Shown here in pieces: positions 1 through 64,000 of a stretch of 64,000 nt of DNA. The stretch comes from an uncultured Candidatus Saccharibacteria bacterium (GTDB lineage Bacteria; Patescibacteriota; Minisyncoccia; Phycocordibacterales; Zambryskibacteraceae), in contig CAYHDI010000001.1 in assembly GCA_964355645.1 (NCBI GenBank), positions 28,778 to 92,777 of the forward strand, written 5' to 3'. How positions within the stretch are numbered: position 1 is the first letter of the stretch; each line of letters opens with the position of its first letter. The position numbers and the translations under genes were made by a program. The notes beneath the pieces were generated by a model. It searched no databases, was not told where the DNA came from, and saw only the letters and a list, made by a program, of their open reading frames with translations.

Positions 1-252
1 TTTCGTCCATGATTCGCTTCGACCGCCATCTCTCCGAAGAGTTAAGGTCGGTCGGCACCACAAGGAATCATTAGAAAGCAACGAAAGACTGGGAACGCGC
101 TTTGAAACCGCCAACCAGAAACTTACGTGAAAGGTCAAAAGAAGGAAGTCGGTTTCAGATATTTTTAATCAAGGGCACCTACCAGTCGTCAAAAAATTCC
201 AAGGGCCTAAGTTTAGAAGAATATTGACTTCGAGGAAATCCGGCTTTGTGCA

Positions 253-277
253 CCACGACCCCCAATCGTGGTTTTTT
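253..277 (+). terminator. intrinsic terminator hairpin CCACGA-CCCCCAA-TCGTGG followed by T6
   Basis: perfect 6-bp stem plus T-run seen in sequence; ends an upstream plus-strand transcript of unknown identity. Confidence 0.55.
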
Positions 278-314
278 CATAGAATTTGTGTCTATCATAT
301 TTTCCCTCTTTTAT

Positions 315-350
315 ACTCTTCTTACTGCCTATAGGTAATTATTAGCGTAT
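315..350. repeat. 36-bp direct repeat copy A (ACTCTTCTTACTGCCTATAGGTAA..CGTAT), contains palindrome CCTATAGG; abuts stop codon of PaaX-like gene
   Basis: near-identical copy at 919-954; seen directly. Confidence 0.85.
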
Positions 351-916
351 TATGACAAACCAAATTCTTGACGCAAGTGACGATCATTTTCTATCTCATC
401 AGCAATAATATATAAGACATCCTTCCCTACCCCAAAGTCTGTTTTAAGTAACCCAATAATATCTTCACAGTCATAAGGATAAACCCATACACTATCCTGC
501 AATCGATATAATCCTGCTTGATTAAACAGCGAACAAATTTGCTTACGAATCTTCTTTTTCTTTTCTGGGATATCAAAGATTACAAGTCTCCATTTCTTAT
601 CCCATCTCTTGGGTTTATTGAATTTATAATCTGTAATTTCCCATAAACGCAAAACTCTTTCACCTTCATCGGTCAATTGATAACGGCCATTCTCAAACTT
701 GAGCAATCCTCTTTTTGTTAGTTTTGATGCTGAAGACAAAATATATTCATTCTGACGAGCTTTGGGTAATAATCCGAGCCTGTCCATTGCACTCAAAACA
801 TTTGGAGCAACAAGCCCAATGCTCAAAACCCCTGCAACTTGAATAGTATTAAGAACGATTTTCTGCAAATGTTCCCGCTTAGCTTTTTTCTTGTGATTTA
901 TTTCTAATTTACCCAT
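350..916 (-). CDS. PaaX-family-like regulator: N-terminal winged HTH plus C-terminal Cas2-like/PaaX_C domain
   Basis: motif W-RLVIFDIPE...R..I...L...G...LQDSVWVYP resembles PaaX C-terminal (Cas2-like fold) consensus; purine-rich RBS inside upstream repeat. Confidence 0.6.
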   Translation of the reverse strand: MGKLEINHKKKAKREHLQKIVLNTIQVAGVLSIGLVAPNVLSAMDRLGLLPKARQNEYILSSASKLTKRGLLKFENGRYQLTDEGERVLRLWEITDYKFNKPKRWDKKWRLVIFDIPEKKKKIRKQICSLFNQAGLYRLQDSVWVYPYDCEDIIGLLKTDFGVGKDVLYIIADEIENDRHLRQEFGLS

Positions 917-918
917 AC

Positions 919-954
919 ACTCTTCTTACTGCCTATAGGTAAATTATAACGTAT
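919..954. repeat. 36-bp direct repeat copy B, immediately upstream of PaaX-like start codon (carries its RBS)
   Basis: matches 315-350 with ~4 differences. Confidence 0.85.
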
Positions 955-960
955 GTGAGA

Positions 961-994
961 GAAAAAAGAATCCCCGCACCAATTGGTGCGGGGG
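961..994 (-). terminator. intrinsic terminator (minus strand): hairpin CCCCGCACC-AATT-GGTGCGGGG then T6
   Basis: perfect 9-bp GC stem plus TTTTTT on minus strand, directly downstream of small GC-rich ORF. Confidence 0.75.
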
Positions 995-1015
995 CCGCGT
1001 TGTGCGGGTTGCCGA

Positions 1016-1189
1016 CTACTTGTCGGCAGCGTCGAAGAACGGAGCGAGTTCGGCTTCGAGTTCAGGGAATCTCTCAATGAGATCGTCGGTGAGCCGACCG
1101 AGATTCTGGCGAAGTTCCATGACGGCGCTCTTGGGAGGCGCTTCGTTTCGTTTGACATAGAACTCTCCTCCCATTCCTGGGATAGCCAT
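1016..1189 (-). CDS. small GC-rich ORF (57 aa, MAIPGMGGEFYVKRNEAPPKSAVMELRQNLGRLTDDLIERFPELEAELAPFFDAADK), hypothetical
   Basis: ORF below the 60-aa track threshold found by manual translation; ends 20 nt before its own terminator; local GC far above window average. Confidence 0.4.
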   Translation of the reverse strand: MAIPGMGGEFYVKRNEAPPKSAVMELRQNLGRLTDDLIERFPELEAELAPFFDAADK

Positions 1190-1295
1190 TCCTGGCTTGT
1201 AATGGGCATTCCTGCCCGGGAACCATTCTCCTGCATACTATCATGGTTTAGTATAAAAGTCAAGGCTAAATTGGACAATAGTTAAAATATGGCTA

Positions 1296-1400
1296 TAATA
1301 GGTCGCACTATGCTTGAATATAGTGAAATTACTGAACACAAATACATTGTTTTCGAAAATGAGCCGTACGAGGTTTTGGGTGCACACGTCTTTAGAAAAC
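1296..1400 (+). pseudogene. duplicated 5' fragment of efp (first ~35 codons, ~85% nt identity to 3177-3281) fused to a Lys/Arg/Asn-rich tail (ORF 1289-1483)
   Basis: protein MLEYSEITEHKYIVFENEPYEVLGAHVFRKQ identical to EF-P N-terminus at 3177; diverges after codon ~37. Confidence 0.75.
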
Positions 1401-1472
1401 AAGAAGATTTCAAACGAAATCCTAAAAGAAATAAAGGAAAAACTAAAAGAAATTTAACAAACAATTTTCAAA

Positions 1473-2300
1473 CTATTTTGTGAGAGATTGAATCTTGGCG
1501 CGAGTGATTGGACCCATGATTCCTATTGCATCTATCCCATTAGCTTTTTGGAATTTAATGAGAGCTGCTTTAGTTAAAGTACCGAAGGTAATCGTTTCTT
1601 TACCCGTCGAACCGTCCCCTGTTTCTGCAATTAAAAAACCCTGACTATTAAGGAACTTCTGCAGATTCTTCACGTCTTCGCCTTTTGAACCAGAGCTCAA
1701 ATTATGTTTGAAGGAAGTATTTAGAGATGCACTAGTAGTCACGGCTTCAAGAGATGGGTTTGTTTGCATGATAGCAATCTGTGCTTTAAGCTTCGCAATT
1801 AAAGCTTTAATTTCTGCAATAGTGGTTGTGTTGGTGATCGCAGGGGCAACAGGGTTTGCATTTATTCTATGACTAGAGCCACCGCTTGAGCTTGAGAGAG
1901 TAGACAAAGTACAGGTACTTGATGTAGGAGTAACCGTTACTGTCACTGTGCTTCCATTATTGTAAGAAGAGAAAGTGGTTACAGACGCTGAGCTTGAACA
2001 ACTTGCTGAAGTGGTATACAAACCTCCACTCACGCTAGGAGCCAGTACCCTCTTGTCTGATGAACTCACAGTTACAGTTGAATTATCCAAAAGAACAAAG
2101 GTGAAGTTGTCTGCATTAACGATAATAGACTGAACAACAGCACTTGAGCCGGAAATATTGAGATTAATTCCCCCGACAGTGATGACCGTATCTGTAGTGA
2201 GAGTAACGTCATTGTAAGCCCCAAATGCTACAAAAGGCATCAGGCTTATACTCAATCCCAACACCAACGTTCCCAGTAGAACTTTTGTTGTTTTATACAT
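1473..2300 (-). CDS. secreted Ser/Thr-rich protein with C-terminal peptidoglycan-binding (PG_binding_1-like) domain
   Basis: N-terminal signal peptide; C-terminal motif DVKNLQKFLNSQGF...FGTLTKAALIKFQKANGIDAIGIMGPIT matches PG_binding_1 consensus. Confidence 0.7.
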   Translation of the reverse strand: MYKTTKVLLGTLVLGLSISLMPFVAFGAYNDVTLTTDTVITVGGINLNISGSSAVVQSIIVNADNFTFVLLDNSTVTVSSSDKRVLAPSVSGGLYTTSASCSSSASVTTFSSYNNGSTVTVTVTPTSSTCTLSTLSSSSGGSSHRINANPVAPAITNTTTIAEIKALIAKLKAQIAIMQTNPSLEAVTTSASLNTSFKHNLSSGSKGEDVKNLQKFLNSQGFLIAETGDGSTGKETITFGTLTKAALIKFQKANGIDAIGIMGPITRAKIQSLTK

Positions 2301-2339
2301 GGAGTGATGATTAATTATTAAGAATCAGTTAATCTCACT

Positions 2340-3113
2340 CTAGTTACGAATCATTACAATGTTGTATGTCCCAGCAGCAGGTGTACATGCCAATGCGGTC
2401 AATGTTGTGAAATCTAGTTGCAATATATCATTGGCAGATACACGATAACCTGTCATTGGACAAAGTGAAGTTGGAACAGGTCCATTAACGATTATCTTAT
2501 CCGTTGTTAATAAACTAGCAACTGCAAACGTCTGTTGAGTTGTTCCAATCGCGGCCGCAGTGGCAACTGGCGTTATAGCACCAGTCGTGAGAACAGAAAT
2601 TTTCGTAACAGCTGTTCCTCCACCAATTGCTATTGATGTCGCGGTTGCTACACCGAGAGCGGGGGTAATCAATACTGGAGATGTCATCGTTTGCACACCA
2701 GTGAATGTGTTGGCCGCATCGGTACGAGCAATTGTTGCAGATGTACTAGGAAAGGTCATCGTGGTGCCATCAGTACCAGCGAAGGTAAGAGTACTATTCG
2801 CTGTAAGAGTTTTCCCAGTAGCAAGAGTTAACACTCCTGTTCCTGTAGTAATAGTGTTGCCATTAATACTGGTGGCAGTTACCGTGCCTAAAGTGCTAGC
2901 ACCGGTGACTGTTAATGTCCCGCCCGTGTTGATATTGGTACTAATGGTCGTTGCTGCATTTACTATGCCTGTGACAAACAAAACCGAAACAATGACCGCT
3001 AGCCCAACACTAACCGGGCCTCGGCTAACAATCGTATTAAAGATATTTTTTATGGATGTCATGATGTCAAATTTATTAAAGAGGCATAATTCCTCTGCAA
3101 ATAATTGTACCAT
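2340..3113 (-). CDS. secreted Thr/Gly/Ala-rich repeat protein (putative surface/adhesin-like); start probably at MTSIKNIF (3062)
   Basis: signal peptide plus low-complexity T/G repeats; no recognisable catalytic motifs. Confidence 0.55.
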   Translation of the reverse strand: MVQLFAEELCLFNKFDIMTSIKNIFNTIVSRGPVSVGLAVIVSVLFVTGIVNAATTISTNINTGGTLTVTGASTLGTVTATSINGNTITTGTGVLTLATGKTLTANSTLTFAGTDGTTMTFPSTSATIARTDAANTFTGVQTMTSPVLITPALGVATATSIAIGGGTAVTKISVLTTGAITPVATAAAIGTTQQTFAVASLLTTDKIIVNGPVPTSLCPMTGYRVSANDILQLDFTTLTALACTPAAGTYNIVMIRN

Positions 3114-3176
3114 ACTGTTCTTTTATATATTAGGGAAATTGACAGACTGGGGATAACCCATTAAACTCCTATAACC

Positions 3177-3761
3177 ATGCTCGAATACAGCGAAATTACT
3201 GAACACAAATACATTGTTTTTGAAAATGAACCGTACGAGGTTTTGGGCGCCCATGTTTTCAGAAAACAACAGAGAAAGCCGGTGAACGCGACCAAACTGC
3301 GAAGTATGCTGACAGGTAGAATTGTAGAACATTCATTCCATGTTTCTGATAAGGCTGAAGAGGCTGATATCACCAAGAAGGAAGTGAAATATCTTTATAC
3401 GAACAAGGGCGAATTCTGGTTCTGTGAATCGAAAGATCCATCGAAAAGATTTGAACTGCCTGAAGTGATGATTGGAACTGCATCTAAATTTTTAAAACCA
3501 AATACAATTGTGGATGCCATGATTTGGGATGATGGGAAATCTGATGAAGGGAAAATCATTGGCCTGAAACTTCCAATTAAGATGGATTTGAAAGTGACCG
3601 AAGCTCATCCAGCGACGAAAGGCAACACTGCACAGGGTGCAAGCAAAATGGTCGTGCTCGAAACCGGCGCTGAAATCCAAGTCCCTATGTTTATCAAAGA
3701 AGGCGATGTCATTCGGGTAAATACTGACAACGGCGAGTATACGGATAGAATAACTAATTAG
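3177..3761 (+). CDS. efp: translation elongation factor P
   Basis: full-length alignment to EF-P (KLRSMLTG, YLYTNKGEFWF, GEYTDR motifs). Confidence 0.9.
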   Translation: MLEYSEITEHKYIVFENEPYEVLGAHVFRKQQRKPVNATKLRSMLTGRIVEHSFHVSDKAEEADITKKEVKYLYTNKGEFWFCESKDPSKRFELPEVMIGTASKFLKPNTIVDAMIWDDGKSDEGKIIGLKLPIKMDLKVTEAHPATKGNTAQGASKMVVLETGAEIQVPMFIKEGDVIRVNTDNGEYTDRITN

Positions 3762-3788
3762 ATTTAAAGAACTAAAATAAATTTAGTT

Positions 3789-4079
3789 TTAAGAAAATTT
3801 ATTTTCTTGATTATCTTCTAAAATATCAAACAATAATCCAACGAAAATTCCCACAATAATCCAATAGAAGAGAATGAAAATTGGCTCGTGAGCTATCACA
3901 AACGAGACATCTCCGAAAACTTTGTAGATAACCATGAGGGGCATGAACACGGGTGTGAGAAATGGATCAGCGAAGCATCCCTGCCCCGCCGATGCTGGGC
4001 AAGTGATTTTCAAAATGAACAAAACTCCAACGAGAGCTGGAGCGAAGAATGCACCTTGAATGGCATAAGGAATTTTCAT
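3789..4079 (-). CDS. small hydrophobic membrane protein, hypothetical
   Basis: ORF with 3 predicted TM segments. Confidence 0.45.
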   Translation of the reverse strand: MKIPYAIQGAFFAPALVGVLFILKITCPASAGQGCFADPFLTPVFMPLMVIYKVFGDVSFVIAHEPIFILFYWIIVGIFVGLLFDILEDNQENKFS

Positions 4080-4100
4080 GCATAAATTATAACTTATTCT

Positions 4101-4202
4101 GGTAACAAAAAAGCAGTTTTCGTGCCTCTCGGAAAGCTTGGCTTGAGAGGAGAAGTTTTCAACAGAGAACTATCGTGCAAAGAAAACTGCTTTTTTGTTA
4201 CC
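4101..4202. terminator. long inverted repeat (21-nt perfect arms GGTAACAAAAAAGCAGTTTTC / GAAAACTGCTTTTTTGTTACC enclosing a 60-nt structured core); candidate bidirectional terminator or small structured RNA
   Basis: seen directly; T-runs follow the inner stem on both strands; lies between rpsR stop and next gene. Confidence 0.5.
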
Positions 4203-4401
4203 TAGTAATATAAGGCAAGAATCCCATGAACCTTGCGCGTTTGATGGCCAAGGAAATCATTTGTTGAGACTTCGAAGAGATACCACTGCGCTTTTTGGAT
4301 TGAATCCTGGCGTGCGGGGTAAGGAATTTCTTCAAGGTATCTACATCCTTATAATCAACATAATTAATTTTGTGCTCTTTAAGAAAATCTGATTTTTTCA
4401 T
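4198..4401 (-). CDS. rpsR: 30S ribosomal protein S18
   Basis: INYVDYKDVDTLKKFLT...AIKRARFMGFLPY matches S18. Confidence 0.92.
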   Translation of the reverse strand: MKKSDFLKEHKINYVDYKDVDTLKKFLTPHARIQSKKRSGISSKSQQMISLAIKRARFMGFLPYITR

Positions 4402-4425
4402 TTTACTTGTAGCGAGTTAATCGAA

Positions 4426-4875
4426 CTAAAACGGGATATCTTCTGGGCTAATATTTTCTTCAGGATAATCTATGGTGTCTATGGATGGAGCTTCAGGAGC
4501 TGGATTTTCTTTCTTCGAAGCAGTCGAAGATCCTGACGGTACTCCGGAAGGACGGGGTCCGAATTGCACTCTGTCAGCCACAATTTCTGTACGATATTTC
4601 TTCGTCCCATCTGCGGCATCCCAACTTCGAGTTTGCATTCTACCTTCGACCAAGGCACTGGCTCCTTTGCGGAGATACTGCCCGGCTGTCTCAGCCTGTC
4701 GACCGAAAACCACAATATTGTGATAGTCCGCAGATTCTTGTTTCGCTCCATTCTTGTCTTTCCAAACTCGATTAGTAGCTAGAGAGAAAGAACAAACTTG
4801 AATTCCAGATGGAAGAGATTTAATCTCGGGATCTCGAGTAAGATTGCCTATGACTATGGCTTTGTTTAAATACAT
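4426..4875 (-). CDS. ssb: single-stranded DNA-binding protein
   Basis: OB-fold SSB signature (IVIGNLTRDPE...YHNIVVFGRQAE) and acidic C-terminal DIPF tail; start at MYLNK (4875), ORF track extension overlaps rpsF. Confidence 0.9.
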   Translation of the reverse strand: MYLNKAIVIGNLTRDPEIKSLPSGIQVCSFSLATNRVWKDKNGAKQESADYHNIVVFGRQAETAGQYLRKGASALVEGRMQTRSWDAADGTKKYRTEIVADRVQFGPRPSGVPSGSSTASKKENPAPEAPSIDTIDYPEENISPEDIPF

Positions 4876-4882
4876 AAAGATA

Positions 4883-5398
4883 TTATATATTATTTCCAGA
4901 CGTTTCAGTCGTAATTTCTGGCTCCTGGGCTTTCCCGACGCCTTCCAGGGTCGGGACTCCGATCTCTTCGAGCATCGGAGCTTCTTGTGCTCGACGAGCT
5001 TCACGTGCTTCAGCAAAGGTGAAAGTTGTCTCTCGAGGAGCTTTAATGAGCAAGAATCGAAGAATTTCTTCAATTTTCTCTATGCCAGCCTTAATCTCTT
5101 CAACTGCTGAAGGTTCAGCCTCGAATTTCATCCAACCGATATAAGCCTCGTTAACCACATATTTTCTCGCCCCAACAGTTTTGGACATCGAATATGCGAG
5201 TGTCTCGAGGAATGGCAATTCAGAATCTAGAGTCTTGCCTCCAGCTTTTTCTATTGTAGAAACAATTGTAGAGACCACTTTTGGAATATTGTCTTCGGTC
5301 ACACTTGGAAGGACCAAGTATCCGAGTTCATAAACAATAGCTTCCTTGTGGTCTTCTGTAATGGACATGAGTAAATCGTTAATCATTAATAATCTCAT
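4883..5398 (-). CDS. rpsF: 30S ribosomal protein S6 with acidic/Glu-rich C-terminal extension
   Basis: YELGYLVLP...GG...LAYS pattern of S6; classic rpsF-ssb-rpsR order. Confidence 0.85.
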   Translation of the reverse strand: MRLLMINDLLMSITEDHKEAIVYELGYLVLPSVTEDNIPKVVSTIVSTIEKAGGKTLDSELPFLETLAYSMSKTVGARKYVVNEAYIGWMKFEAEPSAVEEIKAGIEKIEEILRFLLIKAPRETTFTFAEAREARRAQEAPMLEEIGVPTLEGVGKAQEPEITTETSGNNI

Positions 5399-5471
5399 AT
5401 GCGCTTCCCCTATTTCAGAGATGCGTACAGAAGCCTGTCCGCCGTAGCCTTGGCGAAGGCGGGAGGTTTGG

Positions 5472-6254
5472 CTACTTTAGCACTAAGTTAAACATTCGGC
5501 AAGTGTTGGAAACTAAGGCTTTTTGGACAGTTTCCAAATCCTCTCCTCTTATTTCAGCGATTTTCTTCACTACCTCTTGCACATAGCTCGGCTCGTTGCG
5601 CTTGCCTCTATAAGGAACTGGCGAGACCCATGGGGCATCAGTCTCGGACATAATCATATTGAGTGGTGCATTCTTAATCACTTCATCATAATCTCGAGCA
5701 AAGGTTATCACTCCCGTGAATGACGTGGTGAATCCTATGGTCCAAAATCTTTTGGCTTGTTCGAGTGAACCGGTGAAAAAATGCAAATCCCCTCGAAGTT
5801 TTGGACCGTACAATTTAGCCAATGGTTCAAGGATTTCGAGAATTTCTTCGTACGCATCACGAGAGTGAATCATGATAGGTTTGTTGTGTTTAATAGCAAA
5901 GTTAATCTGCTCAAAGAAAAGATTTTTCTGTCTTTCAAAGTCTGTTGTTTTGTCTGTATGAAAAAAATCTAGCCCGCATTCCCCTATCGCGACTACTTTC
6001 GGGTGGTTTATTAATTCTTCAAATTTGTCTTCCTCAAAAACTATTTTGGGATCATCGACCGGATGAACACCAATACACGCATAAATTTCTTCGTGTTTTT
6101 CTGCGAGTTCTACTGCCCGTTTAGATGATTCGAAGTCTACACCCACTACAATTGTATGGGTTCCAGTTTCCTTGAGCCGATTGATGACTTCTTCTAAATC
6201 TTCACTGTAGTCAGGCAAATTTAAATGCGAATGTATATCAAAATATTTAGGCAT
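5472..6254 (-). CDS. tatD: TatD-family metal-dependent hydrolase/DNase
   Basis: FDIHSHL, GECGLDF, TDAP motifs. Confidence 0.88.
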   Translation of the reverse strand: MPKYFDIHSHLNLPDYSEDLEEVINRLKETGTHTIVVGVDFESSKRAVELAEKHEEIYACIGVHPVDDPKIVFEEDKFEELINHPKVVAIGECGLDFFHTDKTTDFERQKNLFFEQINFAIKHNKPIMIHSRDAYEEILEILEPLAKLYGPKLRGDLHFFTGSLEQAKRFWTIGFTTSFTGVITFARDYDEVIKNAPLNMIMSETDAPWVSPVPYRGKRNEPSYVQEVVKKIAEIRGEDLETVQKALVSNTCRMFNLVLK

Positions 6255-7706
6255 TTATAGTGAGCTTGTCGAACTATCTTTTCTTAAAAATAATGGTTCG
6301 CTTGGTTTCTTGTTTTCTTTTATTAGTTTCTGTATTTTTAATGCTGTATCAGGCATAAATGGGGCGAGCGCGTCTGCTACTCCACGAAGACCCGTGACTA
6401 ATTCGGAAATAATTTCTTTCGCTTTTTCTGGATCAGTTTTAACTAATTTAAATGGTTCTGTTTCTTGAATTTTTTTATCTAATTCTGCAATTTTTTCCCA
6501 AACTAAATTCATCGCCTTGGCTATTTCAAATTTTTCTAATTCACTTCCAATGGCCAACACTCGGTGTTGGCCAATTGGAACATCCGAATATTTTTCGGCC
6601 ATAGTCATAATTCTTGAGGTCAAATTCCCTATCCCATTCGCTAATCCTGAATTATAAGCTTCATTAAATCTCTCCCAGGTGAAATCGGAGTCTTCAAAAG
6701 TTGAGAGTTCCCTGCACACAAAGTATCTAAGAGCTTCAGCACCGTATTTCTCAACCACTTCTACGGGGTTTATCACGTTGCCTAGGGACTTGGACATTTT
6801 TTGACCATTTGCGCCCTGTATAAAGCCATTTATGACTATTTGATAAGAGGTTGGAAGACCGGCAGACATAAGCATGGCTTGCCACATAGCTGATTGTTGT
6901 CTAAGATTGTCCTTGCCCGCGTATTGAGTTGGATTGCCGTTGGCCCAATACTTTTCAAAATTTTCTTTGTTTTCGGGCCAACCGAGAGTGGAAACATAAT
7001 TAACCAAAGCATCAAACCAAACGTACATCACGTGGTCTTCATCTCCGGGAACAGGAATCCCCCAACTCATTTTTGACTTTAAGCGCGAGATAGAGAAATC
7101 TTCCAGTCCCCTTTCTACGAATGCTTTAATCTCATTAAACCGAAAATCCGGCACTACAAAATTTGGATTATTCTTGTACAAATCCAAAAGAGGTTTTTGA
7201 TATTTAGAGAACCTAAAGAAATAATTTTCTTCTTCTCTTTCTTCTAATTCAAGATTTGTATGAATACTACATCTTCCATTTTCAAGTTCTGAATCCGTTT
7301 TCTCCAATTCACAACCAATACAATATTTAATCTTGTAATTCTTTTTATATATATCTCCATTTGCCTCACATCTCTTCCAAAATTCTTGAGCCGATTTTAT
7401 ATGATGTTCATCTGTGGTGCGAATAAAATGTATTTCTGGGTCAATATGTAAATCAATAAGTATTTGTTTAAAATATTGGACGTATTCATCAACATAGCTT
7501 TGGGGGTCTTTGTTCTCTTCTACAGAACGTTGGTATATTTTTATTCCGTGTTCATCTGTGCCTGTATTAAAAAATACTTCAAAACCAATCAATTTTTTAT
7601 AACGATTTACAACATCGGCTCGTATAAATTCCATAGCGTGTCCTATGTGAGGTTGTCCGTTTACATACGGCAGGGTCGTGGTGATATAAAAACTTTTTCG
7701 GCTCAT
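6255..7706 (-). CDS. metG: methionyl-tRNA synthetase (core only, no C-terminal tRNA-binding domain); contains in-frame palindrome at 6552-6572
   Basis: P-x-x-NG-x-PHIGH, zinc knuckle CxxC, KMSKS. Confidence 0.92.
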   Translation of the reverse strand: MSRKSFYITTTLPYVNGQPHIGHAMEFIRADVVNRYKKLIGFEVFFNTGTDEHGIKIYQRSVEENKDPQSYVDEYVQYFKQILIDLHIDPEIHFIRTTDEHHIKSAQEFWKRCEANGDIYKKNYKIKYCIGCELEKTDSELENGRCSIHTNLELEEREEENYFFRFSKYQKPLLDLYKNNPNFVVPDFRFNEIKAFVERGLEDFSISRLKSKMSWGIPVPGDEDHVMYVWFDALVNYVSTLGWPENKENFEKYWANGNPTQYAGKDNLRQQSAMWQAMLMSAGLPTSYQIVINGFIQGANGQKMSKSLGNVINPVEVVEKYGAEALRYFVCRELSTFEDSDFTWERFNEAYNSGLANGIGNLTSRIMTMAEKYSDVPIGQHRVLAIGSELEKFEIAKAMNLVWEKIAELDKKIQETEPFKLVKTDPEKAKEIISELVTGLRGVADALAPFMPDTALKIQKLIKENKKPSEPLFLRKDSSTSSL

Positions 7707-7713
7707 TGTTTGT

Positions 7714-8766
7714 TTAGAGACTAGAGTCTGAAAAACGGGCGGCTTTGTTTTTCTCCAAGTCGTTTATTAACTCCATGAAAACCGCAGCCACAGGCACGGA
7801 GATGACTATTCCGAGGAAACCGGCGAGTTGTCCTCCAATCAGAAGCGCGAGGATAGAAATCATTGGGGGCACACCTACCACCTTTTTCACTACCAAAGGA
7901 TAAATAAGTTGATTCTCAAATTGTTGAACAATGACGAAAAGTCCAGCCACAATGAGAGCTTGAGACATTCCTCCGCCAGTGAAAGCTACGAGAATTGCAG
8001 GAATGGCGGCCAGGATTGGCCCGAAGAGAGGAATAATCTCAAACATCCCCGCTGCAACAGCCAGGAGAAGAGGGTGTTCAACCCGAACTAGGAGCAGACC
8101 TAAATATACCAAAACTGCAATGATGGCCGCGAGCAGAATTTGTCCCTGCATCCAAAGTCCGATTTTTTTCTTTGAGCGATCCCACAAATCCAAAATATAT
8201 TTTTCTTGTTTCCACGGAGTGACCACTCGGAGGAACATTCCCACCCCATCTTCCTGAACAGCCAAGTAGAAAGACAGAACAATTATGAGAACAAAACTAA
8301 ATACTCCACCAAAAAGAAAAGTGGCACTAGTAAACACTCCGGTTGAAAGAGTTGAGACAAATGAATTGATATGATCAGCGATGCTTTGAGCAGAAATCGA
8401 ATTAGTTACAGAACCGAAGAAATTTGAGAGGTTCGGGTCACTCACGAGAGCTTTTGAATATTCAGGAAAGGCACGAATGAAATTCGAAATTTCTCCGAGC
8501 AAAGGGAGGAATAGGAAATAGAAAAGCCCAGCGAACAATATCCCTGTGATGATATAAACTCCAAGGATGGTTGGTAATCGGGGAAAAGACATTTTCTTCG
8601 CCCAGACAGCCGCCGGTTCAATCGCCGAAGCTATCACTATGGAAACAAGGATGACCAAGACTAAATCCCGAAGAATAAACAGGGCTACCGCAGCCAAAAT
8701 GATGAGGACTCCTCTCACCCAGCTCCCAGTAGTTATAGTCAATTTGTGATTTTCGGCTTCTTTCAT
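7714..8766 (-). CDS. AI-2E family transporter (UPF0118/PerM-like)
   Basis: 8 TM segments and conserved C-terminal VGVPPMISILALLIGGQLAGFLG segment. Confidence 0.8.
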   Translation of the reverse strand: MKEAENHKLTITTGSWVRGVLIILAAVALFILRDLVLVILVSIVIASAIEPAAVWAKKMSFPRLPTILGVYIITGILFAGLFYFLFLPLLGEISNFIRAFPEYSKALVSDPNLSNFFGSVTNSISAQSIADHINSFVSTLSTGVFTSATFLFGGVFSFVLIIVLSFYLAVQEDGVGMFLRVVTPWKQEKYILDLWDRSKKKIGLWMQGQILLAAIIAVLVYLGLLLVRVEHPLLLAVAAGMFEIIPLFGPILAAIPAILVAFTGGGMSQALIVAGLFVIVQQFENQLIYPLVVKKVVGVPPMISILALLIGGQLAGFLGIVISVPVAAVFMELINDLEKNKAARFSDSSL

Positions 8767-10037
8767 TTGCCCAATAATAGCACCTTTTTAAGATTTTTCT
8801 CGTTTCTAATATCTCCTACCACCGCGAGGTTCAGATTCTTGTTTTGGAAAATTTCCTTGGCCACTTTCATGATGTCTTTGGCTGTGACCTTCTCTATTTC
8901 GATTCTCGATTGTTCAGGAGTTTTTATCGAACGTTTCAAAACTTCTTGGATACCATAAAATTCGGCAAGAGAATCAGAAGTTTCTAAGCCCAAGTACATT
9001 CGACCAATCATGAGGTTTTTTGTTTTTTTAAGTTCTGAGACATCTACCGGTTCAGTAGCAAATCTTTTGAGTTCTTTTAGAATAACTTCAATTACTTCAT
9101 TTACACGTTTTGAATTTACACCAACAGCCATTTCAAATGTTCCGTGGTCGGTATATCTGTCAGTTTCAGCATGAACATAGTAGCAAGCCCCCATTTCGTC
9201 TCTAAGTTTATGGAAAAGCCTTGAAGACATGCCTTTTCCTAAAATAGCAGCGAGAACTTTGAGAGTTGGCAAACGTTTGTCAAAAATATTATAAGCTCTA
9301 AAACCCAAAATAAGATGGGTTTGATCAGTTTTTTTGTATTTTATTATAACTTGTGGTGTTTTTTGGATTTCTATAACTTTTTTCTTTGGAGTTTTCTCTG
9401 TGGTAGAAATATCTTTAAAGATTTTCTCAACATCCTTAAAAACTTTTTTTGAATCACATTTACCAGCCACAATTACAGTTGTAGCCTGTGCCACATAATG
9501 CTGTTGGCGATATTTAATAAAGTCTTCTCGCTTCATATCACGAATGACTTCAGCGGGACCCAAAATACTCCAACCGGCCGGTTGATCTCCGTACAAAAGC
9601 TTCATGAACAATCTGCCCACATCTCGTTGAGGCAAATCTTCATTCATTGAAATCTCCTGGAGAATAACTCCTTTTTCTTTTTGCATTTCAGTTTCAGAAA
9701 ATATTGGGTTCAAATACATATCAGAAATAACATCAAGAATTTTATGGTATTGGCTGTGCTCTGCTTTCGCATAATAAGCCGTGAGTTCTTGAGAAGTGAA
9801 AGCGTTGGATTCTGCCCCTAAACTATCTAATTCTTTGTGAATGATAGCGGGGGTTGGTCGGCGTTTGGTGCCTTTGAAATTCATGTGCTCAAGAAAGTGC
9901 GAAATACCACTTTTGTTCTTGGTTTCGTATTTTGAACCCGCTTCTACCAAAACGAGAACCGTCACCGTCTTTGCGTCCTTCATTGGGACAGCCACAATTC
10001 GCATCCCGTTTTTAAGTATTTTCTTTTTATATTTCAT
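8763..10037 (-). CDS. M16 family zinc peptidase (insulinase-like)
   Basis: HFLEHM (HxxEH) inverted zincin motif near N-terminus. Confidence 0.85.
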   Translation of the reverse strand: MKYKKKILKNGMRIVAVPMKDAKTVTVLVLVEAGSKYETKNKSGISHFLEHMNFKGTKRRPTPAIIHKELDSLGAESNAFTSQELTAYYAKAEHSQYHKILDVISDMYLNPIFSETEMQKEKGVILQEISMNEDLPQRDVGRLFMKLLYGDQPAGWSILGPAEVIRDMKREDFIKYRQQHYVAQATTVIVAGKCDSKKVFKDVEKIFKDISTTEKTPKKKVIEIQKTPQVIIKYKKTDQTHLILGFRAYNIFDKRLPTLKVLAAILGKGMSSRLFHKLRDEMGACYYVHAETDRYTDHGTFEMAVGVNSKRVNEVIEVILKELKRFATEPVDVSELKKTKNLMIGRMYLGLETSDSLAEFYGIQEVLKRSIKTPEQSRIEIEKVTAKDIMKVAKEIFQNKNLNLAVVGDIRNEKNLKKVLLLGK

Positions 10038-10061
10038 AGTGAGAAGAGTGTACCAGAAATT

Positions 10062-10097
10062 AAGAATAAAAGAAAAAGGCCACTACTAGAGTGGCGC
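10062..10097 (-). terminator. intrinsic terminator (minus): GCCACT-ACTA-GAGTGGC plus T-run
   Basis: seen directly, immediately 3' of 10086-10277 ORF. Confidence 0.6.
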
Positions 10098-10277
10098 GAG
10101 CTCATCAATCCTGGCCATCAACCTTTCGATGGCCTCCAGATTCTTGGCCCTCAAAGCCGCCTGTTCTGGAGAGAGTGGGGCCATGTGAATGAATGCCAGA
10201 TTCTGCTCTTGGTGTCTTTGAAGATCGTCCATAAGGAGACCAATCTCACTACCAAACTCAGAAGTGCTGCTTGTCAC
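10086..10277 (-). CDS. small GC-rich hypothetical protein (63 aa)
   Basis: ORF with GC well above neighbours, own terminator, inserted between peptidase and glyQS. Confidence 0.4.
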   Translation of the reverse strand: MTSSTSEFGSEIGLLMDDLQRHQEQNLAFIHMAPLSPEQAALRAKNLEAIERLMARIDELAPL

Positions 10278-10330
10278 GATCTTCCTCCCAGGAATGGTCT
10301 ACAACCAACCTACACCTATTTAAACCTTTG

Positions 10331-11551
10331 TCAAATTGTCTCTTTTAGATTCGCAATCTTCGCTCTCTTCTGTTCCCCTGTGTCTCTATCACGAACAGTC
10401 ACCGTATCATCTTTCAAAGTATCAAAATCAATAGTGATGCAGGCCGGAGTACCTATCTCATCTTGTCTGCGATATCTCTTACCTATATTCCCATTATCAT
10501 CAAAAACAATTTGAGGAAAATCTTTCTTGAGCATCATATAAACCTCTCGGGCCTTGGCCACCAACTCTGGCTTGTTTTTCAAAAGTGGAAAGACTGCTGT
10601 CCGAACTGGCGCAATATTTTTTGAAAGTTTTAGGAAACTCCTCTTTTCTCCCCCGAGTTCATCTTCAGTATAAGCCGAGGACAAGACTGCAAGGATTGTT
10701 CGATCCACTCCGAAAGTCGGTTCAATCACGTGTGGAGAAAATCTATCTCCAGATTCTTCATCAAAATATTCAAGCGGTACACTGCTCGAAGCACTGTGGT
10801 TTTTCAAATCAAAATCAGTTCTGTAAGCAAGACCATATAATTCTTTCTTACCAAAAGGAAAATCAAATTCGAAATCTACAGTGCGTTTAGAATAATGCGC
10901 TCTCTCTTCTTCTGGGACTTCAAGTTCATGAATAGAATTTTTCGGCAGGCCGATTTCTTTCATCCAATCAAACATTTGTTCTTTCCAACTTTCGAAAAAA
11001 TCTTTCCAGTCTTTCTCTCGCACGAAATATTCTATTTCCATTTGCTCAAACTCTCGTGTTCTGAAGATAAAATCTCTTGGTGAAATCTCGTTTCTGAAAG
11101 CCTTACCAATTTGAGCCAAGCCGAAAGGCAATTTCGGATGAAAGGCATCAACTACATTTTTGAAATTTACAAACATTCCTTGCGCAGTTTCCGGACGAAG
11201 ATATGAATCAATCGCCTCTTCCCCTGCCCCAACAGCCGTCTTGAACATCACATTAAACTGCTTCCCTTCTTCGGTCGGATCGACGAATCCAGCCACATGT
11301 CCGGACGCTTCCCAAACTTTCGGATTCATAATAATAGCTGCATCAATCCCGAACATATCATCTCGGTTTTCTACAAATTTTCTCCACCACAAAGATTTGA
11401 TATTGTTTTTTAAAGTGACACCCAAAGGCCCATAGTCCCAAGTACCAGCTAGTCCGCCATAAATCTCTGAACCTTGAAAGATAAATCCGCGTCTTTTGCA
11501 GAGCGATATAACCTTGTCCATGAGTTCCGAATCTTTGGATATCATTTCCAC
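10331..11551 (-). CDS. glyQS: glycyl-tRNA synthetase, class II dimeric (GlyQS) type
   Basis: RRGFIFQGSEIYGGLAGTWDYGPLG N-terminal signature. Confidence 0.9.
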   Translation of the reverse strand: MEMISKDSELMDKVISLCKRRGFIFQGSEIYGGLAGTWDYGPLGVTLKNNIKSLWWRKFVENRDDMFGIDAAIIMNPKVWEASGHVAGFVDPTEEGKQFNVMFKTAVGAGEEAIDSYLRPETAQGMFVNFKNVVDAFHPKLPFGLAQIGKAFRNEISPRDFIFRTREFEQMEIEYFVREKDWKDFFESWKEQMFDWMKEIGLPKNSIHELEVPEEERAHYSKRTVDFEFDFPFGKKELYGLAYRTDFDLKNHSASSSVPLEYFDEESGDRFSPHVIEPTFGVDRTILAVLSSAYTEDELGGEKRSFLKLSKNIAPVRTAVFPLLKNKPELVAKAREVYMMLKKDFPQIVFDDNGNIGKRYRRQDEIGTPACITIDFDTLKDDTVTVRDRDTGEQKRAKIANLKETI

Positions 11552-11570
11552 AATATTAGCTATTTTCAGC

Positions 11571-13490
11571 CTATTTCACAACCACATCATCTCCTTGAAC
11601 AAATCTTGAATCAGAAGAAAGTGTGGTATTCACTGCTTGATTTGTAAGGTTTACCACTTTGCTCGTGAAGGTATCCGTACCGGAGAAAGAGATGTTGTTC
11701 ACGAGAGTTGGGACACTTCCTATTTGTCCGATGGATGGAGTGAGAGAAACTTGAAACGAAGCGGTGCGGAGTGGAGAATTGAAGCCTGCACCTGAATTTA
11801 ATTTGTTTAAAGACCAAGTGATTGTATTGTTGTTCGAATTGTAAGTGATATTTTCTGTAGAGGTGGCTGCGCTCAACCATTTCACATTCGGACCCAGGGT
11901 CGCAGTCACAGTAGGGGAATCTATATCATTCTGTGTATTGCTTAGGCTAAAGGTAATTGTATAAGTCGTAGGTTTCTCGGCTTTAGGAGGTAGTGACCCG
12001 GAATTTCTAAATGGTCCTTGAGAATAATAGGCCTTGGATGAAAGAGAAACTTGTGAGGCTATCTTCACCAAACTATTCTCGCTTACGGTTATGTCTCCAA
12101 ATCCACCTCCCTGAGTGGTACCCACAAAGCTTGCTTGAATACTGATTTGAGGATTCTTCGTCGTTGTAGGTAAATTCGCCAGAGAAGCGAAGCTGAAGGA
12201 AACAGTTCCCCCATCCCCCGGGGCCAGGGTACTCAAGGAATCGTTGTTGTCTTGGGACCAAGTGATGGTGTTGTCCGAAGAATTATAAAACCCTCCGCTC
12301 TGAGCGACCACAGAGAAACGATCAAGCGTGTTGCCCGAGAGTTTAATCACAATCCTTGAATTCAAAAGTGTTGAGGGTAAATTGTTTTGAAAAGAAATGT
12401 TTGATTGAATCGCTTTCCCCGCAGGCGCTGAATACGAATCTGAATTTTCTCCATTGAAATCTATTTTTAATCCGATATTCGGTCTGTTCAGAGAAATAGT
12501 CTTTGAAGTTTGAGCTAGAGCCGTATCAAATTTGTTTGAATTGTCCGCGCTTGCAATTCCGGCATAAAAACGAAAAGTTCGTTCATCTTGATTTTCCCCA
12601 GTGAGTACGCCTTTAATAGAAATGATTTTTTTGTCCCCCGGAGCAAGGTCGCCTAGGACCCAAAGATTGTTGTCCGAAGTGAGACTCGTTGGAGCAGAAG
12701 AAACTGGAGTAAATCCATACGGGTATTCACCTTTGACTACCACATTTTTTAAAATATTAGTCGAATTGGCGAGAACTGTGAGGGTAGTGGTGAAAGTATC
12801 CCCCGATGTGATGGATGATGGTTGATCAACAGAGAGAGTCACGGGCGTGGTACCCACCGCAATTTGATAAACTTTGGTTTTGTTGAAGGTCGCATTCGAA
12901 CCTTTCACTTGATATTCAATATTAATATTTATTTCTTTGATGTCACCTGTTTGACCGAATAGCACTGCTCGCTCTGTCTCGGTGACGCTCTGGCCCAAAC
13001 CCACGGAGCCTATGGCCACTTTTGTATGACTTAAGGCTTGAGAAACATCATCGGCACTTCGAGTGCCCTCCGGATAATCCACGGACATATTGGCCATTAC
13101 CAAATCGGCATTGTTTTTGTTGGTGATAATAATATTCAATTCAACAGGATCGCCGGCTGAAGCGGAGACTGGACCATTCACTGCGATGTCTAAATTCTTC
13201 GAAGAAATAAAATTGCCCCCTCCGAAATAAATAAAGGCTGCAATCGCTCCGGCCAAAACACAAAAGATTAAAGCAAAAATAAAAATCTTTTTCATCATTG
13301 GGTGGCCCTCAATAGGTTTGCGTTCATGGGCCAGAAGTTCATCCAGTTTGGGTGATTGAAAATTTTCTCCTACTTCTCTCGGTTCTTCGACTGTCTCAAT
13401 CTTCGAGCGCGTATCCTCCGGCGCCTTGTACAAAGTCCGCGAATAAAGTTCATCATTCAATTCCCCAACCTTGCCTTCGTTTTCGTTCAT
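11571..13490 (-). CDS. membrane-anchored surface protein with DUF11/CARDB-like repeats (repeated LAPGD motifs)
   Basis: cytoplasmic N-term, one TM, large extracellular repeat region. Confidence 0.6.
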   Translation of the reverse strand: MNENEGKVGELNDELYSRTLYKAPEDTRSKIETVEEPREVGENFQSPKLDELLAHERKPIEGHPMMKKIFIFALIFCVLAGAIAAFIYFGGGNFISSKNLDIAVNGPVSASAGDPVELNIIITNKNNADLVMANMSVDYPEGTRSADDVSQALSHTKVAIGSVGLGQSVTETERAVLFGQTGDIKEININIEYQVKGSNATFNKTKVYQIAVGTTPVTLSVDQPSSITSGDTFTTTLTVLANSTNILKNVVVKGEYPYGFTPVSSAPTSLTSDNNLWVLGDLAPGDKKIISIKGVLTGENQDERTFRFYAGIASADNSNKFDTALAQTSKTISLNRPNIGLKIDFNGENSDSYSAPAGKAIQSNISFQNNLPSTLLNSRIVIKLSGNTLDRFSVVAQSGGFYNSSDNTITWSQDNNDSLSTLAPGDGGTVSFSFASLANLPTTTKNPQISIQASFVGTTQGGGFGDITVSENSLVKIASQVSLSSKAYYSQGPFRNSGSLPPKAEKPTTYTITFSLSNTQNDIDSPTVTATLGPNVKWLSAATSTENITYNSNNNTITWSLNKLNSGAGFNSPLRTASFQVSLTPSIGQIGSVPTLVNNISFSGTDTFTSKVVNLTNQAVNTTLSSDSRFVQGDDVVVK

Positions 13491-13516
13491 GTATTAAGTA
13501 TATCAAGAAAAAGGCA

Positions 13517-14026
13517 CTAATCCGCTAGATGACTGGCCTCCAAACCTTTATTAATAGCCTTAATTAGGTCCTTTTTAGGAAGTTTTAAATCAACTTCTTT
13601 TAAATACCCAAGATGGAAAAGAATTTGTGAGACAAAATGAATTTCAAACATTTCATCTCGACTAGCAAGAACGGTTCTTGCTAGAATTTCGCGTGTCGCT
13701 TCAAAAAGTTCTGGATTCGGGGCTTCGCCTTGAACTAATTTCTCAAGAAGTATGAGGGGTTTCAAAATTTCAGGTGTTGAAAGAATAGTCTTTATAAATT
13801 CTGCAGAAGTGATTCTCCAATATTCTTTGCCCCGTACAAGAGAAACCGAAACAAAGGAAATCGGCTCGAGTAATCCTCGAAGCTTGGAATGCCCCTTCCT
13901 CACCCCCGTCGCTGTGGCTCTTATTAGCCCCAAATCCTTTGTGAGTATTGAATAAACCCTATCCGCTTCGCGTAGAGGCCTGTATGAGAGCACCAAACCT
14001 TCTGTGGTGTGTATTGTGTAAGACAC
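13517..14026 (-). CDS. recO: DNA repair protein RecO (short form)
   Basis: N-terminal OB-fold pattern EGLVLSYRPLREADRVYSILTKDLGLIRATATG. Confidence 0.65.
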   Translation of the reverse strand: MSYTIHTTEGLVLSYRPLREADRVYSILTKDLGLIRATATGVRKGHSKLRGLLEPISFVSVSLVRGKEYWRITSAEFIKTILSTPEILKPLILLEKLVQGEAPNPELFEATREILARTVLASRDEMFEIHFVSQILFHLGYLKEVDLKLPKKDLIKAINKGLEASHLAD

Positions 14027-14045
14027 AGAAATTAAAAATTATGAA

Positions 14046-17000
14046 TTAAGAATTACGAATTGTGATATTCGTAGCCCTTTTAATCTCTTCATTATATTTC
14101 TTAAATATTTCTCTTTCTTCATCTGGCACAACATAAGACATCACATCTTTTGGTTTTAGATTCTTTTCTTTTCTCATTTCTTGAATCGAACGAATAATGT
14201 CTCGAACTTTGCCTTCCTCGGCAAGTTCTGGAGTGATATTTGAATCCACTAATACATCTTCAGAAACTACATATTTAATTTCTTTTACATTCACTTCATC
14301 TTTTATAAGTTCTTCATAAACATCTAATCGTTGCATTGATAAAGATTGAAGCGGTTGTCTTATTTTGATTCCGGCTTTTGCTCTTGCTTCTAAACCTCGA
14401 GAAACAATCTCTCTCGTTTTATTCATTCTTGAGATAATATCTCCATTTACATTTTTATCTTCTAAAGGCCACACATCCAAATGCACACTTTCCAAATCCT
14501 CTTCTGTTCGAAGTTTCTGATACAGTTCTTCTGCATAGAATGGAGTGAATGGTGCGAGGAGCTTAGAAATTGTTTTCAAGACAAAATACAAAGTCTGCTT
14601 CGCATCTTCGTCTCCTTCTTTGATTCGCTCGCGGGAACGACGAAGATACCAAGTCGAAAGGTCATCGACGAAATCTCGAATGGCACGGGTAGGTTCGAGA
14701 AGTTTGTAGTTATCAAGATTCTCTGTAGTTAACTTAATTAACTCATTCAATCTTATGAGAATCCATTGGTCGAGAATATTTCCACTCCCCGACACCCCAC
14801 CCTTGCCCTCCCCTTGATAAGGGGAGGGTTGGGAGGGGTCAGCATAAAGTTCATAGAAAGAATAAATGTTGTCGAGCATATTGAATACTCGTTTATTAAC
14901 TTCATCCACCGTCTTGTCATCAAAGTTTTTTGAATCCCCTGGTTGATTGATTGAGTACATCCAGAAACGCACCGCATCTGCGCCGTGTTTCTCCATAGAT
15001 TCAAACGGGTCTACCACATTACCCACTGACTTGCTCATTTTTTTGCCTTCCTTGTCCAAGAGTAAACCGAGGCAAATCACATTTTTGTAGGCTGCACCTC
15101 GATTCATGAGCACTCCTATCGCGTGCATGGTATAGAACCATCCACGAGTTTGATCAAGTCCTTCAGAGATAAAATCAGCTGGATAAAGAATTTTTGAGAA
15201 ATCCCCCGCTTTTTCTCGATTGTCAGAATCTTGAGAGAAAGGCATTGAACCGGAATCAAACCAAACATCCATCACTTCCTTCACTCGTTTGTATTCCTTC
15301 CCATTTTTCTCTAGGACAACTTCATCAATAAATGGTTTATGCAGATCAAGTTCAAAATTCGCGTTGTGCGGAAAAGGAACAAAATCTATTTCTTTTATTT
15401 CTGCATTCTTAGGATAATTTTCTGCTTCTATGTCATCCCCTATTTGTTCAGCAGTCAAACCTTTTGAACCAAGAATCATGTTCATGATTGGGGCACCATG
15501 ACTTATAAACAAAATATTTTTACCTGAATATTTGTTTTCATATTCTTCTAAGACTGTCATCACCCGAAACTTTGTATCGGTATAATTTTCCCCATCAGGG
15601 TTATTTTGTTTGTATCTATCTGAATAATGTTCATATCTAACCAAAAAATCATCCATTTTTTGGTTTTGATATTTATGGCCCGGATCAAATTCAATCAAAC
15701 GGTTATCTACGATGATTTCATTTTCGAAACCAATGGTTTCTTTAATAAGTTCTGAAGTTTCTTGTGCTCGCAGAATTGGAGAACGAATAATAATATCAAT
15801 TTTCTTATTCTTCAAACTTTCGGCCATTTTTTTCACTTGTTCTATACCCAACTCCGTCAAATGATTATTTGGATCTCCTTCTGAATCCCAAACCTTATTC
15901 ACATTATTCATGGCTTGACCATGTCGAACAGCGAAATATTTGTTGCCGGATTTTTTGGAATATTTCTTCAGGGTTTCAACCGAATCAACGACGATTCTAT
16001 CCTTCCCATCTATTGATGATTCTGCAAGCCAGATTGGAAGAGGTGTGCCCCAATATCTTTCTCGACTAATGGCCCAATCTTTCGCTTCTCGGAGCCATTC
16101 ACCAAAACGACCTTCCTTAATGTGAGAAGGTTCCCAATTTATCTTTTCATTTTCTTTGACCAATTTGTCTCGGAGCTCTGACATCCTGATGTACCAAGAA
16201 TCACGGGCATAATAAATCAATCGAGTCTTGCATCTCCAACAAAACGGATATGAGTGAGTATAATTTTCTTTCTCAAAAAGCAAGCTCCGATTTTGTAAAT
16301 CTTTCAAAATATCTACTGCCAGAGTTTCGTCCACCACCGAACGACCTTCGAGCCAATCCGTGCCTTTCATAAATGTTCCTTCCGGAGTGACTAGGTGAAC
16401 CTTTGGTAAGCCGACTTTCGTCCCAAGTTCGAAGTCATCTTGTCCATACATCACAGCTGTATGTACAATGCCCGTCCCATCTTCGGTGTTCACAAAATCC
16501 GCAGGGTAAACCCTGAAAGCCTTATCATCTTTTTTAATAAATGGATAAAGCGGTTCATATTCAAGGCCGACCAAATCCTGACCTTTAATTTTCTCAATAA
16601 TCTCGTATTCTCCTTCAACCACTTTCAATCTTGATTCAGCCAAAATTAAAATTTCATTTTCTTTTTTTATTTTTACATAATCAATTTTCTCCCCCACAGC
16701 AAGCCCGACGTTCCCCGGGAGAGTCCACGGTGTAGTGGTCCAAGCAAGCAAATATGTTCCCGGCTCATCGACTAGTTCAAACTTCGCTGTAATGGTTAAA
16801 TCCTTTACATCTTTGTACCCTTGAGCAAGTTCGTGGGTTGAGAGAGTGGTGCCACAACGCGGACACCAAGGTACAACTTTGTAATCTTTATAGAGTAAAT
16901 TCTGCTTTTCAACTTCGGAGAGAATCGACCAGATAGATTCCATAAACGGATTATGATAAGTCACATACGCGTTGTCATAATCCGCCCAATATCCCATACG

Positions 17001-17426
17001 GTCGCTTAATCTTCTCCATTCATCCACATAAGTCCAAACGGATTTTTTGCACTCATCATTAAATTTCTCTACGCCGTATTCTTCAATTTCTTTTTTGCTT
17101 TTTAGTCCAAGCTTTTTCTCCACTTCGAGTTCTACAGGTAAACCATGAGTATCCCAACCAGCTTTTCTGCGGACATGAAATCCGCGCATGGTTTTGTAAC
17201 GCGGAATAGCGTCCTTAAACGCGCGAGCTTCGACGTGATGAATACCCGGCTTGCCGTTCGCAGTCGGGGGTCCTTCATAAAACACAAATTCACCCTTGTC
17301 AGCGGGCTTCTTTAGAGTCTTTTCAAATATTTTATTGTCTTTCCAGAACTGGAGAATTCTTTCTTCTCTCTCTGATCTGGTAAGCCTTTTATCTTCAGGT
17401 TTACCCTGAGTCTCATCGAAGGGCAT
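14046..17426 (-). CDS. ileS: isoleucyl-tRNA synthetase with inserted histidine-phosphatase domain and in-frame palindromic element
   Basis: class I motifs (P-x-x-NG-x-xHHV, W-ISRERYWG, KMSKS); 190-aa RHG...SHG insert at 15372-15938; palindrome at 14796-14839. Confidence 0.9.
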   Translation of the reverse strand: MPFDETQGKPEDKRLTRSEREERILQFWKDNKIFEKTLKKPADKGEFVFYEGPPTANGKPGIHHVEARAFKDAIPRYKTMRGFHVRRKAGWDTHGLPVELEVEKKLGLKSKKEIEEYGVEKFNDECKKSVWTYVDEWRRLSDRMGYWADYDNAYVTYHNPFMESIWSILSEVEKQNLLYKDYKVVPWCPRCGTTLSTHELAQGYKDVKDLTITAKFELVDEPGTYLLAWTTTPWTLPGNVGLAVGEKIDYVKIKKENEILILAESRLKVVEGEYEIIEKIKGQDLVGLEYEPLYPFIKKDDKAFRVYPADFVNTEDGTGIVHTAVMYGQDDFELGTKVGLPKVHLVTPEGTFMKGTDWLEGRSVVDETLAVDILKDLQNRSLLFEKENYTHSYPFCWRCKTRLIYYARDSWYIRMSELRDKLVKENEKINWEPSHIKEGRFGEWLREAKDWAISRERYWGTPLPIWLAESSIDGKDRIVVDSVETLKKYSKKSGNKYFAVRHGQAMNNVNKVWDSEGDPNNHLTELGIEQVKKMAESLKNKKIDIIIRSPILRAQETSELIKETIGFENEIIVDNRLIEFDPGHKYQNQKMDDFLVRYEHYSDRYKQNNPDGENYTDTKFRVMTVLEEYENKYSGKNILFISHGAPIMNMILGSKGLTAEQIGDDIEAENYPKNAEIKEIDFVPFPHNANFELDLHKPFIDEVVLEKNGKEYKRVKEVMDVWFDSGSMPFSQDSDNREKAGDFSKILYPADFISEGLDQTRGWFYTMHAIGVLMNRGAAYKNVICLGLLLDKEGKKMSKSVGNVVDPFESMEKHGADAVRFWMYSINQPGDSKNFDDKTVDEVNKRVFNMLDNIYSFYELYADPSQPSPYQGEGKGGVSGSGNILDQWILIRLNELIKLTTENLDNYKLLEPTRAIRDFVDDLSTWYLRRSRERIKEGDEDAKQTLYFVLKTISKLLAPFTPFYAEELYQKLRTEEDLESVHLDVWPLEDKNVNGDIISRMNKTREIVSRGLEARAKAGIKIRQPLQSLSMQRLDVYEELIKDEVNVKEIKYVVSEDVLVDSNITPELAEEGKVRDIIRSIQEMRKEKNLKPKDVMSYVVPDEEREIFKKYNEEIKRATNITIRNS

Positions 17427-17441
17427 TGTGGGCTTATCTTA

Positions 17442-19046
17442 TCACATCCTTTCTGGAGCGGGAATACCGAGGATAGTTAAGCCGTTTTTCATGACTGTAT
17501 TGAAAGCGCGAGTGAGAGCGATGAGGTATGAAGATTCTGGTTTGTCAGAAATGATTTGTTCGTTCGCATAAAGATTGTTGAAACTACCTGCAATTTCGGT
17601 TAAATATGTAGTAAGAAGATTTGGAGAATATTCTACACACGCTCGTTCAACAATTTCTGGGAATCTATAAAGAAGTTTTTCAACTACACGCACCTCACCT
17701 ACCGCAAGCGGTCCCCCCTCCCCTTGCCAAGGGGAGGGCTGGGAGAGGTGTACCTTAGCTTTCTCTAAAATTGAACATGTTCGCGCATAAGCATATTGAA
17801 GATAAACACCAGAATCACCTTCGATTGAAACCGATTTTTCTATATCAAAAATAATATCGTTGCCGACTGATTGACGAAGAATCATATATTTTATTGCTCC
17901 TATGGCTACTTGTTCATCGCCTTTTGTTTTTTCCTTCACACTCTCGATTAAAGTTTCTGCCTCTAATGCACCACCAGATCTAGAACTCATTTTGCCCGTA
18001 GGTAAGCGGAGCATACCGTGCCCAATATGTTTGGTAATCTCTGCGAGTTTGGGAGAAATAAGTTTAAGTGCTTGAAGCAACACTTTAAAATAAGCATTGA
18101 CCTCATTGCCCGTCACCACGATTGATTTGGTGTATGGATATTTCTCAAACTTTATTGGGGCTAAGCCAAGTTCTTTGGCTTCATAGGTTGGGATACCTTC
18201 TGAATTTATAAAGACACGAGTATGAAGCGCTTTATCATAATTTTCTGCATGAAAGACAACGGCTCCATTCTCCCCTGCTTCGAAAACTTTTCCCATATTT
18301 TCCTCTACGATTTTCTTGCCTCTTGGAGCTGATTCCGATTCAAAGAAAAAATAGTCAAAATGACTGCCTAATTTTTTATAAATAGAATCAAAATATTCTA
18401 AACTAGCTTTTCTACCTTCATCATAAAGTTTGTTTATAGATTCATCCGAACGATTATATATCTTTTTATTTATTTCTTGGATTTCTTTTCTGATATTCTC
18501 ATCTTCTTCAAATTTCTTATTCCCAAAAACATACGGCTCATTTGAGCCTTGCATTGTTCCCCAGACAGCTTTGGCTACATGAATTCCCACATCACCTTGG
18601 TAGCAAGCTTGTTTCACTTCGGCGCCGTTCCATTCAAAAATATTCGCGAGTGTTGAACCAACTACATTGGGCATAAGGTGACCAATATGGAATGACTTGA
18701 AAGGATTTGGGTCGGTGTGCTCCACCATCACCTTCTCTCCTTTTAAACTTTCATTCTTTCCAAATTCACTACCCTTCTCTACAATCTCTCCAATACTTCT
18801 CTTGAAAAATTCCTTGGATAAATAAAAATTTATGAAGCCGGACTTCAATTCTACTTTTTCAATCTCACTTGGGTGTCGGACAGCCAAGTAATCAACAATC
18901 TCCTGGGCCTTCTTGGAAACAATTCCAGCGTTGGTTGTATAGTCCCCGAAAGCAAGGTTCGTTGGGTGTTCTACTATGAATTTGGCGTTTTTAGTGCCAA
19001 CACTTTCTAAGGCCTTTTTGACTAGATTTTCTATAACTTTTTTCAT
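17442..19046 (-). CDS. argS: arginyl-tRNA synthetase with in-frame palindromic element (17714-17750)
   Basis: FHIGHL HIGH-motif, catalytic core and DALR anticodon-binding C-terminus. Confidence 0.9.
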   Translation of the reverse strand: MKKVIENLVKKALESVGTKNAKFIVEHPTNLAFGDYTTNAGIVSKKAQEIVDYLAVRHPSEIEKVELKSGFINFYLSKEFFKRSIGEIVEKGSEFGKNESLKGEKVMVEHTDPNPFKSFHIGHLMPNVVGSTLANIFEWNGAEVKQACYQGDVGIHVAKAVWGTMQGSNEPYVFGNKKFEEDENIRKEIQEINKKIYNRSDESINKLYDEGRKASLEYFDSIYKKLGSHFDYFFFESESAPRGKKIVEENMGKVFEAGENGAVVFHAENYDKALHTRVFINSEGIPTYEAKELGLAPIKFEKYPYTKSIVVTGNEVNAYFKVLLQALKLISPKLAEITKHIGHGMLRLPTGKMSSRSGGALEAETLIESVKEKTKGDEQVAIGAIKYMILRQSVGNDIIFDIEKSVSIEGDSGVYLQYAYARTCSILEKAKVHLSQPSPWQGEGGPLAVGEVRVVEKLLYRFPEIVERACVEYSPNLLTTYLTEIAGSFNNLYANEQIISDKPESSYLIALTRAFNTVMKNGLTILGIPAPERM

Positions 19047-19104
19047 TTGTCTTTGAATCCATCATACCCGAAATAAGCCAATAAAAAAGCCCGAGTCCGA
19101 AGAT

Positions 19105-19734
19105 TCAGGCAATAGCACGAGAAACAGCTTTGTATACATCTTCAGCTACTACTTCGAGCGGGCGATTCGCATCAATCACTACCGCATTGTGACGAGCGGC
19201 AAATTCGAGGAAGCCTCGGCGAACGTTCTCGAAAAACTCCAGAGGTCTGTCGTCGAACTTGTCCGCCTCAGTCGCATCCTTGGTTGCCTGGTGACGTTCG
19301 TAAGCAGTCTTGGGAGCAACATCGAGGATAACATAGAGATAGGGACTCACATCCTTTGAGACAACATACTCTCTAAGAACATTAAAAAGAGATCTCAAAT
19401 AATGAGCGTCCTCTCCCCACAAGTTGTAAGCATCGGTCGAACTATCAAACCGATCGCAGATAACATTTACGCCAGCTAGCAGGGCTGGAATAATCGTCTC
19501 TTCGATGTGGGCCCGACGAACCGCGAAGAAAATAAGCACATGGCTCAAAGGACTTAGGACAATCTTGCCTTCAAGCAGAATCTTCCTGACTGCCAGCCCG
19601 AAAGCCGTACCACCCGGCTCACGAGTGAACAAAGTAGTTTCTTTCGAAAATTTCTGTTCCAGCATCCTTATGATGCTGGTCTTGCCGGACTTGCCGAGTC
19701 CATCGATGACCACAAACCTGCCTTTCTTGTACAT
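19105..19734 (-). CDS. tmk: thymidylate (dTMP) kinase-like nucleoside monophosphate kinase
   Basis: P-loop DGLGKSGKTS and DRF..S..AYN lid region. Confidence 0.75.
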   Translation of the reverse strand: MYKKGRFVVIDGLGKSGKTSIIRMLEQKFSKETTLFTREPGGTAFGLAVRKILLEGKIVLSPLSHVLIFFAVRRAHIEETIIPALLAGVNVICDRFDSSTDAYNLWGEDAHYLRSLFNVLREYVVSKDVSPYLYVILDVAPKTAYERHQATKDATEADKFDDRPLEFFENVRRGFLEFAARHNAVVIDANRPLEVVAEDVYKAVSRAIA

Positions 19735-19796
19735 GCAAACCCCCCGAGAATGTCTTCCAACACTTTACTCACTTTTTATATAAAAGCAAAACTATC

Positions 19797-20219
19797 TTAC
19801 TTAACATCCACCCCCATTGACCTTGCGGTACCTTCAATGATTTTCATCGCAGCGTTTAAGTCGTTCGCATTGAGGTCAGACATTTTCTTCTCTGCAATTT
19901 CTTTCACTTGAGTTTTGGTGAGTGTGCCGATTTTCTTGGTGTTCGGAGTACCCGAACCTTTCTCTTGTTTTAAAACTTTTAATATCAAATTTGAAGCTGG
20001 CTCTGTTTTATAAGTGAGATGATATGTCCTGTCTTCATAAACTTCCACAATTGTAGGCACTGTATCTCCGATGCGATCCTTCGTCTCATCATTAAAACGC
20101 TTGACAAATTCGCCGATGTTTATACCCGCTCCTCCGAGAACTGGACCGAGAGCTTGTCCGGGCACAGCTTTGCCCCCAGGAATCTGTAATTTGAGAATTT
20201 TTGTAACTTTTTTGGCCAT
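19797..20219 (-). CDS. rplK: 50S ribosomal protein L11
   Basis: full-length L11 match. Confidence 0.93.
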   Translation of the reverse strand: MAKKVTKILKLQIPGGKAVPGQALGPVLGGAGINIGEFVKRFNDETKDRIGDTVPTIVEVYEDRTYHLTYKTEPASNLILKVLKQEKGSGTPNTKKIGTLTKTQVKEIAEKKMSDLNANDLNAAMKIIEGTARSMGVDVK

Positions 20220-20241
20220 ATATGTAGAGCGACAGAATAAC

Positions 20242-20787
20242 TTAGATTTTCTTGATTTGCAAGAAATCTAATTCGACAGGGGTCTCGCGACCGAACATCG
20301 GGACGAGGACTTTGACCTTGCCTCGTTCGCTGTCTACTTCTTTAATCTTGCCTTCCAAATCTTTGAACGGACCGTCGATGATGAGAACTGCATCATCCGG
20401 CACAAGGTTGATGGTGTGAGTCACCTTGTCTGCATTCATTCGAGAGAAGAGAGATTCGACTTCCTTCTCTTCAACAGGTACAGGATAAACTCCGGAACCG
20501 ACGAAGCCGGTCACGCGCGGAGTGTTGCGAACCACGTACCAAGAATCATCCGTCACAATCATATCTACGAGGATGTACCCCGGATAAATTTTCTCTTCTT
20601 CCTCGACTCGCTTGCCTCCTTTGATTTTTATTTTCTTTTCAGTTGGAACTATGACGTTGAAGATTTTGTCTTCCATGCCCAAGGATTCAATGCGCTGTTT
20701 GAGATTTCTCATCACCGCGTTCTCGTATCCAGCATAAGTATGAATCACATACCAATGTCTTCCTTCAGAGATTTTCTGTTTGGTCAT
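20242..20787 (-). CDS. nusG: transcription antitermination factor NusG
   Basis: NGN domain WYVIHTYAGYE and KOW motif. Confidence 0.9.
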   Translation of the reverse strand: MTKQKISEGRHWYVIHTYAGYENAVMRNLKQRIESLGMEDKIFNVIVPTEKKIKIKGGKRVEEEEKIYPGYILVDMIVTDDSWYVVRNTPRVTGFVGSGVYPVPVEEKEVESLFSRMNADKVTHTINLVPDDAVLIIDGPFKDLEGKIKEVDSERGKVKVLVPMFGRETPVELDFLQIKKI

Positions 20788-20799
20788 GGTTAATTAATT

Positions 20800-20982
20800 T
20801 TAAAGAACGAACTTTTGAATAATGAGAGTGAAGATGTAGTCGAAGAACCCGAGGAAGAAAGCAGTGAAAATCGAAATGGCTATCACAATAATGGTGAAAG
20901 CGATGGTTTGTTTGCGGGTGGGCCAAGAGACGTGTGCGAGTTCCCCTCGAGTATCCTTGATGTAGTCGATGAATCTGTTCAT
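20800..20982 (-). CDS. secE: preprotein translocase subunit SecE
   Basis: VSWPTRKQT plus single TM; ORF track extension upstream (to 21183) is GC-rich read-through, true start MNRF at 20982. Confidence 0.8.
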   Translation of the reverse strand: MNRFIDYIKDTRGELAHVSWPTRKQTIAFTIIVIAISIFTAFFLGFFDYIFTLIIQKFVL

Positions 20983-21034
20983 GGTGTTTGGTATTAAAAA
21001 ACGCCCCGTGGCGTCAATATATAGTACTACGCTA

Positions 21035-21083
21035 TTAAAAAAATTGCAAACAAATAGGCCGGTCGCAGAGTCTGCGACCGGCC
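21035..21083 (-). terminator. intrinsic terminator (minus): 12-bp stem GGCCGGTCGCAG-AGTC-CTGCGACCGGCC plus T-run; second small hairpin+T-run at 20995-21015
   Basis: seen directly downstream of GC-rich ORF 21134-21670. Confidence 0.7.
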
Positions 21084-21133
21084 ACCTAATATCTAGGATT
21101 TTGTGCAAACTACTTGCCTGTCTATGCGCAGGT

Positions 21134-21670
21134 TTACCTGCCCGCGATTTTTCTCGCCAACGTAAACGTGCGGGAAGAGACACCGCACTCTAGCGCTTCC
21201 TCTACCTCGAACAACTCCCTGATCGCCTGAACGTGCGTCACTTTTCGGCCATCGATCATGGTGACCGTGGTGCCCGCTAAACCAAATCGATCTGGATATG
21301 GTTGCACACGCACGAGCACCTCCATCGCTGCACCGATGGAACCATGCTCCCCGAAATCCACGACCGATGTCTCAATGATGTGACTTCCCCGGCGCCACCT
21401 CGCTTCCACGATCCTCTCTGATGTAGCTGTGGTTACCGTCGCCATGAGACCCCAGGCATCGAATTGGTAATTCCTCCTCGACGCCGTGCCTGTGGAATCT
21501 GCCCAGGTGTCAATAGCATTGGGCACCCACCACACATCAAGCGGTGGAACACTAGCGAATACTCGCGCCACGATTTCATAAAAACTTCGCGCAGCGTTTG
21601 GATCGGTCGCACATGACAAACATTCGATTCTCTTTACTCTCACTGTATTATCCTCACGACTTGTGCCCAC
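21134..21670 (-). CDS. GC-rich hypothetical protein (178 aa), compositionally foreign
   Basis: long ORF with strong terminator; no recognisable motifs. Confidence 0.5.
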   Translation of the reverse strand: MGTSREDNTVRVKRIECLSCATDPNAARSFYEIVARVFASVPPLDVWWVPNAIDTWADSTGTASRRNYQFDAWGLMATVTTATSERIVEARWRRGSHIIETSVVDFGEHGSIGAAMEVLVRVQPYPDRFGLAGTTVTMIDGRKVTHVQAIRELFEVEEALECGVSSRTFTLARKIAGR

Positions 21671-21900
21671 TTGGCAGTGAGCGTTTCTCGCTACGAGGAT
21701 AGACTAGAATAGTCTTCGCCATAGCTTCAAATTTACGAGTGTGCAACATCGAATGTTGCACAATTCATACACTCAAAGCTGTGGCGAATTGTGTTTGCAA
21801 GTAGTTAAAGAACTTAACCACATTTAGTATACACCTTTTATGTGTTTTGTCAAGGACTTTCTTGAGTACCAAAAAGAGCCTTGTTTATAGGCTCATTTTA

Positions 21901-21978
21901 CGCCCCCTCTTAATGTAAGAGGGGGTTGGGGGTGTTATAACCCCTCCCTTACCCTCCCCTTATATTAAGTGGAGGGAA
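21901..21978. repeat. two tandem GC-rich palindromic elements (CCCCCTCTTAATGTAAGAGGGGG-TTGGGGGTGT and CCCTCCCC-TTATATTAA-GTGGAGGG) of same family as in-frame inserts in ileS/argS
   Basis: seen directly; shared CCCTCCCC...GGGGAGGG TTGGGRG core. Confidence 0.8.
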
Positions 21979-21998
21979 ATAAATTCGTCAGGACGATT

Positions 21999-22799
21999 CT
22001 AGCGAATCTCGTAGGTCACAGTCACACTTGCAGTCACTTTGTTCTCCCCTGCTGGAATAGTTGGGGTTGAATCTACAGATTTCATCATCGGGCTTGCACC
22101 ATACCCCATGCCATAAATCGGAGTAGGGTTGTTGAAATTATCTGTGTACCCAACAACACGTACAATCCTGACACCGAGATTCTTGGCCAAATCATCTGCC
22201 TTAGCCTTCGCATCAAGAATGGCTTTCGCTCTCGCTTCATTTTGATTTTTGTTTGGATCATCCGTGGTGAAGTTTAAACCAGAAATATTTGTGGCTCCCT
22301 TGTCTCCCACGAGAGCAAGGGCCTTGCCCGCATCAGATGTCTTGCGAATTTTCACTGAGACGCCTTGATTCACTGTATATCCGTCGAGCACTTGTTTGGA
22401 TGGAGGACAATATCCGTTTGAGCAGAGAGACGAAACGTTGGTGTAGGAATATTTCGGATAAACAGAATAATCAACCGTCTTGATATCCTTCTCATCAACT
22501 CCTAAATCTTTCAATCCGGCGAAGATTACGTTTGTATCTTTCGTCACTTTGGCTTGTGCTTCAGAAACAATTTTCGCATCGGCGGAAACACTGAAGGTAA
22601 AGGTGGCAATGTCCGGCACAGAAACCGATTCGCCTTGTCCGGTCACCGAGATAGAATTATAAACAGCATTAACATTCTGCCAATCTTTGAAAGCATTGAG
22701 AGTCGCCACAATCAGAAATATCCCGAGAATCAGAAGGGCGAAAGAACCTCGTTTGAAAAATTTGTTCGCGTCTTCACTTTTCATGTTTTCTCTGTCCAT
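21999..22799 (-). CDS. SIMPL/DUF541 domain protein (YggE-like), membrane-anchored
   Basis: N-terminal TM plus SIMPL pattern. Confidence 0.7.
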   Translation of the reverse strand: MDRENMKSEDANKFFKRGSFALLILGIFLIVATLNAFKDWQNVNAVYNSISVTGQGESVSVPDIATFTFSVSADAKIVSEAQAKVTKDTNVIFAGLKDLGVDEKDIKTVDYSVYPKYSYTNVSSLCSNGYCPPSKQVLDGYTVNQGVSVKIRKTSDAGKALALVGDKGATNISGLNFTTDDPNKNQNEARAKAILDAKAKADDLAKNLGVRIVRVVGYTDNFNNPTPIYGMGYGASPMMKSVDSTPTIPAGENKVTASVTVTYEIR

Positions 22800-22845
22800 A
22801 GAAATAAAATTAGTATATTAATACTCTAATTCTAGCATACTGACT

Positions 22846-23514
22846 TTAACTTCGTCTCTTGCGTTTGAAAACTCCTTTTTCTTCAAGGAAAATATTGAAA
22901 ATAAGGGCCACAAAGCTGACCGAAAGGAGTCCGAGGGCTACCCCAGCGAGGATATCGAGTGACCAATGCGCCCCGAGATAAATCCTCGAGAATGAAATGA
23001 GTCCTCCTCCAACTACACAACCAACAACCAAGAGAGTTTTGCTCAAAGCTGTTTTCGTCCAATCAAAGAATGAATAAGCGGTGGTGAAGAAGAAAGCTGT
23101 GGAAATAGTTGCATGTCCTGATGGGAAACTCCAACCAGAAATACCAATCAGCGCCGCATCAGGACGAGCCATGTGGAACGTATCTTTCAAAATAAAAAGA
23201 GCGAGAAAGGCAATGATAATTGAAACCACATAAAGAAGAGCATCGTACGTATCTTTGTGAATGAGCAAAACTATGGCAAGAAAAACTGAAGCAAAAGCCA
23301 GAACATAAGGGTTCGCCACATTAGTTACCCAAATCATAAAAGTAGTTAGTTCTGGTTGTCGTAGAGAAACGATGACAGTTTCTATGGCCGTATTAAACGG
23401 AGTAAGCTCCGTACCCGAAATCAAACCTTCAATAATTACGATTAAAGCACCACCCGACAGGATATAGACTAATAGGAAAAATAGATTTTTCGCCCAATTT
23501 TTAAATGGAGTCAT
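22846..23514 (-). CDS. PAP2-family membrane phosphatase
   Basis: KDTFHMARP ... SFPSGHA ... SRIYLGAHWSLD tripartite PAP2 motif. Confidence 0.88.
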   Translation of the reverse strand: MTPFKNWAKNLFFLLVYILSGGALIVIIEGLISGTELTPFNTAIETVIVSLRQPELTTFMIWVTNVANPYVLAFASVFLAIVLLIHKDTYDALLYVVSIIIAFLALFILKDTFHMARPDAALIGISGWSFPSGHATISTAFFFTTAYSFFDWTKTALSKTLLVVGCVVGGGLISFSRIYLGAHWSLDILAGVALGLLSVSFVALIFNIFLEEKGVFKRKRRS

Positions 23515-24050
23515 AGATTTGGAGTTTCCGGTCTTGTTATCTGCACACCGATTTTCTCTTGAAGCATATCTCGCATTTCTCCTGCAAGTTCTTTGTCTAT
23601 CGCTTCAATCACTACTTCAGAGAAACCTTCCTGGCCCGCGTCTTCGTGTCCGGCGGTGGTCATAACAATCTTGCTTAAACCCAAAAGCTGGAAAGTGGGA
23701 TTTCTTTCGATATTTATATCTTGAATTTGTTTGTAGGGAATGGAAGTTTCTCTTTTTTTAATCAAACCTCTTTTCATCCGAAGATCATATTCTTCGAAAG
23801 TAAACGAGTATTTTGAATAATTAAGCCACCCGACGATGAAAGTAATGGCAAACAAAACAATCGTCATCAAAATCAAAAATGAAACGATGGAAGAAATAGT
23901 CGGTTGAGCGGATAATAGAGGTAAAACATCTCTAAACAACATCACAAAAATAGTTAGAATGAGAGCAATCCCTGGGATTTTGGATTTTTCCAAACACAAA
24001 ATCACGAAAGCTCTTTTGCCCAAATGTGTTTCTTGTCCTTTGGTAATCAT
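23511..24050 (-). CDS. membrane protein with bacterial PH (bPH_2/YdbT-like) domain
   Basis: two TM segments then PH-like region; 4-nt overlap with PAP2 gene. Confidence 0.6.
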   Translation of the reverse strand: MITKGQETHLGKRAFVILCLEKSKIPGIALILTIFVMLFRDVLPLLSAQPTISSIVSFLILMTIVLFAITFIVGWLNYSKYSFTFEEYDLRMKRGLIKKRETSIPYKQIQDINIERNPTFQLLGLSKIVMTTAGHEDAGQEGFSEVVIEAIDKELAGEMRDMLQEKIGVQITRPETPNL

Positions 24051-24082
24051 AAAAGAGAGACGAGTTCAATTATACTCCTCTT

Positions 24083-24484
24083 TCATTCTGTGGTCGCTCC
24101 GTCGAATTCTGGTCCATCTGCTTCAGCTTCTGCTTTGGTTGCACGTACTACTCCATCTTGGTGATGAGCGGGAGAATAAATCGTATAAAGTTTTAATTCG
24201 TTGTCCGATGATGTGTTAATCACATTGTGCTTTGAGCCGGCCGGCACGATGACGGCATCTCCGCCCGAGACATCATAAGTAGTTTCATTAATAACGATCT
24301 GACCATTACCACTTTCAAAACGGAAAAACTGATCATTGTCCGGGTGAACTTCTGAACCAATCTCTTCTTTCGGTTGAAGACTCATGAGCACAAGCTGGCT
24401 GTGCACTGAGGTGTACAAAACTTTTCTAAAATTTGTATTCTCAAGCGTCGCTTGTTCAATATTTTGTTTAAATCCTTTTTTCAT
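24083..24484 (-). CDS. cupin-domain protein
   Basis: cupin_2 two-motif pattern G-x5-H-x-H ... G-x5-P-x-G-x2-H-x3-N. Confidence 0.75.
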   Translation of the reverse strand: MKKGFKQNIEQATLENTNFRKVLYTSVHSQLVLMSLQPKEEIGSEVHPDNDQFFRFESGNGQIVINETTYDVSGGDAVIVPAGSKHNVINTSSDNELKLYTIYSPAHHQDGVVRATKAEAEADGPEFDGATTE

Positions 24485-24505
24485 AATTTACAGTATACCA
24501 AACAA

Positions 24506-24580
24506 TGGGGTGACTACTGGGAGTTGAACCCAGACTGAAAGCTCCACAAGCTTTAGTGCTACCGCTACACCATAGCCACC
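24506..24580 (-). tRNA. tRNA-His (anticodon GTG) with G-1 and encoded CCA
   Basis: manual cloverleaf: acceptor GTGGCTA/TAGTCAC, anticodon loop TTGTGGA, C73, extra 5' G. Confidence 0.85.
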
Positions 24581-24594
24581 ATTATGCGCACGAT

Positions 24595-25164
24595 TTAATT
24601 ATAACTCGGCGCGGACTCCTTTATACCAGACTTGTGGTTCGAGAGTCGAGCCAAGGCATAAAGAATACTTGAGAGACGATTCATGAATTGAAGGGTTTCT
24701 GCGCCGAGCTCCACCGCTTTTAGCGGGGCCCCGCCAGAGGCGGTGGTTACTCCAACCACTCGCCTCTCAGCTCGACGGGCAATGGTTCGAGCCACATCGA
24801 ATGTCGCACCGAGCTCCGTACCTCCAGAGATGAAGAAAGTTTTAATCGGAGGCATTTCTTTCTCTGCGAGGTCAATCCAATTTTCAACTTCTTTCACTTT
24901 CTCGCCAGAGAGATGCTTGTCCGCTCCGGCTACTTCGGCTTGAACCATGAACAAATTTTCTTGAAGACGATGAACAATTTCTTCGAAACTCTTTTCTCCA
25001 ATTTTAAATCCGGCTTCTGCAGACTTAACTTTGCACAAACCCAAGAATGAATTTATCTCATCGAGAGAACCGAGGGTCTCGGCAATATTCGAGCTCTTAG
25101 AAACCCTTTGGTCACAGCCAAAAGTTTTCGTTGTTCCATCATCACCCTTCTTGGTATAAAGCAT
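24595..25164 (-). CDS. PduO-type ATP:cob(I)alamin adenosyltransferase (MMAB family); contains palindromic element at 24721-24756
   Basis: YTKKGDDGTT N-terminal signature. Confidence 0.85.
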   Translation of the reverse strand: MLYTKKGDDGTTKTFGCDQRVSKSSNIAETLGSLDEINSFLGLCKVKSAEAGFKIGEKSFEEIVHRLQENLFMVQAEVAGADKHLSGEKVKEVENWIDLAEKEMPPIKTFFISGGTELGATFDVARTIARRAERRVVGVTTASGGAPLKAVELGAETLQFMNRLSSILYALARLSNHKSGIKESAPSYN

Positions 25165-25172
25165 AAACTCGG

Positions 25173-25415
25173 TTAAACCTTTTGGACTTCAGTACCTTCT
25201 TTGACTTTCTGTTCGGTTCGCAAGCCAATGATTTTGCCGACACCCGCTTTCTCTACCGGCTGATGGTCAATTTGAAGCGAATCTACATCTTGTTCAAAGT
25301 CGGCACCATGACCTTCAAACTTCACTCGATCGCCAACTTTCAAAGCAGACTTCAGCTCCACGATAGCCACCCCCAAGTGATCATAATAATGTGTAACTTT
25401 GCCTATCTTTTTCAT
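25173..25415 (-). CDS. small hypothetical protein (80 aa)
   Basis: ORF only. Confidence 0.4.
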   Translation of the reverse strand: MKKIGKVTHYYDHLGVAIVELKSALKVGDRVKFEGHGADFEQDVDSLQIDHQPVEKAGVGKIIGLRTEQKVKEGTEVQKV

Positions 25416-25455
25416 ACCACCTAATTATACACCCTGTGCGCGGGACAGGAATTGA

Positions 25456-25537
25456 ACCTGCATGCCTTTCGGCGCTACCACCTCAAGGTAGTGCGTCTAC
25501 CAATTTCGCCACCCGCGCATCGCGTTCACAATAACAG
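25456..25537 (-). tRNA. tRNA-Leu (anticodon GAG), type II with long variable arm
   Basis: manual fold: anticodon stem CTACC/GGTAG, loop TTGAGGT. Confidence 0.8.
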
Positions 25538-25565
25538 GAATGTGAGTACTCTTCAAGAATAATAA

Positions 25566-25639
25566 GTTTTCGTGCCTTGCGCAGGCCGACGGGCCGAGCA
25601 GAGCAAATTTCTAGCAAGAAATTATGTGTGCAAAGAAAA
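25566..25639. repeat. 74-nt conserved element, copy 1 (93% identical to 31298-31371); contains hairpins GGCC-GACG-GGCC and AATTTCT-AGCA-AGAAATT
   Basis: seen directly; 5 mismatches in 74 nt. Confidence 0.85.
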
Positions 25640-25643
25640 ATTA

Positions 25644-26033
25644 TTATTCTGAAGTTACTGTGGCTTCAGTTTCAACCTCTTTGGCCATACGAGTATTGCG
25701 CATCTGGCGACGAATATCCTTGGCTGCTTTGTCTCGAATATGATAGAGCTTGGCTCGACGAACCTTTGAACGCTTCACTACTTCGATTTTATCAATCATT
25801 GGAGAATAAAGGAGGAAAGTTTTCTCTACCCCTACTCCTGAAGCGACTCGGCGAACGGTGAAAGTAGCTCCCGCTTCGTGGCCGTGCTTGCGCGCAAGCA
25901 CGAGACCCTCGAAAGCCTGCAGGCGAGTCTTACCCTTTTCCTGAATCTTCTGCCAGACACGAGTAGAATCACCCGCTCGAAAATCAAGCTTGGCTCTTTC
26001 CTCCGTATTTACTGGTGAATGCACTGTTTTCAT
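25644..26033 (-). CDS. rplS: 50S ribosomal protein L19
   Basis: RLQAFEGLVLARKHG...TFTVRRV...GVEKTFLLYSPMIDKIEV matches L19. Confidence 0.9.
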   Translation of the reverse strand: MKTVHSPVNTEERAKLDFRAGDSTRVWQKIQEKGKTRLQAFEGLVLARKHGHEAGATFTVRRVASGVGVEKTFLLYSPMIDKIEVVKRSKVRRAKLYHIRDKAAKDIRRQMRNTRMAKEVETEATVTSE

Positions 26034-26063
26034 AAGTCAGACCAATTTAACACGTAGTGCTCT

Positions 26064-27137
26064 TTATGGCAAATCCCTAACAAATTTTTTATATCTATGA
26101 ATCAAACTTCGCATGCTTTGTGATTTTGTATGAGATAAATGGCCTAAATATGAAGAAAAGGATTGATTGAATTCTCCTTTTGTTGATTTTCCATTTTGTA
26201 AGTTATAAGTCATTTTTCCTAACTTTTTTTGTATTCTTTTTTTAGTTTTAGTTCTAGGCACAACGTGATAAGGCATTGCAACGGCTCCTAAAAAATCTAC
26301 ACCTTGGAGAAACGAACGGATACTAACCTTACTTGGATGTAATTCGAGCTTTAAATGTTCTATTAAAAACTTTTGTATAGGATAGATAAATAGATTCAAT
26401 TTTTCACGACTCGAATCAAGGATAACAAAATCATCGCAGTATCTAATGTAATTTTTACTTATTTTGGTTTTAATAAACCAATCAAACTTGTTCATGTATA
26501 CATTAGCGAAAAGCTGACTGGTAACATTACCGAGAGGTAAACCCTTCCCTGATATTTTATGAAAGGTATCAATTATCTTCGCCAATAAATCTAAGGTTTT
26601 CTTGCATTCAATTTTTTCTTTTAGGAGATTATTTAAAATATTGTGGTTAATTGAATCAAAAAACTTTCGTATATCACACTTGAGCGCATAGGTCTGACCT
26701 GTGTAGTTTCGACTGATTTTTCGAGACATTTTGACAAGTCTATCTATACCTGCATGAGTACCCTTGCCCGTTCTACTAGCATACGAATCAAAAATAAAAT
26801 CATTATCAAAAATTGGATACAAAACCTGATGGATGGCTTGATACAAAACCCTATCTCGAACTGAGGCTTTATGAATCTTTCTTGGTTTTGGATCACGAAT
26901 AGAAAAAGATGTATATCCATCACATGTCCATTGTCCTGAAATTAGTTCTTTTTGAAGCCCAAAAATGTTATTCTCAAGATTGAGAGAAAAATTTACAATA
27001 TCAAGTTTTTTGTTTTTGTTTTTTTTGAATTCTCGCCAAGCGAAAAATAAATTCTCGAGCGAAATAATTTTATGGAAAATACTTCTATCAAGACCCCCCC
27101 CCCCAACGGTATTTTGGTGGCTCCGATTATCGTTCAT
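26064..27137 (-). CDS. DGR-type reverse transcriptase (first ATG 27137; ORF track start 27143 is TTG)
   Basis: RT domains with LPLGNVTSQ (DGR-specific I/LGxxxSQ motif 4) and YCDDFVIL (YxDD); no maturase/endonuclease domains; N-terminal GGGG encoded by (G)11 tract. Confidence 0.88.
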   Translation of the reverse strand: MNDNRSHQNTVGGGGLDRSIFHKIISLENLFFAWREFKKNKNKKLDIVNFSLNLENNIFGLQKELISGQWTCDGYTSFSIRDPKPRKIHKASVRDRVLYQAIHQVLYPIFDNDFIFDSYASRTGKGTHAGIDRLVKMSRKISRNYTGQTYALKCDIRKFFDSINHNILNNLLKEKIECKKTLDLLAKIIDTFHKISGKGLPLGNVTSQLFANVYMNKFDWFIKTKISKNYIRYCDDFVILDSSREKLNLFIYPIQKFLIEHLKLELHPSKVSIRSFLQGVDFLGAVAMPYHVVPRTKTKKRIQKKLGKMTYNLQNGKSTKGEFNQSFSSYLGHLSHTKSQSMRSLIHRYKKFVRDLP

Positions 27138-27461
27138 GTGCAAAAATTATATCAGGAATTATACATAATCGCCGAACAAATTCCGAAGCGAGATAAGCTT
27201 GGCCTACATGCCGAGATTGAGAAAACTTGTATCAAAACACTCTCACTCTGTATTCAGGCATCACTGGCTTCTAAAGGTGACAAATTTTCTTTAATTCGTG
27301 ATATAAGAGTATTAATAGAAACAATGAAATACCTTATTCGCGTTTCTCATGAACTTTTAATCATTAATCAGAAAAAATATATTTCTTTGGAATCAAAACT
27401 GCAGGAAATTTCTAAGATGGCTAACGGGTGGGAGAGATATGCAACAAACAATCCCGCTTAA
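27072..27461 (+). CDS. avd: Avd-like accessory variability determinant (four-helix-bundle, TIGR02436-like), antisense to RT; possibly starts at GTG 27112
   Basis: IPKRDKLGL...KY...L.EI.KM.NGW pattern of Avd/four-helix-bundle family; (C)11 tract 27094-27104 in N-terminal codons. Confidence 0.7.
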   Translation: MENTSIKTPPPNGILVAPIIVHVQKLYQELYIIAEQIPKRDKLGLHAEIEKTCIKTLSLCIQASLASKGDKFSLIRDIRVLIETMKYLIRVSHELLIINQKKYISLESKLQEISKMANGWERYATNNPA

Positions 27462-27482
27462 GCGGGATTGTTGTAAAACTTC

Positions 27483-27590
27483 GGGAACCGAGGTTCGAAT
27501 TGCGATTCGTCGGAGCGTACCAGTTCACGTTCGACTTGTCGTCGTTCCAGTTCGCGTTCGGCACGTTGCCATTCGAATTGCGAGAACCTC
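27483..27590 (-). repeat. DGR1 template repeat (TR)
   Basis: 108-nt match to VR 27833-27940; ~17 of 18 differences at TR adenines (minus strand); TR ORF is Asn-rich. Confidence 0.85.
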
Positions 27591-27763
27591 CGTTGCTCTC
27601 CTCCGTCCGTATCACCGAAAGACGTTTGCCTTTCTGCGTTTATGAATTTCTCGCGGTACTCTCGAGCGTTGTGTTGAAGAAAGCAAGCAGTTTTGTTTTA
27701 TTGCGATAAATTGTTATTCAAAAGAATCAATTAAACAATCGCGTAAATATTATATATGAAAAT

Positions 27764-27790
27764 CCGCCAAGCACACGAGGTGCTTGGCGG
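27764..27790 (-). promoter_or_regulatory. GC hairpin CCGCCAAGCAC-ACGAG-GTGCTTGGCGG ~30 nt 3' of VR1, preceded by conserved TTATATGAAAATC; DGR homing-associated stem-loop candidate
   Basis: perfect 11-bp stem; equivalent motif+hairpin at DGR2. Confidence 0.6.
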
Positions 27791-27816
27791 AGGGTTAAAG
27801 AGAAAAGATGCAAGGT

Positions 27817-28524
27817 TTAGACACAAACCCTGCGGGAACCGAGGTGCGAATCGCGACTCGTCGGAGCGTACCAGCCCACGCCCGACTTGCCGCCGCCCCC
27901 GTACGCGCCCGGCACGTCGCCACTCGAATCGCGAGAACCTGAATTGAGTGTCCAGGTCTGGCGGTCGGGATGGTGGCCGTGCTTCAGGAAATACATCGCC
28001 GAGAACAGCGCGTACTCGAGATGAGTCGATGTCTTGATGCCCATCTCGGCGATTTGGTTCGCCGATTTGTTCATCAGATTCTCGTCCGGGGTTTCCGAGT
28101 CGAGCATCAGCACGACGTACGAATCATTCCCGGGATTGCGCTCGTCCTTGTGGGTCGGAATGGCAAGATCGAGGGAGTCGCTCGTGTACTTCCAACACGG
28201 GAAGAGTTTCTTCCGAGCTTGGAACACGTCCTCCTTCGGTTCGCCATTCGTCCACTCGACGAGCTCGCGCATCATGGGTACCGCGAGGTACTGCCGAGCA
28301 TCCGGGGCCCGCGGGATGAAAAGGTTCGAGAAGTCCAGGGCCTTGCCGAAGAGCTTTTCGTACAACACCGACATGAACGAAACGTCGATGTTGCTGTCAA
28401 CCACTTGCGTGGCGACAGCAACCTTCTTCACCAGAGCGTCCCGAAGACGCCGAGCGAGAAGCGAAGGATTGCTGATGTAGCGCTGTTGCTCCTTCGTTGT
28501 GAGAAGTGGCAACTGCGCGAGCAC
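27817..28524 (-). CDS. DGR1 target (variable) protein; VR at 27833-27940 encodes C-terminal CLec-like NSGSRDSSGDVPGAYGGGGKSGVGWYAPTSRDSHLGSRRV
   Basis: VR/TR pairing; GC-rich gene; no signal peptide evident. Confidence 0.8.
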   Translation of the reverse strand: MLAQLPLLTTKEQQRYISNPSLLARRLRDALVKKVAVATQVVDSNIDVSFMSVLYEKLFGKALDFSNLFIPRAPDARQYLAVPMMRELVEWTNGEPKEDVFQARKKLFPCWKYTSDSLDLAIPTHKDERNPGNDSYVVLMLDSETPDENLMNKSANQIAEMGIKTSTHLEYALFSAMYFLKHGHHPDRQTWTLNSGSRDSSGDVPGAYGGGGKSGVGWYAPTSRDSHLGSRRVCV

Positions 28525-28717
28525 AGCACCCCCCGAAGGTGAGCGTCTGCTTGTGGAGCTCGGGCGTGAATGGAGCTTTCCCAGCGCGTGGCATGGTTTC
28601 TTCTCCTCGTTGTAGATGTTCAGACAGAAGCTCAGGTGCTTCTTTGTCTAAGTCTGATTATATCACACTCTATTATAAAAAGCAAGTTTCCAAATGGTTC
28701 ACCACCTTGGAACCAAT

Positions 28718-29449
28718 TTATGGCTTAAAATCTATCTTTTTAAAGGCTTCTAGGAAATCCTCTGGGAAATTGGCCAACACTCGGTGTTGACCACCTTTAG
28801 TATCTACGAACACTACCTCTCGAGCATGAAGGGCAAGACGCTTGAATCCGAGCATCATGGGTTTAGTCGAGGCATAGAGTTTGTCTCCTATCACTGGTCG
28901 TTGAAGAGATTGAAAATGCACCCGAATTTGATGCGTGCGGCCAGTCTTCGGCTTGGCTTCCACAAGAGTTATCCCTTCTGCCCGTTTGAGCACTCTAAAG
29001 TATGTGACCGCATCTCTCATCTCCCCCGTGGCTCCTCGACCAGCAGAATATTTGCGAAAATCGCTCGGGCTCTTGCCTATCGGCATGCTGAGTGTCCCAT
29101 GGTTTTCTTTCATGTTGCCGTACACAAATGCATAGTAAGTTTTTTGAATTTTTCTATCAAGAAATTGCTTTTTTAGACACTCGAAACCTTTTTGAGTTTT
29201 CGCCAGGAGAAGAACACCAGAAGTATCTCGGTCCAGACGATGCACAATCCCACTTCGATCAATAATCTCCCCACCCTCAAGTCGAATCATTTCTCCCACA
29301 TTCTTCGCTTCAGGATATTTTTCTACGAGCCATTCCGAAACAGATGGCTCCTTGGTCCGTCCATCACTATGCACCACAATCCCCGCCGGTTTGTTCAGTG
29401 CGAGAATATCTTCGTCTTCATAAATAATGTTGGGTGTGAGATCGGTCAT
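28718..29449 (-). CDS. RluA-family pseudouridine synthase; contains in-frame palindrome at 28771-28790
   Basis: HRLDRDTSGVLLLAK catalytic motif. Confidence 0.88.
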   Translation of the reverse strand: MTDLTPNIIYEDEDILALNKPAGIVVHSDGRTKEPSVSEWLVEKYPEAKNVGEMIRLEGGEIIDRSGIVHRLDRDTSGVLLLAKTQKGFECLKKQFLDRKIQKTYYAFVYGNMKENHGTLSMPIGKSPSDFRKYSAGRGATGEMRDAVTYFRVLKRAEGITLVEAKPKTGRTHQIRVHFQSLQRPVIGDKLYASTKPMMLGFKRLALHAREVVFVDTKGGQHRVLANFPEDFLEAFKKIDFKP

Positions 29450-30117
29450 TTGTTTCCAAGAATAATATCACCAATTCTTTCAATCCATCCTTTGATGGTT
29501 AAAAACAACTTGGTGTCCTGTATTGAAATATCAATCGTACCGAAGGGTAAGGTTTTCCTTTTTTGTGAGCTTGCACTACTTGGTTTTATATAAGTTTTAT
29601 AAAATTGTTTCTTTGGTATACCAGATATTTGTGACCAATACTTTTCAATTTTGTTTATATCAGCACCTTCAAAAGTGTGTATATGGGCATGAAATTTCTC
29701 TTCAGAGACCCGACATATCTCCCTAAAAAATCTCATCATTACTTTTATAATTCTTGGATCACTATTCGCTAAGCTAACAGACCAATTGCCCGCTTTTCTT
29801 CCCTCTCCCCAATATATCATTGCTCCTACAAGTTTGAGTTCTTTTTTTGATATAGTCAAAAAATCCTCTTTGGCTAAATTGATTATCACTTGTCTTTTTT
29901 TGTTTTCATTAATGACCCGACTGGTTCGGCGTCGTTCTATAGATTCCATACTTCTTCCTCTTTCAGAAATTGTGTTCCTTTGAATGTCTGTGAGCAAAAT
30001 ATCCCGCGTCCAAAAACTAACACTGGCTTTTGAATAACCGGTCTCCTTTACAATTTGATTCATTGATTTACCTTGTTTACGCAAGGCTCTCGCTCGCTCC
30101 CTTTCTTTTATTTTCAT
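29446..30117 (-). CDS. HTH-domain protein with possible degenerate LAGLIDADG-like core, adjacent to tRNA cluster
   Basis: N-terminal HTH (ALRKQGKSMNQIVKETGYSKASV); LVGAMIYWGEGRK weakly LAGLIDADG-like; layout similar to 47124-47966. Confidence 0.35.
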   Translation of the reverse strand: MKIKERERARALRKQGKSMNQIVKETGYSKASVSFWTRDILLTDIQRNTISERGRSMESIERRRTSRVINENKKRQVIINLAKEDFLTISKKELKLVGAMIYWGEGRKAGNWSVSLANSDPRIIKVMMRFFREICRVSEEKFHAHIHTFEGADINKIEKYWSQISGIPKKQFYKTYIKPSSASSQKRKTLPFGTIDISIQDTKLFLTIKGWIERIGDIILGNK

Positions 30118-30197
30118 AAGTAGAGTATAACATACATAATAGAGATACTCCAGTCCAAACTTGAGATTTACCTGATTTAGTGTATAAATTAGGTGGC

Positions 30198-30273
30198 GCG
30201 GGATTAGCTCAGTTGGTAGAGCAGTCGCTTTACACGCGGATGGTCACAGGTTCGAGTCCTGTATCCCGCACCA
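30198..30273 (+). tRNA. tRNA-Val (anticodon TAC), CCA encoded
   Basis: manual cloverleaf; acceptor GCGGGAT/ATCCCGC; loop TTTACAC. Confidence 0.85.
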
Positions 30274-30281
30274 AACCAAGT

Positions 30282-30365
30282 GCCGAGGTGGTGAAATCGG
30301 TAGACACGCAGCGTTCAGAACGCTGTCACCGCAAGGTGGTAGGAGTTCAAGTCTCCTCCTCGGCA
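30282..30365 (+). tRNA. tRNA-Leu (anticodon CAG), long variable arm
   Basis: acceptor GCCGAGG/CCTCGGC; anticodon loop TTCAGAA. Confidence 0.8.
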
Positions 30366-30390
30366 CAAAAATGTGTTAATTTGAATGCAC

Positions 30391-30462
30391 GTCCTCGTAG
30401 CTTAATGGATAAAGCAGTGCTCTTCTAAGGCATTGATGCAGGTTCGATTCCTGCCGAGGACA
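30391..30462 (+). tRNA. tRNA-Arg (anticodon TCT)
   Basis: acceptor GTCCTCG/CGAGGAC; loop CTTCTAA; T-loop TTCGATT. Confidence 0.8.
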
Positions 30463-30575
30463 CAAAATTAAAAAATGCCGACTTTGGTTGGAGTTTTTTA
30501 ATTATTTTGAACAAAAAATAAGTCTGTGCTAGGGTTAATTTAGGCGAAACAGATCACACCAACCTTGAGGACAAG

Positions 30576-30914
30576 ATGTGCTCACCAATGACAGCATGGC
30601 ATTACGCCATTATCCGAATGGCATTCGCTGTTGCGGTTAACAGGGTGTTCCCGAACATCAGACTGGATGAGACAAAAATTGGGGTCAAATGGAGTGAGCG
30701 TGGAGACGTCAGCTTCCAAGTTAGCGCCGACCACACTGATGGTCGTACTTTTCAAGGAGAAGTTCGCCCCCAATGGATACAAGATTACAGTCGTTGGTGT
30801 CTTGTTGAACTGAGAGGGCATCAAATACCTGTAACAGGCAGAATTCAAGGTGAGAAGCCTGGTGAAGTATGGTATGTCGGATATGAATATTCCAAAATGA
30901 CCCAAAGCGCCTAG
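30576..30914 (+). CDS. hypothetical protein (112 aa), moderately GC-rich
   Basis: ORF followed by terminator AAAGCGCCTAGGCGCTTTTT (30904-30930). Confidence 0.4.
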   Translation: MCSPMTAWHYAIIRMAFAVAVNRVFPNIRLDETKIGVKWSERGDVSFQVSADHTDGRTFQGEVRPQWIQDYSRWCLVELRGHQIPVTGRIQGEKPGEVWYVGYEYSKMTQSA

Positions 30915-30940
30915 GCGCTTTTTCTTTTTTTTAAAAATAA

Positions 30941-31267
30941 TTATTTCACTTTCAATCCAACGGGTACATCGTCTGCGACTCGGAGAAGAGAGAAAACTTC
31001 ATCGTTAGAGACAGCGAGAATCATCGCTTCGCTTGTAAGACCCATGAGGGCGCGGGGTTCGAGATTCGTGGCAAACGCACATTTCACTCCAACTATCGCT
31101 TCGGGTTCAGGGAAATACTTTCTAATACCAGAAACGACTGTACGGGGCTTCTCTTCGCCAAAGTTCACCGTAAGTTTAAAGAGCTTGTCGCTTCCTTCGA
31201 TGATTTCCGCAGACACAATTTCACCTACACTTATTTCTCCTTTTTTGAATTCATCTATAGTTATCAT
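30941..31267 (-). CDS. stand-alone tRNA-binding domain protein (CsaA/Trbp111/MetRS-C-terminal-like)
   Basis: OB-fold pattern VGEIVSAE...KL.KL.VNFGEE..R.VVSGI. Confidence 0.75.
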   Translation of the reverse strand: MITIDEFKKGEISVGEIVSAEIIEGSDKLFKLTVNFGEEKPRTVVSGIRKYFPEPEAIVGVKCAFATNLEPRALMGLTSEAMILAVSNDEVFSLLRVADDVPVGLKVK

Positions 31268-31297
31268 TTCAATATTATATCAGAAGCAAAGTAATTG

Positions 31298-31371
31298 GTT
31301 TTCGTGCCTCGCGCAGGCCGACGGGCCGAGCGGAACAAATTTCCAGCAAGAAATTATGTGTGCTAAGAAAA
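31298..31371. repeat. 74-nt conserved element, copy 2
   Basis: 93% identity to 25566-25639. Confidence 0.85.
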
Positions 31372-31752
31372 TCAATTATTTTGCGAGTCTAAATAGCTTT
31401 TAAGTATCAAAGCGGCTGCGCTTGCATCATTCATCGCGGTTTTGCCTTGAATCTGTTGGGCTTCCATCGAGGTATAAACTTCCGAATGAAAGACTACTTC
31501 TAGTCCATCTTCGCCGAGAGCATCGGCGAACTTCACAATGTCCTCCATGATTGGGTTCATCTTACCTTTTAAATTTTTCGACTCCCCTATTACTACTTTC
31601 TCTATTTTATTTTCTTCAATAAAGTCCAAAACAGTTCTCAATAAATTTTCATCATTCGGCAGAACCATTCTCGGCAAGGCAAACTCCCCCGCTTCGTCGG
31701 TCGAGGCGATTCCCACCCTCTTGGAACCAAAATCTATGGCTATTAACTTCAT
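31372..31752 (-). CDS. ruvX: Holliday junction resolvase-like YqgF/RuvX
   Basis: MKLIAIDFGSKRVGIASTD N-terminal signature; start at MKLIAIDFG. Confidence 0.85.
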   Translation of the reverse strand: MKLIAIDFGSKRVGIASTDEAGEFALPRMVLPNDENLLRTVLDFIEENKIEKVVIGESKNLKGKMNPIMEDIVKFADALGEDGLEVVFHSEVYTSMEAQQIQGKTAMNDASAAALILKSYLDSQNN

Positions 31753-31777
31753 AAGGGCATTATAGTATAATAATCGC

Positions 31778-32008
31778 ATGACAAACATAACAACCATGAT
31801 TGAGTGGTTCAACACTCATCCAACCCTTGTATTCGCTTTAGTAATTTGGTCTCTTATTTGGAAAGGTCTCGCTCTCTGGAAATCCGCCGAACTTAGACAG
31901 AAGTATTGGTTCATCGCTCTACTTGTTCTCAACACTTTCGGTATCCTCGAAATCATTTACATCTTCCTCATCGCCCGCCGATACAAAGTCGAAGTGGTTG
32001 AGAATTAG
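31778..32008 (+). CDS. small membrane protein (2 TM), hypothetical
   Basis: ORF only. Confidence 0.45.
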   Translation: MTNITTMIEWFNTHPTLVFALVIWSLIWKGLALWKSAELRQKYWFIALLVLNTFGILEIIYIFLIARRYKVEVVEN

Positions 32009-32057
32009 GTTTGAACTGAAGGTAAAATTCTGGCACATTTTGTGGTATACTGGATGA

Positions 32058-32519
32058 GTGACTGAGGAATACAAAAGACATCCAAATACTAAATGCTGTA
32101 TTTGTGGAAAGAGTATTTATAAGAGGCCATCAATAATTAAAGCCAACAAAGGCTTGGTATTTTGTAGCCAAAAGTGCTATGGATTTTCGTGTCGTAAGGA
32201 AATACCTTGTATTGTCTGTGGAAAAGCAATCTTGGCCGGACTTAACAAAAAAACCTGCAGTAGGAAATGTTCAAATATTTACAGAACTGGAATTAAATAC
32301 AAAATTGGTAGACCAAATGACAAAGCTGAAAAAGCTAGACATTTAAAAATAAAATTGCTTAGGGAAAGAGGAGAGAAATGTGAAAGGTGCGGTTATTCAA
32401 AGGGCAAAATATTGCAAATTCATCACAAAAATTGTGACAGAAATGATAATCATTTAGATAATCTAGAGATTGTTTGTCCAAACTGTCATTATGAGGAACA
32501 TTATTTAGAAAAAAGTTAA
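32058..32519 (+). CDS. HNH endonuclease with N-terminal Cys-rich zinc ribbons
   Basis: C-terminal HHKNCDRNDNHLDNLEIVCPNCH HNH motif. Confidence 0.8.
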   Translation: MTEEYKRHPNTKCCICGKSIYKRPSIIKANKGLVFCSQKCYGFSCRKEIPCIVCGKAILAGLNKKTCSRKCSNIYRTGIKYKIGRPNDKAEKARHLKIKLLRERGEKCERCGYSKGKILQIHHKNCDRNDNHLDNLEIVCPNCHYEEHYLEKS

Positions 32520-32565
32520 TCAAACAAATAAGTGCCAAAATAAGAGCATTCTGGTATTATCGTTA

Positions 32566-32656
32566 ACAAGGAGGAGTCGCATAGAGGCCTAGTGCGGTAG
32601 TCTTGAAAACTACTATACCGAAAGGTATCGTGAGTTCGAATCTCACCTCCTCCGCC
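32566..32656 (+). tRNA. tRNA-Ser (anticodon TGA), long variable arm, CCA encoded
   Basis: acceptor GGAGGAG/CTCCTCC; loop CTTGAAA. Confidence 0.85.
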
Positions 32657-32731
32657 AAGTTTAACACTCAGTTAATGTGTTCTTTTAATTCTATGTCTTC
32701 TTTTTTCTTATCAAATTTAACAATAAAGATA

Positions 32732-33022
32732 TCAAAAAAAACCTTTTTGTCCCAAAACTCCATATCCCATTTTTGAGATTTTTGGCATAAAGCCCACTTC
32801 CATATCATAATTCCATCCACCAACATTTAGTTTAACCTTATGAAGAAAATATTCCCCTTCTACCCCATCTACTATTCCAAATGTCGTTCTTTTTATTCCA
32901 GTAGTAATATCTTTTATCCCTATTAGCTTAGCTATTTCTGCTTGAAAAATACATTCATCTGCCCCCGAATCAAGCAAAGCAAAATACCCAATTGGGTTAT
33001 TATTCTCATAAGAAACTTTCAC
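32732..33022 (-). CDS. retropepsin-like (clan AA) aspartic protease
   Basis: ALLDSGAD active-site motif. Confidence 0.7.
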   Translation of the reverse strand: MKVSYENNNPIGYFALLDSGADECIFQAEIAKLIGIKDITTGIKRTTFGIVDGVEGEYFLHKVKLNVGGWNYDMEVGFMPKISKMGYGVLGQKGFF

Positions 33023-33087
33023 GGGGATAATTGGTCTTAAAGTTTTTTAGTCAACTTTTATATAAGGAAATTTCATTTCCTTTTTAA

Positions 33088-33303
33088 TTACCCAATATAT
33101 GTAACAACAGCTTTTGGTATTTTATTCAAAAACACATCTTTGTGACCTTTTTTGTTTGCTGATTCCAAAGCTGATTTAGCACTTTTACCAAAACCAACAA
33201 CTGTGAGCTGATCGCCTAAAATGGCCACCCACATACCTTTGTATTTCTTATACATTTTAGACCAATCTTTTTTCATAGAATTTATAACACCCATAATAAC
33301 CAA
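33088..33303 (-). CDS. small hypothetical protein paired with retropepsin gene
   Basis: ORF only. Confidence 0.4.
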   Translation of the reverse strand: MVIMGVINSMKKDWSKMYKKYKGMWVAILGDQLTVVGFGKSAKSALESANKKGHKDVFLNKIPKAVVTYIG

Positions 33304-33341
33304 AAATTAGTAATCTTTCAATCTTTTATTTTTAACCGTAA

Positions 33342-33737
33342 TTACCCCTTAAACTCAATCTCGAATCTATACATACCCATTCCGCAGGAGCCGAGGATGG
33401 TTGAGGCTTGTGGGCTACCCAAATCAATATTCGTGGCACCAGTTTGAGGAAGTAATTTCGAGATATTCATACTCGGGATTCGCACAGATGAAGAACAATC
33501 GAACGAGCCGTTGGTATCAAATTCAATGACCGTAGGAATACCCGCTTTGGCCACACTTCTGCGGGGCTGATATCCTCCTCGGGCTTGAATCTTTATAATT
33601 TGCTTGCCGTCTACAATACTTACGTTGTTTGCATTAACTTGGCCAACCGCAGACGATGTTCCACCTCGATTAACCATGAAGATTGCTCCGACGATAATCA
33701 CTCCGGCGATAATGATTGAGATGACTGTGCCTTTCAT
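33342..33737 (-). CDS. membrane-anchored protein with Cys/Met motif (CGMGM), possible metal-binding; first gene after copper cluster
   Basis: N-terminal TM; weak cupredoxin-like features only. Confidence 0.4.
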   Translation of the reverse strand: MKGTVISIIIAGVIIVGAIFMVNRGGTSSAVGQVNANNVSIVDGKQIIKIQARGGYQPRRSVAKAGIPTVIEFDTNGSFDCSSSVRIPSMNISKLLPQTGATNIDLGSPQASTILGSCGMGMYRFEIEFKG

Positions 33738-33749
33738 AGAGGTATTGTA

Positions 33750-34790
33750 CTAAAAATTAAAAATTGGCGGTAATATCCCAGCGATAACTAAACTATTAAT
33801 AATATTAAACAAAGCGAAAATTATCACAATCAGTCCGGCTGATTTAAAGAAAATACCAGATTTAGAATTATTTTTAATACTAAACGAGCTGAAGCTAATC
33901 AAAGCAAGGATCGGCAAGGTCCCAAGCGCGAACGAAAGCATGGTCAAACCACCTTTCAAAAAACTTCCGGTAGTGAGTGTAAACAACTGCATTGATTGAG
34001 TAAATCCGCATGGCAGAAAGAAAGTGGCGACTCCCACAAGCATTGGGGTAAGGGTGTGATTTAATTTAGAAACCCCGTGCGCATGTCGAGCAATAAACTT
34101 CGGCATGGATGGCTGAAATTTCTTCGCCCAAGGAAAAACGTCCAAGAGATTCAATCCTAAAACAAGCATCACCAACCCAATAATTAAACCCAAGATAAAT
34201 GAAGCAGAAGTGCTCAGAGTAAATGCTGAACCCAAAGCTCCTATGATACCCCCAAGGACAAAAAATGAAACGATTCTCCCACCGTGGAACATGAGCTGAG
34301 GCTTCACTCGATCCCCTTCCTTCGCAAAGGTGGCGGACATGGAGAGAAGCAATCCCCCAACCACAGCTGCACATGAAGAAAGTGAGGCTATAATTCCAAT
34401 CACAAACGCTGTCCCATAATTCACATCACTGACCTTCACCAAATTTATTAAACCAAGTCTTTGCAAGAGAACAAACAGAATTACAAAACCCAGAGCAATC
34501 GGTAAAGCCATTTTTAAATCTCTCCATTTCGCTTGATGTTTAATTTTTTCTACTGAAATGGTATAGCCGTGTTTGATTGTTGTTTGAGTAAGCTCGTTTG
34601 TGATTTGTTCTGGGGTTTTATTTCCGAAATCCCCCACAATTTCAATTTGATGATTTTTGAGACTCGGTTTGATAGAAGAAAGATTCGACAATTCCTTTAA
34701 TTCACTTTCAATCACAAATTCACACGCCTTGCAGTGCATACCCTGAACATGAAAGGTGTATGTTTTATTGGGTTTAGTCACAAAGACCAT
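33750..34790 (-). CDS. heavy-metal-associated (HMA, GMHCKAC) domain fused to multi-TM permease (TauE/SafE- or DsbD-TM-like)
   Basis: MxCxxC motif and ~8 TM segments. Confidence 0.65.
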   Translation of the reverse strand: MVFVTKPNKTYTFHVQGMHCKACEFVIESELKELSNLSSIKPSLKNHQIEIVGDFGNKTPEQITNELTQTTIKHGYTISVEKIKHQAKWRDLKMALPIALGFVILFVLLQRLGLINLVKVSDVNYGTAFVIGIIASLSSCAAVVGGLLLSMSATFAKEGDRVKPQLMFHGGRIVSFFVLGGIIGALGSAFTLSTSASFILGLIIGLVMLVLGLNLLDVFPWAKKFQPSMPKFIARHAHGVSKLNHTLTPMLVGVATFFLPCGFTQSMQLFTLTTGSFLKGGLTMLSFALGTLPILALISFSSFSIKNNSKSGIFFKSAGLIVIIFALFNIINSLVIAGILPPIFNF

Positions 34791-34845
34791 CCTAGCACAA
34801 AACCCTTTCTAGCTTAATTTTCTCCAAACAAACCAATGATAATAA

Positions 34846-35790
34846 TTATATTCCACACCCGCTTTGCTGTCTTGGGGCAGGAGCAACAGCGGACGTATCC
34901 GTATCAACCCCGCATCCACCAGCGTTTTGTGGACTACTCGGCAAAGTAACTTGCGAAGCAATCCTCGCGTATCCTTGCGCGCTAGAATAATTTGCCCCTA
35001 GTATCTCTTGCGGATTTACATTTTCCCACTTAACTCCTTTGACCGACTTCATGTATGTCGCAATGGTCATATATGTATTCGGGAACCAGTATGAATTCAC
35101 AACCAAAGCAGTTTTCCACATCTCTTGTTCACTTGCTCCTTGTGAGGCCATGAGTTCAAGCAGACCGAGCATGGCCATCCCATGATTACAATCCGGAAAG
35201 TGCGTAGAATTTCCGCAACACGGCCTATAAATTCCCCGCGAAACCTTATCCACAAGTGCTTGTTGTTCTATCGTCAGATTAAAGAACTTGTGTTTACTAT
35301 AATGATTCATCGGATTACCTTGAGCCATGGTCCATCCGCCTGTTGAGGCGAAGTTTTGAGCCCCCCCATATCTTGGGTCCATCATTTCTCCTTCTTCTAA
35401 AATGGGATTTTTGTTTGCCAACCCAAGAGCCCAAAATAGATTGAGCAAATAACCTGAATTTTCTTTTGTAATTTTTAATTTACCCGTATTGTTTCCTTCG
35501 AGTAATCTTGAATATTCTTGAGTAAATTTTCCACGATTTTCATAAATCGATTTGAATTTGGCTTCATCAACGGCTCCGCTTTGCACAAGTTGCGACCCCA
35601 AATCCCCCCACGAAACCGGCAATTCTACACCGGCTGTAGGCAAAACGGTTTGTTCGAGAACAGAGACTGGCAAAGACACCTCTTTCGCATCACTTTGAAC
35701 ATTTTTTGAACTATAAAAGATACTTCCAGAGAGAAGAACCCCAGCGACAACAATGGCCATCGGAATAGTGTATGTGTTTTCGTTTTTCAT
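34846..35790 (-). CDS. secreted hypothetical protein (314 aa)
   Basis: signal peptide/TM at N-terminus; no motif recognised. Confidence 0.45.
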   Translation of the reverse strand: MKNENTYTIPMAIVVAGVLLSGSIFYSSKNVQSDAKEVSLPVSVLEQTVLPTAGVELPVSWGDLGSQLVQSGAVDEAKFKSIYENRGKFTQEYSRLLEGNNTGKLKITKENSGYLLNLFWALGLANKNPILEEGEMMDPRYGGAQNFASTGGWTMAQGNPMNHYSKHKFFNLTIEQQALVDKVSRGIYRPCCGNSTHFPDCNHGMAMLGLLELMASQGASEQEMWKTALVVNSYWFPNTYMTIATYMKSVKGVKWENVNPQEILGANYSSAQGYARIASQVTLPSSPQNAGGCGVDTDTSAVAPAPRQQSGCGI

Positions 35791-35802
35791 TTTTGCTTTT
35801 AA

Positions 35803-36048
35803 TTATTCCTTGCAACAATCAACCAATCTGCTAATAATTTCTTCCATCGACCTTTTTTCGTCCGAACGCTTTGAGGACACAGAAACTCCAACTGCCCTTA
35901 ACCTTTTTATCGTTTCTTTTATACCAGACGACTTCACTGCGTTGAGAATAAGACGGCGCTGTTCGCATTTCTCACAATGAGGTATATGGAACGACTTGGC
36001 TATCTTGGCGATCATATCACCGAGTCTAATTTGTTGTTTGTTGTCCAT
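35803..36048 (-). CDS. small hypothetical protein with CxxC
   Basis: ORF; HCEKCEQ motif. Confidence 0.4.
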   Translation of the reverse strand: MDNKQQIRLGDMIAKIAKSFHIPHCEKCEQRRLILNAVKSSGIKETIKRLRAVGVSVSSKRSDEKRSMEEIISRLVDCCKE

Positions 36049-36060
36049 AATTTTGATTGA

Positions 36061-36654
36061 TTATTTTAATTCTCCAATTTTAGTGAAGAGTATGTCGTTC
36101 GCAATAGCCATGTTTGGATCATCAAGCACGTATCTCACTATCCCGTTCTTGTCTATGAGCACATAAGTATGACCGGGCAAAATTCCTTTGTGCATTGATG
36201 AAGCCGTGGTTAACATACCGAGTTGTCTGGAAGCATAGGTATTCACATCAAACAGAGTGGTTGATTTGGCCAGCTGGGGCATCTGCATGATGGCTCTTTG
36301 CCAATCACCGACAGAGTCTGCCACCACCGAGATGGCCTGAATTTCATCATTATTGAAGCGTGGATCGCCCCCGAATGCCGCAATCTGGTTCCAACAAGCC
36401 GGATAACACATCAGTCCTTCATTGAAGAAAAGGACCACTGTTTTCCCTTTGAAATCCGCCAGGGTGTATACTCTCCCATTTTTGTCCAACAATTTTATTT
36501 CTGGCATAGGTTTGCCCGCAAGATCGCTCGGAGTACTAGCCGAGGCTTGTGAACCTTGACCCTGCGGAGAATTTTTGGACAAGAAGTATCCAAGAAGCAA
36601 AACGATAATCGCAAATAGAGAAACAATAATGACGGTCGATTTATTGTTGTTCAT
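36061..36654 (-). CDS. thioredoxin-fold redoxin (TlpA/AhpC-TSA-like), membrane-anchored
   Basis: redoxin fold with CYPAC active-site region. Confidence 0.65.
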   Translation of the reverse strand: MNNNKSTVIIVSLFAIIVLLLGYFLSKNSPQGQGSQASASTPSDLAGKPMPEIKLLDKNGRVYTLADFKGKTVVLFFNEGLMCYPACWNQIAAFGGDPRFNNDEIQAISVVADSVGDWQRAIMQMPQLAKSTTLFDVNTYASRQLGMLTTASSMHKGILPGHTYVLIDKNGIVRYVLDDPNMAIANDILFTKIGELK

Positions 36655-37507
36655 TTTTTTGTTTTTTATACTGCTTAATAAACACCCGAGAAACCCAAAT
36701 CACAATCCCAATAAAGACAACAGCCCAAACATATTCAGGAATTAAAGTCACGAAACCATTAATGGCGCCCAGAAACTTTGCATTCCACAAATTCATTTCC
36801 AACTGATAGCTTGAATGAGTGAACAACTTATTGTTGAAAGCCAAATAAGTAATATAACCACCCATAAGCAGAAAGATTAGTCCAGAAATTAATTCGGAAA
36901 CAGTAATGCTCCAACTGAAACTACCGACTCTTAACCCAACAGTTTTCTTGATATTAGTAAATCTTTCGGTCAGATTAACTTTGTCCAAAAACACTGCGAT
37001 GATGAAGAGTGGCAAGGTCATTCCGATCACATAAGCCAGAGTATAGAGTGCCCCCCAAATCATTGTGCCACTGGCGACCGAGAGAGTGATCACTCCAGCC
37101 AAGACCGGTGCACAACAGGTAGTGGCGATGGCCGAGAATATTCCCAAAACATAGATTGAGGACACATGTCGTTTCATTCCATCACGAACAGAGGTTGGAG
37201 TAGCAAACTTTTTGCCGAAAAGCATCATTATTCCTAACCCAATCAAGAAGACCCCACCGACAGTGAAGATAATGTTGTGATATCGACCAAAAAGTTGGGC
37301 CAAGAATGAGGCCCCCAAACCGATTGGCAAGAAGACAGTTAACACTCCCAAGAAAAAAACAAAAGTCATGAAGAAAATTTTGTATTTTTCTTTGAAGATA
37401 TTACCGAGATAAGACGGAAGCAAGACAGTGATACAGCAAGGAGCGAAAAGTGCAGCGACCCCGGCCACGAATGCGGCTATCATTGATGTTCCTACAAGGA
37501 TTCCCAT
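36641..37507 (-). CDS. CcdA/DsbD-transmembrane-domain-like thiol-disulfide transporter
   Basis: multi-TM with paired Cys in TM1 (APCC) and TM4 (TCCAP). Confidence 0.6.
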   Translation of the reverse strand: MGILVGTSMIAAFVAGVAALFAPCCITVLLPSYLGNIFKEKYKIFFMTFVFFLGVLTVFLPIGLGASFLAQLFGRYHNIIFTVGGVFLIGLGIMMLFGKKFATPTSVRDGMKRHVSSIYVLGIFSAIATTCCAPVLAGVITLSVASGTMIWGALYTLAYVIGMTLPLFIIAVFLDKVNLTERFTNIKKTVGLRVGSFSWSITVSELISGLIFLLMGGYITYLAFNNKLFTHSSYQLEMNLWNAKFLGAINGFVTLIPEYVWAVVFIGIVIWVSRVFIKQYKKQKNEQQ

Positions 37508-37626
37508 AATAGTTATTAATTAATTTGTAATGTTGCAATTTGATTATTGATTTGTAAGATTAACCCAAACACAAAAAGTCCAAACAAGGACTTGGTATCG
37601 CTCAATAGACTCTAAGGATAGAGGTA

Positions 37627-38058
37627 TTAAGCGCTTAGATATTGAGATGGAGAATGCTCAAACAAAGAAAGCCAGCGGGTTATTTTTCTGATACTCTGAA
37701 AGGCTTGGAGGGAATCTTGGAAACGTTTTTTGATTAATCTATCGGGTAAATTTGGTTTGATGAAGAACTCAAAAAGCAAACTAATAGAAACAAGGAGCAA
37801 GGCCAGGATTGCCATCAGCCCGAAATTTGCGGTGATATTCAAAAACGATTGATAAGAAAAGATATGATGAACCGCCGAAGCGATGGTGTTCTGCAGACAA
37901 TTTATTGTTTCAACAAATGAAAATGGGCAATCACCGAGCATACTTCCATCCGATCGATGAGTCATCTCGAGGGCCCCAAAGAAGACCGATGCGAGAAAGG
38001 TGACGAGGATGAGTAGGGCTATAGTTTTTTTGGTAGTGAATGACATCGGTTTTTTCAT
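37627..38058 (-). CDS. membrane protein, hypothetical
   Basis: ORF with 2 TM. Confidence 0.4.
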   Translation of the reverse strand: MKKPMSFTTKKTIALLILVTFLASVFFGALEMTHRSDGSMLGDCPFSFVETINCLQNTIASAVHHIFSYQSFLNITANFGLMAILALLLVSISLLFEFFIKPNLPDRLIKKRFQDSLQAFQSIRKITRWLSLFEHSPSQYLSA

Positions 38059-38068
38059 TTTAACATTT

Positions 38069-40429
38069 TTAGCTTATTCTTTTTAACCGTAGCGAATTTA
38101 AGACAACACTAATGCTACTAAAGGCCATGGCGGCACCGGCAAAAATCGGATTGAGTAAAATCCCAAAAAACGGATAGAGAGCACCCGCCGCGATAGGAAT
38201 AAAGGCAACGTTGTAGAAGAAGGCCCAAAATAGATTTTGTTTGATGATTCTCATCGTTTGTCTGGAAATCTGAATCACCTCGGAAATAAGCATGAGATCT
38301 CCTCTCATAAGAGTGATGTTCGCTGACTCCATGGCGATATCCGTTCCTTCGCCCATTGCAATACCAATGTCTGCCTGAGTAAGGGCTGGAGCATCATTTA
38401 TCCCGTCCCCTATCATGGCCACAATTCTTCCCTGCTTTTGAAGTTCACGAACTTTTTCTGATTTTTTGTCCGGTAAAACTTCACTCATCACATTGTCTAT
38501 ACCAACTTCCTTCGCAATGGCTCTGGCCGTGCGGTCATTATCTCCCGTGAGCATCCAAACATCAATATTATTTTTTCTCAGGGCTTGCACTGCTTTAATC
38601 GACTCTTTTTTCAAAACATCAGCCACCGCAAGTGCCCCCTTAACCTCTCTATCAACCGCCAGGATCATGACAGTCTTGCCTTCATTTTCAAGTTTACTAA
38701 TACCCTCTTCATACACAGAAACATCAAGTCCAATATCAATCATCAAGGCCCTATTGCCCAAATAAGCTTCAACCTTTTTGTCTTGAATCTGAAGAAAACC
38801 TTTTAAACCTTTTCCTGAAATAGCTTTGAAGTCTTCGAGTTTATACAATTCAATCTTTTCTCTTTGGGCTTCCTCAATAATAGTTTGGTCAAGCGGATGA
38901 GATGACTTTTGATCCAGGCTCGCTGCGTATTGAAGGATGGCTTGGGCCAAAGGATGTTCAGATCGTTGTTCTAATGAAGCGGCCAGATGAAGAATTTCTT
39001 TCTGATGGCCACCGCCAAAAACAATAATGTCTGTTAGCTGGGGTTCACCTTGAGTTAGAGTCCCCGTCTTGTCTAAGATGACGGTGTTTATCTTGTTCGC
39101 AATTTCAAGAGAAGTAGCGTCCTTAATTAAAATTCCTCGAGTCGAAGCTGTGCCTGAAGAAACCATAATAGCCATGGGTGTGGCCAGCCCAAGAGCACAC
39201 GGGCAAGCGATGATTAGCACCGCCACGAAATTCACCAAAGCAAACGTGAAGGCAGGATTTGGCCCAAAGAAAAACCAAACGGCGAAAGTAAGACCGGCAA
39301 CCACAAACACAGCAGGAACAAAATAAGAAGAAACTATGTCAGCCAACCGTTGAATCGGGGCCTTAGAACCCTGGGCCTCTTCAACCATTTTAATAATTTG
39401 AGAAAGGACAGTATCCTTCCCAACTTTCGTGGCTTGGAAAGTAAACGCCCCAAATTTATTTATAGTGCTTCCAATCACAGCACTTCCAACTTTCTTGTGC
39501 ACCGGCATTGATTCTCCGGTTACCATTGATTCATCAATTTCTGAATCTCCTTCGACTATTTTCCCATCTACAGGTATTCTTTCTCCGGGTCGAACCACAA
39601 CTAAATCACCCACCTGAACTTCAGAAATGGAAATTTCAATTTCTTTATTATCTCGAATAATTTTCGCAGTTTTTGGTTGCAAACCAACAAGTTTTTTTAT
39701 CGCCTCCGAAGCCCGACCTTTCATCAAAACTTCGAAATATTTTCCAAGAAGAATAAGAACGATAATAATGGCTGAGGTATCGAAGTAGAGTGCCGGGGTC
39801 AAACCACCTCTGGTGAAAAAGACTGGGAAAATGGTAACCGCCGCGCTGTACAGATACGCAGCCAATGTTCCTATGGCAATCAAAGTATTCATATCGGCCG
39901 AGCGATATTTAATGAGAAGTTTAAGCCCGCTATAGAATTGGGACCCGATCCAAAACTGCACTGGTGTAGTCAGAGCGAAAAGCACCCAATGATTGTTTAA
40001 AATTTGTGGGACAAAGGTAAACCATTCTGGGAAACTGCCTAAAAATATAAGGATAGAAAGAATACCCCCAACAACCAATTTGAGTTTCATTTCCTTTATC
40101 TGACTTTCACGTTCCATTTTCATATGATCATGGTGTGGTGAACCCATACCCATATCATCCTCGCTCGTCTCTGGACTTTTTGGGTCTTCTCTGATTTGAT
40201 GAGCAATCGCATCTGTGTTTTTAGAAAAAAGATGATACCCAACATCTTCGACGGCCTTTGAAAGACCGGGCTCGGAAATAATATTTTCATCAAATTCAAT
40301 TAAGGCCGATTCTGAAGCAAAATTAACCGAAGCTGAATGCACTCCGAGTGTATTTTTGAGCGCGTGTTCAATCTTTGAGACGCAACTTGCGCAATGTATG
40401 CCTTCTATTCTGAACGTTTCTTTTTTCAT
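38069..40429 (-). CDS. copA: copper-translocating P1B-type ATPase
   Basis: N-terminal HMA GIHCASC, CPC, DKTGTLT, GDGINDAP. Confidence 0.92.
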   Translation of the reverse strand: MKKETFRIEGIHCASCVSKIEHALKNTLGVHSASVNFASESALIEFDENIISEPGLSKAVEDVGYHLFSKNTDAIAHQIREDPKSPETSEDDMGMGSPHHDHMKMERESQIKEMKLKLVVGGILSILIFLGSFPEWFTFVPQILNNHWVLFALTTPVQFWIGSQFYSGLKLLIKYRSADMNTLIAIGTLAAYLYSAAVTIFPVFFTRGGLTPALYFDTSAIIIVLILLGKYFEVLMKGRASEAIKKLVGLQPKTAKIIRDNKEIEISISEVQVGDLVVVRPGERIPVDGKIVEGDSEIDESMVTGESMPVHKKVGSAVIGSTINKFGAFTFQATKVGKDTVLSQIIKMVEEAQGSKAPIQRLADIVSSYFVPAVFVVAGLTFAVWFFFGPNPAFTFALVNFVAVLIIACPCALGLATPMAIMVSSGTASTRGILIKDATSLEIANKINTVILDKTGTLTQGEPQLTDIIVFGGGHQKEILHLAASLEQRSEHPLAQAILQYAASLDQKSSHPLDQTIIEEAQREKIELYKLEDFKAISGKGLKGFLQIQDKKVEAYLGNRALMIDIGLDVSVYEEGISKLENEGKTVMILAVDREVKGALAVADVLKKESIKAVQALRKNNIDVWMLTGDNDRTARAIAKEVGIDNVMSEVLPDKKSEKVRELQKQGRIVAMIGDGINDAPALTQADIGIAMGEGTDIAMESANITLMRGDLMLISEVIQISRQTMRIIKQNLFWAFFYNVAFIPIAAGALYPFFGILLNPIFAGAAMAFSSISVVLNSLRLKRIS

Positions 40430-40441
40430 ATTTTGGTTAAA

Positions 40442-40741
40442 TTATTTTCGCTTCAGCTGATAAACTTTTAAAATTTCGTTTACGACAACATTCTTCTTGC
40501 CCTTCTTCATCTGAGGAGCAACGCAAGTGGTCAAATGATTTTCCATAATAATATCTTCTATACTGGAGAGAGCCTGTTTCACCGCGCTTGTTTGAGTGAT
40601 GATGTCTATGCAGTAAACTCCCTTCTCAATCATTTCTTCCAAACCGCGAATCTGGCCCTCAACAATCTTGAGACGGCGAATTAATTTTTTGTTCTGTGTG
40701 TTCATGACTACCATACTATACCCCCCAAGGGTATTAGTCAA
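40442..40741 (-). CDS. csoR: CsoR/RcnR-family metal-sensing repressor
   Basis: W-x-Y-C-x-D...H-L..C pattern (VYCIDII...ENHLTTCV). Confidence 0.85.
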   Translation of the reverse strand: MTNTLGGYSMVVMNTQNKKLIRRLKIVEGQIRGLEEMIEKGVYCIDIITQTSAVKQALSSIEDIIMENHLTTCVAPQMKKGKKNVVVNEILKVYQLKRK

Positions 40742-40784
40742 GTCAGAAATCTGTTAAACTATTCTTGTCTAATTTCAACTCTTC

Positions 40785-41432
40785 ATGGCTAAACCAAAAC
40801 TTATTGTCTTTTCATCGGGGACCAAAACTGGCGGAGGGAGCGGTTTTGAAAATCTTGTAAGGAGCGCTGAGAGTGGGGTGCTTAAAGCAGAGATTGTGGC
40901 TGTTGTTTCTAATCATGAAGCCGGGGGTGTGAGAAAAAGGGCCAAACGACTCGGTGTGCCGTTCGTTTTGTTCCAAGGGCCCTTCGAGGCAAGCGAATAT
41001 CAGAAAATTATTAGAGAAACTGGGGCAGAATGGGTCGCTCTTTCAGGCTGGTTAAAGCTTGTAGTGGGACTTGATCCAGCGAGAACATTTAATATTCACC
41101 CGGGACCCCTACCTCGTTTTGGAGGCAAAGGGATGTATGGATACCATGTTCATGAAGCGGTGGTGGAAGCATCTCGGCGTAGTGAGATAACACATTCGGC
41201 CGTGACCATGCATTTCGTTACCTCCATTTATGATGAGGGTCCAATTATTTTCTCATTACCTGTGGAGATTTTGGCAGATGATACGGCTGAAACTCTCGGA
41301 GCCCGAGTTTTAGAAGCCGAACATGAGTGGCAACCGAAAATCACAAACATGATAGTGACTGGTGAAATATCCTGGGATAGCAAAGATAGACAGAGTTTGA
41401 AGGTACCTACTGACTACAAATTTCTGTTATAA
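40785..41432 (+). CDS. purN: phosphoribosylglycinamide formyltransferase-like (formyl transferase family)
   Basis: NIHPGPLPRFGG and SGW motifs. Confidence 0.8.
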   Translation: MAKPKLIVFSSGTKTGGGSGFENLVRSAESGVLKAEIVAVVSNHEAGGVRKRAKRLGVPFVLFQGPFEASEYQKIIRETGAEWVALSGWLKLVVGLDPARTFNIHPGPLPRFGGKGMYGYHVHEAVVEASRRSEITHSAVTMHFVTSIYDEGPIIFSLPVEILADDTAETLGARVLEAEHEWQPKITNMIVTGEISWDSKDRQSLKVPTDYKFLL

Positions 41433-41439
41433 TTTTCAT

Positions 41440-41910
41440 ATGGCTAAAGAGATCTTTAAAATCGAATGGGATGCTCATGTATACGAACACAAAGAGCGTT
41501 CTTCGGATTGGTTTTGGGCTGTGGGCATCGTGGTCGCTTCCCTCGTCATAGCCGCTATAGTTCTCGGGAATATTATTTTCGGTCTACTCATCATCGTGGG
41601 CTCCTTCGCTCTTTCTCTTTTTATTAATCGTCCGCCGGAGATTATTCATATGATTATTGATGAGAACGGGGTAACCCGTGCGAATATTCGCTATCCATAC
41701 AACACTCTGCATTCATTTTGGATTGACGAAATCCACCCACACAAAAAAATCATTCTCCGTTCGCAGAAAATGTTCATGCCTCTTATTATTGTTCCTTTAG
41801 GAAACGACACAGACCCAGAAAAATTGCAGGAGCTTCTGCTCAAAAAACTCCCGGAAGAATATTATTCCCTCCCTTTCGTCGAAAAGATTTTGGAATACTT
41901 GGGGTTTTAG
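41440..41910 (+). CDS. membrane protein, hypothetical
   Basis: ORF with 2 TM. Confidence 0.45.
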   Translation: MAKEIFKIEWDAHVYEHKERSSDWFWAVGIVVASLVIAAIVLGNIIFGLLIIVGSFALSLFINRPPEIIHMIIDENGVTRANIRYPYNTLHSFWIDEIHPHKKIILRSQKMFMPLIIVPLGNDTDPEKLQELLLKKLPEEYYSLPFVEKILEYLGF

Positions 41911-41938
41911 TTTCTCTGTGATAGTCTTTTCGCGTATA

Positions 41939-42010
41939 GCTCCCATCGTTCAATGGATAGGACATAACTTTGCGGAAGTTAAAATGTAGGTTCGATTCCT
42001 ACTGGGAGCA
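41939..42010 (+). tRNA. tRNA-Arg (anticodon GCG, G37)
   Basis: acceptor GCTCCCA/TGGGAGC; anticodon stem TAACT/AGTTA; loop TTGCGGA. Confidence 0.75.
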
Positions 42011-42056
42011 CAAAAGACAGAAACATCTCGCCTGCGCGAGATTTTCTGCTTTTGTG
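42011..42056 (+). terminator. intrinsic terminator: ATCTCGC-CTGC-GCGAGAT within longer IR, followed by TTTTCTGCTTTTGTG
   Basis: seen directly after tRNA-Arg. Confidence 0.65.
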
Positions 42057-42182
42057 CTGGACGGAGCGATGTTTCGAGAGCACGAGAAACCGCGAGTCAG
42101 GGTCGTGGAAATTTCCGAGCGACGGCAAGGAAATTATCTATGACCACAAGCTAACGATATAAAACCGTAGTATCATAAATAT

Positions 42183-42470
42183 ATGTTTGGATTCGGAAAC
42201 AAATACTCAAAAGAGAAGTTCGACGACCTAGAAGCAAGTCGCCTTAAAACCGAAGGGGCGATAAGAGATTCTGATGAAATCCTCACAGAAATCGCAGACT
42301 TATCATCCAGTTCAGAATTGAACAGAGCTTTGCATAGAAGCGACGAAGAGGACGAGAGACGTAGATTGGAAGAAAAAAGGAATGAGCTTGCTCGTATTAA
42401 AACTGAAGAAGAAAGATTGCTAAGATTGGCAGAAAAAGAGGCCTATGAGAAATTAGACCGAGCTGCCTAG
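42183..42470 (+). CDS. charged coiled-coil hypothetical protein
   Basis: ORF only. Confidence 0.4.
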   Translation: MFGFGNKYSKEKFDDLEASRLKTEGAIRDSDEILTEIADLSSSSELNRALHRSDEEDERRRLEEKRNELARIKTEEERLLRLAEKEAYEKLDRAA

Positions 42471-42490
42471 AGAAACTTTCTAGGTTTCTA

Positions 42491-42754
42491 CTATTGAATC
42501 TTTCTTATCATCCTCGAGAGACGGGATTTCTTGCGAGAAGCGGTGTTCTTGTCCAAAGTGTGACCTTTGACCGCTTTGTCTAAAGCTTTTTGGACTGAAC
42601 GCATCATCACCATCGCTTCTTTCTTGTTTTTGTCTGCGATTAATTTCTTCAAAGACTTTAAAGACTTTTGAACTTTAGATTTTCGAGCAATATTAAATTC
42701 TCGCTTTCGGAGCGAGCTTCTGAGAGCTTTCTTGGCACTGCGTGTTATAGGCAT
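42491..42754 (-). CDS. rpsT: 30S ribosomal protein S20
   Basis: MPITRSAKKALRSS N-terminus; ORF track extension upstream not used. Confidence 0.88.
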   Translation of the reverse strand: MPITRSAKKALRSSLRKREFNIARKSKVQKSLKSLKKLIADKNKKEAMVMMRSVQKALDKAVKGHTLDKNTASRKKSRLSRMIRKIQ

Positions 42755-42858
42755 GGGGCTTATAGTAGTCAGTAGACAGTAAATAGTCAAGTTTTTGTTA
42801 TCTATTTTTTGTTTTCTGTCTACTGTTTACTATTTACTATTTCCTGTATTATTTCTAT

Positions 42859-43440
42859 ATGATTGCCACTCTAAAGGGTCTGGTCACCCACAAGGATCTC
42901 CATATGCTCATAGTTGATGTGAAGGGTGTGGGCTACAAAGTTTTCGTCCCCACAGACACCGCTCTCGACGCCCTGCCGGGTCAAGAAATTTCACTTTGGA
43001 CCTATCTCTCCGTGAGAGAGAACGCTCTTGATTTGTTCGGATTTAAAGATAAAGAAAATTTGGATCTTTTCGAACTACTCATCGGAATTTCGGGTATTGG
43101 CCCGAAAACGGCCCTCGGAATACTGAATGTCGCTTCCCCATCGATGCTTAGACAAGCAGTAGCCGAAGAAGATACTTCGTATCTCACTCGAGTTTCTGGG
43201 ATTGGCAAGAAAAATGCAGACAAGATTGTTCTCGAACTTCGAGACAAACTAATCACCACTTCGGCAGACACGGGTCTAAACATGCGGGCAGAAGGTGATG
43301 CCTTGGAAGCCCTTGTTTCCCTCGGCTATACAGAACGTGATGCACGCGAAGCTTTGAAAAAAGTCCCAAATAATCCGCCAGCTGGCGGAGAAAACCCGAG
43401 CGAACGAGTGAAGCAAGCCCTAAAAATACTTTCCAGGTAA
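42859..43440 (+). CDS. ruvA: Holliday junction branch-migration protein RuvA; contains in-frame NPPAGG palindrome (43374-43389)
   Basis: N-terminal OB domain and two HhH motifs (GIGPKTA, GIGKKNA). Confidence 0.9.
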   Translation: MIATLKGLVTHKDLHMLIVDVKGVGYKVFVPTDTALDALPGQEISLWTYLSVRENALDLFGFKDKENLDLFELLIGISGIGPKTALGILNVASPSMLRQAVAEEDTSYLTRVSGIGKKNADKIVLELRDKLITTSADTGLNMRAEGDALEALVSLGYTERDAREALKKVPNNPPAGGENPSERVKQALKILSR

Positions 43441-43441
43441 A

Positions 43442-44722
43442 ATGCTCGACAACATTCTTCGTAGAATCAAGAAATTCATCCCGAAGGAGCTTTTCAATGC
43501 TCTCGCGCCAATTTATCATTTCGGGCTCGCTTTGGTTGGCGCACTTATCTATCGCTTCCCTTCGAAGCGAATCACGGTCATCGCGGTCACGGGCACGAAA
43601 GGCAAATCTTCAACGAGCGAAATGCTCTCTTCAATCTTTGAAGCTAACGGGAAGAAAACTGCGCTCCTCAACACCATCCGATTTAAAATTGGAGACAATT
43701 CAAAACCCAACACTCGCAAGATGACCGTGCCTGGACGATTCTTTGTCCAAAAATTTATTAGACAAGCAGTTGATGCACATTGCGATGTGGTCATCCTCGA
43801 ACTTTCAAGCGAAGCATCCAAGCAGTTTAGACACAAATTCATCGACCTCGATGCTCTCGTCTTCACCAACCTTTCGCCAGAGCATATCGAATCACACGGT
43901 TCGTTCGAGAAATACAAACAGGCCAAGCTTTCTATCGCCAAGGCTCTTTCGAGAAGTTCAAAGAAAAGAGTGATTGTGGTCGTGAATGGGGATGACAAGG
44001 AATACAAAGCTTTTTTGAACTATGGAGTTGATGAAGCTTATTCGTTCTCCATAAAAGATGCTGGGTTATACAAAAATGATTCGGATGGATTGAAGTTCGT
44101 CTTTCGCAATACCACCATTGCTTCACCTCTTGTAGGAATTTTCAATTTGTACAACATGCTCGGAGCAGCCACGCTCGCAAGCGCCTTCGGGGTTAAGGCC
44201 GAAAATATTAAGAAGGGATTAGAAGGTCTTTCTATCATTCGAGGACGGGTAGAGTTTATAAAATCAGAAAATCAGAAGCAGGATTTTGATGTGGTGGTGG
44301 ATTATGCGCACACTTCCGGTTCACTCGAAGCACTTTATAAAACCTTTGAAGGTAAGAAAAAAATTTGCGTACTTGGAAATACTGGAGGAGGGAGAGACAA
44401 ATGGAAACGGCCCGAGATGGCGAAAGTGGCTGATGAATATTGTGATGAAGTTATCTTGACTAACGAAGATCCTTACGACGAAGACCCGAAGAAAATTATC
44501 GAAGATATGCTTCCAGGATTTGCGAAAAGAAAAGTAACTATCATTATGAATCGCAGAGAAGCCATTCATGAGGCTATCAAACGCGCGAAGAGAGGCAATG
44601 CGGTTTTAATCACGGGCAAAGGCACTGACCCGTACATCATGGGTGCTGACGGAGAGAAAACTCCGTGGAGTGATGAAAAGGTTGCACGAGAGGAATTGGA
44701 GAAAATTTTGGAGGTTAAATAG
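43442..44722 (+). CDS. murE: Mur ligase family protein, MurE-like (lacks N-terminal domain)
   Basis: VTGTKGKSST P-loop; GGGRDKWKRPEM and DYAHTSGSL. Confidence 0.75.
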   Translation: MLDNILRRIKKFIPKELFNALAPIYHFGLALVGALIYRFPSKRITVIAVTGTKGKSSTSEMLSSIFEANGKKTALLNTIRFKIGDNSKPNTRKMTVPGRFFVQKFIRQAVDAHCDVVILELSSEASKQFRHKFIDLDALVFTNLSPEHIESHGSFEKYKQAKLSIAKALSRSSKKRVIVVVNGDDKEYKAFLNYGVDEAYSFSIKDAGLYKNDSDGLKFVFRNTTIASPLVGIFNLYNMLGAATLASAFGVKAENIKKGLEGLSIIRGRVEFIKSENQKQDFDVVVDYAHTSGSLEALYKTFEGKKKICVLGNTGGGRDKWKRPEMAKVADEYCDEVILTNEDPYDEDPKKIIEDMLPGFAKRKVTIIMNRREAIHEAIKRAKRGNAVLITGKGTDPYIMGADGEKTPWSDEKVAREELEKILEVK

Positions 44723-45059
44723 TTTTGCGCGCAATCATAGCAAACTGCATAAAATATGGTTCCAGGGCTAATAATGAAGTGTTGTACTCCTTTCCTCCCA
44801 AAACCGCATCGGCAAAAATTTCCCTTGAACGAACAATCTCATTCAAGCGAAGAGCCCATCTTTTGTCCTTGATGGTCAAATTAAACAAATCCAGAGCGCG
44901 AATCACTGCTCCCCAAAACAAATCCTGATCCTTGTTTTGCCATTTGGCAGAACGTCCAACTTCACTTCCAATATTCCCTAATTGCTCTGCTAGAGACATC
45001 GAGAACCATCGGCTTTCTGATACTGTTCTTTGCATTTTATTTAACCAAATTATTAACAA
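44715..45059 (-). CDS. hypothetical protein (114 aa)
   Basis: ORF only. Confidence 0.35.
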   Translation of the reverse strand: MLIIWLNKMQRTVSESRWFSMSLAEQLGNIGSEVGRSAKWQNKDQDLFWGAVIRALDLFNLTIKDKRWALRLNEIVRSREIFADAVLGGKEYNTSLLALEPYFMQFAMIARKTI

Positions 45060-45179
45060 TCATTCTTATTTTGTTTTGATTACATCACCGTATTGTTCGT
45101 GCGCCAAGGCTTTTAATTCATCGTGGGTTATCGTCGAATCTTTGATAATTTTCGTTTCCATTGGTCCGTGTATTATACC

Positions 45180-46070
45180 TTAGATAAAGAGTTTCTGATG
45201 AACTGGGCAGAAATGTGCACTGCGGGTACCAACAACAATTCGTTTGATAATTCCTTTGCATCCAGGTTTCAAACATTTCAAACCGGTTCTTTGATACGCT
45301 CGGTGGTAATCTTGAAACTTCCCTTTCTCTCCGTTGATATTTCTATAGTCGAACATCGAATCACCACCAAAATCAATTCCCTTTTTCAAAGTTTCTTTCA
45401 TCGCTTTGAACATTTCTTTCAATCCGCCAGCTGGCGGATTTTCTGGAATCGCCTGCACAATAGAGAGTGGATGAACGGACGTACGCCAGAGTATTTCGTC
45501 AGAATAAATATTCCCTATTCCCACAATAATTTCTTGGTCCATCAATACAGTTTTGATTTTGCCTTTCGGTTTTTTCAGTAATCCTTCTTTGAAAATTTCA
45601 AAAGTAAATTTCTTGTCTAGTGATTCTGGCCCAAGATGCAGAACATGGAGAGATTCGTCTAATTTGTCCGTTGGAATGAGAGTAATCTTCGCAAACTTGC
45701 GCATATCAGAAAACGCAAGATGTTTCTTGTTGTCTAAAGTCAAATCAAAGTGAATAAACGAGGCATTCTTCGGTGGATTGTAGAAAAAGTGGCCCGTCAT
45801 CTTCATGTGAACGAGAATAGTTTCGTGATTATTCAAATCTATCAGAACATTCTTACCTCTTCTTCTAGCTTTCAAAATTCTCGCCCCAACAATTTTCTTT
45901 TTGAATTCTTTAAAATACTTTGAATTCTTAATCTGGTTTTTATTGAAAATTGAAAATCGTGAATTGTAAATTTTCGAGCCATAGTCCGTCCAAACATCTA
46001 AAATCTTCCGACCCTTCACCGTTCGGTTCAAGCCATTCACTGTTGTTTGGACTTCTGGAAGTTCGGGCAT
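45180..46070 (-). CDS. mutM: formamidopyrimidine-DNA glycosylase (Fpg/MutM/Nei family); in-frame NPPAGG palindrome at 45423-45438
   Basis: MPELPEVQT N-terminus, H2TH, C-terminal CxxC-x-CxxC zinc finger. Confidence 0.9.
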   Translation of the reverse strand: MPELPEVQTTVNGLNRTVKGRKILDVWTDYGSKIYNSRFSIFNKNQIKNSKYFKEFKKKIVGARILKARRRGKNVLIDLNNHETILVHMKMTGHFFYNPPKNASFIHFDLTLDNKKHLAFSDMRKFAKITLIPTDKLDESLHVLHLGPESLDKKFTFEIFKEGLLKKPKGKIKTVLMDQEIIVGIGNIYSDEILWRTSVHPLSIVQAIPENPPAGGLKEMFKAMKETLKKGIDFGGDSMFDYRNINGEKGKFQDYHRAYQRTGLKCLKPGCKGIIKRIVVGTRSAHFCPVHQKLFI

Positions 46071-46071
46071 A

Positions 46072-46542
46072 TTAGATAAGGTTAAACAATGCGATACCTG
46101 TGGCCACCGAAACATTCATCGATTCTTTCTGACCTCGCATGGGGATTTCTATTATTTCATCACACTTGTTAAGAAACGACTTTGAAATTCCTTCGACTTC
46201 ATTACCCACTACTAGTGCAAACTTCTCTAGACTTTTGACTTTAAGACTTTTCAACTTTATAGACTTCTTGTCCTGCTCCAATGCAATTATTTTGTACCCT
46301 TCTTTTTTAAAATTGTTTATTGTCAATTGAATTTTGTCTATGTATTCCCATTTCACAAATTCCTCCGCGCCTAAGGAAACCTTGATGAAATCTTTACGTT
46401 TGCGCCCGAATCGGTCAATAGGAGTCGGGGTTGTGCCTACTAGGATAATTCTAGAAACCCCGAGACAATCAGCGGTGCGAAAAATAGAGCCAACATTAGC
46501 CACACTGCGTATATTGTCGAGAATTAAAATACATTCCCTCAT
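46072..46542 (-). CDS. SpoU/TrmH-family RNA 2'-O-methyltransferase
   Basis: SPOUT motifs (NVGSIFRTA, LVVGNEVEGIS, IPM.G..ESMNVSVA). Confidence 0.85.
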   Translation of the reverse strand: MRECILILDNIRSVANVGSIFRTADCLGVSRIILVGTTPTPIDRFGRKRKDFIKVSLGAEEFVKWEYIDKIQLTINNFKKEGYKIIALEQDKKSIKLKSLKVKSLEKFALVVGNEVEGISKSFLNKCDEIIEIPMRGQKESMNVSVATGIALFNLI

Positions 46543-46567
46543 ATCTTGAGTATGCTATCATAAATAC

Positions 46568-46972
46568 ATGCTTAATCCATTCCCAGAACTTTTGAGTTTC
46601 TCCCCACTTGCTCCTTTCATTCTTCGCCTTGTCTTGGGATTAATTTTCCTTGACCTCGGGATACTTAAATTCAGAAGTGAACGGGCAAGGTGGATTAAAT
46701 CTTTCCAAGCTCTTCATTTGAATCCGGCGGAACTTTTCTTGATTATTTTCGGATTGATTGAAGTGGTAGGAGGAGCTTTCTTGCTCATTGGTGCATGGGT
46801 TCAGATTTCGGCTCTCGCATTTGTCCTGCTTGTTGGTTTGGAATTCTTTGTTGAATACAAAGATAAATCTGTTTTGAAACGTGATTTTGTTTTTTATCTT
46901 CTCGTCCTCACTATCGCCATTTCCCTTCTCCTCTCCGGCGCTGGTGCTTTCGCGTTTGACGTTCCGCTATAA
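46568..46972 (+). CDS. DoxX-family membrane protein
   Basis: 4 TM with DoxX pattern. Confidence 0.7.
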   Translation: MLNPFPELLSFSPLAPFILRLVLGLIFLDLGILKFRSERARWIKSFQALHLNPAELFLIIFGLIEVVGGAFLLIGAWVQISALAFVLLVGLEFFVEYKDKSVLKRDFVFYLLVLTIAISLLLSGAGAFAFDVPL

Positions 46973-47063
46973 TCTCGACAAATAATAGTTTTTCAGCTAT
47001 AGTTTTTTTACTTTTGTATTATCCACAAAGGTAGAACCTGCGTGTGTTATAATATTAAGGTAA

Positions 47064-47136
47064 GCCCCCATAGCTCAATGGTAGAGCATTCGCCTTTTAA
47101 GCGATCGATCATGGTCCGATTCCATGTGGGGGCACA
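47064..47136 (+). tRNA. tRNA-Lys (anticodon TTT), atypical T-loop
   Basis: acceptor GCCCCCA/TGGGGGC; anticodon loop CTTTTAA; D-arm GCTCAATGGTAGAGC. Confidence 0.7.
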
Positions 47137-47966
47137 TGAATATTTTCGGTCAAAAATGTTTGGCTTTAAGGAGGTTGGGACACACATTGACTGAAATCTC
47201 TAAAATCACTGGTAGACCAAAGTCTTCGGTCTATGGATATATACAAAATATACCGTTAGATACAAAAAAACTAAAGTCTATAAAACAGGCCTCTGGTATT
47301 AGAGCCCGGAAACTTGCTCAAGATAGAAAAGGCAAAAGTAACAGAATTTTCAAAAAGTTTAACGCTTGGAATAAAGATACGATAAACATAGTTTCTCATT
47401 TTTTATTTGATGGAGAGATTAAAAAAGAAGGATGTATTTATAATAACCGTAACACTTCTTTGGTTCATGGGGTAGAAAAATCCATGAAAAAAATCTATGA
47501 CTTTAAGCCTAAATATTATTTTAACAGCAAGACCGGGGTAAGCAGAGTATCTTATTTTAATGTTGTTCTTGGTGCATATATGAAAAATAAATCAGAAGAA
47601 TTATTGAGGGAAATTTTAAATTTACCAGTGAACCTAAAACGAATATTTTTGCGTGCTTTTTTTGATGATGAGGGGTGTATGGATTATAGACCAAAACGTA
47701 ATCTCAGAAGAATACGGGGCTATCAAAAGAACAATAAAATTCTTCATCTAATCCAAAAATTGCTCAAAAGCTTTGATATCGAATCTTCTATAATTCCACC
47801 TAATGAAGTGGTTGTTTCCGGTAAAAAAAATCTGCAAAAATTTCAAGAAAAAATTAATTTCTCGTCCGGTGTAAAAATCAACGGGAAACGACCAAACAGT
47901 ATCTGGAAAAAATCTCTAGAGAAACGAGGTTTGCTTGACCAAGCCATTCGTTCTTTTAAAACTTGA
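47124..47966 (+). CDS. LAGLIDADG-type homing-endonuclease-like protein with N-terminal HTH, abutting tRNA-Lys 3' end
   Basis: two LAGLIDADG-like motifs (SHFLFDGEI, LRAFFDDEGCMD) plus HTH. Confidence 0.6.
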   Translation: MWGHMNIFGQKCLALRRLGHTLTEISKITGRPKSSVYGYIQNIPLDTKKLKSIKQASGIRARKLAQDRKGKSNRIFKKFNAWNKDTINIVSHFLFDGEIKKEGCIYNNRNTSLVHGVEKSMKKIYDFKPKYYFNSKTGVSRVSYFNVVLGAYMKNKSEELLREILNLPVNLKRIFLRAFFDDEGCMDYRPKRNLRRIRGYQKNNKILHLIQKLLKSFDIESSIIPPNEVVVSGKKNLQKFQEKINFSSGVKINGKRPNSIWKKSLEKRGLLDQAIRSFKT

Positions 47967-47991
47967 TACTGATTCCTGCTGGGCGCACCAG

Positions 47992-48435
47992 TCATAGCCT
48001 CAAAAGTATTTTCTCAATCAAAGTCTCAATCTCTCCTATTCCACGGCGGGCGTTGTGGTAGCCAACAACGAGAGATTCGGAAAGATTTTCTAGTTCATCT
48101 TTAGAAAAATTCTTCGCATAACCTTTCGCTTTTTTGTACGGGAATTCTTTCATCTCGGTCTCTGAATAATCCTTCGTGCGCGAAGCGATGAGCATCGACT
48201 TCACTATCCAAACAATTTTCCAGAAAATTTCTTCACCCACCATGCCCGAAGCAAGAGCTTTTTGATACAAAACCCAAGCCTTTTTCTTGTTCCTTGCTCC
48301 TACAGCATCGGTCAGGGAAAAAATATTGAAATCAGAGTGTTTGGATTTTATTTCATCGGTTTCCTCAACTTCTTCAACAAAATCAACATCCACCACTTCT
48401 CCAAAAATATTTTTGTGATAAAAGTCGTCGCTCAT
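47992..48435 (-). CDS. DNA polymerase III delta subunit (HolA) C-terminal-domain-like protein, short
   Basis: weak pattern match to HolA domain III. Confidence 0.35.
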   Translation of the reverse strand: MSDDFYHKNIFGEVVDVDFVEEVEETDEIKSKHSDFNIFSLTDAVGARNKKKAWVLYQKALASGMVGEEIFWKIVWIVKSMLIASRTKDYSETEMKEFPYKKAKGYAKNFSKDELENLSESLVVGYHNARRGIGEIETLIEKILLRL

Positions 48436-48437
48436 AT

Positions 48438-50855
48438 TTATATGCGTTTCATCTCACCCCAATTCTTACCCGCAGAAGCTTCGGACACAATAGGCACTCC
48501 GTAGGTTTCCTTGCCCGACATCACATTCTCCATAATTTTCTTAAATTCTTTCGATGTTTCTTCGATTAAAGAATCTTTCACTTCAAAAACAATTTCGTCG
48601 TGCACATTAAGAATGGGGCAAACATCTTTCTCCCATTTTTTCTTTTTTATTAGTTTATCAATTTCGTTCATCGAAATCTTCACGATATCGGCTTCTGTCC
48701 CTTGAATCGGCGCATTAATAGCCATCCTCTCTGCCGAGGCGCGAATGAACGGAAGAGGAGACTTCAAACCAGCGAAATATCTTCTGCGTCCAAACATCGT
48801 TTCTGTATAACCCTTCCTCTCTGCCTCAGCTTTTGTATGATCCAAATATTTTGAGAGTCCCGAGAACGTTTTGAAATAATTATTATAAAATTCCTGCGCT
48901 TCTTGTCTGTTTGTACCTAAATTTGTTTTCAAAGCATTCACCCCCATGCCGAACAACACACCGAAGTTAATCACCTTGGCTTTTCTTCTCATTTCTTTGG
49001 TTACTTCATTTTCTGAAACTTTGAAAACTCTAGAAGCTACCCCCGTATGAACATCTATCCCTTTTTTGAAAATCTCTATAAGGTTTTCATCTTTCGAGAG
49101 AATAGCTGCAATGCGAAGTTCGATTTGAGAATAATCAAGAGAGAGAAGTGAGGAACCTTTCTCGACCACGAATGCATGCCTTATGGCTTGGCCAAGTGCA
49201 GATTTAGTCGGAATATTCTGCAAATTAGGGCTCTCTGAAGCCATTCTTCCGGTAGTGGTGCCGGCTTGAAGAAAATTTGAATGCAGACGAGAATTCTGGT
49301 CTAGAAGTTTCGGGATTACATCAATATAAGTTGAAAGGAGTTTCTGAAGTTCCCGATAACCCAAAATCTTTTCAATGATTGGGTGTTTGTCTTTGAGCTT
49401 CACTAATTCTGATTCTTTGGTCGAGAATCCGCCGGTCGCGGTTTTCTTCTGTCTCTGTCCTGCGAGGTTTAATTTTACAAACAGAATTTCCCCGAGTTGT
49501 TTGGGCGAATTGATATTAAACTCTGTGCCTGATTCTTTCCAAATTTCTTTCTCAAGACGGGCAAGTTCTTTGTGATAATCCGTAGAAAGTTTTTTGAGCG
49601 CCTCTGCATCAATCTTCACTCCGTGTTCGTTCATTCTTTCTACCACTTTCATAAGGGGTTTCTCTATCTCATCATAAATATTTTTCACGCCTCGCTTGGA
49701 CAACTCGGTGTCTACGACCTTCCAAGCGTCTTTGATATTTGAGGTTTTCGTGAAGTCAAAAACATCCTGAATAGTTGGGGTAGTTAAATTTGAATCTATG
49801 ACCCACAAAGCAAGTGTGAGTTCTTTCTCTTCTTTTGTATTTGTGGGCAAAGTTGCAGAAATTCGATCGGTGTCGGAGCCCCCGGTAGAGAGGGTAAAGC
49901 CGTCGACATTTCTGCGACTTTGCCCACTGAGTAACATCTTTACTCTCTCCCCCATTGTTCTAAACTCAAGTTCTTTGAAAAGTTCAATTAAACTTTCTAC
50001 AACCAAACTTTCTTTCCACGGCTTCGGTAATTTAAAATCAATCGGCGCATCACGACGAATGGTAGCCAAAGTTTTCGAGAACAAGGCTTCTTCTTCGTTC
50101 GCCAACAACAAATCTCTCACGCGTTCGTTGATTCCGGCCTTCTTGTATTCCCCATTCTTTTTCAAAGCTTTATACATTTTCTCCACTGTCCCAAATGTGG
50201 TGATGAGTGAAGTAGCTGTTTTCTCTCCGATGCCTTTCACTCCGATAATATTGTCAGAAGGATCCCCTCGCAAACCCTTATAATCAGGCAAAAGTTCAGG
50301 CCCGAAACCAAACCGGGCATTAACTGCCTTCTCATCATAAAGAATTGTGTCTCGAATCCCTTTTTTCAAGGTATAAACTTGAACTTTCTTGTCGTCCACG
50401 AGCTGAAGAGTATCCATGTCGCCCGAAGCAATAATAATTTCCGTCTCTTTGTCCTTTTTTAATTTCTCAACAATCGTTCCGAGAATGTCATCTGCTTCAA
50501 ATCCTTTCTCTGAATAAATTGGGATGCCCCAAGCTTTGAAAATATCTTTTGAACGTTCAAGCTGAAGCACAAGGTTATCATCCGTCTTGGCTCTACCCGC
50601 TTTGTAAGCTTCATAAGCTTCGTGTCTATGAGTCGGTTCGGGCAAATCGTAGCAGGCCACGATATAATCCGATTTTAATTCTTCAATAATCTTGATGAGC
50701 ATGGTCACCACGCCGTATAGAGCCCCCGTCGGTTCACCTTTCGAAGTAGAAAACTCCGGAAGAGCATGATACGCACGATGAATAATCGCGTGAGCATCAA
50801 GAAGAACCAGACACTTTCGACTTTCAACTTTCAACTTTTTAATATTAGTCTTCAT
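48438..50855 (-). CDS. polA: DNA polymerase I (5'-3' exonuclease + polymerase)
   Basis: 5'-nuclease N-terminus (LVLLDAHAIIHRAYHAL), DYSQIELRI motif A, RRKAKVINFG motif B, HDEIVFE motif C; start likely MKTNIKKL. Confidence 0.92.
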   Translation of the reverse strand: MKTNIKKLKVESRKCLVLLDAHAIIHRAYHALPEFSTSKGEPTGALYGVVTMLIKIIEELKSDYIVACYDLPEPTHRHEAYEAYKAGRAKTDDNLVLQLERSKDIFKAWGIPIYSEKGFEADDILGTIVEKLKKDKETEIIIASGDMDTLQLVDDKKVQVYTLKKGIRDTILYDEKAVNARFGFGPELLPDYKGLRGDPSDNIIGVKGIGEKTATSLITTFGTVEKMYKALKKNGEYKKAGINERVRDLLLANEEEALFSKTLATIRRDAPIDFKLPKPWKESLVVESLIELFKELEFRTMGERVKMLLSGQSRRNVDGFTLSTGGSDTDRISATLPTNTKEEKELTLALWVIDSNLTTPTIQDVFDFTKTSNIKDAWKVVDTELSKRGVKNIYDEIEKPLMKVVERMNEHGVKIDAEALKKLSTDYHKELARLEKEIWKESGTEFNINSPKQLGEILFVKLNLAGQRQKKTATGGFSTKESELVKLKDKHPIIEKILGYRELQKLLSTYIDVIPKLLDQNSRLHSNFLQAGTTTGRMASESPNLQNIPTKSALGQAIRHAFVVEKGSSLLSLDYSQIELRIAAILSKDENLIEIFKKGIDVHTGVASRVFKVSENEVTKEMRRKAKVINFGVLFGMGVNALKTNLGTNRQEAQEFYNNYFKTFSGLSKYLDHTKAEAERKGYTETMFGRRRYFAGLKSPLPFIRASAERMAINAPIQGTEADIVKISMNEIDKLIKKKKWEKDVCPILNVHDEIVFEVKDSLIEETSKEFKKIMENVMSGKETYGVPIVSEASAGKNWGEMKRI

Positions 50856-51279
50856 ATTCAATACTCCTCGCATTATCTCCCAAGTGCCCAAAGAAAATTT
50901 TCTTCGCCTCGTTTGGAATAATTCCTTGCACTTTTTCTGGCCATTCAATGAGAATTAAATTCTCTGGTTCTTGAATTATTTCCTCCCAGCCCAAATGTAG
51001 AAGTTCTGAATCTTTTTCCAACCTATACGCATCAATATGAATCAAGTTTTTGAAACCTTGAAAATCAATCGGGTAAATTTTCTCTATTACAAATGTCGGG
51101 CTTTGCATTGTTTCCTTCACTCCTAAAAAACTTCCAACCGCTTGAGAAAACGCCGTCTTGCCCGAACCGAGCTCTCCAGCAAGCGCAACTACGACGGCTC
51201 GGTCCCCAGATTTTAATCCTTCTATAAACCCCCGTGCCACTTCGCCCGTCTCCTCCAGACTCTTAGAAATATGCTTCAT
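50845..51279 (-). CDS. tsaE: tRNA threonylcarbamoyladenosine biosynthesis ATPase TsaE
   Basis: GELGSGKT Walker A. Confidence 0.85.
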   Translation of the reverse strand: MKHISKSLEETGEVARGFIEGLKSGDRAVVVALAGELGSGKTAFSQAVGSFLGVKETMQSPTFVIEKIYPIDFQGFKNLIHIDAYRLEKDSELLHLGWEEIIQEPENLILIEWPEKVQGIIPNEAKKIFFGHLGDNARSIEYED

Positions 51280-51698
51280 TTCTCTATTGTACCATTTTGA
51301 GCTTCTGGTGCTCTAAGGATTGTTTGAGTAAGTTTATTTGTATTCCCGTGTTTCAACAGCCCTAAATAGGACTGGGTGGTTTCTTGGTTATTTTGGCTAT
51401 CTTTGAGTCTTTTAAACATTCTATTTTTTGTACTAGTTCTCAAAATTCTATAATCAGAAAAATGTACCCACCCCAGAAAATCAATACCTGAAACTAGGGT
51501 TTTAATGGAAACTTTGTTTGGATGTAATTCAAGTTTAAGAATCTGGTTTAGATAACATACGATATATCGCATGTTAAGCATAAGATAATTTTTGTTTTGA
51601 AAGAACTTTCGCACATCACATTTCAATACCCAACATTGTTTTGTGTTGTTCTTGGAAACTTTGTATGAAAATTCTCTAAACCTGTTCATATGATACAT
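51276..51698 (-). pseudogene. degenerate DGR reverse transcriptase remnant (140 aa; lacks domains 1-2 and motifs 4/5 incl. YxDD)
   Basis: N-terminus ~RT1 FAWREFKK fused to ALKCDIRKFF region; C-terminus ~RT1 thumb (LELHPNKVSI...GIDFLGW). Confidence 0.7.
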
Positions 51699-52076
51699 AA
51701 TATCGCGACCCCCCCCCCCGCAAAAGCACCCGAGGTGCTTTTTAAGGGAAGAGCAACTTATAAATATTGGCTTCAGTTATATAAACAATTTCGGAAACCA
51801 GAACGTTTTGGACTCGGTGAAAAAATAGATACACTGTTTCTAGAGGTATTAGAACTTATCTATACAGCAATCTATTTAGAAACATCAGCGAAAATACCAA
51901 AACTTGAGCTCGCTATTCTTAAATTAGACAGAATAAAATTGTTCTCTGAAATTGCTTGGGAAAATAAACTGATACTCACAGATAAATACACTCTTTTTCT
52001 AACACAACTTCAAGAAATCGGCAGGCAACTTTCCGGTTGGAAGAAAAGTTTGATAACAAAAACTTCCACCCTATAA
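51690..52076 (+). CDS. avd: Avd-like four-helix-bundle protein (paralog of 27072-27461), (C)11 at 51709-51719
   Basis: RKPERFGL...KY...L.EI....SGW pattern; ATG overlaps RT-remnant ATG in CATATGATACATATG. Confidence 0.7.
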   Translation: MIHNIATPPPAKAPEVLFKGRATYKYWLQLYKQFRKPERFGLGEKIDTLFLEVLELIYTAIYLETSAKIPKLELAILKLDRIKLFSEIAWENKLILTDKYTLFLTQLQEIGRQLSGWKKSLITKTSTL

Positions 52077-52100
52077 AAAGCGGAAGAAAATATATAGTTT

Positions 52101-52210
52101 CGGAAAAGTACCACGTTCTCGGCATTCCAACGATTCGAGTTCTCGAGCTTGTTGACGTTCACGTTCCAGCCATTCGAGTTCCGGTTCACGTTGAGAAAGA
52201 ACACTGACGC
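52101..52210 (-). repeat. DGR2 template repeat (TR)
   Basis: 110-nt match to VR 52491-52600 with ~26 differences, all but one at TR adenines (minus strand); Asn-rich TR ORF. Confidence 0.85.
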
Positions 52211-52412
52211 TTTTGTACAACAAGCCATCTATGCCACTACCCCTTGATCACTCTCGAGGTTGTATCGTATTCGGAATCTCTATTCCTTAGTTTGTTATAC
52301 CAACTGTTTATTTTTTTGTGAGTCGTGACTTACGACTCGAGCCCACCACACTAAGCGTAACAGCGAAGTGTGCCAGTGTAGCCTGATTTTATTATATGAA
52401 AATCGGGTGACT

Positions 52413-52438
52413 CTTGCGAGTCACCCGAGTAGTTTTGT
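52413..52438 (-). promoter_or_regulatory. GC hairpin TCGGGTGACTC-TTGC-GAGTCACCCGA preceded by TTATATGAAAATC, ~45 nt 3' of target2 stop
   Basis: perfect 11-bp stem; same arrangement as DGR1. Confidence 0.6.
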
Positions 52439-52483
52439 TTCTGGCCCAGATCAGAAGTGACCAAGGGTCAAAGAGACAGAGGT

Positions 52484-53143
52484 TCAGTTGCGGAAAAGTA
52501 CCACGCCCCCGGCACGCCAACGATTCGAGAACTCGAGCCTGAGGACGAACACGCGCCAGCCAAGCGAGCGCAGGTACACGTCGAGAAAGAACACCGACGC
52601 TCCATCGAAGATGGGAACCAAGTTCGCCCAACCGTCCGTGCGGAGGTGGAAGGGGTTCTCACCCCGGTCACAAGCAACGAGCATGTCGTCGACCTGCTTG
52701 GGAGAGAAACACTTGCCACACTCGACGAGCGTCCCCGCGACAAGATCGAGATTCTTCTCGATGCCGAGGTGCTCGACGGACATCTCAATGAAGTTCATCT
52801 CTGCACCGAGCTGGTAACTCGACGCACGACCTTCGATCATCGCCGGCACGGACTTCCGAAGCCAGTTGTCTAGATCTCCATCACGGTAAACGATGTGCTT
52901 ACCGCGGAAGAGATCCTTGGTCTTGCACTCGCCGACTGCTTGTACGGTGATGTTCGTGGCGAGAGCGATGAGGCTGGCAACGACTGCCTTGAAGCGGTTC
53001 TTGATCGCCTCACCCCAAAGTCTGATGGCTTCGACGGTATTCTGAATCGCCCACTGTGCATCCTCATTCGAGAACTCACGGATGGACGACTGGTGTTCGA
53101 CCACGAGGCCAGCGAGCTTGTACTGCTGTTGTTCGGTTGCCAT
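52484..53143 (-). CDS. DGR2 target protein; VR 52491-52600 at C-terminus (...NRWRAGGVVLFRN)
   Basis: VR/TR pairing; GC-rich. Confidence 0.8.
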   Translation of the reverse strand: MATEQQQYKLAGLVVEHQSSIREFSNEDAQWAIQNTVEAIRLWGEAIKNRFKAVVASLIALATNITVQAVGECKTKDLFRGKHIVYRDGDLDNWLRKSVPAMIEGRASSYQLGAEMNFIEMSVEHLGIEKNLDLVAGTLVECGKCFSPKQVDDMLVACDRGENPFHLRTDGWANLVPIFDGASVFFLDVYLRSLGWRVFVLRLEFSNRWRAGGVVLFRN

Positions 53144-53358
53144 TGTAGGCGTCTCCGTTTTTACAGCATGAATGCCAGAGGACTACCGGATTGGTAGTCA
53201 TAGCCAGAAAATGCCTAGAATTAAGCACCTTTTGGCTATGACCACCTGCAAGTTAAATTTGAAGGAACTTACTGCCCTCTATTATACACATAATTAGTAT
53301 CCTGTCAAGTTTAGAAAAATAAGCTTAAATTTAGAGCTCTTTAGAGTATAATTAAAAA

Positions 53359-55041
53359 ATGTTAATTTTCGATGAAGAAAAGGAAAAAGGGAAAGTGGAA
53401 ACACTCCTTAGACAAGAAGAAGAAAACTTGGCTTCGACTCTTTCGGCCAAATATGGTGTGCCGTACATTGACCTTTCGACTCATCCTATAAACATTGATG
53501 CTCTTCGAATAATTAAAGAAGCAGACGCGCGGGCTTCGGATACGGCGGCCTTTAATATCACAGACAAAAAAATAGATGTGGCGGTTCTTTCGCCTGCAAA
53601 CGAGAAGACTCTTCAAACCATGGAAGATTTGAAAGGTCGAGGATTTATTCCTCAGATGTATATGGTCTCGCACGCTTCTCTAAACAAAGTGTGGGACAGG
53701 TACAAGGATTTGTCTTATTCCTCAGAAACAAGTTCAGGCGCTTTGGATATTTCAAACGAAGACATTCTCGAAATGATGAAGAAGGTCGAGACCCTTGAAG
53801 ATGTGAAGAAACTCATCGAAGGAGTGCTTTCGATGAAACGCGCCTATAGAATTTCAAAAATTCTTGAAATAATTCTCGCCGGTGGTATCGCTCTCAAGGC
53901 CTCGGACATTCATATCGAACCGGAAGAAATCGCGGTCCGATTGCGCTATAGACTCGACGGCGTGCTCACAGATATTTTGAAATTTGATAAGGAAACCTTC
54001 GAACTTTTGCTCTCGAGAGTAAAATTGATTTCAAATTTGAAATTAAATACCAAGGCTCGAGCCCAAGACGGACGCTTCTCTATTAAACTCAAAGACACCG
54101 AAATTGAAATTCGTACTTCCCTCCTGCCTGGACCATACGATGAGTCCGTCGTGCTTCGTATCCTCACTCCGGAAGCCATCTCCGTACCTCTCGAGGAACT
54201 CGGCATTCATCCTCGACTGCTTGAAGTCTTGAAGAAAGAAATAACCAAACCGAACGGCATGATTCTCACCACTGGACCAACCGGTTCAGGAAAAACAACA
54301 ACTCTCTACGCCTTCCTGCGCAAAATTTATACTCCAGATATAAAAGTGATTACTATAGAAAATCCGATTGAATATCACATTAAAGGAATTGTTCAAACTC
54401 AAACGGATGAAGCGGGAGACTATACTTTCGCTTCAGGACTCAGAAGTGCTTTGCGCCAGGACCCCGACGTCATCATGGTTGGAGAAATTAGAGACAATGA
54501 GACGGCTGAGGTGGCGGTGAACGCTGCGCTCACCGGACACCTTGTGCTCTCAACTCTACACACGAATAACGCCGCGGGTTCATTCCCTCGTCTCTTGGAC
54601 CTCGGAGTAAATCCAAAAGTTATTTCTTCGGCTTTAAATGTTTCTATCGCCCAAAGATTGGTGAGGAAACTTTGTCCGGTTTGCAAAAAAGAAAAAATAT
54701 TAATCGGCAAGGATAAAGATTTGATTGAAAGAGTTATTTCTGAAATCCCTGATACAAGCTATCTCGAAGGAATTCAGAAAGAAAAAGTTTGGGAACCGGT
54801 GGGTTGTAAGGAGTGCAACAACCTAGGCTTCAAAGGCAGAATAGGTGTCTACGAAGCCATACAAATTGACAACACCATAGAGAAAGCGGTCATCGAAAAC
54901 CCGAGCGAGCGCGACATCGTCCTCGCGGCCAAACCACAGAAACTTTTGAATTTGGTGGAAGATGGAATTTTGAAAGTTCTCGCAGGAGTCACTTCAATCC
55001 CCGAACTCGAACGCGTCGTAGACCTTTCAAGAACAGAATAA
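53359..55041 (+). CDS. pilB: type IV pilus / type II secretion ATPase (PilB/GspE family)
   Basis: GSPII_E N-domain, Walker A GPTGSGKTTTL, Asp box, His box, tetracysteine motif. Confidence 0.9.
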   Translation: MLIFDEEKEKGKVETLLRQEEENLASTLSAKYGVPYIDLSTHPINIDALRIIKEADARASDTAAFNITDKKIDVAVLSPANEKTLQTMEDLKGRGFIPQMYMVSHASLNKVWDRYKDLSYSSETSSGALDISNEDILEMMKKVETLEDVKKLIEGVLSMKRAYRISKILEIILAGGIALKASDIHIEPEEIAVRLRYRLDGVLTDILKFDKETFELLLSRVKLISNLKLNTKARAQDGRFSIKLKDTEIEIRTSLLPGPYDESVVLRILTPEAISVPLEELGIHPRLLEVLKKEITKPNGMILTTGPTGSGKTTTLYAFLRKIYTPDIKVITIENPIEYHIKGIVQTQTDEAGDYTFASGLRSALRQDPDVIMVGEIRDNETAEVAVNAALTGHLVLSTLHTNNAAGSFPRLLDLGVNPKVISSALNVSIAQRLVRKLCPVCKKEKILIGKDKDLIERVISEIPDTSYLEGIQKEKVWEPVGCKECNNLGFKGRIGVYEAIQIDNTIEKAVIENPSERDIVLAAKPQKLLNLVEDGILKVLAGVTSIPELERVVDLSRTE

Positions 55042-55332
55042 TTGCGACAGACGAATAAACGCTGTCAATCATTGCTAACTCTTTCTTTCTGTGAATAATT
55101 GAAGGAAGGAGAGAAGCTCAAAAGCATAAATCTCCAAGCAACACTTTCAACCCGGAAGTTAAAAGTTAAGCGAGGCTTTCTAGGATAGTCTCAGAAAGCA
55201 TGAGGCCCCCAAGAACGTCCTCAAAGGAACGCCCGAAGTGCCTTGCGGCGGTTGTTGCTTAGAGATTTATGATTTGGAGCACTATTTGGAGAACAAAAAC
55301 CTCACTCAGTATCCTAGCATATAATAAATTTT

Positions 55333-56385
55333 ATGTCAAGTAAAAAGTCGCCGGCCAAAAAGATTACAAAAGGGGTAAATCCGCCAGCTGGCGGAGAAAG
55401 CGAAGAGGTTTTTGTAGGTGAAGAGCTTCGTCCCTCAAAATGGGATGATTATATTGGTCAAAAAGCGATTAAAGAGAATCTCCGAATCCTCCTCCAAGCC
55501 GCCTCAGAACGTGGTACTCCGCCTGAACATATCCTGTTTTATGGCCCCCCTGGGCTCGGGAAGACCACCCTGGCGCATTTGATATCCAAGACGACAGGAA
55601 GAGCCATGAAGATTACCTCGGGCCCCGCTCTCGAGAAGGTGGGTGACCTTGCTTCAATCCTCACGAACCTCACTCCAGGAGATATTTTATTCATTGATGA
55701 GATTCATCGCTTGAACAAAACTATTGAAGAAGTCCTCTACCCCGCGATGGAGTCCGGTTCACTCGACATCATTATTGGGAAAGGCCCTTCGGCTCGAACC
55801 ATTCAACTTGAACTCCCGCCTTTCACTTTACTCGCGGCTACCACCCGCGTCGCGATGATTTCTTCTCCGCTTCGTTCAAGGTTTTCGGGCGGAGTTTTTC
55901 GATTAGAATTTTATACAGATGAAGAAATAGAAAAGATTGTGAAGCGCTCGGCGAAAATATTGGGTGTAGAAACAGACGGCACCGCAGAAAAAGAAATTGC
56001 CAAGCGAAGCAGATTCACCCCGCGCACGGCCAACTACTTTTTGAAACGTGCGCGAGACTTCGCCCAAGTACACAAAAAAACTTTGGACAAAAATACCGTT
56101 GAGGAATCTCTGAAACTTCTCGGAATAGATGAGATTGGACTTTCTCCGTCGGACAGAAAACTTCTTGAAACTATGGCGAAGAAATTTAATGGTGGCCCCG
56201 TTGGTCTCGGTACTCTCGCCGCAGCTCTCTCCGAAGAAGAAGCGACCATCGAAGAATTCAACGAACCATATCTTATTCAAATGGGAATGATTGAACGTAC
56301 CCCGCGTGGTCGTACACTCTCCGAGGCCGCGTATCGACATCTGGATATTCCCATTCCCAAAAATTTACAAGAAAAGCTGTTGTAA
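55333..56385 (+). CDS. ruvB: Holliday junction helicase RuvB; NPPAGG palindrome in N-terminal tail (55380-55395)
   Basis: GPPGLGKTTLA Walker A, FIDEIHRL sensor, winged-helix C-terminus. Confidence 0.92.
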   Translation: MSSKKSPAKKITKGVNPPAGGESEEVFVGEELRPSKWDDYIGQKAIKENLRILLQAASERGTPPEHILFYGPPGLGKTTLAHLISKTTGRAMKITSGPALEKVGDLASILTNLTPGDILFIDEIHRLNKTIEEVLYPAMESGSLDIIIGKGPSARTIQLELPPFTLLAATTRVAMISSPLRSRFSGGVFRLEFYTDEEIEKIVKRSAKILGVETDGTAEKEIAKRSRFTPRTANYFLKRARDFAQVHKKTLDKNTVEESLKLLGIDEIGLSPSDRKLLETMAKKFNGGPVGLGTLAAALSEEEATIEEFNEPYLIQMGMIERTPRGRTLSEAAYRHLDIPIPKNLQEKLL

Positions 56386-56390
56386 CTAAC

Positions 56391-56870
56391 ATGGAAGATT
56401 TATCAAACTACAATAAGCTACGAGAAGATTCCTTAAATTTCTACAACAATATTGGAAAAATATTTTCTCCGATTTTCAAGGAAGAAATTTATTTCAGCGC
56501 AGAAGGATTCAATCATATTGTTTTCAAAGGATCACGATCAGAAAGGGAAAAGTCGTCTCAAATATTAAGATTCAAACTTTTACCTCTAGCCACAAAGCTA
56601 ATACAAATATCAACTACCTATCAAGAATTCGAGGAAACACTAAAAGAGTTTGAGGTTAAAAGTTATAAAAAACGAGTTAGAAAAACACGACCTGTGAAAT
56701 ATTGGGGTATCATTGCCATTATTGACGGAAGAAAAATTAAGGTGATTGTTAGAAAAATCGGAGACAATGGTCACCTTCATTTCTGGAGTATTGTACCAGC
56801 ATGGATGACAAACAAGTATCGCGATATAAAACTTTTTAGCACAATGAAGGGAAACCCTGAAGAAGATTAG
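56391..56870 (+). CDS. hypothetical protein (159 aa)
   Basis: ORF followed by terminator CACCGCCAGAGGCGGT (56881-56908). Confidence 0.4.
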   Translation: MEDLSNYNKLREDSLNFYNNIGKIFSPIFKEEIYFSAEGFNHIVFKGSRSEREKSSQILRFKLLPLATKLIQISTTYQEFEETLKEFEVKSYKKRVRKTRPVKYWGIIAIIDGRKIKVIVRKIGDNGHLHFWSIVPAWMTNKYRDIKLFSTMKGNPEED

Positions 56871-57042
56871 AAACAAAAACACCGCCAGAGGCGGTATCTT
56901 TGTTGTGCCTGCCTTCGGCTTAGCTTATAGCCGAATAGGGCTGACGCCCCACAAGCACATCCTCATTGTACCCCATGTGGGTACCAACTGTCCACACCTT
57001 ATCCAAAGTGTAAACTTTTATAAAAATAGCCCGCTAAACGGG

Positions 57043-57282
57043 CTATTGAAAATCTTCTCCATAATGACCTTCCTCTTCTTTTTTTTGAAGCTCTTTCAAA
57101 GCTTCGTACAAAATACCCGCTGCTTTTTGATTTCCTCTTTGCAAAAACCTCCATCCTGCTTGCTCAACCATCGTCATGGTCGATGACCAGATCCCCATCT
57201 CTTTCCACTTTGTCAAAAGCTGTGTATCTCCTTCAAGAGACCGCTCGAGCGCTCCATCTGAATACTGGATCCTTGGTCGCAT
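57043..57282 (-). CDS. small hypothetical protein (79 aa)
   Basis: ORF with terminator 57014-57046. Confidence 0.35.
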   Translation of the reverse strand: MRPRIQYSDGALERSLEGDTQLLTKWKEMGIWSSTMTMVEQAGWRFLQRGNQKAAGILYEALKELQKKEEEGHYGEDFQ

Positions 57283-57400
57283 CTTTCAAATCTCCAGTTA
57301 AGTGGTTTAAAGCCACAATGAACTTCTGCCCTGACTATGCCTATTTAATATTTATTGTCAAGCCATTGGAAACTTCTGTTAAAACCTATAAGCTATCTAT

Positions 57401-57931
57401 ATGTCAGGTCACAATAAATGGTCAAAGATTAAGAGGCAGAAAGAGGGCACAGATGCGGCTAAGTCTAAAATATTTGGGAAGATGGGAGCCTTGATTGCCT
57501 CTGAATCAAGACGAGCAAAAGGTGATACTTCTTCCCCATCGCTTCGAGCCGCGATTGAAAAAGCTCAAGGATACAATATGCCCAAAGATACAATTGACCG
57601 CGCGGTGAAGAAAGGTCTCGGTGCAGATGCAGAAACTATGGACGCTATTACCTATGAAGCCTATGGTCCGGGCGGTTCGGCTTTGATTATTGAAGCTCTC
57701 ACTACCAACAGAAACAAAGCGGCTCAAGAAGTGAAGCATGCTCTCGCTCTCCATGGATTCGAACTTGCCACACCCGGTTCGGCCACTTGGGCTTTCAAAA
57801 GAGAGCACCACGAGTGGATACCCACGATGACTATTCCCCTTTCGCCCGAAGACGAAACTATTTTAGAAAAAGTTATAAATGATTTAGAAGAAAATGAAGA
57901 GATTCAAGAAGTCTATACCAATGCAGAGTAA
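57401..57931 (+). CDS. YebC/PmpR-family protein (short)
   Basis: MSGHNKWSKIKRQK N-terminus. Confidence 0.8.
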   Translation: MSGHNKWSKIKRQKEGTDAAKSKIFGKMGALIASESRRAKGDTSSPSLRAAIEKAQGYNMPKDTIDRAVKKGLGADAETMDAITYEAYGPGGSALIIEALTTNRNKAAQEVKHALALHGFELATPGSATWAFKREHHEWIPTMTIPLSPEDETILEKVINDLEENEEIQEVYTNAE

Positions 57932-58478
57932 ACCAGAAGTCGAAAGTCGAAAGTCGAAAGTGTTGGCGATTGATCCTGGGTTTGATCGAATTGGGATAGC
58001 TATTCTTGTGAAGGAGGAAACAAACCCCACTTCGCCAAGGCTTCGAGGGGCGAGGGAGAAGCTTTTGTTTTCTGAATGTATCCTTACAAACAAAAAAGAA
58101 ACTCAATCTGAAAGATTAAAACAAATTGGTTTAGAGATTAAAAAAATAATAAAGAAATGGCATCCGAAAAGTTTGGCTATAGAGAAATTATTTTTTAATC
58201 AAAACACTTCGACCGCTCTACGAGTAGCCGAAGCGCGCGGAGTAATATTGTACGAATCAATTTGTGCTGGGCTCGAAATCTTCGAATACAGTCCCCAGGA
58301 AATAAAGCTTGCCGTCACAGGATATGGGAAAGCCGGCAAGAAAGAAGTGGAAACTATGACTTTAAGACTTTTGACTTTAAAGACTGCCCCTAAATATGAT
58401 GATGAGATGGACGCTCAGGCGATTGGTATCACTCATCTCGTTTCTTATAAACACAAAAGATTGCTATCCACAGATTGA
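57894..58478 (+). CDS. ruvC: crossover junction endodeoxyribonuclease RuvC
   Basis: VLAIDPGFDRIGIAIL catalytic N-terminus. Confidence 0.85.
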   Translation: MKRFKKSIPMQSKPEVESRKSKVLAIDPGFDRIGIAILVKEETNPTSPRLRGAREKLLFSECILTNKKETQSERLKQIGLEIKKIIKKWHPKSLAIEKLFFNQNTSTALRVAEARGVILYESICAGLEIFEYSPQEIKLAVTGYGKAGKKEVETMTLRLLTLKTAPKYDDEMDAQAIGITHLVSYKHKRLLSTD

Positions 58479-58551
58479 AGCTCTAGTTTGTTTGCAAAAG
58501 ATACGGGCATTTGCTACAAATATGGAGTTAAAAATAAAACGATAATACAAA

Positions 58552-58734
58552 ATGGACGATCTTTTAAAAGATGACCTTAAGGACGAAGAATTCGACGACC
58601 CGTTCCTCCCAGGCAAGAAACCTGTAGTTCCTCTTGATGAAGAAGACCTTGATCCGAATACTGTTTCAATTGATGAAATCATAGACGAAGAGGAAGAAGA
58701 GGAAGAAGGATTCGGCGACGTAGATGAAATGTAA
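58552..58734 (+). CDS. small acidic (Asp/Glu-rich) protein
   Basis: ORF followed by terminator ATCCGTCACT-AACA-AGTGACGGAT T5 (58751-58778). Confidence 0.45.
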   Translation: MDDLLKDDLKDEEFDDPFLPGKKPVVPLDEEDLDPNTVSIDEIIDEEEEEEEGFGDVDEM

Positions 58735-58864
58735 GAAAAAATCCGTCACTAACAAGTGACGGATTTTTGCATTTTCGCACGAAAGAACAACTGTGAAGGT
58801 TCGAAGTAACGGGTCAACTCCTCCAAAGATCTAGGGGCTTACACTCCAACTAACGCCCCCTCTT

Positions 58865-59674
58865 CTACCTTTCGAAATATCTCTCTGCTTCTTCCCTTTC
58901 ATCAAGAAGTGGTGAGTGTAGGTTACGTGTGTGCAATTCTCTTTCAATCGTGTGCATACGTGTGGCTTCTCTTTCGCCTGCTTCTCTTGCGTGTGCATCG
59001 TGAAGCTTCTTTGCTCCCTTCTTCCGAGCTCTGACAACTGCCAGTTCTCGTTCTCCGAGTTCCTTTCGGAGTTCGGATATCAACTGAATCAACTCAACTT
59101 TGCTTTTCTGTTCAAGCTTCTCGCTTTTCACAATGGGAGCGAGAAAGATCCACCCGCCGTTACGATTGAGTTCCTCATCAGGGTCATCCTTACACTCTGC
59201 GGTATGCCACCACTCGGGACCGCTAGGGCAAATACTGAGATGGAGAATGGTGCCGAGAAAAGGCCCGTCGTTTTTTTCAATGACAATGGGCTCGTGCATA
59301 ACAACAAGCCACTCCACTCCCATCTTCTTCAAATCTTCCCCAGAAAGAGATTCGGAAAGAAGCGAGGCAACTTCAATCGGAGGGATTTGACAGTTAAGAC
59401 CAATTGCTACTGCCGCAACTTCTGCCTCCGACGGATCCTCGGGAAATTCTGTACCCTTGATAACGACGGGTTGATAAATTACACCTGTCGTTAGGCGAGA
59501 ACTTTTCTCGAGAAGCTTATTTACTTTTCTGTCATCAAAGGAATACTCTGTCTTCAACATTTTGATGAGCTTTTTCGAAATCCGACCGCAGGAAATAACC
59601 GGAGGAAGGTGGAGAAGCTGAATCTTTTTCCTTGTCTTAGACACAAAATCCTCACTTTTCAAGGTTCGAAACAC
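58865..59674 (-). CDS. hypothetical protein (269 aa)
   Basis: ORF only. Confidence 0.4.
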   Translation of the reverse strand: MFRTLKSEDFVSKTRKKIQLLHLPPVISCGRISKKLIKMLKTEYSFDDRKVNKLLEKSSRLTTGVIYQPVVIKGTEFPEDPSEAEVAAVAIGLNCQIPPIEVASLLSESLSGEDLKKMGVEWLVVMHEPIVIEKNDGPFLGTILHLSICPSGPEWWHTAECKDDPDEELNRNGGWIFLAPIVKSEKLEQKSKVELIQLISELRKELGERELAVVRARKKGAKKLHDAHAREAGEREATRMHTIERELHTRNLHSPLLDEREEAERYFER

Positions 59675-59862
59675 TAGAACAGGAGAGATTCCTGATCCAT
59701 ACCAAAAATTCCTTGAGAGTTCTAAGTTTTACGTCCGTGAGCTCACAATATTTATAGGACGACCTATCTGTCTTACTTACTATTAGACTAGCATAGTCTG
59801 GGTTTTTTGTCAAGCATTCTTTATTTCACCTCAAAATAGGGTTACAATGACACAAGTTAAAC

Positions 59863-60327
59863 ATGAAAAAACTCACTTGGGAGAATATAGAAATAATGAC
59901 AGACGAATTGGCCACAAAAATTAAAACTAGTGGTTTTAAACCTGATTATATTATCGGCATCACAACCGCCGGGTTAATTCCCCTTTATTTTATGGCAAGG
60001 AAATTAGATAACATACGTAATATTTTAACTGTATCAGTAAACTCTTATGATAAGGACAAGAGAAAAAATTTAGAAATTTTATACTTACCCGAAATAGATT
60101 TGAGTAATAAAAAAGTATTGCTCGTAGATGAAATTTCAGGCACTGGCGACACACTAAAAAGCGTTTCCAATATTTTAGTTGATAAATACAAAGTAGGAGA
60201 GTTAAAAACGGTTACTTTGGTTGTGTCGAAGAGCAGTAAGTTTTATCCTGACTTCTACTCTTTGGAAGACGGGAGTGATTGGGTTGTGTTTCCTTGGGAC
60301 AAACATGAGTTTCCAGAACACTTCTAA
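59863..60327 (+). CDS. phosphoribosyltransferase (purine PRTase-like)
   Basis: PRPP-binding motif VLLVDEISGTGDT. Confidence 0.8.
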   Translation: MKKLTWENIEIMTDELATKIKTSGFKPDYIIGITTAGLIPLYFMARKLDNIRNILTVSVNSYDKDKRKNLEILYLPEIDLSNKKVLLVDEISGTGDTLKSVSNILVDKYKVGELKTVTLVVSKSSKFYPDFYSLEDGSDWVVFPWDKHEFPEHF

Positions 60328-61508
60328 AGTATTTCTATTTTTATAAATCTTCGTTTCCCTACTTTCAAAATAATATCTGACATTACTGTTTCGTCCGCGG
60401 ATTTAATCGGTTCGCTCGTTTCCGCGTTTGTGATGGCACCTTCATCTATGAGTCTTCGCCACTCACTTTTGGATTCAACTATTTTTTCAGCAAGCAAGGC
60501 GTCGATTATTTTCGACCCAAGCATAACTTGAACAACCGGAACATCGTTTGGAATTTTTCTCTCTGAGAAAGTTTTGATAAAATTTTCTTCGGCAAACTTG
60601 GCCGATTTTTCTCCGTGATACAACGCGACAATTTCTCGAGCCAAATGCATCTTGGCATCTTTGGGATGAAGTTTCTCACTCTCGAGATCTTCTGATATCT
60701 TTTTTATTTCTTCTTCAGAAACTCTGGTGCACAATTCAAAATAAATTAACATTTGAGCATCAACAATACTCATAACCTTCCCGTACATATCATTCGGTTC
60801 AGCGTTTAAATTTATTGTATTTCCCCAGCTTGAACTCATCTTGCGACCGTCCAAGCCCTCTATGAGCGGGCTCATAATGATTGATTGTGGTTCCTGCCCG
60901 TACTTCACCTGAAGAGTTCTACCGGCCAAAAGATTAAACCTCTGGTCCGTTCCTCCAAGCTCTATATCAGCTTTGACGGCGACGCTGTCGTATCCCTGCA
61001 TAAGCGGGTACAGAACTTCTCGAAGCGAAACCCTCTTCCCTGCATCTAATCTTTTTTTAATATTCTCTCGATCTATAAAATCAGAAACCGAAAAGCAGTC
61101 GGCCTGTTCTCCTATCTCTCTAAAAGTTAAGGTCTCGAGCCATTCACTGTTTTGCCTCAATTCCGCTTTGTCCAAATCAATAATCTTGCCAATTTGTTCA
61201 AAATAAGTTTTTTTGTTTTCTTCTATTTTTTCTTTGTTGAGCATTGGACGCTCGCTGTCTTTGTCCGAAGTATCTCCGATGATACCAGTGAAATCCCCAA
61301 TGATTAAAACCGCGATATGCCCGTCCTTTTGAAAATCTCTGAGTTTGAGGAGGGGGATAGAACGTCCAATATGAATATTTGGGCTCGTTGGATCAATTCC
61401 TAGTTTAATACGAAGCTTCTTGCCCGAGTTTAATTTCTCTTGAAGTTCTTTCGCCCCGATGATTTCGGACACCCCGCGGGTCAAAAGGTCGTTTTCTGTA
61501 GATTTCAT
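60324..61508 (-). CDS. tyrS: tyrosyl-tRNA synthetase
   Basis: class I HIGR and KMSSS motifs. Confidence 0.88.
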   Translation of the reverse strand: MKSTENDLLTRGVSEIIGAKELQEKLNSGKKLRIKLGIDPTSPNIHIGRSIPLLKLRDFQKDGHIAVLIIGDFTGIIGDTSDKDSERPMLNKEKIEENKKTYFEQIGKIIDLDKAELRQNSEWLETLTFREIGEQADCFSVSDFIDRENIKKRLDAGKRVSLREVLYPLMQGYDSVAVKADIELGGTDQRFNLLAGRTLQVKYGQEPQSIIMSPLIEGLDGRKMSSSWGNTINLNAEPNDMYGKVMSIVDAQMLIYFELCTRVSEEEIKKISEDLESEKLHPKDAKMHLAREIVALYHGEKSAKFAEENFIKTFSERKIPNDVPVVQVMLGSKIIDALLAEKIVESKSEWRRLIDEGAITNAETSEPIKSADETVMSDIILKVGKRRFIKIEIL

Positions 61509-61540
61509 ATAGGTTCAATTTAACATGTTAGAATGAATTA

Positions 61541-63751
61541 ATGAAGTTTTGGAAATATTTGCCTGGTTGGAAAAACAAGCTTCTTTTTGTTGTCTCAGCC
61601 GGTCTTGTCCTCCTAGGAATTCTTTTCCTGTGGGCAGCCACTCTGCGAGTCCCGGACCTTTCTGATTTGGCCACAAGGAAAGTGGTCCAATCGACCAAGA
61701 TTTATGACCGCACAGGGCAGATTCTCCTCTATGATATGTCTCAAAACGTGAGACGCACTCTTGTACCTTTTGAAGACATTTCTCCGTATATTAAAAACGC
61801 CACTCTGGCCATAGAAGACAAGAATTTTTATACTCACGGAGGCGTCGACCCTCAATCAATCCTTCGAGCAATATATGTAGACATCACGACCCTATCTACA
61901 AAACAGGGTGGTTCAACTATCACTCAACAGGTGGTGAAAAATTCTATTCTGACAGGAGACAAAACCGTCACCAGGAAACTAAAGGAGCTGGTTCTCGCTC
62001 TTAAACTCGAAAAGGTCTTAACCAAGGACCAGATTTTTAATCTTTATCTAAACGAAATTTCTTATGGTGGAAGCATTTATGGCGTTGAGGAAGCTTCTGA
62101 AAACTTTTTTGGCAAACCAGCGAAAGAAGACACTTTGACGGAAGCGGCCTACCTAGCCGCAATGGAAAACGCGCCGACTTTTTATTCTCCGTATGGACCG
62201 AACAGAGACAAACTTGAAGCTAGAAAAAATCTAGTCCTCAGAGAAATGCTCAACAACAAATTTATCACTCAAGATGAGTTTGATAAATCAACGAAAGAAA
62301 CCGTCACCTTTAAACCAAAAGAAAATACCGGCGGAATCAAGGCCCCACACTTTGTTTTCTTTGTTATTGATTATCTGGTAAAAAGATATGGGGAGGATGT
62401 TCTCGACACAGGTGGTTTGAAGGTCACGACCACTCTCGACTACGATATCCAATCTAAAGCTGAAGTTTTGGCCAAACAATACGGTATAAGCAACCAAGAA
62501 AAATTCCATGCGGACAATGATGCGGTAGTGGCCATAGATCCAAAGACAGGAGACCTTCTCGCCATGGTTGGTTCTCGGGATTATTTTGACAAAACGATAA
62601 ACGGCAACTTCAATGTGGCCACAGCACATAGACAGCCAGGTTCAACCTTTAAACCTTTTGTTTATTCGACTCTTTTCAACAAAGGATATACTCCTGAGAC
62701 AATCCTCTTTGATGTCCCGACCCAATTCAATCCTTCATGCGCCCCTTACAATACTATCGATGATGCTACCCGAAGCGCTGATGGTTGCTATGCCCCAGTT
62801 GATTATGATGGAAATTATCGAGGCCCGATGACTATTCGCGATGCCCTCGCTCAATCAATCAACATTCCCGCGGTTGAAGCCCTCTATCTCGCGGGAGTTC
62901 AAAATTCTCTAAATTTGGCGAAGGATATGGGCATAGACAAACTGGCCTCGTCTGATCAATACGGACTTTCCCTCGTCCTTGGTGGTGGTGAAGTTTCTCC
63001 GCTTGATATTACTTCGGCTTATTCAGTCTTTGCTAATGATGGAATCCGGAATCCTTACAATTTAATTTTAGAAGTTCAAGATGAAAACGGACGAGTCCTT
63101 GAAGAGGCTTCTTATTCTCCTAAACGCGTCCTTGATGAAGAAACGGCTAGAAAAATCTCAAGCATTCTTTCTGATAACGTGGCCAGGACTCCTGCCTATG
63201 GGGCAAATTCTGTTTTGTATATTCCGAACCAAGATGTCGCGGTCAAAACAGGAACCACGAATGATTATAAAGACGCATGGATAGTCGGATACACCCCGAA
63301 CATCACGGTGGGCATGTGGGTTGGAAACAACGAGAACACCCCGATGGACAAAAAGGTGGCCGGATACATCGTAGCCCCAATGTGGAGAGATTTGATGGAT
63401 CAGATTCTTCCGAATCGGCCTGTGGAATCTTTTGTCTCTCCGACTCCCGATGAATCGACAATTAAACCGGTGCTTCGCGGGGTCTGGCAGGGAGGATTTT
63501 CAAATCTCACCTCAAACAATAATCAAACAACAGAAATTATTTCCGGGGGGGTTCATTCAATTCTTTATTGGGTAAACAAAGATGACCCTCGAGGGCCTAT
63601 TCCGTTTGATCCGTCTAATGACCCTCAATTCAAAAATTGGGAATATTCTGTTCGCAATTGGGTTGTCTCGCATGGAATAAAAGACAATCCTGTTTATCGC
63701 CCTGTGTTAACAAACTTTGGAAAAGAAACTTCAACCACTACTCCGTTTTAA
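61541..63751 (+). CDS. class A penicillin-binding protein (glycosyltransferase GT51 + transpeptidase)
   Basis: EDKNFYTHGGVD GT51 motif; STFKPF (SxxK); N-terminal TM. Confidence 0.9.
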   Translation: MKFWKYLPGWKNKLLFVVSAGLVLLGILFLWAATLRVPDLSDLATRKVVQSTKIYDRTGQILLYDMSQNVRRTLVPFEDISPYIKNATLAIEDKNFYTHGGVDPQSILRAIYVDITTLSTKQGGSTITQQVVKNSILTGDKTVTRKLKELVLALKLEKVLTKDQIFNLYLNEISYGGSIYGVEEASENFFGKPAKEDTLTEAAYLAAMENAPTFYSPYGPNRDKLEARKNLVLREMLNNKFITQDEFDKSTKETVTFKPKENTGGIKAPHFVFFVIDYLVKRYGEDVLDTGGLKVTTTLDYDIQSKAEVLAKQYGISNQEKFHADNDAVVAIDPKTGDLLAMVGSRDYFDKTINGNFNVATAHRQPGSTFKPFVYSTLFNKGYTPETILFDVPTQFNPSCAPYNTIDDATRSADGCYAPVDYDGNYRGPMTIRDALAQSINIPAVEALYLAGVQNSLNLAKDMGIDKLASSDQYGLSLVLGGGEVSPLDITSAYSVFANDGIRNPYNLILEVQDENGRVLEEASYSPKRVLDEETARKISSILSDNVARTPAYGANSVLYIPNQDVAVKTGTTNDYKDAWIVGYTPNITVGMWVGNNENTPMDKKVAGYIVAPMWRDLMDQILPNRPVESFVSPTPDESTIKPVLRGVWQGGFSNLTSNNNQTTEIISGGVHSILYWVNKDDPRGPIPFDPSNDPQFKNWEYSVRNWVVSHGIKDNPVYRPVLTNFGKETSTTTPF

Positions 63752-63752
63752 A

Positions 63753-64000
63753 TTATTTATAAAATATTTTAGAAATCTTTTGTCCGGTAAGAGCTCTAAC
63801 TCGAGCAAGAATTTCTTGTTCGTGGAGACGAATTTCATTTTTTTTAATCGGCGAGGAATTTATTTCTAAAACAAATTCTTTGATATTTATTTCTTCCGGA
63901 GAAAGATTGATTCCAGCGACAGAATCAATCGCAGAGATAACCGACTCTTTGGCCAAAACATTTCTACCGATAGATTTTCTAAACCGGCCGAGGAGAGATT
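63753..64000 (-). CDS. hypothetical protein, 5' end beyond window
   Basis: reading frame continues open to window edge; ORF-track M at 63956 is TTG. Confidence 0.35.
   Translation of the reverse strand, partial: SLLGRFRKSIGRNVLAKESVISAIDSVAGINLSPEEINIKEFVLEINSSPIKKNEIRLHEQEILARVRALTGQKISKIFYK

Follow-up and report, generated by a model that had tools for sequence, protein, structure and literature searches.

A second diversity-generating retroelement in a small Patescibacteria genome keeps its repeats and Avd without the core of its reverse transcriptase

Whether a diversity-generating retroelement (DGR) whose own reverse transcriptase (RT) has lost its catalytic core still diversifies its target gene, and if so with which enzyme, is the question raised by the locus DGR2, which lies in the window (the whole stretch of 64,000 nucleotides that was analysed). 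A sequence-only reading had described it as a second DGR locus with intact template repeat (TR), variable repeat (VR) and Avd beside a dead RT, and had proposed that RT1, the enzyme of another DGR in the window, might serve it in trans. DGR2 is a genuine DGR of the Patescibacteria type and, as had been proposed, a second one in this genome, with each element at or near the position first assigned to it. On one strand, the target gene with its VR is followed by a hairpin, a leader, the TR and another hairpin, and then by an inverted avd, a poly-G tract and the RT, as listed here:

53281..53308, minus strand: promoter-like site 5' of the target gene (TTGACA, 16-nt spacer, TATAAT; 12/12 matches)
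52484..53143, minus strand: DGR2 target (variable protein) gene, an ORF of 219 aa with orthologs P0122-P0124
52486..52602, minus strand: variable repeat VR2 at the 3' end of the target gene, offset by 390 from TR2
52486..52502, minus strand: IMH-like 3' boundary of VR2, GGTACTTTTCCG-C-AACT, read from the sequence, its function presumed
52403..52428, minus strand: GC-rich hairpin of 11 bp with a GCAA loop, then TTTTCATATAAT, about 58 nt downstream of VR2
52213..52402, minus strand: non-coding leader from the VR hairpin to TR2, more conserved than the flanking genes
52096..52212, minus strand: template repeat TR2, with 33 minus-strand adenines in 117 nt
52063..52086, minus strand: terminator-like hairpin and U-tract directly 3' of TR2, overlapping the avd2 stop codon
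51690..52076, plus strand: avd2 ORF of 128 aa, running opposite to TR, VR and RT
51709..51719, no strand: C11/G11 homopolymer at the divergent RT/avd junction, 10-12 long among same-population assemblies
51276..51698, minus strand: RT2 remnant of 140 aa, which keeps the start (MYHM), motif 3, motifs 6-7 and the thumb

The proposed donor in trans, RT1, does lie about 24 kb away within a complete element, DGR1:

26064..28524, minus strand: DGR1, complete, with RT, avd, TR, VR and target
26064-27143, minus strand: RT1
27094-27104: C11 tract of DGR1
27072-27461, plus strand: avd1
27479-27589: TR1
27830-27940: VR1
27817-28524, minus strand: target1

TR2 and VR2 differ at 24 positions, 23 of them on template adenines (33 adenines in 117 nt; hypergeometric P = 1.4e-15), and 23 of the 24 differences fall at codon positions 1 and 2. 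Such adenine-confined differences are what a DGR produces, and the claim that all but one lie at adenines therefore stood, while the count of about 26 did not. The repeats are where they had been placed but are a little longer than the 52101-52210 and 52491-52600 first assigned, limits within which 22 mismatches fall. Read in the VR frame, TR2 holds nine AAC and three AAT codons, and the sole non-adenine mismatch is a G>T that turns CGG in TR2 into CTG in VR2. VR2 forms the last 39 codons of its ORF, so that it lies inside a protein-coding target gene and at its 3' end, as proposed. TR1 and TR2 show no cross-match and are indeed different sequences.

GC3 of the target gene is 0.73, against a genomic GC content of about 41%, and the TTGACA and TATA(A/C)T boxes of its promoter-like site are kept in the orthologs L014, L015 and L016. 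Its product differs from P0122-P0124 mainly at VR-encoded positions, and the orthologous targets vary at exactly the adenine-templated residues. No known domain was found in it with Pfam or NCBIfam, a profile search against PDB gave nothing below E = 0.5, and the AlphaFold2 model (mean pLDDT 43.7) is unusable for assigning a C-type lectin or Ig fold. Avd is also present: avd2 matches Pfam bAvd with 41.3 bits (cutoff 40) and NCBIfam DivGenRetAVD with E 3.5e-16 and 59 bits, which is below the curated cutoff of 80. By comparison with its orthologs, translation probably begins at a GTG at 51735. Owing to a newly acquired stop codon the product lacks the last 8 aa of the orthologs at its C terminus, and it shares >90% identity with Avd from orthologous complete DGRs.

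Several short non-coding motifs are shared with DGR1. In the TR2 copy of the IMH-like boundary (52096-52112), an A replaces the C of the VR, a difference found at all five DGR2-type loci and also in DGR1 (TTCCCG-C-AG in VR1, TTCCCG-A-AG in TR1); the comparison of TR 3' ends that had been advised thus yields TTYCCG-(A in TR, C in VR)-A as common to both elements. The hairpin after VR2, with a TATAAT box beside it at 52391-52396, occupies the position of a DGR post-IMH inverted repeat or of a target-gene terminator; its stem-closing pair covaries between CG and UA, and DGR1 carries the same hairpin plus the GATTTTCATATA motif at 27763-27791. The leader is a candidate for the structured 5' part of the TR RNA, judging from its conservation, and one pair in the hairpin after TR2 is U.G, G.U or C-G depending on the lineage. 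Rfam gave no relevant family over 51000-53400, and scans with leader motifs gave no match in viral contigs or GTDB species representatives.

The prototype DGR of Bordetella phage BPP-1 (mtd-avd-TR-brt) shares with DGR2 the adenine-specific transfer from TR to VR, a VR at the 3' end of the target ORF, AAC-rich TR codons, Avd, a GC-rich hairpin downstream of the VR and a TR/VR boundary difference (compare IMH/IMH*). Unlike BPP-1, DGR2 has its avd inverted between TR and RT, a conserved 190-nt leader 5' of the TR where BPP-1 has its Sp spacer 3' of the TR, a poly-G tract at the RT start, an IMH-like segment that is not GC-rich, and an RT that is a dead remnant.

This remnant, whose stop codon overlaps the start of tsaE (ATGA), has no Pfam RVT_1 match and aligns to RT1 in two blocks only, the first containing motif 3 and the second motifs 6-7 and the thumb. 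At the junction near 51686/51687 (CATATG|AAC), 110 codons (330 nt) have been lost, and at that near 51600/51601 (GTTCTT|TCAAAAC) about 81 codons (about 243 nt), YADD included; both deletions are in frame, and together they remove motifs 1-2 (fingers) and palm motifs 4-5. When an intact orthologous RT served as tblastn query, matches at the locus were limited to its residues 115-146 and 228-314, and RT1 was the only other match in the whole window. A full RT hidden by frameshifts was considered and rejected: RT1 and the intact ortholog, searched in all frames of the locus and of the whole window, gave just the two known blocks, and the roughly 410 nt that separate avd2 from tsaE are too few for a full RT under any frameshift correction. 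The ORF is therefore catalytically dead through loss of the fingers and of motifs 4-5 with YxDD, as the sequence-only reading held, and the frameshift-corrected full RT with YxDD that had been named as evidence to the contrary does not exist at the locus. An adjacent RT with a complete core (motifs 1-7, YxDD) having been secondarily lost, DGR2 is classed as a DGR-derived non-autonomous cassette and not as a functional DGR.

Similar internally deleted RT remnants occur in other Patescibacteria (P0069, P0107, P0019 and L039). Gene callers begin the RT2 ORF at Met40; an exact look-up of the 140-aa form was empty, and P0001 is the match. A family of short or split RTs, suggested by homologues of at most 245 aa, many of them beginning at MNRFR, was discarded because the L011 locus encodes a full 325-aa ORF; the short homologues result from gene calls at an internal Met and from the length limit of the search.

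Orthologous cassettes show what has been lost and when. In five other metagenomic lineages (L014, L015, L016 and L017/L018), target, VR, leader, TR and avd are collinear with window positions 53185-51690 at 81-88% nucleotide identity, and the TRs are identical to TR2 at 111-113 of 117 nt. In L014, L016 and L018 the cassette is followed by an intact RT (321-342 aa); the L015 contig stops at the poly-G tract, before the RT. Because the RT is intact in every lineage whose contig reaches it, the 140-aa ORF is derived. On the window branch, avd2 has dN 0.003-0.008 and dS 0.12-0.36 (omega about 0.02), and the retained RT blocks have dN 0.055-0.068, which is not above that of intact-RT branches (about 0.08). 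Neither shows relaxed constraint, so that the unconstrained time is a negligible part of the branch; on such comparative evidence the loss of RT2 is shown to be derived and recent.

Past mutagenic homing, which had been proposed from the divergence of the repeats, is confirmed by TR2-specific non-adenine changes (CTTTCTC, GCCGAG) that are mirrored in VR2, and homing must thus have gone on after the split from the nearest relative. Non-adenine TR/VR mismatches number zero in four orthologous elements and one in DGR2, where a VR2-specific Arg>Leu change is absent from the TR and VR of all orthologs; this change fits drift since the last homing event, and one such mismatch is also present in the intact DGR1. 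Exchange between cassettes is seen in L014 and L018, the targets of which are 99% identical while RT identity declines from 98% to 59%, 5' to 3', so that RT segments have been swapped between cassettes in nature. For L011 and L014, an exchange of the RT module at the poly-G tract was set aside, the RT itself being about 73% identical there, and only the L014/L018 mosaic is solid.

The best explanation, with a probability of about 0.68, is that DGR2 is a recently inactivated DGR with a frozen VR2, rather than an element that works in a new way. RNA of TR2 was once reverse-transcribed by the element's own RT, and the adenine-mutagenised cDNA took the place of VR2; later, two deletions, both in frame and located at short direct repeats, removed motifs 1-2 and motifs 4-5 with YADD. 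The 140-aa dead remnant and a non-autonomous cassette were left, and VR2 would have stayed in the state set by the last homing event. No other part of the cassette has begun to decay, so that the deletions are recent, and DGR2 is most likely idle at present. Against inactivity counts the fact that intact avd2, TR2, leader, hairpins and promoter, together with two in-frame deletions that leave the RT2 ORF open, would also be expected if a foreign RT were at work.

DGR2 could instead be non-autonomous and active, with RT1, together with Avd2 or Avd1, copying TR2 RNA and diversifying VR2, which appears unlikely. All non-RT components of DGR2 are intact and strongly constrained on the window branch, and the pairing of the hairpin after TR2 has survived a double change from U.G to G.U. 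In addition, the two elements share their unusual architecture, the TTYCCG boundary, the hairpin with GATTTTCATATA and the poly-G at the RT start, and the L014/L018 mosaic is a precedent for traffic of RT segments between cassettes. DGR1, moreover, is demonstrably active in the population: a second VR1 allele (L019), in a 99.4%-identical strain, has 20 differences, 17 of them at TR1 adenines, a comparison that covers DGR1 only, no DGR2 contig being available for that strain. However, identity between Avd1 and Avd2 is 24%, RT1 shares about 50% identity with DGR2-type RTs, and the 190-nt TR leaders (save short motifs) and the antisense-avd regions are unrelated. No VR2 variant was found in any public assembly, the non-adenine mismatch of VR2 is missing from the four orthologous elements, and a recent deletion accounts equally for the lack of decay. 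No observation requires RT1, and the proposal that it serves DGR2 in trans thus found no support. To our knowledge, cross-service between unrelated DGRs has not been demonstrated so far; if RT1 did serve DGR2, the DGR RTs of streamlined Patescibacteria genomes would be promiscuous across several unrelated template cassettes.

Population data bear on this choice to a limited degree. VR2 is identical on 12 contigs from at least nine runs (consensus assemblies), and its protein is the one member of its 90% cluster. Invariance of VR2 across populations, named beforehand as counter-evidence to its diversification, is therefore found at the consensus level; VR1 is, however, equally invariant in the same samples (six same-well assemblies), which makes the consensus comparison weak and gives the test little power. 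A shorter structural variant, L020, proved to be the same sequence with many small deletions in a contig of 1.6x coverage. The misincorporation spectrum was also examined as a way to fingerprint the RT: compared with VR2, VR1 shows an A>G bias (Fisher P = 0.012), yet the alternative VR1 allele is mostly A>T and the DGR2-type template of L015 has an A>G bias (14/17), so that the spectrum does not identify the enzyme.

The 140-aa ORF may also have been kept for a role of its own, as a leader coupled to tsaE/polA or as an RNA- or Avd-binding thumb fragment, a doubtful reading that is compatible with a frozen or a trans-served DGR2. It draws on the in-frame nature of both deletions, the retained original start codon, the overlap of the stop codon with tsaE, and the fact that motif 3, motifs 6-7 and the thumb have kept their conserved residues unchanged; against this, two in-frame deletions arise by chance in about 1/9 of cases, recency alone accounts for the intact residues, and tsaE follows the RT in no ortholog.

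It is very improbable that the population is polymorphic, with some cells keeping an intact RT2 that diversifies VR2 in cis. Although DGR 3 and DGR 7 of Thiohalocapsa provide a precedent (PMC10907252) and short-read consensus may mask minor structural variants, all five independent assemblies that span the RT remnant (ENA and Logan) carry the same deleted structure and none an intact allele. Exact-sequence and homology searches gave no near-identical full-length RT2, and the closest intact RTs are about 75-85% identical at the nucleotide level and lie in other genomic contexts. That the locus is an assembly error, or that the repeats arose by chance and no DGR is present, is effectively refuted: short-read assemblies of these loci do break at poly-G tracts and TR/VR repeats, but independent ENA and Logan assemblies of several runs give an identical structure, which is collinear with five other lineages, and the adenine specificity is far from chance.

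Incomplete DGR loci with a disrupted RT have already been described (PMC10907252). Thiohalocapsa PB-PSB1 has several DGRs, some of them incomplete with a disrupted or missing RT, and its authors asked whether these were diversified in trans or before the disruption (PMC10907252). There, transposons and MITE-like arrays caused the disruption, in contrast to the two clean in-frame deletions of DGR2, and diversity was measured at the level of reads, whereas DGR2 is known from consensus assemblies (PMC10907252). Remote-target trans activity is documented elsewhere, in cases of one TR with several VRs and not of an RT with a foreign TR and Avd; the Thiohalocapsa trans cases and a complete DGR have a TR in common, while DGR2 has its own TR and Avd, unrelated to those of DGR1 (PMC10907252). 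The DGRs of CPR/Patescibacteria and DPANN from groundwater resemble DGR2 in host group (related records bear Patescibacteria names), in habitat (Hainich groundwater), in small domainless target proteins and in the presence of several DGRs per small genome (PMC5758913). The survey pipelines behind that set start from an intact RT, and a cassette like DGR2 would go unlisted (PMC5758913).

Because RT-centred surveys miss such cassettes, DGR-shaped genes in CPR genomes are probably undercounted. The comparative set assembled around DGR2 reveals conserved non-coding parts of this DGR type, namely the leader, the hairpin after the TR and the poly-G tract, which could guide study of how the template RNA is made and primed. 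Read as a recently disabled element, DGR2 shows in a clean natural snapshot how the decay of a DGR begins, with the polymerase gone and the rest untouched, and its place beside a working DGR1 in the same small genome makes it a natural test of the specificity between RT and template.

The second diversity-generating retroelement (DGR2) carries a template repeat (TR2, 52096-52212) and a variable repeat (VR2, 52486-52602) that align in register 390 nt apart and differ at 24 positions. Twenty-three of these are minus-strand template adenines (33 A per 117 nt; hypergeometric P = 1.4e-15), which bears out the sequence-only reading of a second DGR diverging at adenines. The same proportion of mismatches (23/24) falls at codon positions 1-2, TR2 read in the VR frame contains nine AAC and three AAT codons, and the target gene (target2, 52484-53143, 219 aa) terminates in VR2; domain, structure-model and profile searches did not establish a fold for its protein. 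The first element, DGR1, has the same layout:

26064-27143, minus strand: reverse transcriptase gene, RT1
27072-27461, plus strand: accessory protein gene, avd1
27479-27589: template repeat, TR1
27830-27940: variable repeat, VR1
27817-28524, minus strand: VR-bearing gene, target1

Adenine sites account for 18 of the 19 TR1/VR1 mismatches. TR1 and TR2 are distinct sequences with no cross-match, as had been claimed, and neither has an extra copy in the 64-kb window. The target1 homologues P0132, P0134 and P0144 have ~38 additional N-terminal residues (MPRAGKAP...), and a 1-nt indel at 28534 between the window and the related contig L019 puts this extension out of frame in target1, leaving a GTG-start ORF; either target1 is frameshifted or the assembly is wrong at this point. 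Both target genes are GC-rich along their whole length (GC3 0.73-0.76; window GC 41.5%), as are orthologs of target2 (L014:3222-3881, L016:672-1331, L018:6231-6890; GC3 0.66-0.76), with values of 0.2-0.35 in the neighbouring RT and avd genes and 0.37-0.52 in host genes. This contrast between target and RT/avd genes is kept in lineages with saturated synonymous divergence and is thus maintained rather than a signal of recent transfer.

The RT-derived ORF of DGR2 (51276-51698, minus strand, 140 aa) has no match to Pfam RVT_1, for which RT1 scores 87 bits, and its only NCBIfam match, a weak one, covers the thumb of group II RT/maturases. Just two blocks of it align with RT1 and with intact relatives: the first is motif 3 (LKCDVRKFF), the second motifs 6-7 with the thumb; motifs 1, 2, 4 and 5 (YADD) are missing, and the degeneracy first noticed by eye is thereby confirmed. 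Cassettes of the DGR2 type were found on the contigs of three close target2 homologues (82, 71 and 67% protein identity) and on two JGI contigs located via the conserved leader described below; related proteins and loci bear Patescibacteria/Parcubacteria names. Window positions 53185-51690 (target, VR, leader, TR, avd, poly-G and RT start) are collinear with L015 (88%), L014 (85%) and L016 (81%), and the alignment runs on into intact RTs of 321-342 aa in L014, L016 and L017/L018, the L015 contig stopping at the poly-G tract, short of the RT position. Judged by these intact orthologous RTs, the remnant is the derived state. Two in-frame deletions at short repeated motifs separate it from them: the first removes 330 nt (110 codons; junction CATATG|AAC; start MYHM kept) and the second ~243 nt (~81 codons; junction GTTCTT|TCAAAAC). 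Searched by tblastn with the L014 RT, the 64 kb yielded RT1 and, at DGR2, matches to residues 115-146 and 228-314 alone; the restorable full-length RT that would have refuted the sequence-only reading is thus absent. The deleted form is present in all five assemblies spanning the stretch.

On the minus strand, the likely non-coding parts of DGR2 are placed around the target gene and TR2 as follows, and avd lies antisense downstream of TR:

53308-53281, minus strand: putative consensus promoter, upstream of the target gene
52428-52403, minus strand: 11-bp hairpin with U-tract, 3' of the target gene, overlapping a TATAAT box
52402-52213, minus strand: leader of 190 nt, between the VR hairpin and TR2
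52086-52063, minus strand: second hairpin with U-tract, after TR2

Leader and TR are conserved at ~92-95% across lineages in which target-gene dS is 0.45-1.4, and the leader itself, at ~95% in five lineages, is better conserved than every gene beside it; Rfam contains no family that matches it. In the RNAalifold prediction, GTATAACAAACT and GGYTTGTTGTAC form a 12-bp helix next to the upstream edge of TR, with compensatory change at five pairs. The hairpin after TR pairs properly on minus-strand RNA only, one position being U.G, G.U or C-G by lineage. Conservation and predicted helices suggest that leader, TR and 3' hairpin together form one discrete template RNA, in which the leader is a candidate structured part. 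Such an RNA would be similar in role to the BPP-1 TR-Sp RNA (PMC6182149), from which it would differ in that the conserved non-coding stretch is 5'-terminal. Another hairpin, AAAAGCACC-CGA-GGTGCTTTT (51722-51742), adjoins the poly-C/G tract within the annotated N-terminal extension of avd2; comparison with L014 and L016 shows a conserved stem and a variable loop. The post-VR hairpin of DGR1 (27763-27791) is formed by a 17-mer of almost the same sequence, AAGCACCTCGTGTGCTT.

Only two G/C homopolymers of at least 8 nt occur in the 64-kb window, both C11 (27094-27104 in DGR1 and 51709-51719 in DGR2) and each at the divergent RT/avd junction of its own DGR. Related DGRs have a 9-12-nt tract at the same position (L011:497, L014:4648, L016:2111, L018:5454, L035:5474, L040:5011). 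Tract length is 10, 11 or 12 across assemblies of one population, contigs break or show N-gaps there, and the DGR1 tract lies inside the RT1 ORF with no ATG between it and the conserved N-terminus. One possibility is that the tract turns RT or Avd on and off by strand slippage; another is that the element is conserved but its length variation comes from Illumina error.

Past mutagenic homing at DGR2, proposed from the sequence alone, is upheld by a few non-adenine sites at which TR2 departs from the orthologous TRs (CTTTCTC vs CTTCCTC, GCCGAG vs GTCGAG): VR2 has the same changes, so TR-to-VR transfer went on after this lineage had parted from its closest known relative (88% nucleotide identity). 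Contigs identical or almost identical to the window come from well H52 of the Hainich groundwater (ENA ERZ1292618, a 189-kb contig; Logan assemblies SRR32696699, ERR3858110 and others). The exact target2 protein occurs in 12 contigs from at least nine runs, its 90% cluster has one member, and the same VR2 is also found in partial or noisy contigs; across six assemblies of these samples, VR1 and TR1 do not vary either. One low-coverage contig (L004, ENA ERZ1292622, 2x) has a T>C at 52158, a minus-strand adenine inside TR2, which may be a real variant of TR or a misread base. L019 (ENA ERZ1292632, well H43) differs from window 27857-28683 by four substitutions and one indel in ~740 nt outside VR1, a 99.4%-identical background, and carries a VR1 allele with 20 differences from that of the window, 17 at TR1 adenines and mostly A>T. 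DGR1 has thus diversified between near-identical strains and was recently active in the population; the contrast between a variable VR1 and an invariant VR2, with no matched DGR2 contig from the L019 strain, is suggestive only. The A>N spectra differ (VR1 15 G, 2 C, 1 T; VR2 10 G, 6 C, 7 T; Fisher P = 0.012), but as an identifier of the enzyme the spectrum was rejected, the L019 allele being mostly A>T and L015 G-biased.

Little wear has accumulated since RT loss. Branch values were derived from Nei-Gojobori distances by decomposition over three taxa. For avd2, the window branch has dN 0.003-0.008, dS 0.12-0.36 and omega ~0.02; the retained RT2 blocks have a branch dN of 0.055-0.068, not higher than the ~0.08 of intact-RT branches (dS saturated or near 0.9), and the target gene excluding VR has omega ~0.2 on all branches, so that any neutral period since the deletions is a negligible part of the branch. 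The only two hints of wear are a new stop codon that cuts the last eight residues of Avd2 and a non-adenine mismatch in VR2 (CTG, with CGG in TR2 and all orthologous TRs and VRs). Four orthologous elements have no such mismatch (84 non-adenine sites each), but the one in VR2 is weak evidence because intact DGR1 also has one. Separately, avd dS is about half of target-gene dS in the same cassettes (0.36-0.69 vs 0.74-1.36; window avd2 51735-52076 and orthologs), which suggests extra constraint on avd DNA or on antisense RNA between TR and RT. Among the features of a functional DGR, DGR2 lacks a catalytic RT and has all others that could be tested; the most likely reading, with a probability of roughly two in three, is that this DGR was inactivated recently and that its VR is frozen.

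The alternative, that RT1 serves DGR2 in trans, is unsupported and in our judgement unlikely. The two elements have an identical architecture and share the poly-G tract, a short motif TCTCTTTRACCCT, a hairpin followed by GATTTTCATATA and, as the suggested comparison of TR 3' ends revealed, the boundary TTYCCG-(A in TR, C in VR)-A. RT segments also recombine between cassettes: L014 and L018 have targets 99% identical outside different VRs, and their RT nucleotide identity drops progressively from 98% to 59%, 5' to 3'. Against this, Avd1 and Avd2 are only 24% identical, RT1 and the DGR2-type RT 49.5%, and the leaders and antisense-avd segments are unrelated. The same cassette type lies in four chromosomal contexts (pilM/pilO, RNase H/ComEC, glycosyltransferase/FtsW and tsaE/pilB); on these comparisons, cassettes or their parts are exchanged by recombination, often beside type IV pilus genes.

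DGR loci left incomplete by disruption or deletion of the RT are known from the multi-DGR genome of Thiohalocapsa PB-PSB1, for which it was asked whether diversification occurred in trans or earlier than the disruption; the trans cases there have their TR in common with a complete DGR (PMC10907252). In other Patescibacteria, RT-derived ORFs have other internal or terminal deletions (P0069, P0107, P0019, L039:2379-2543, L031:5538-5984), some without motifs 4-5 and others keeping only the last 55 aa beside a VR-like fragment. Together with the Thiohalocapsa precedent, these remnants make DGR2 a new and uncommonly clean case of something already described, and their variety indicates that decay of the DGR RT seems to be recurrent in the group.
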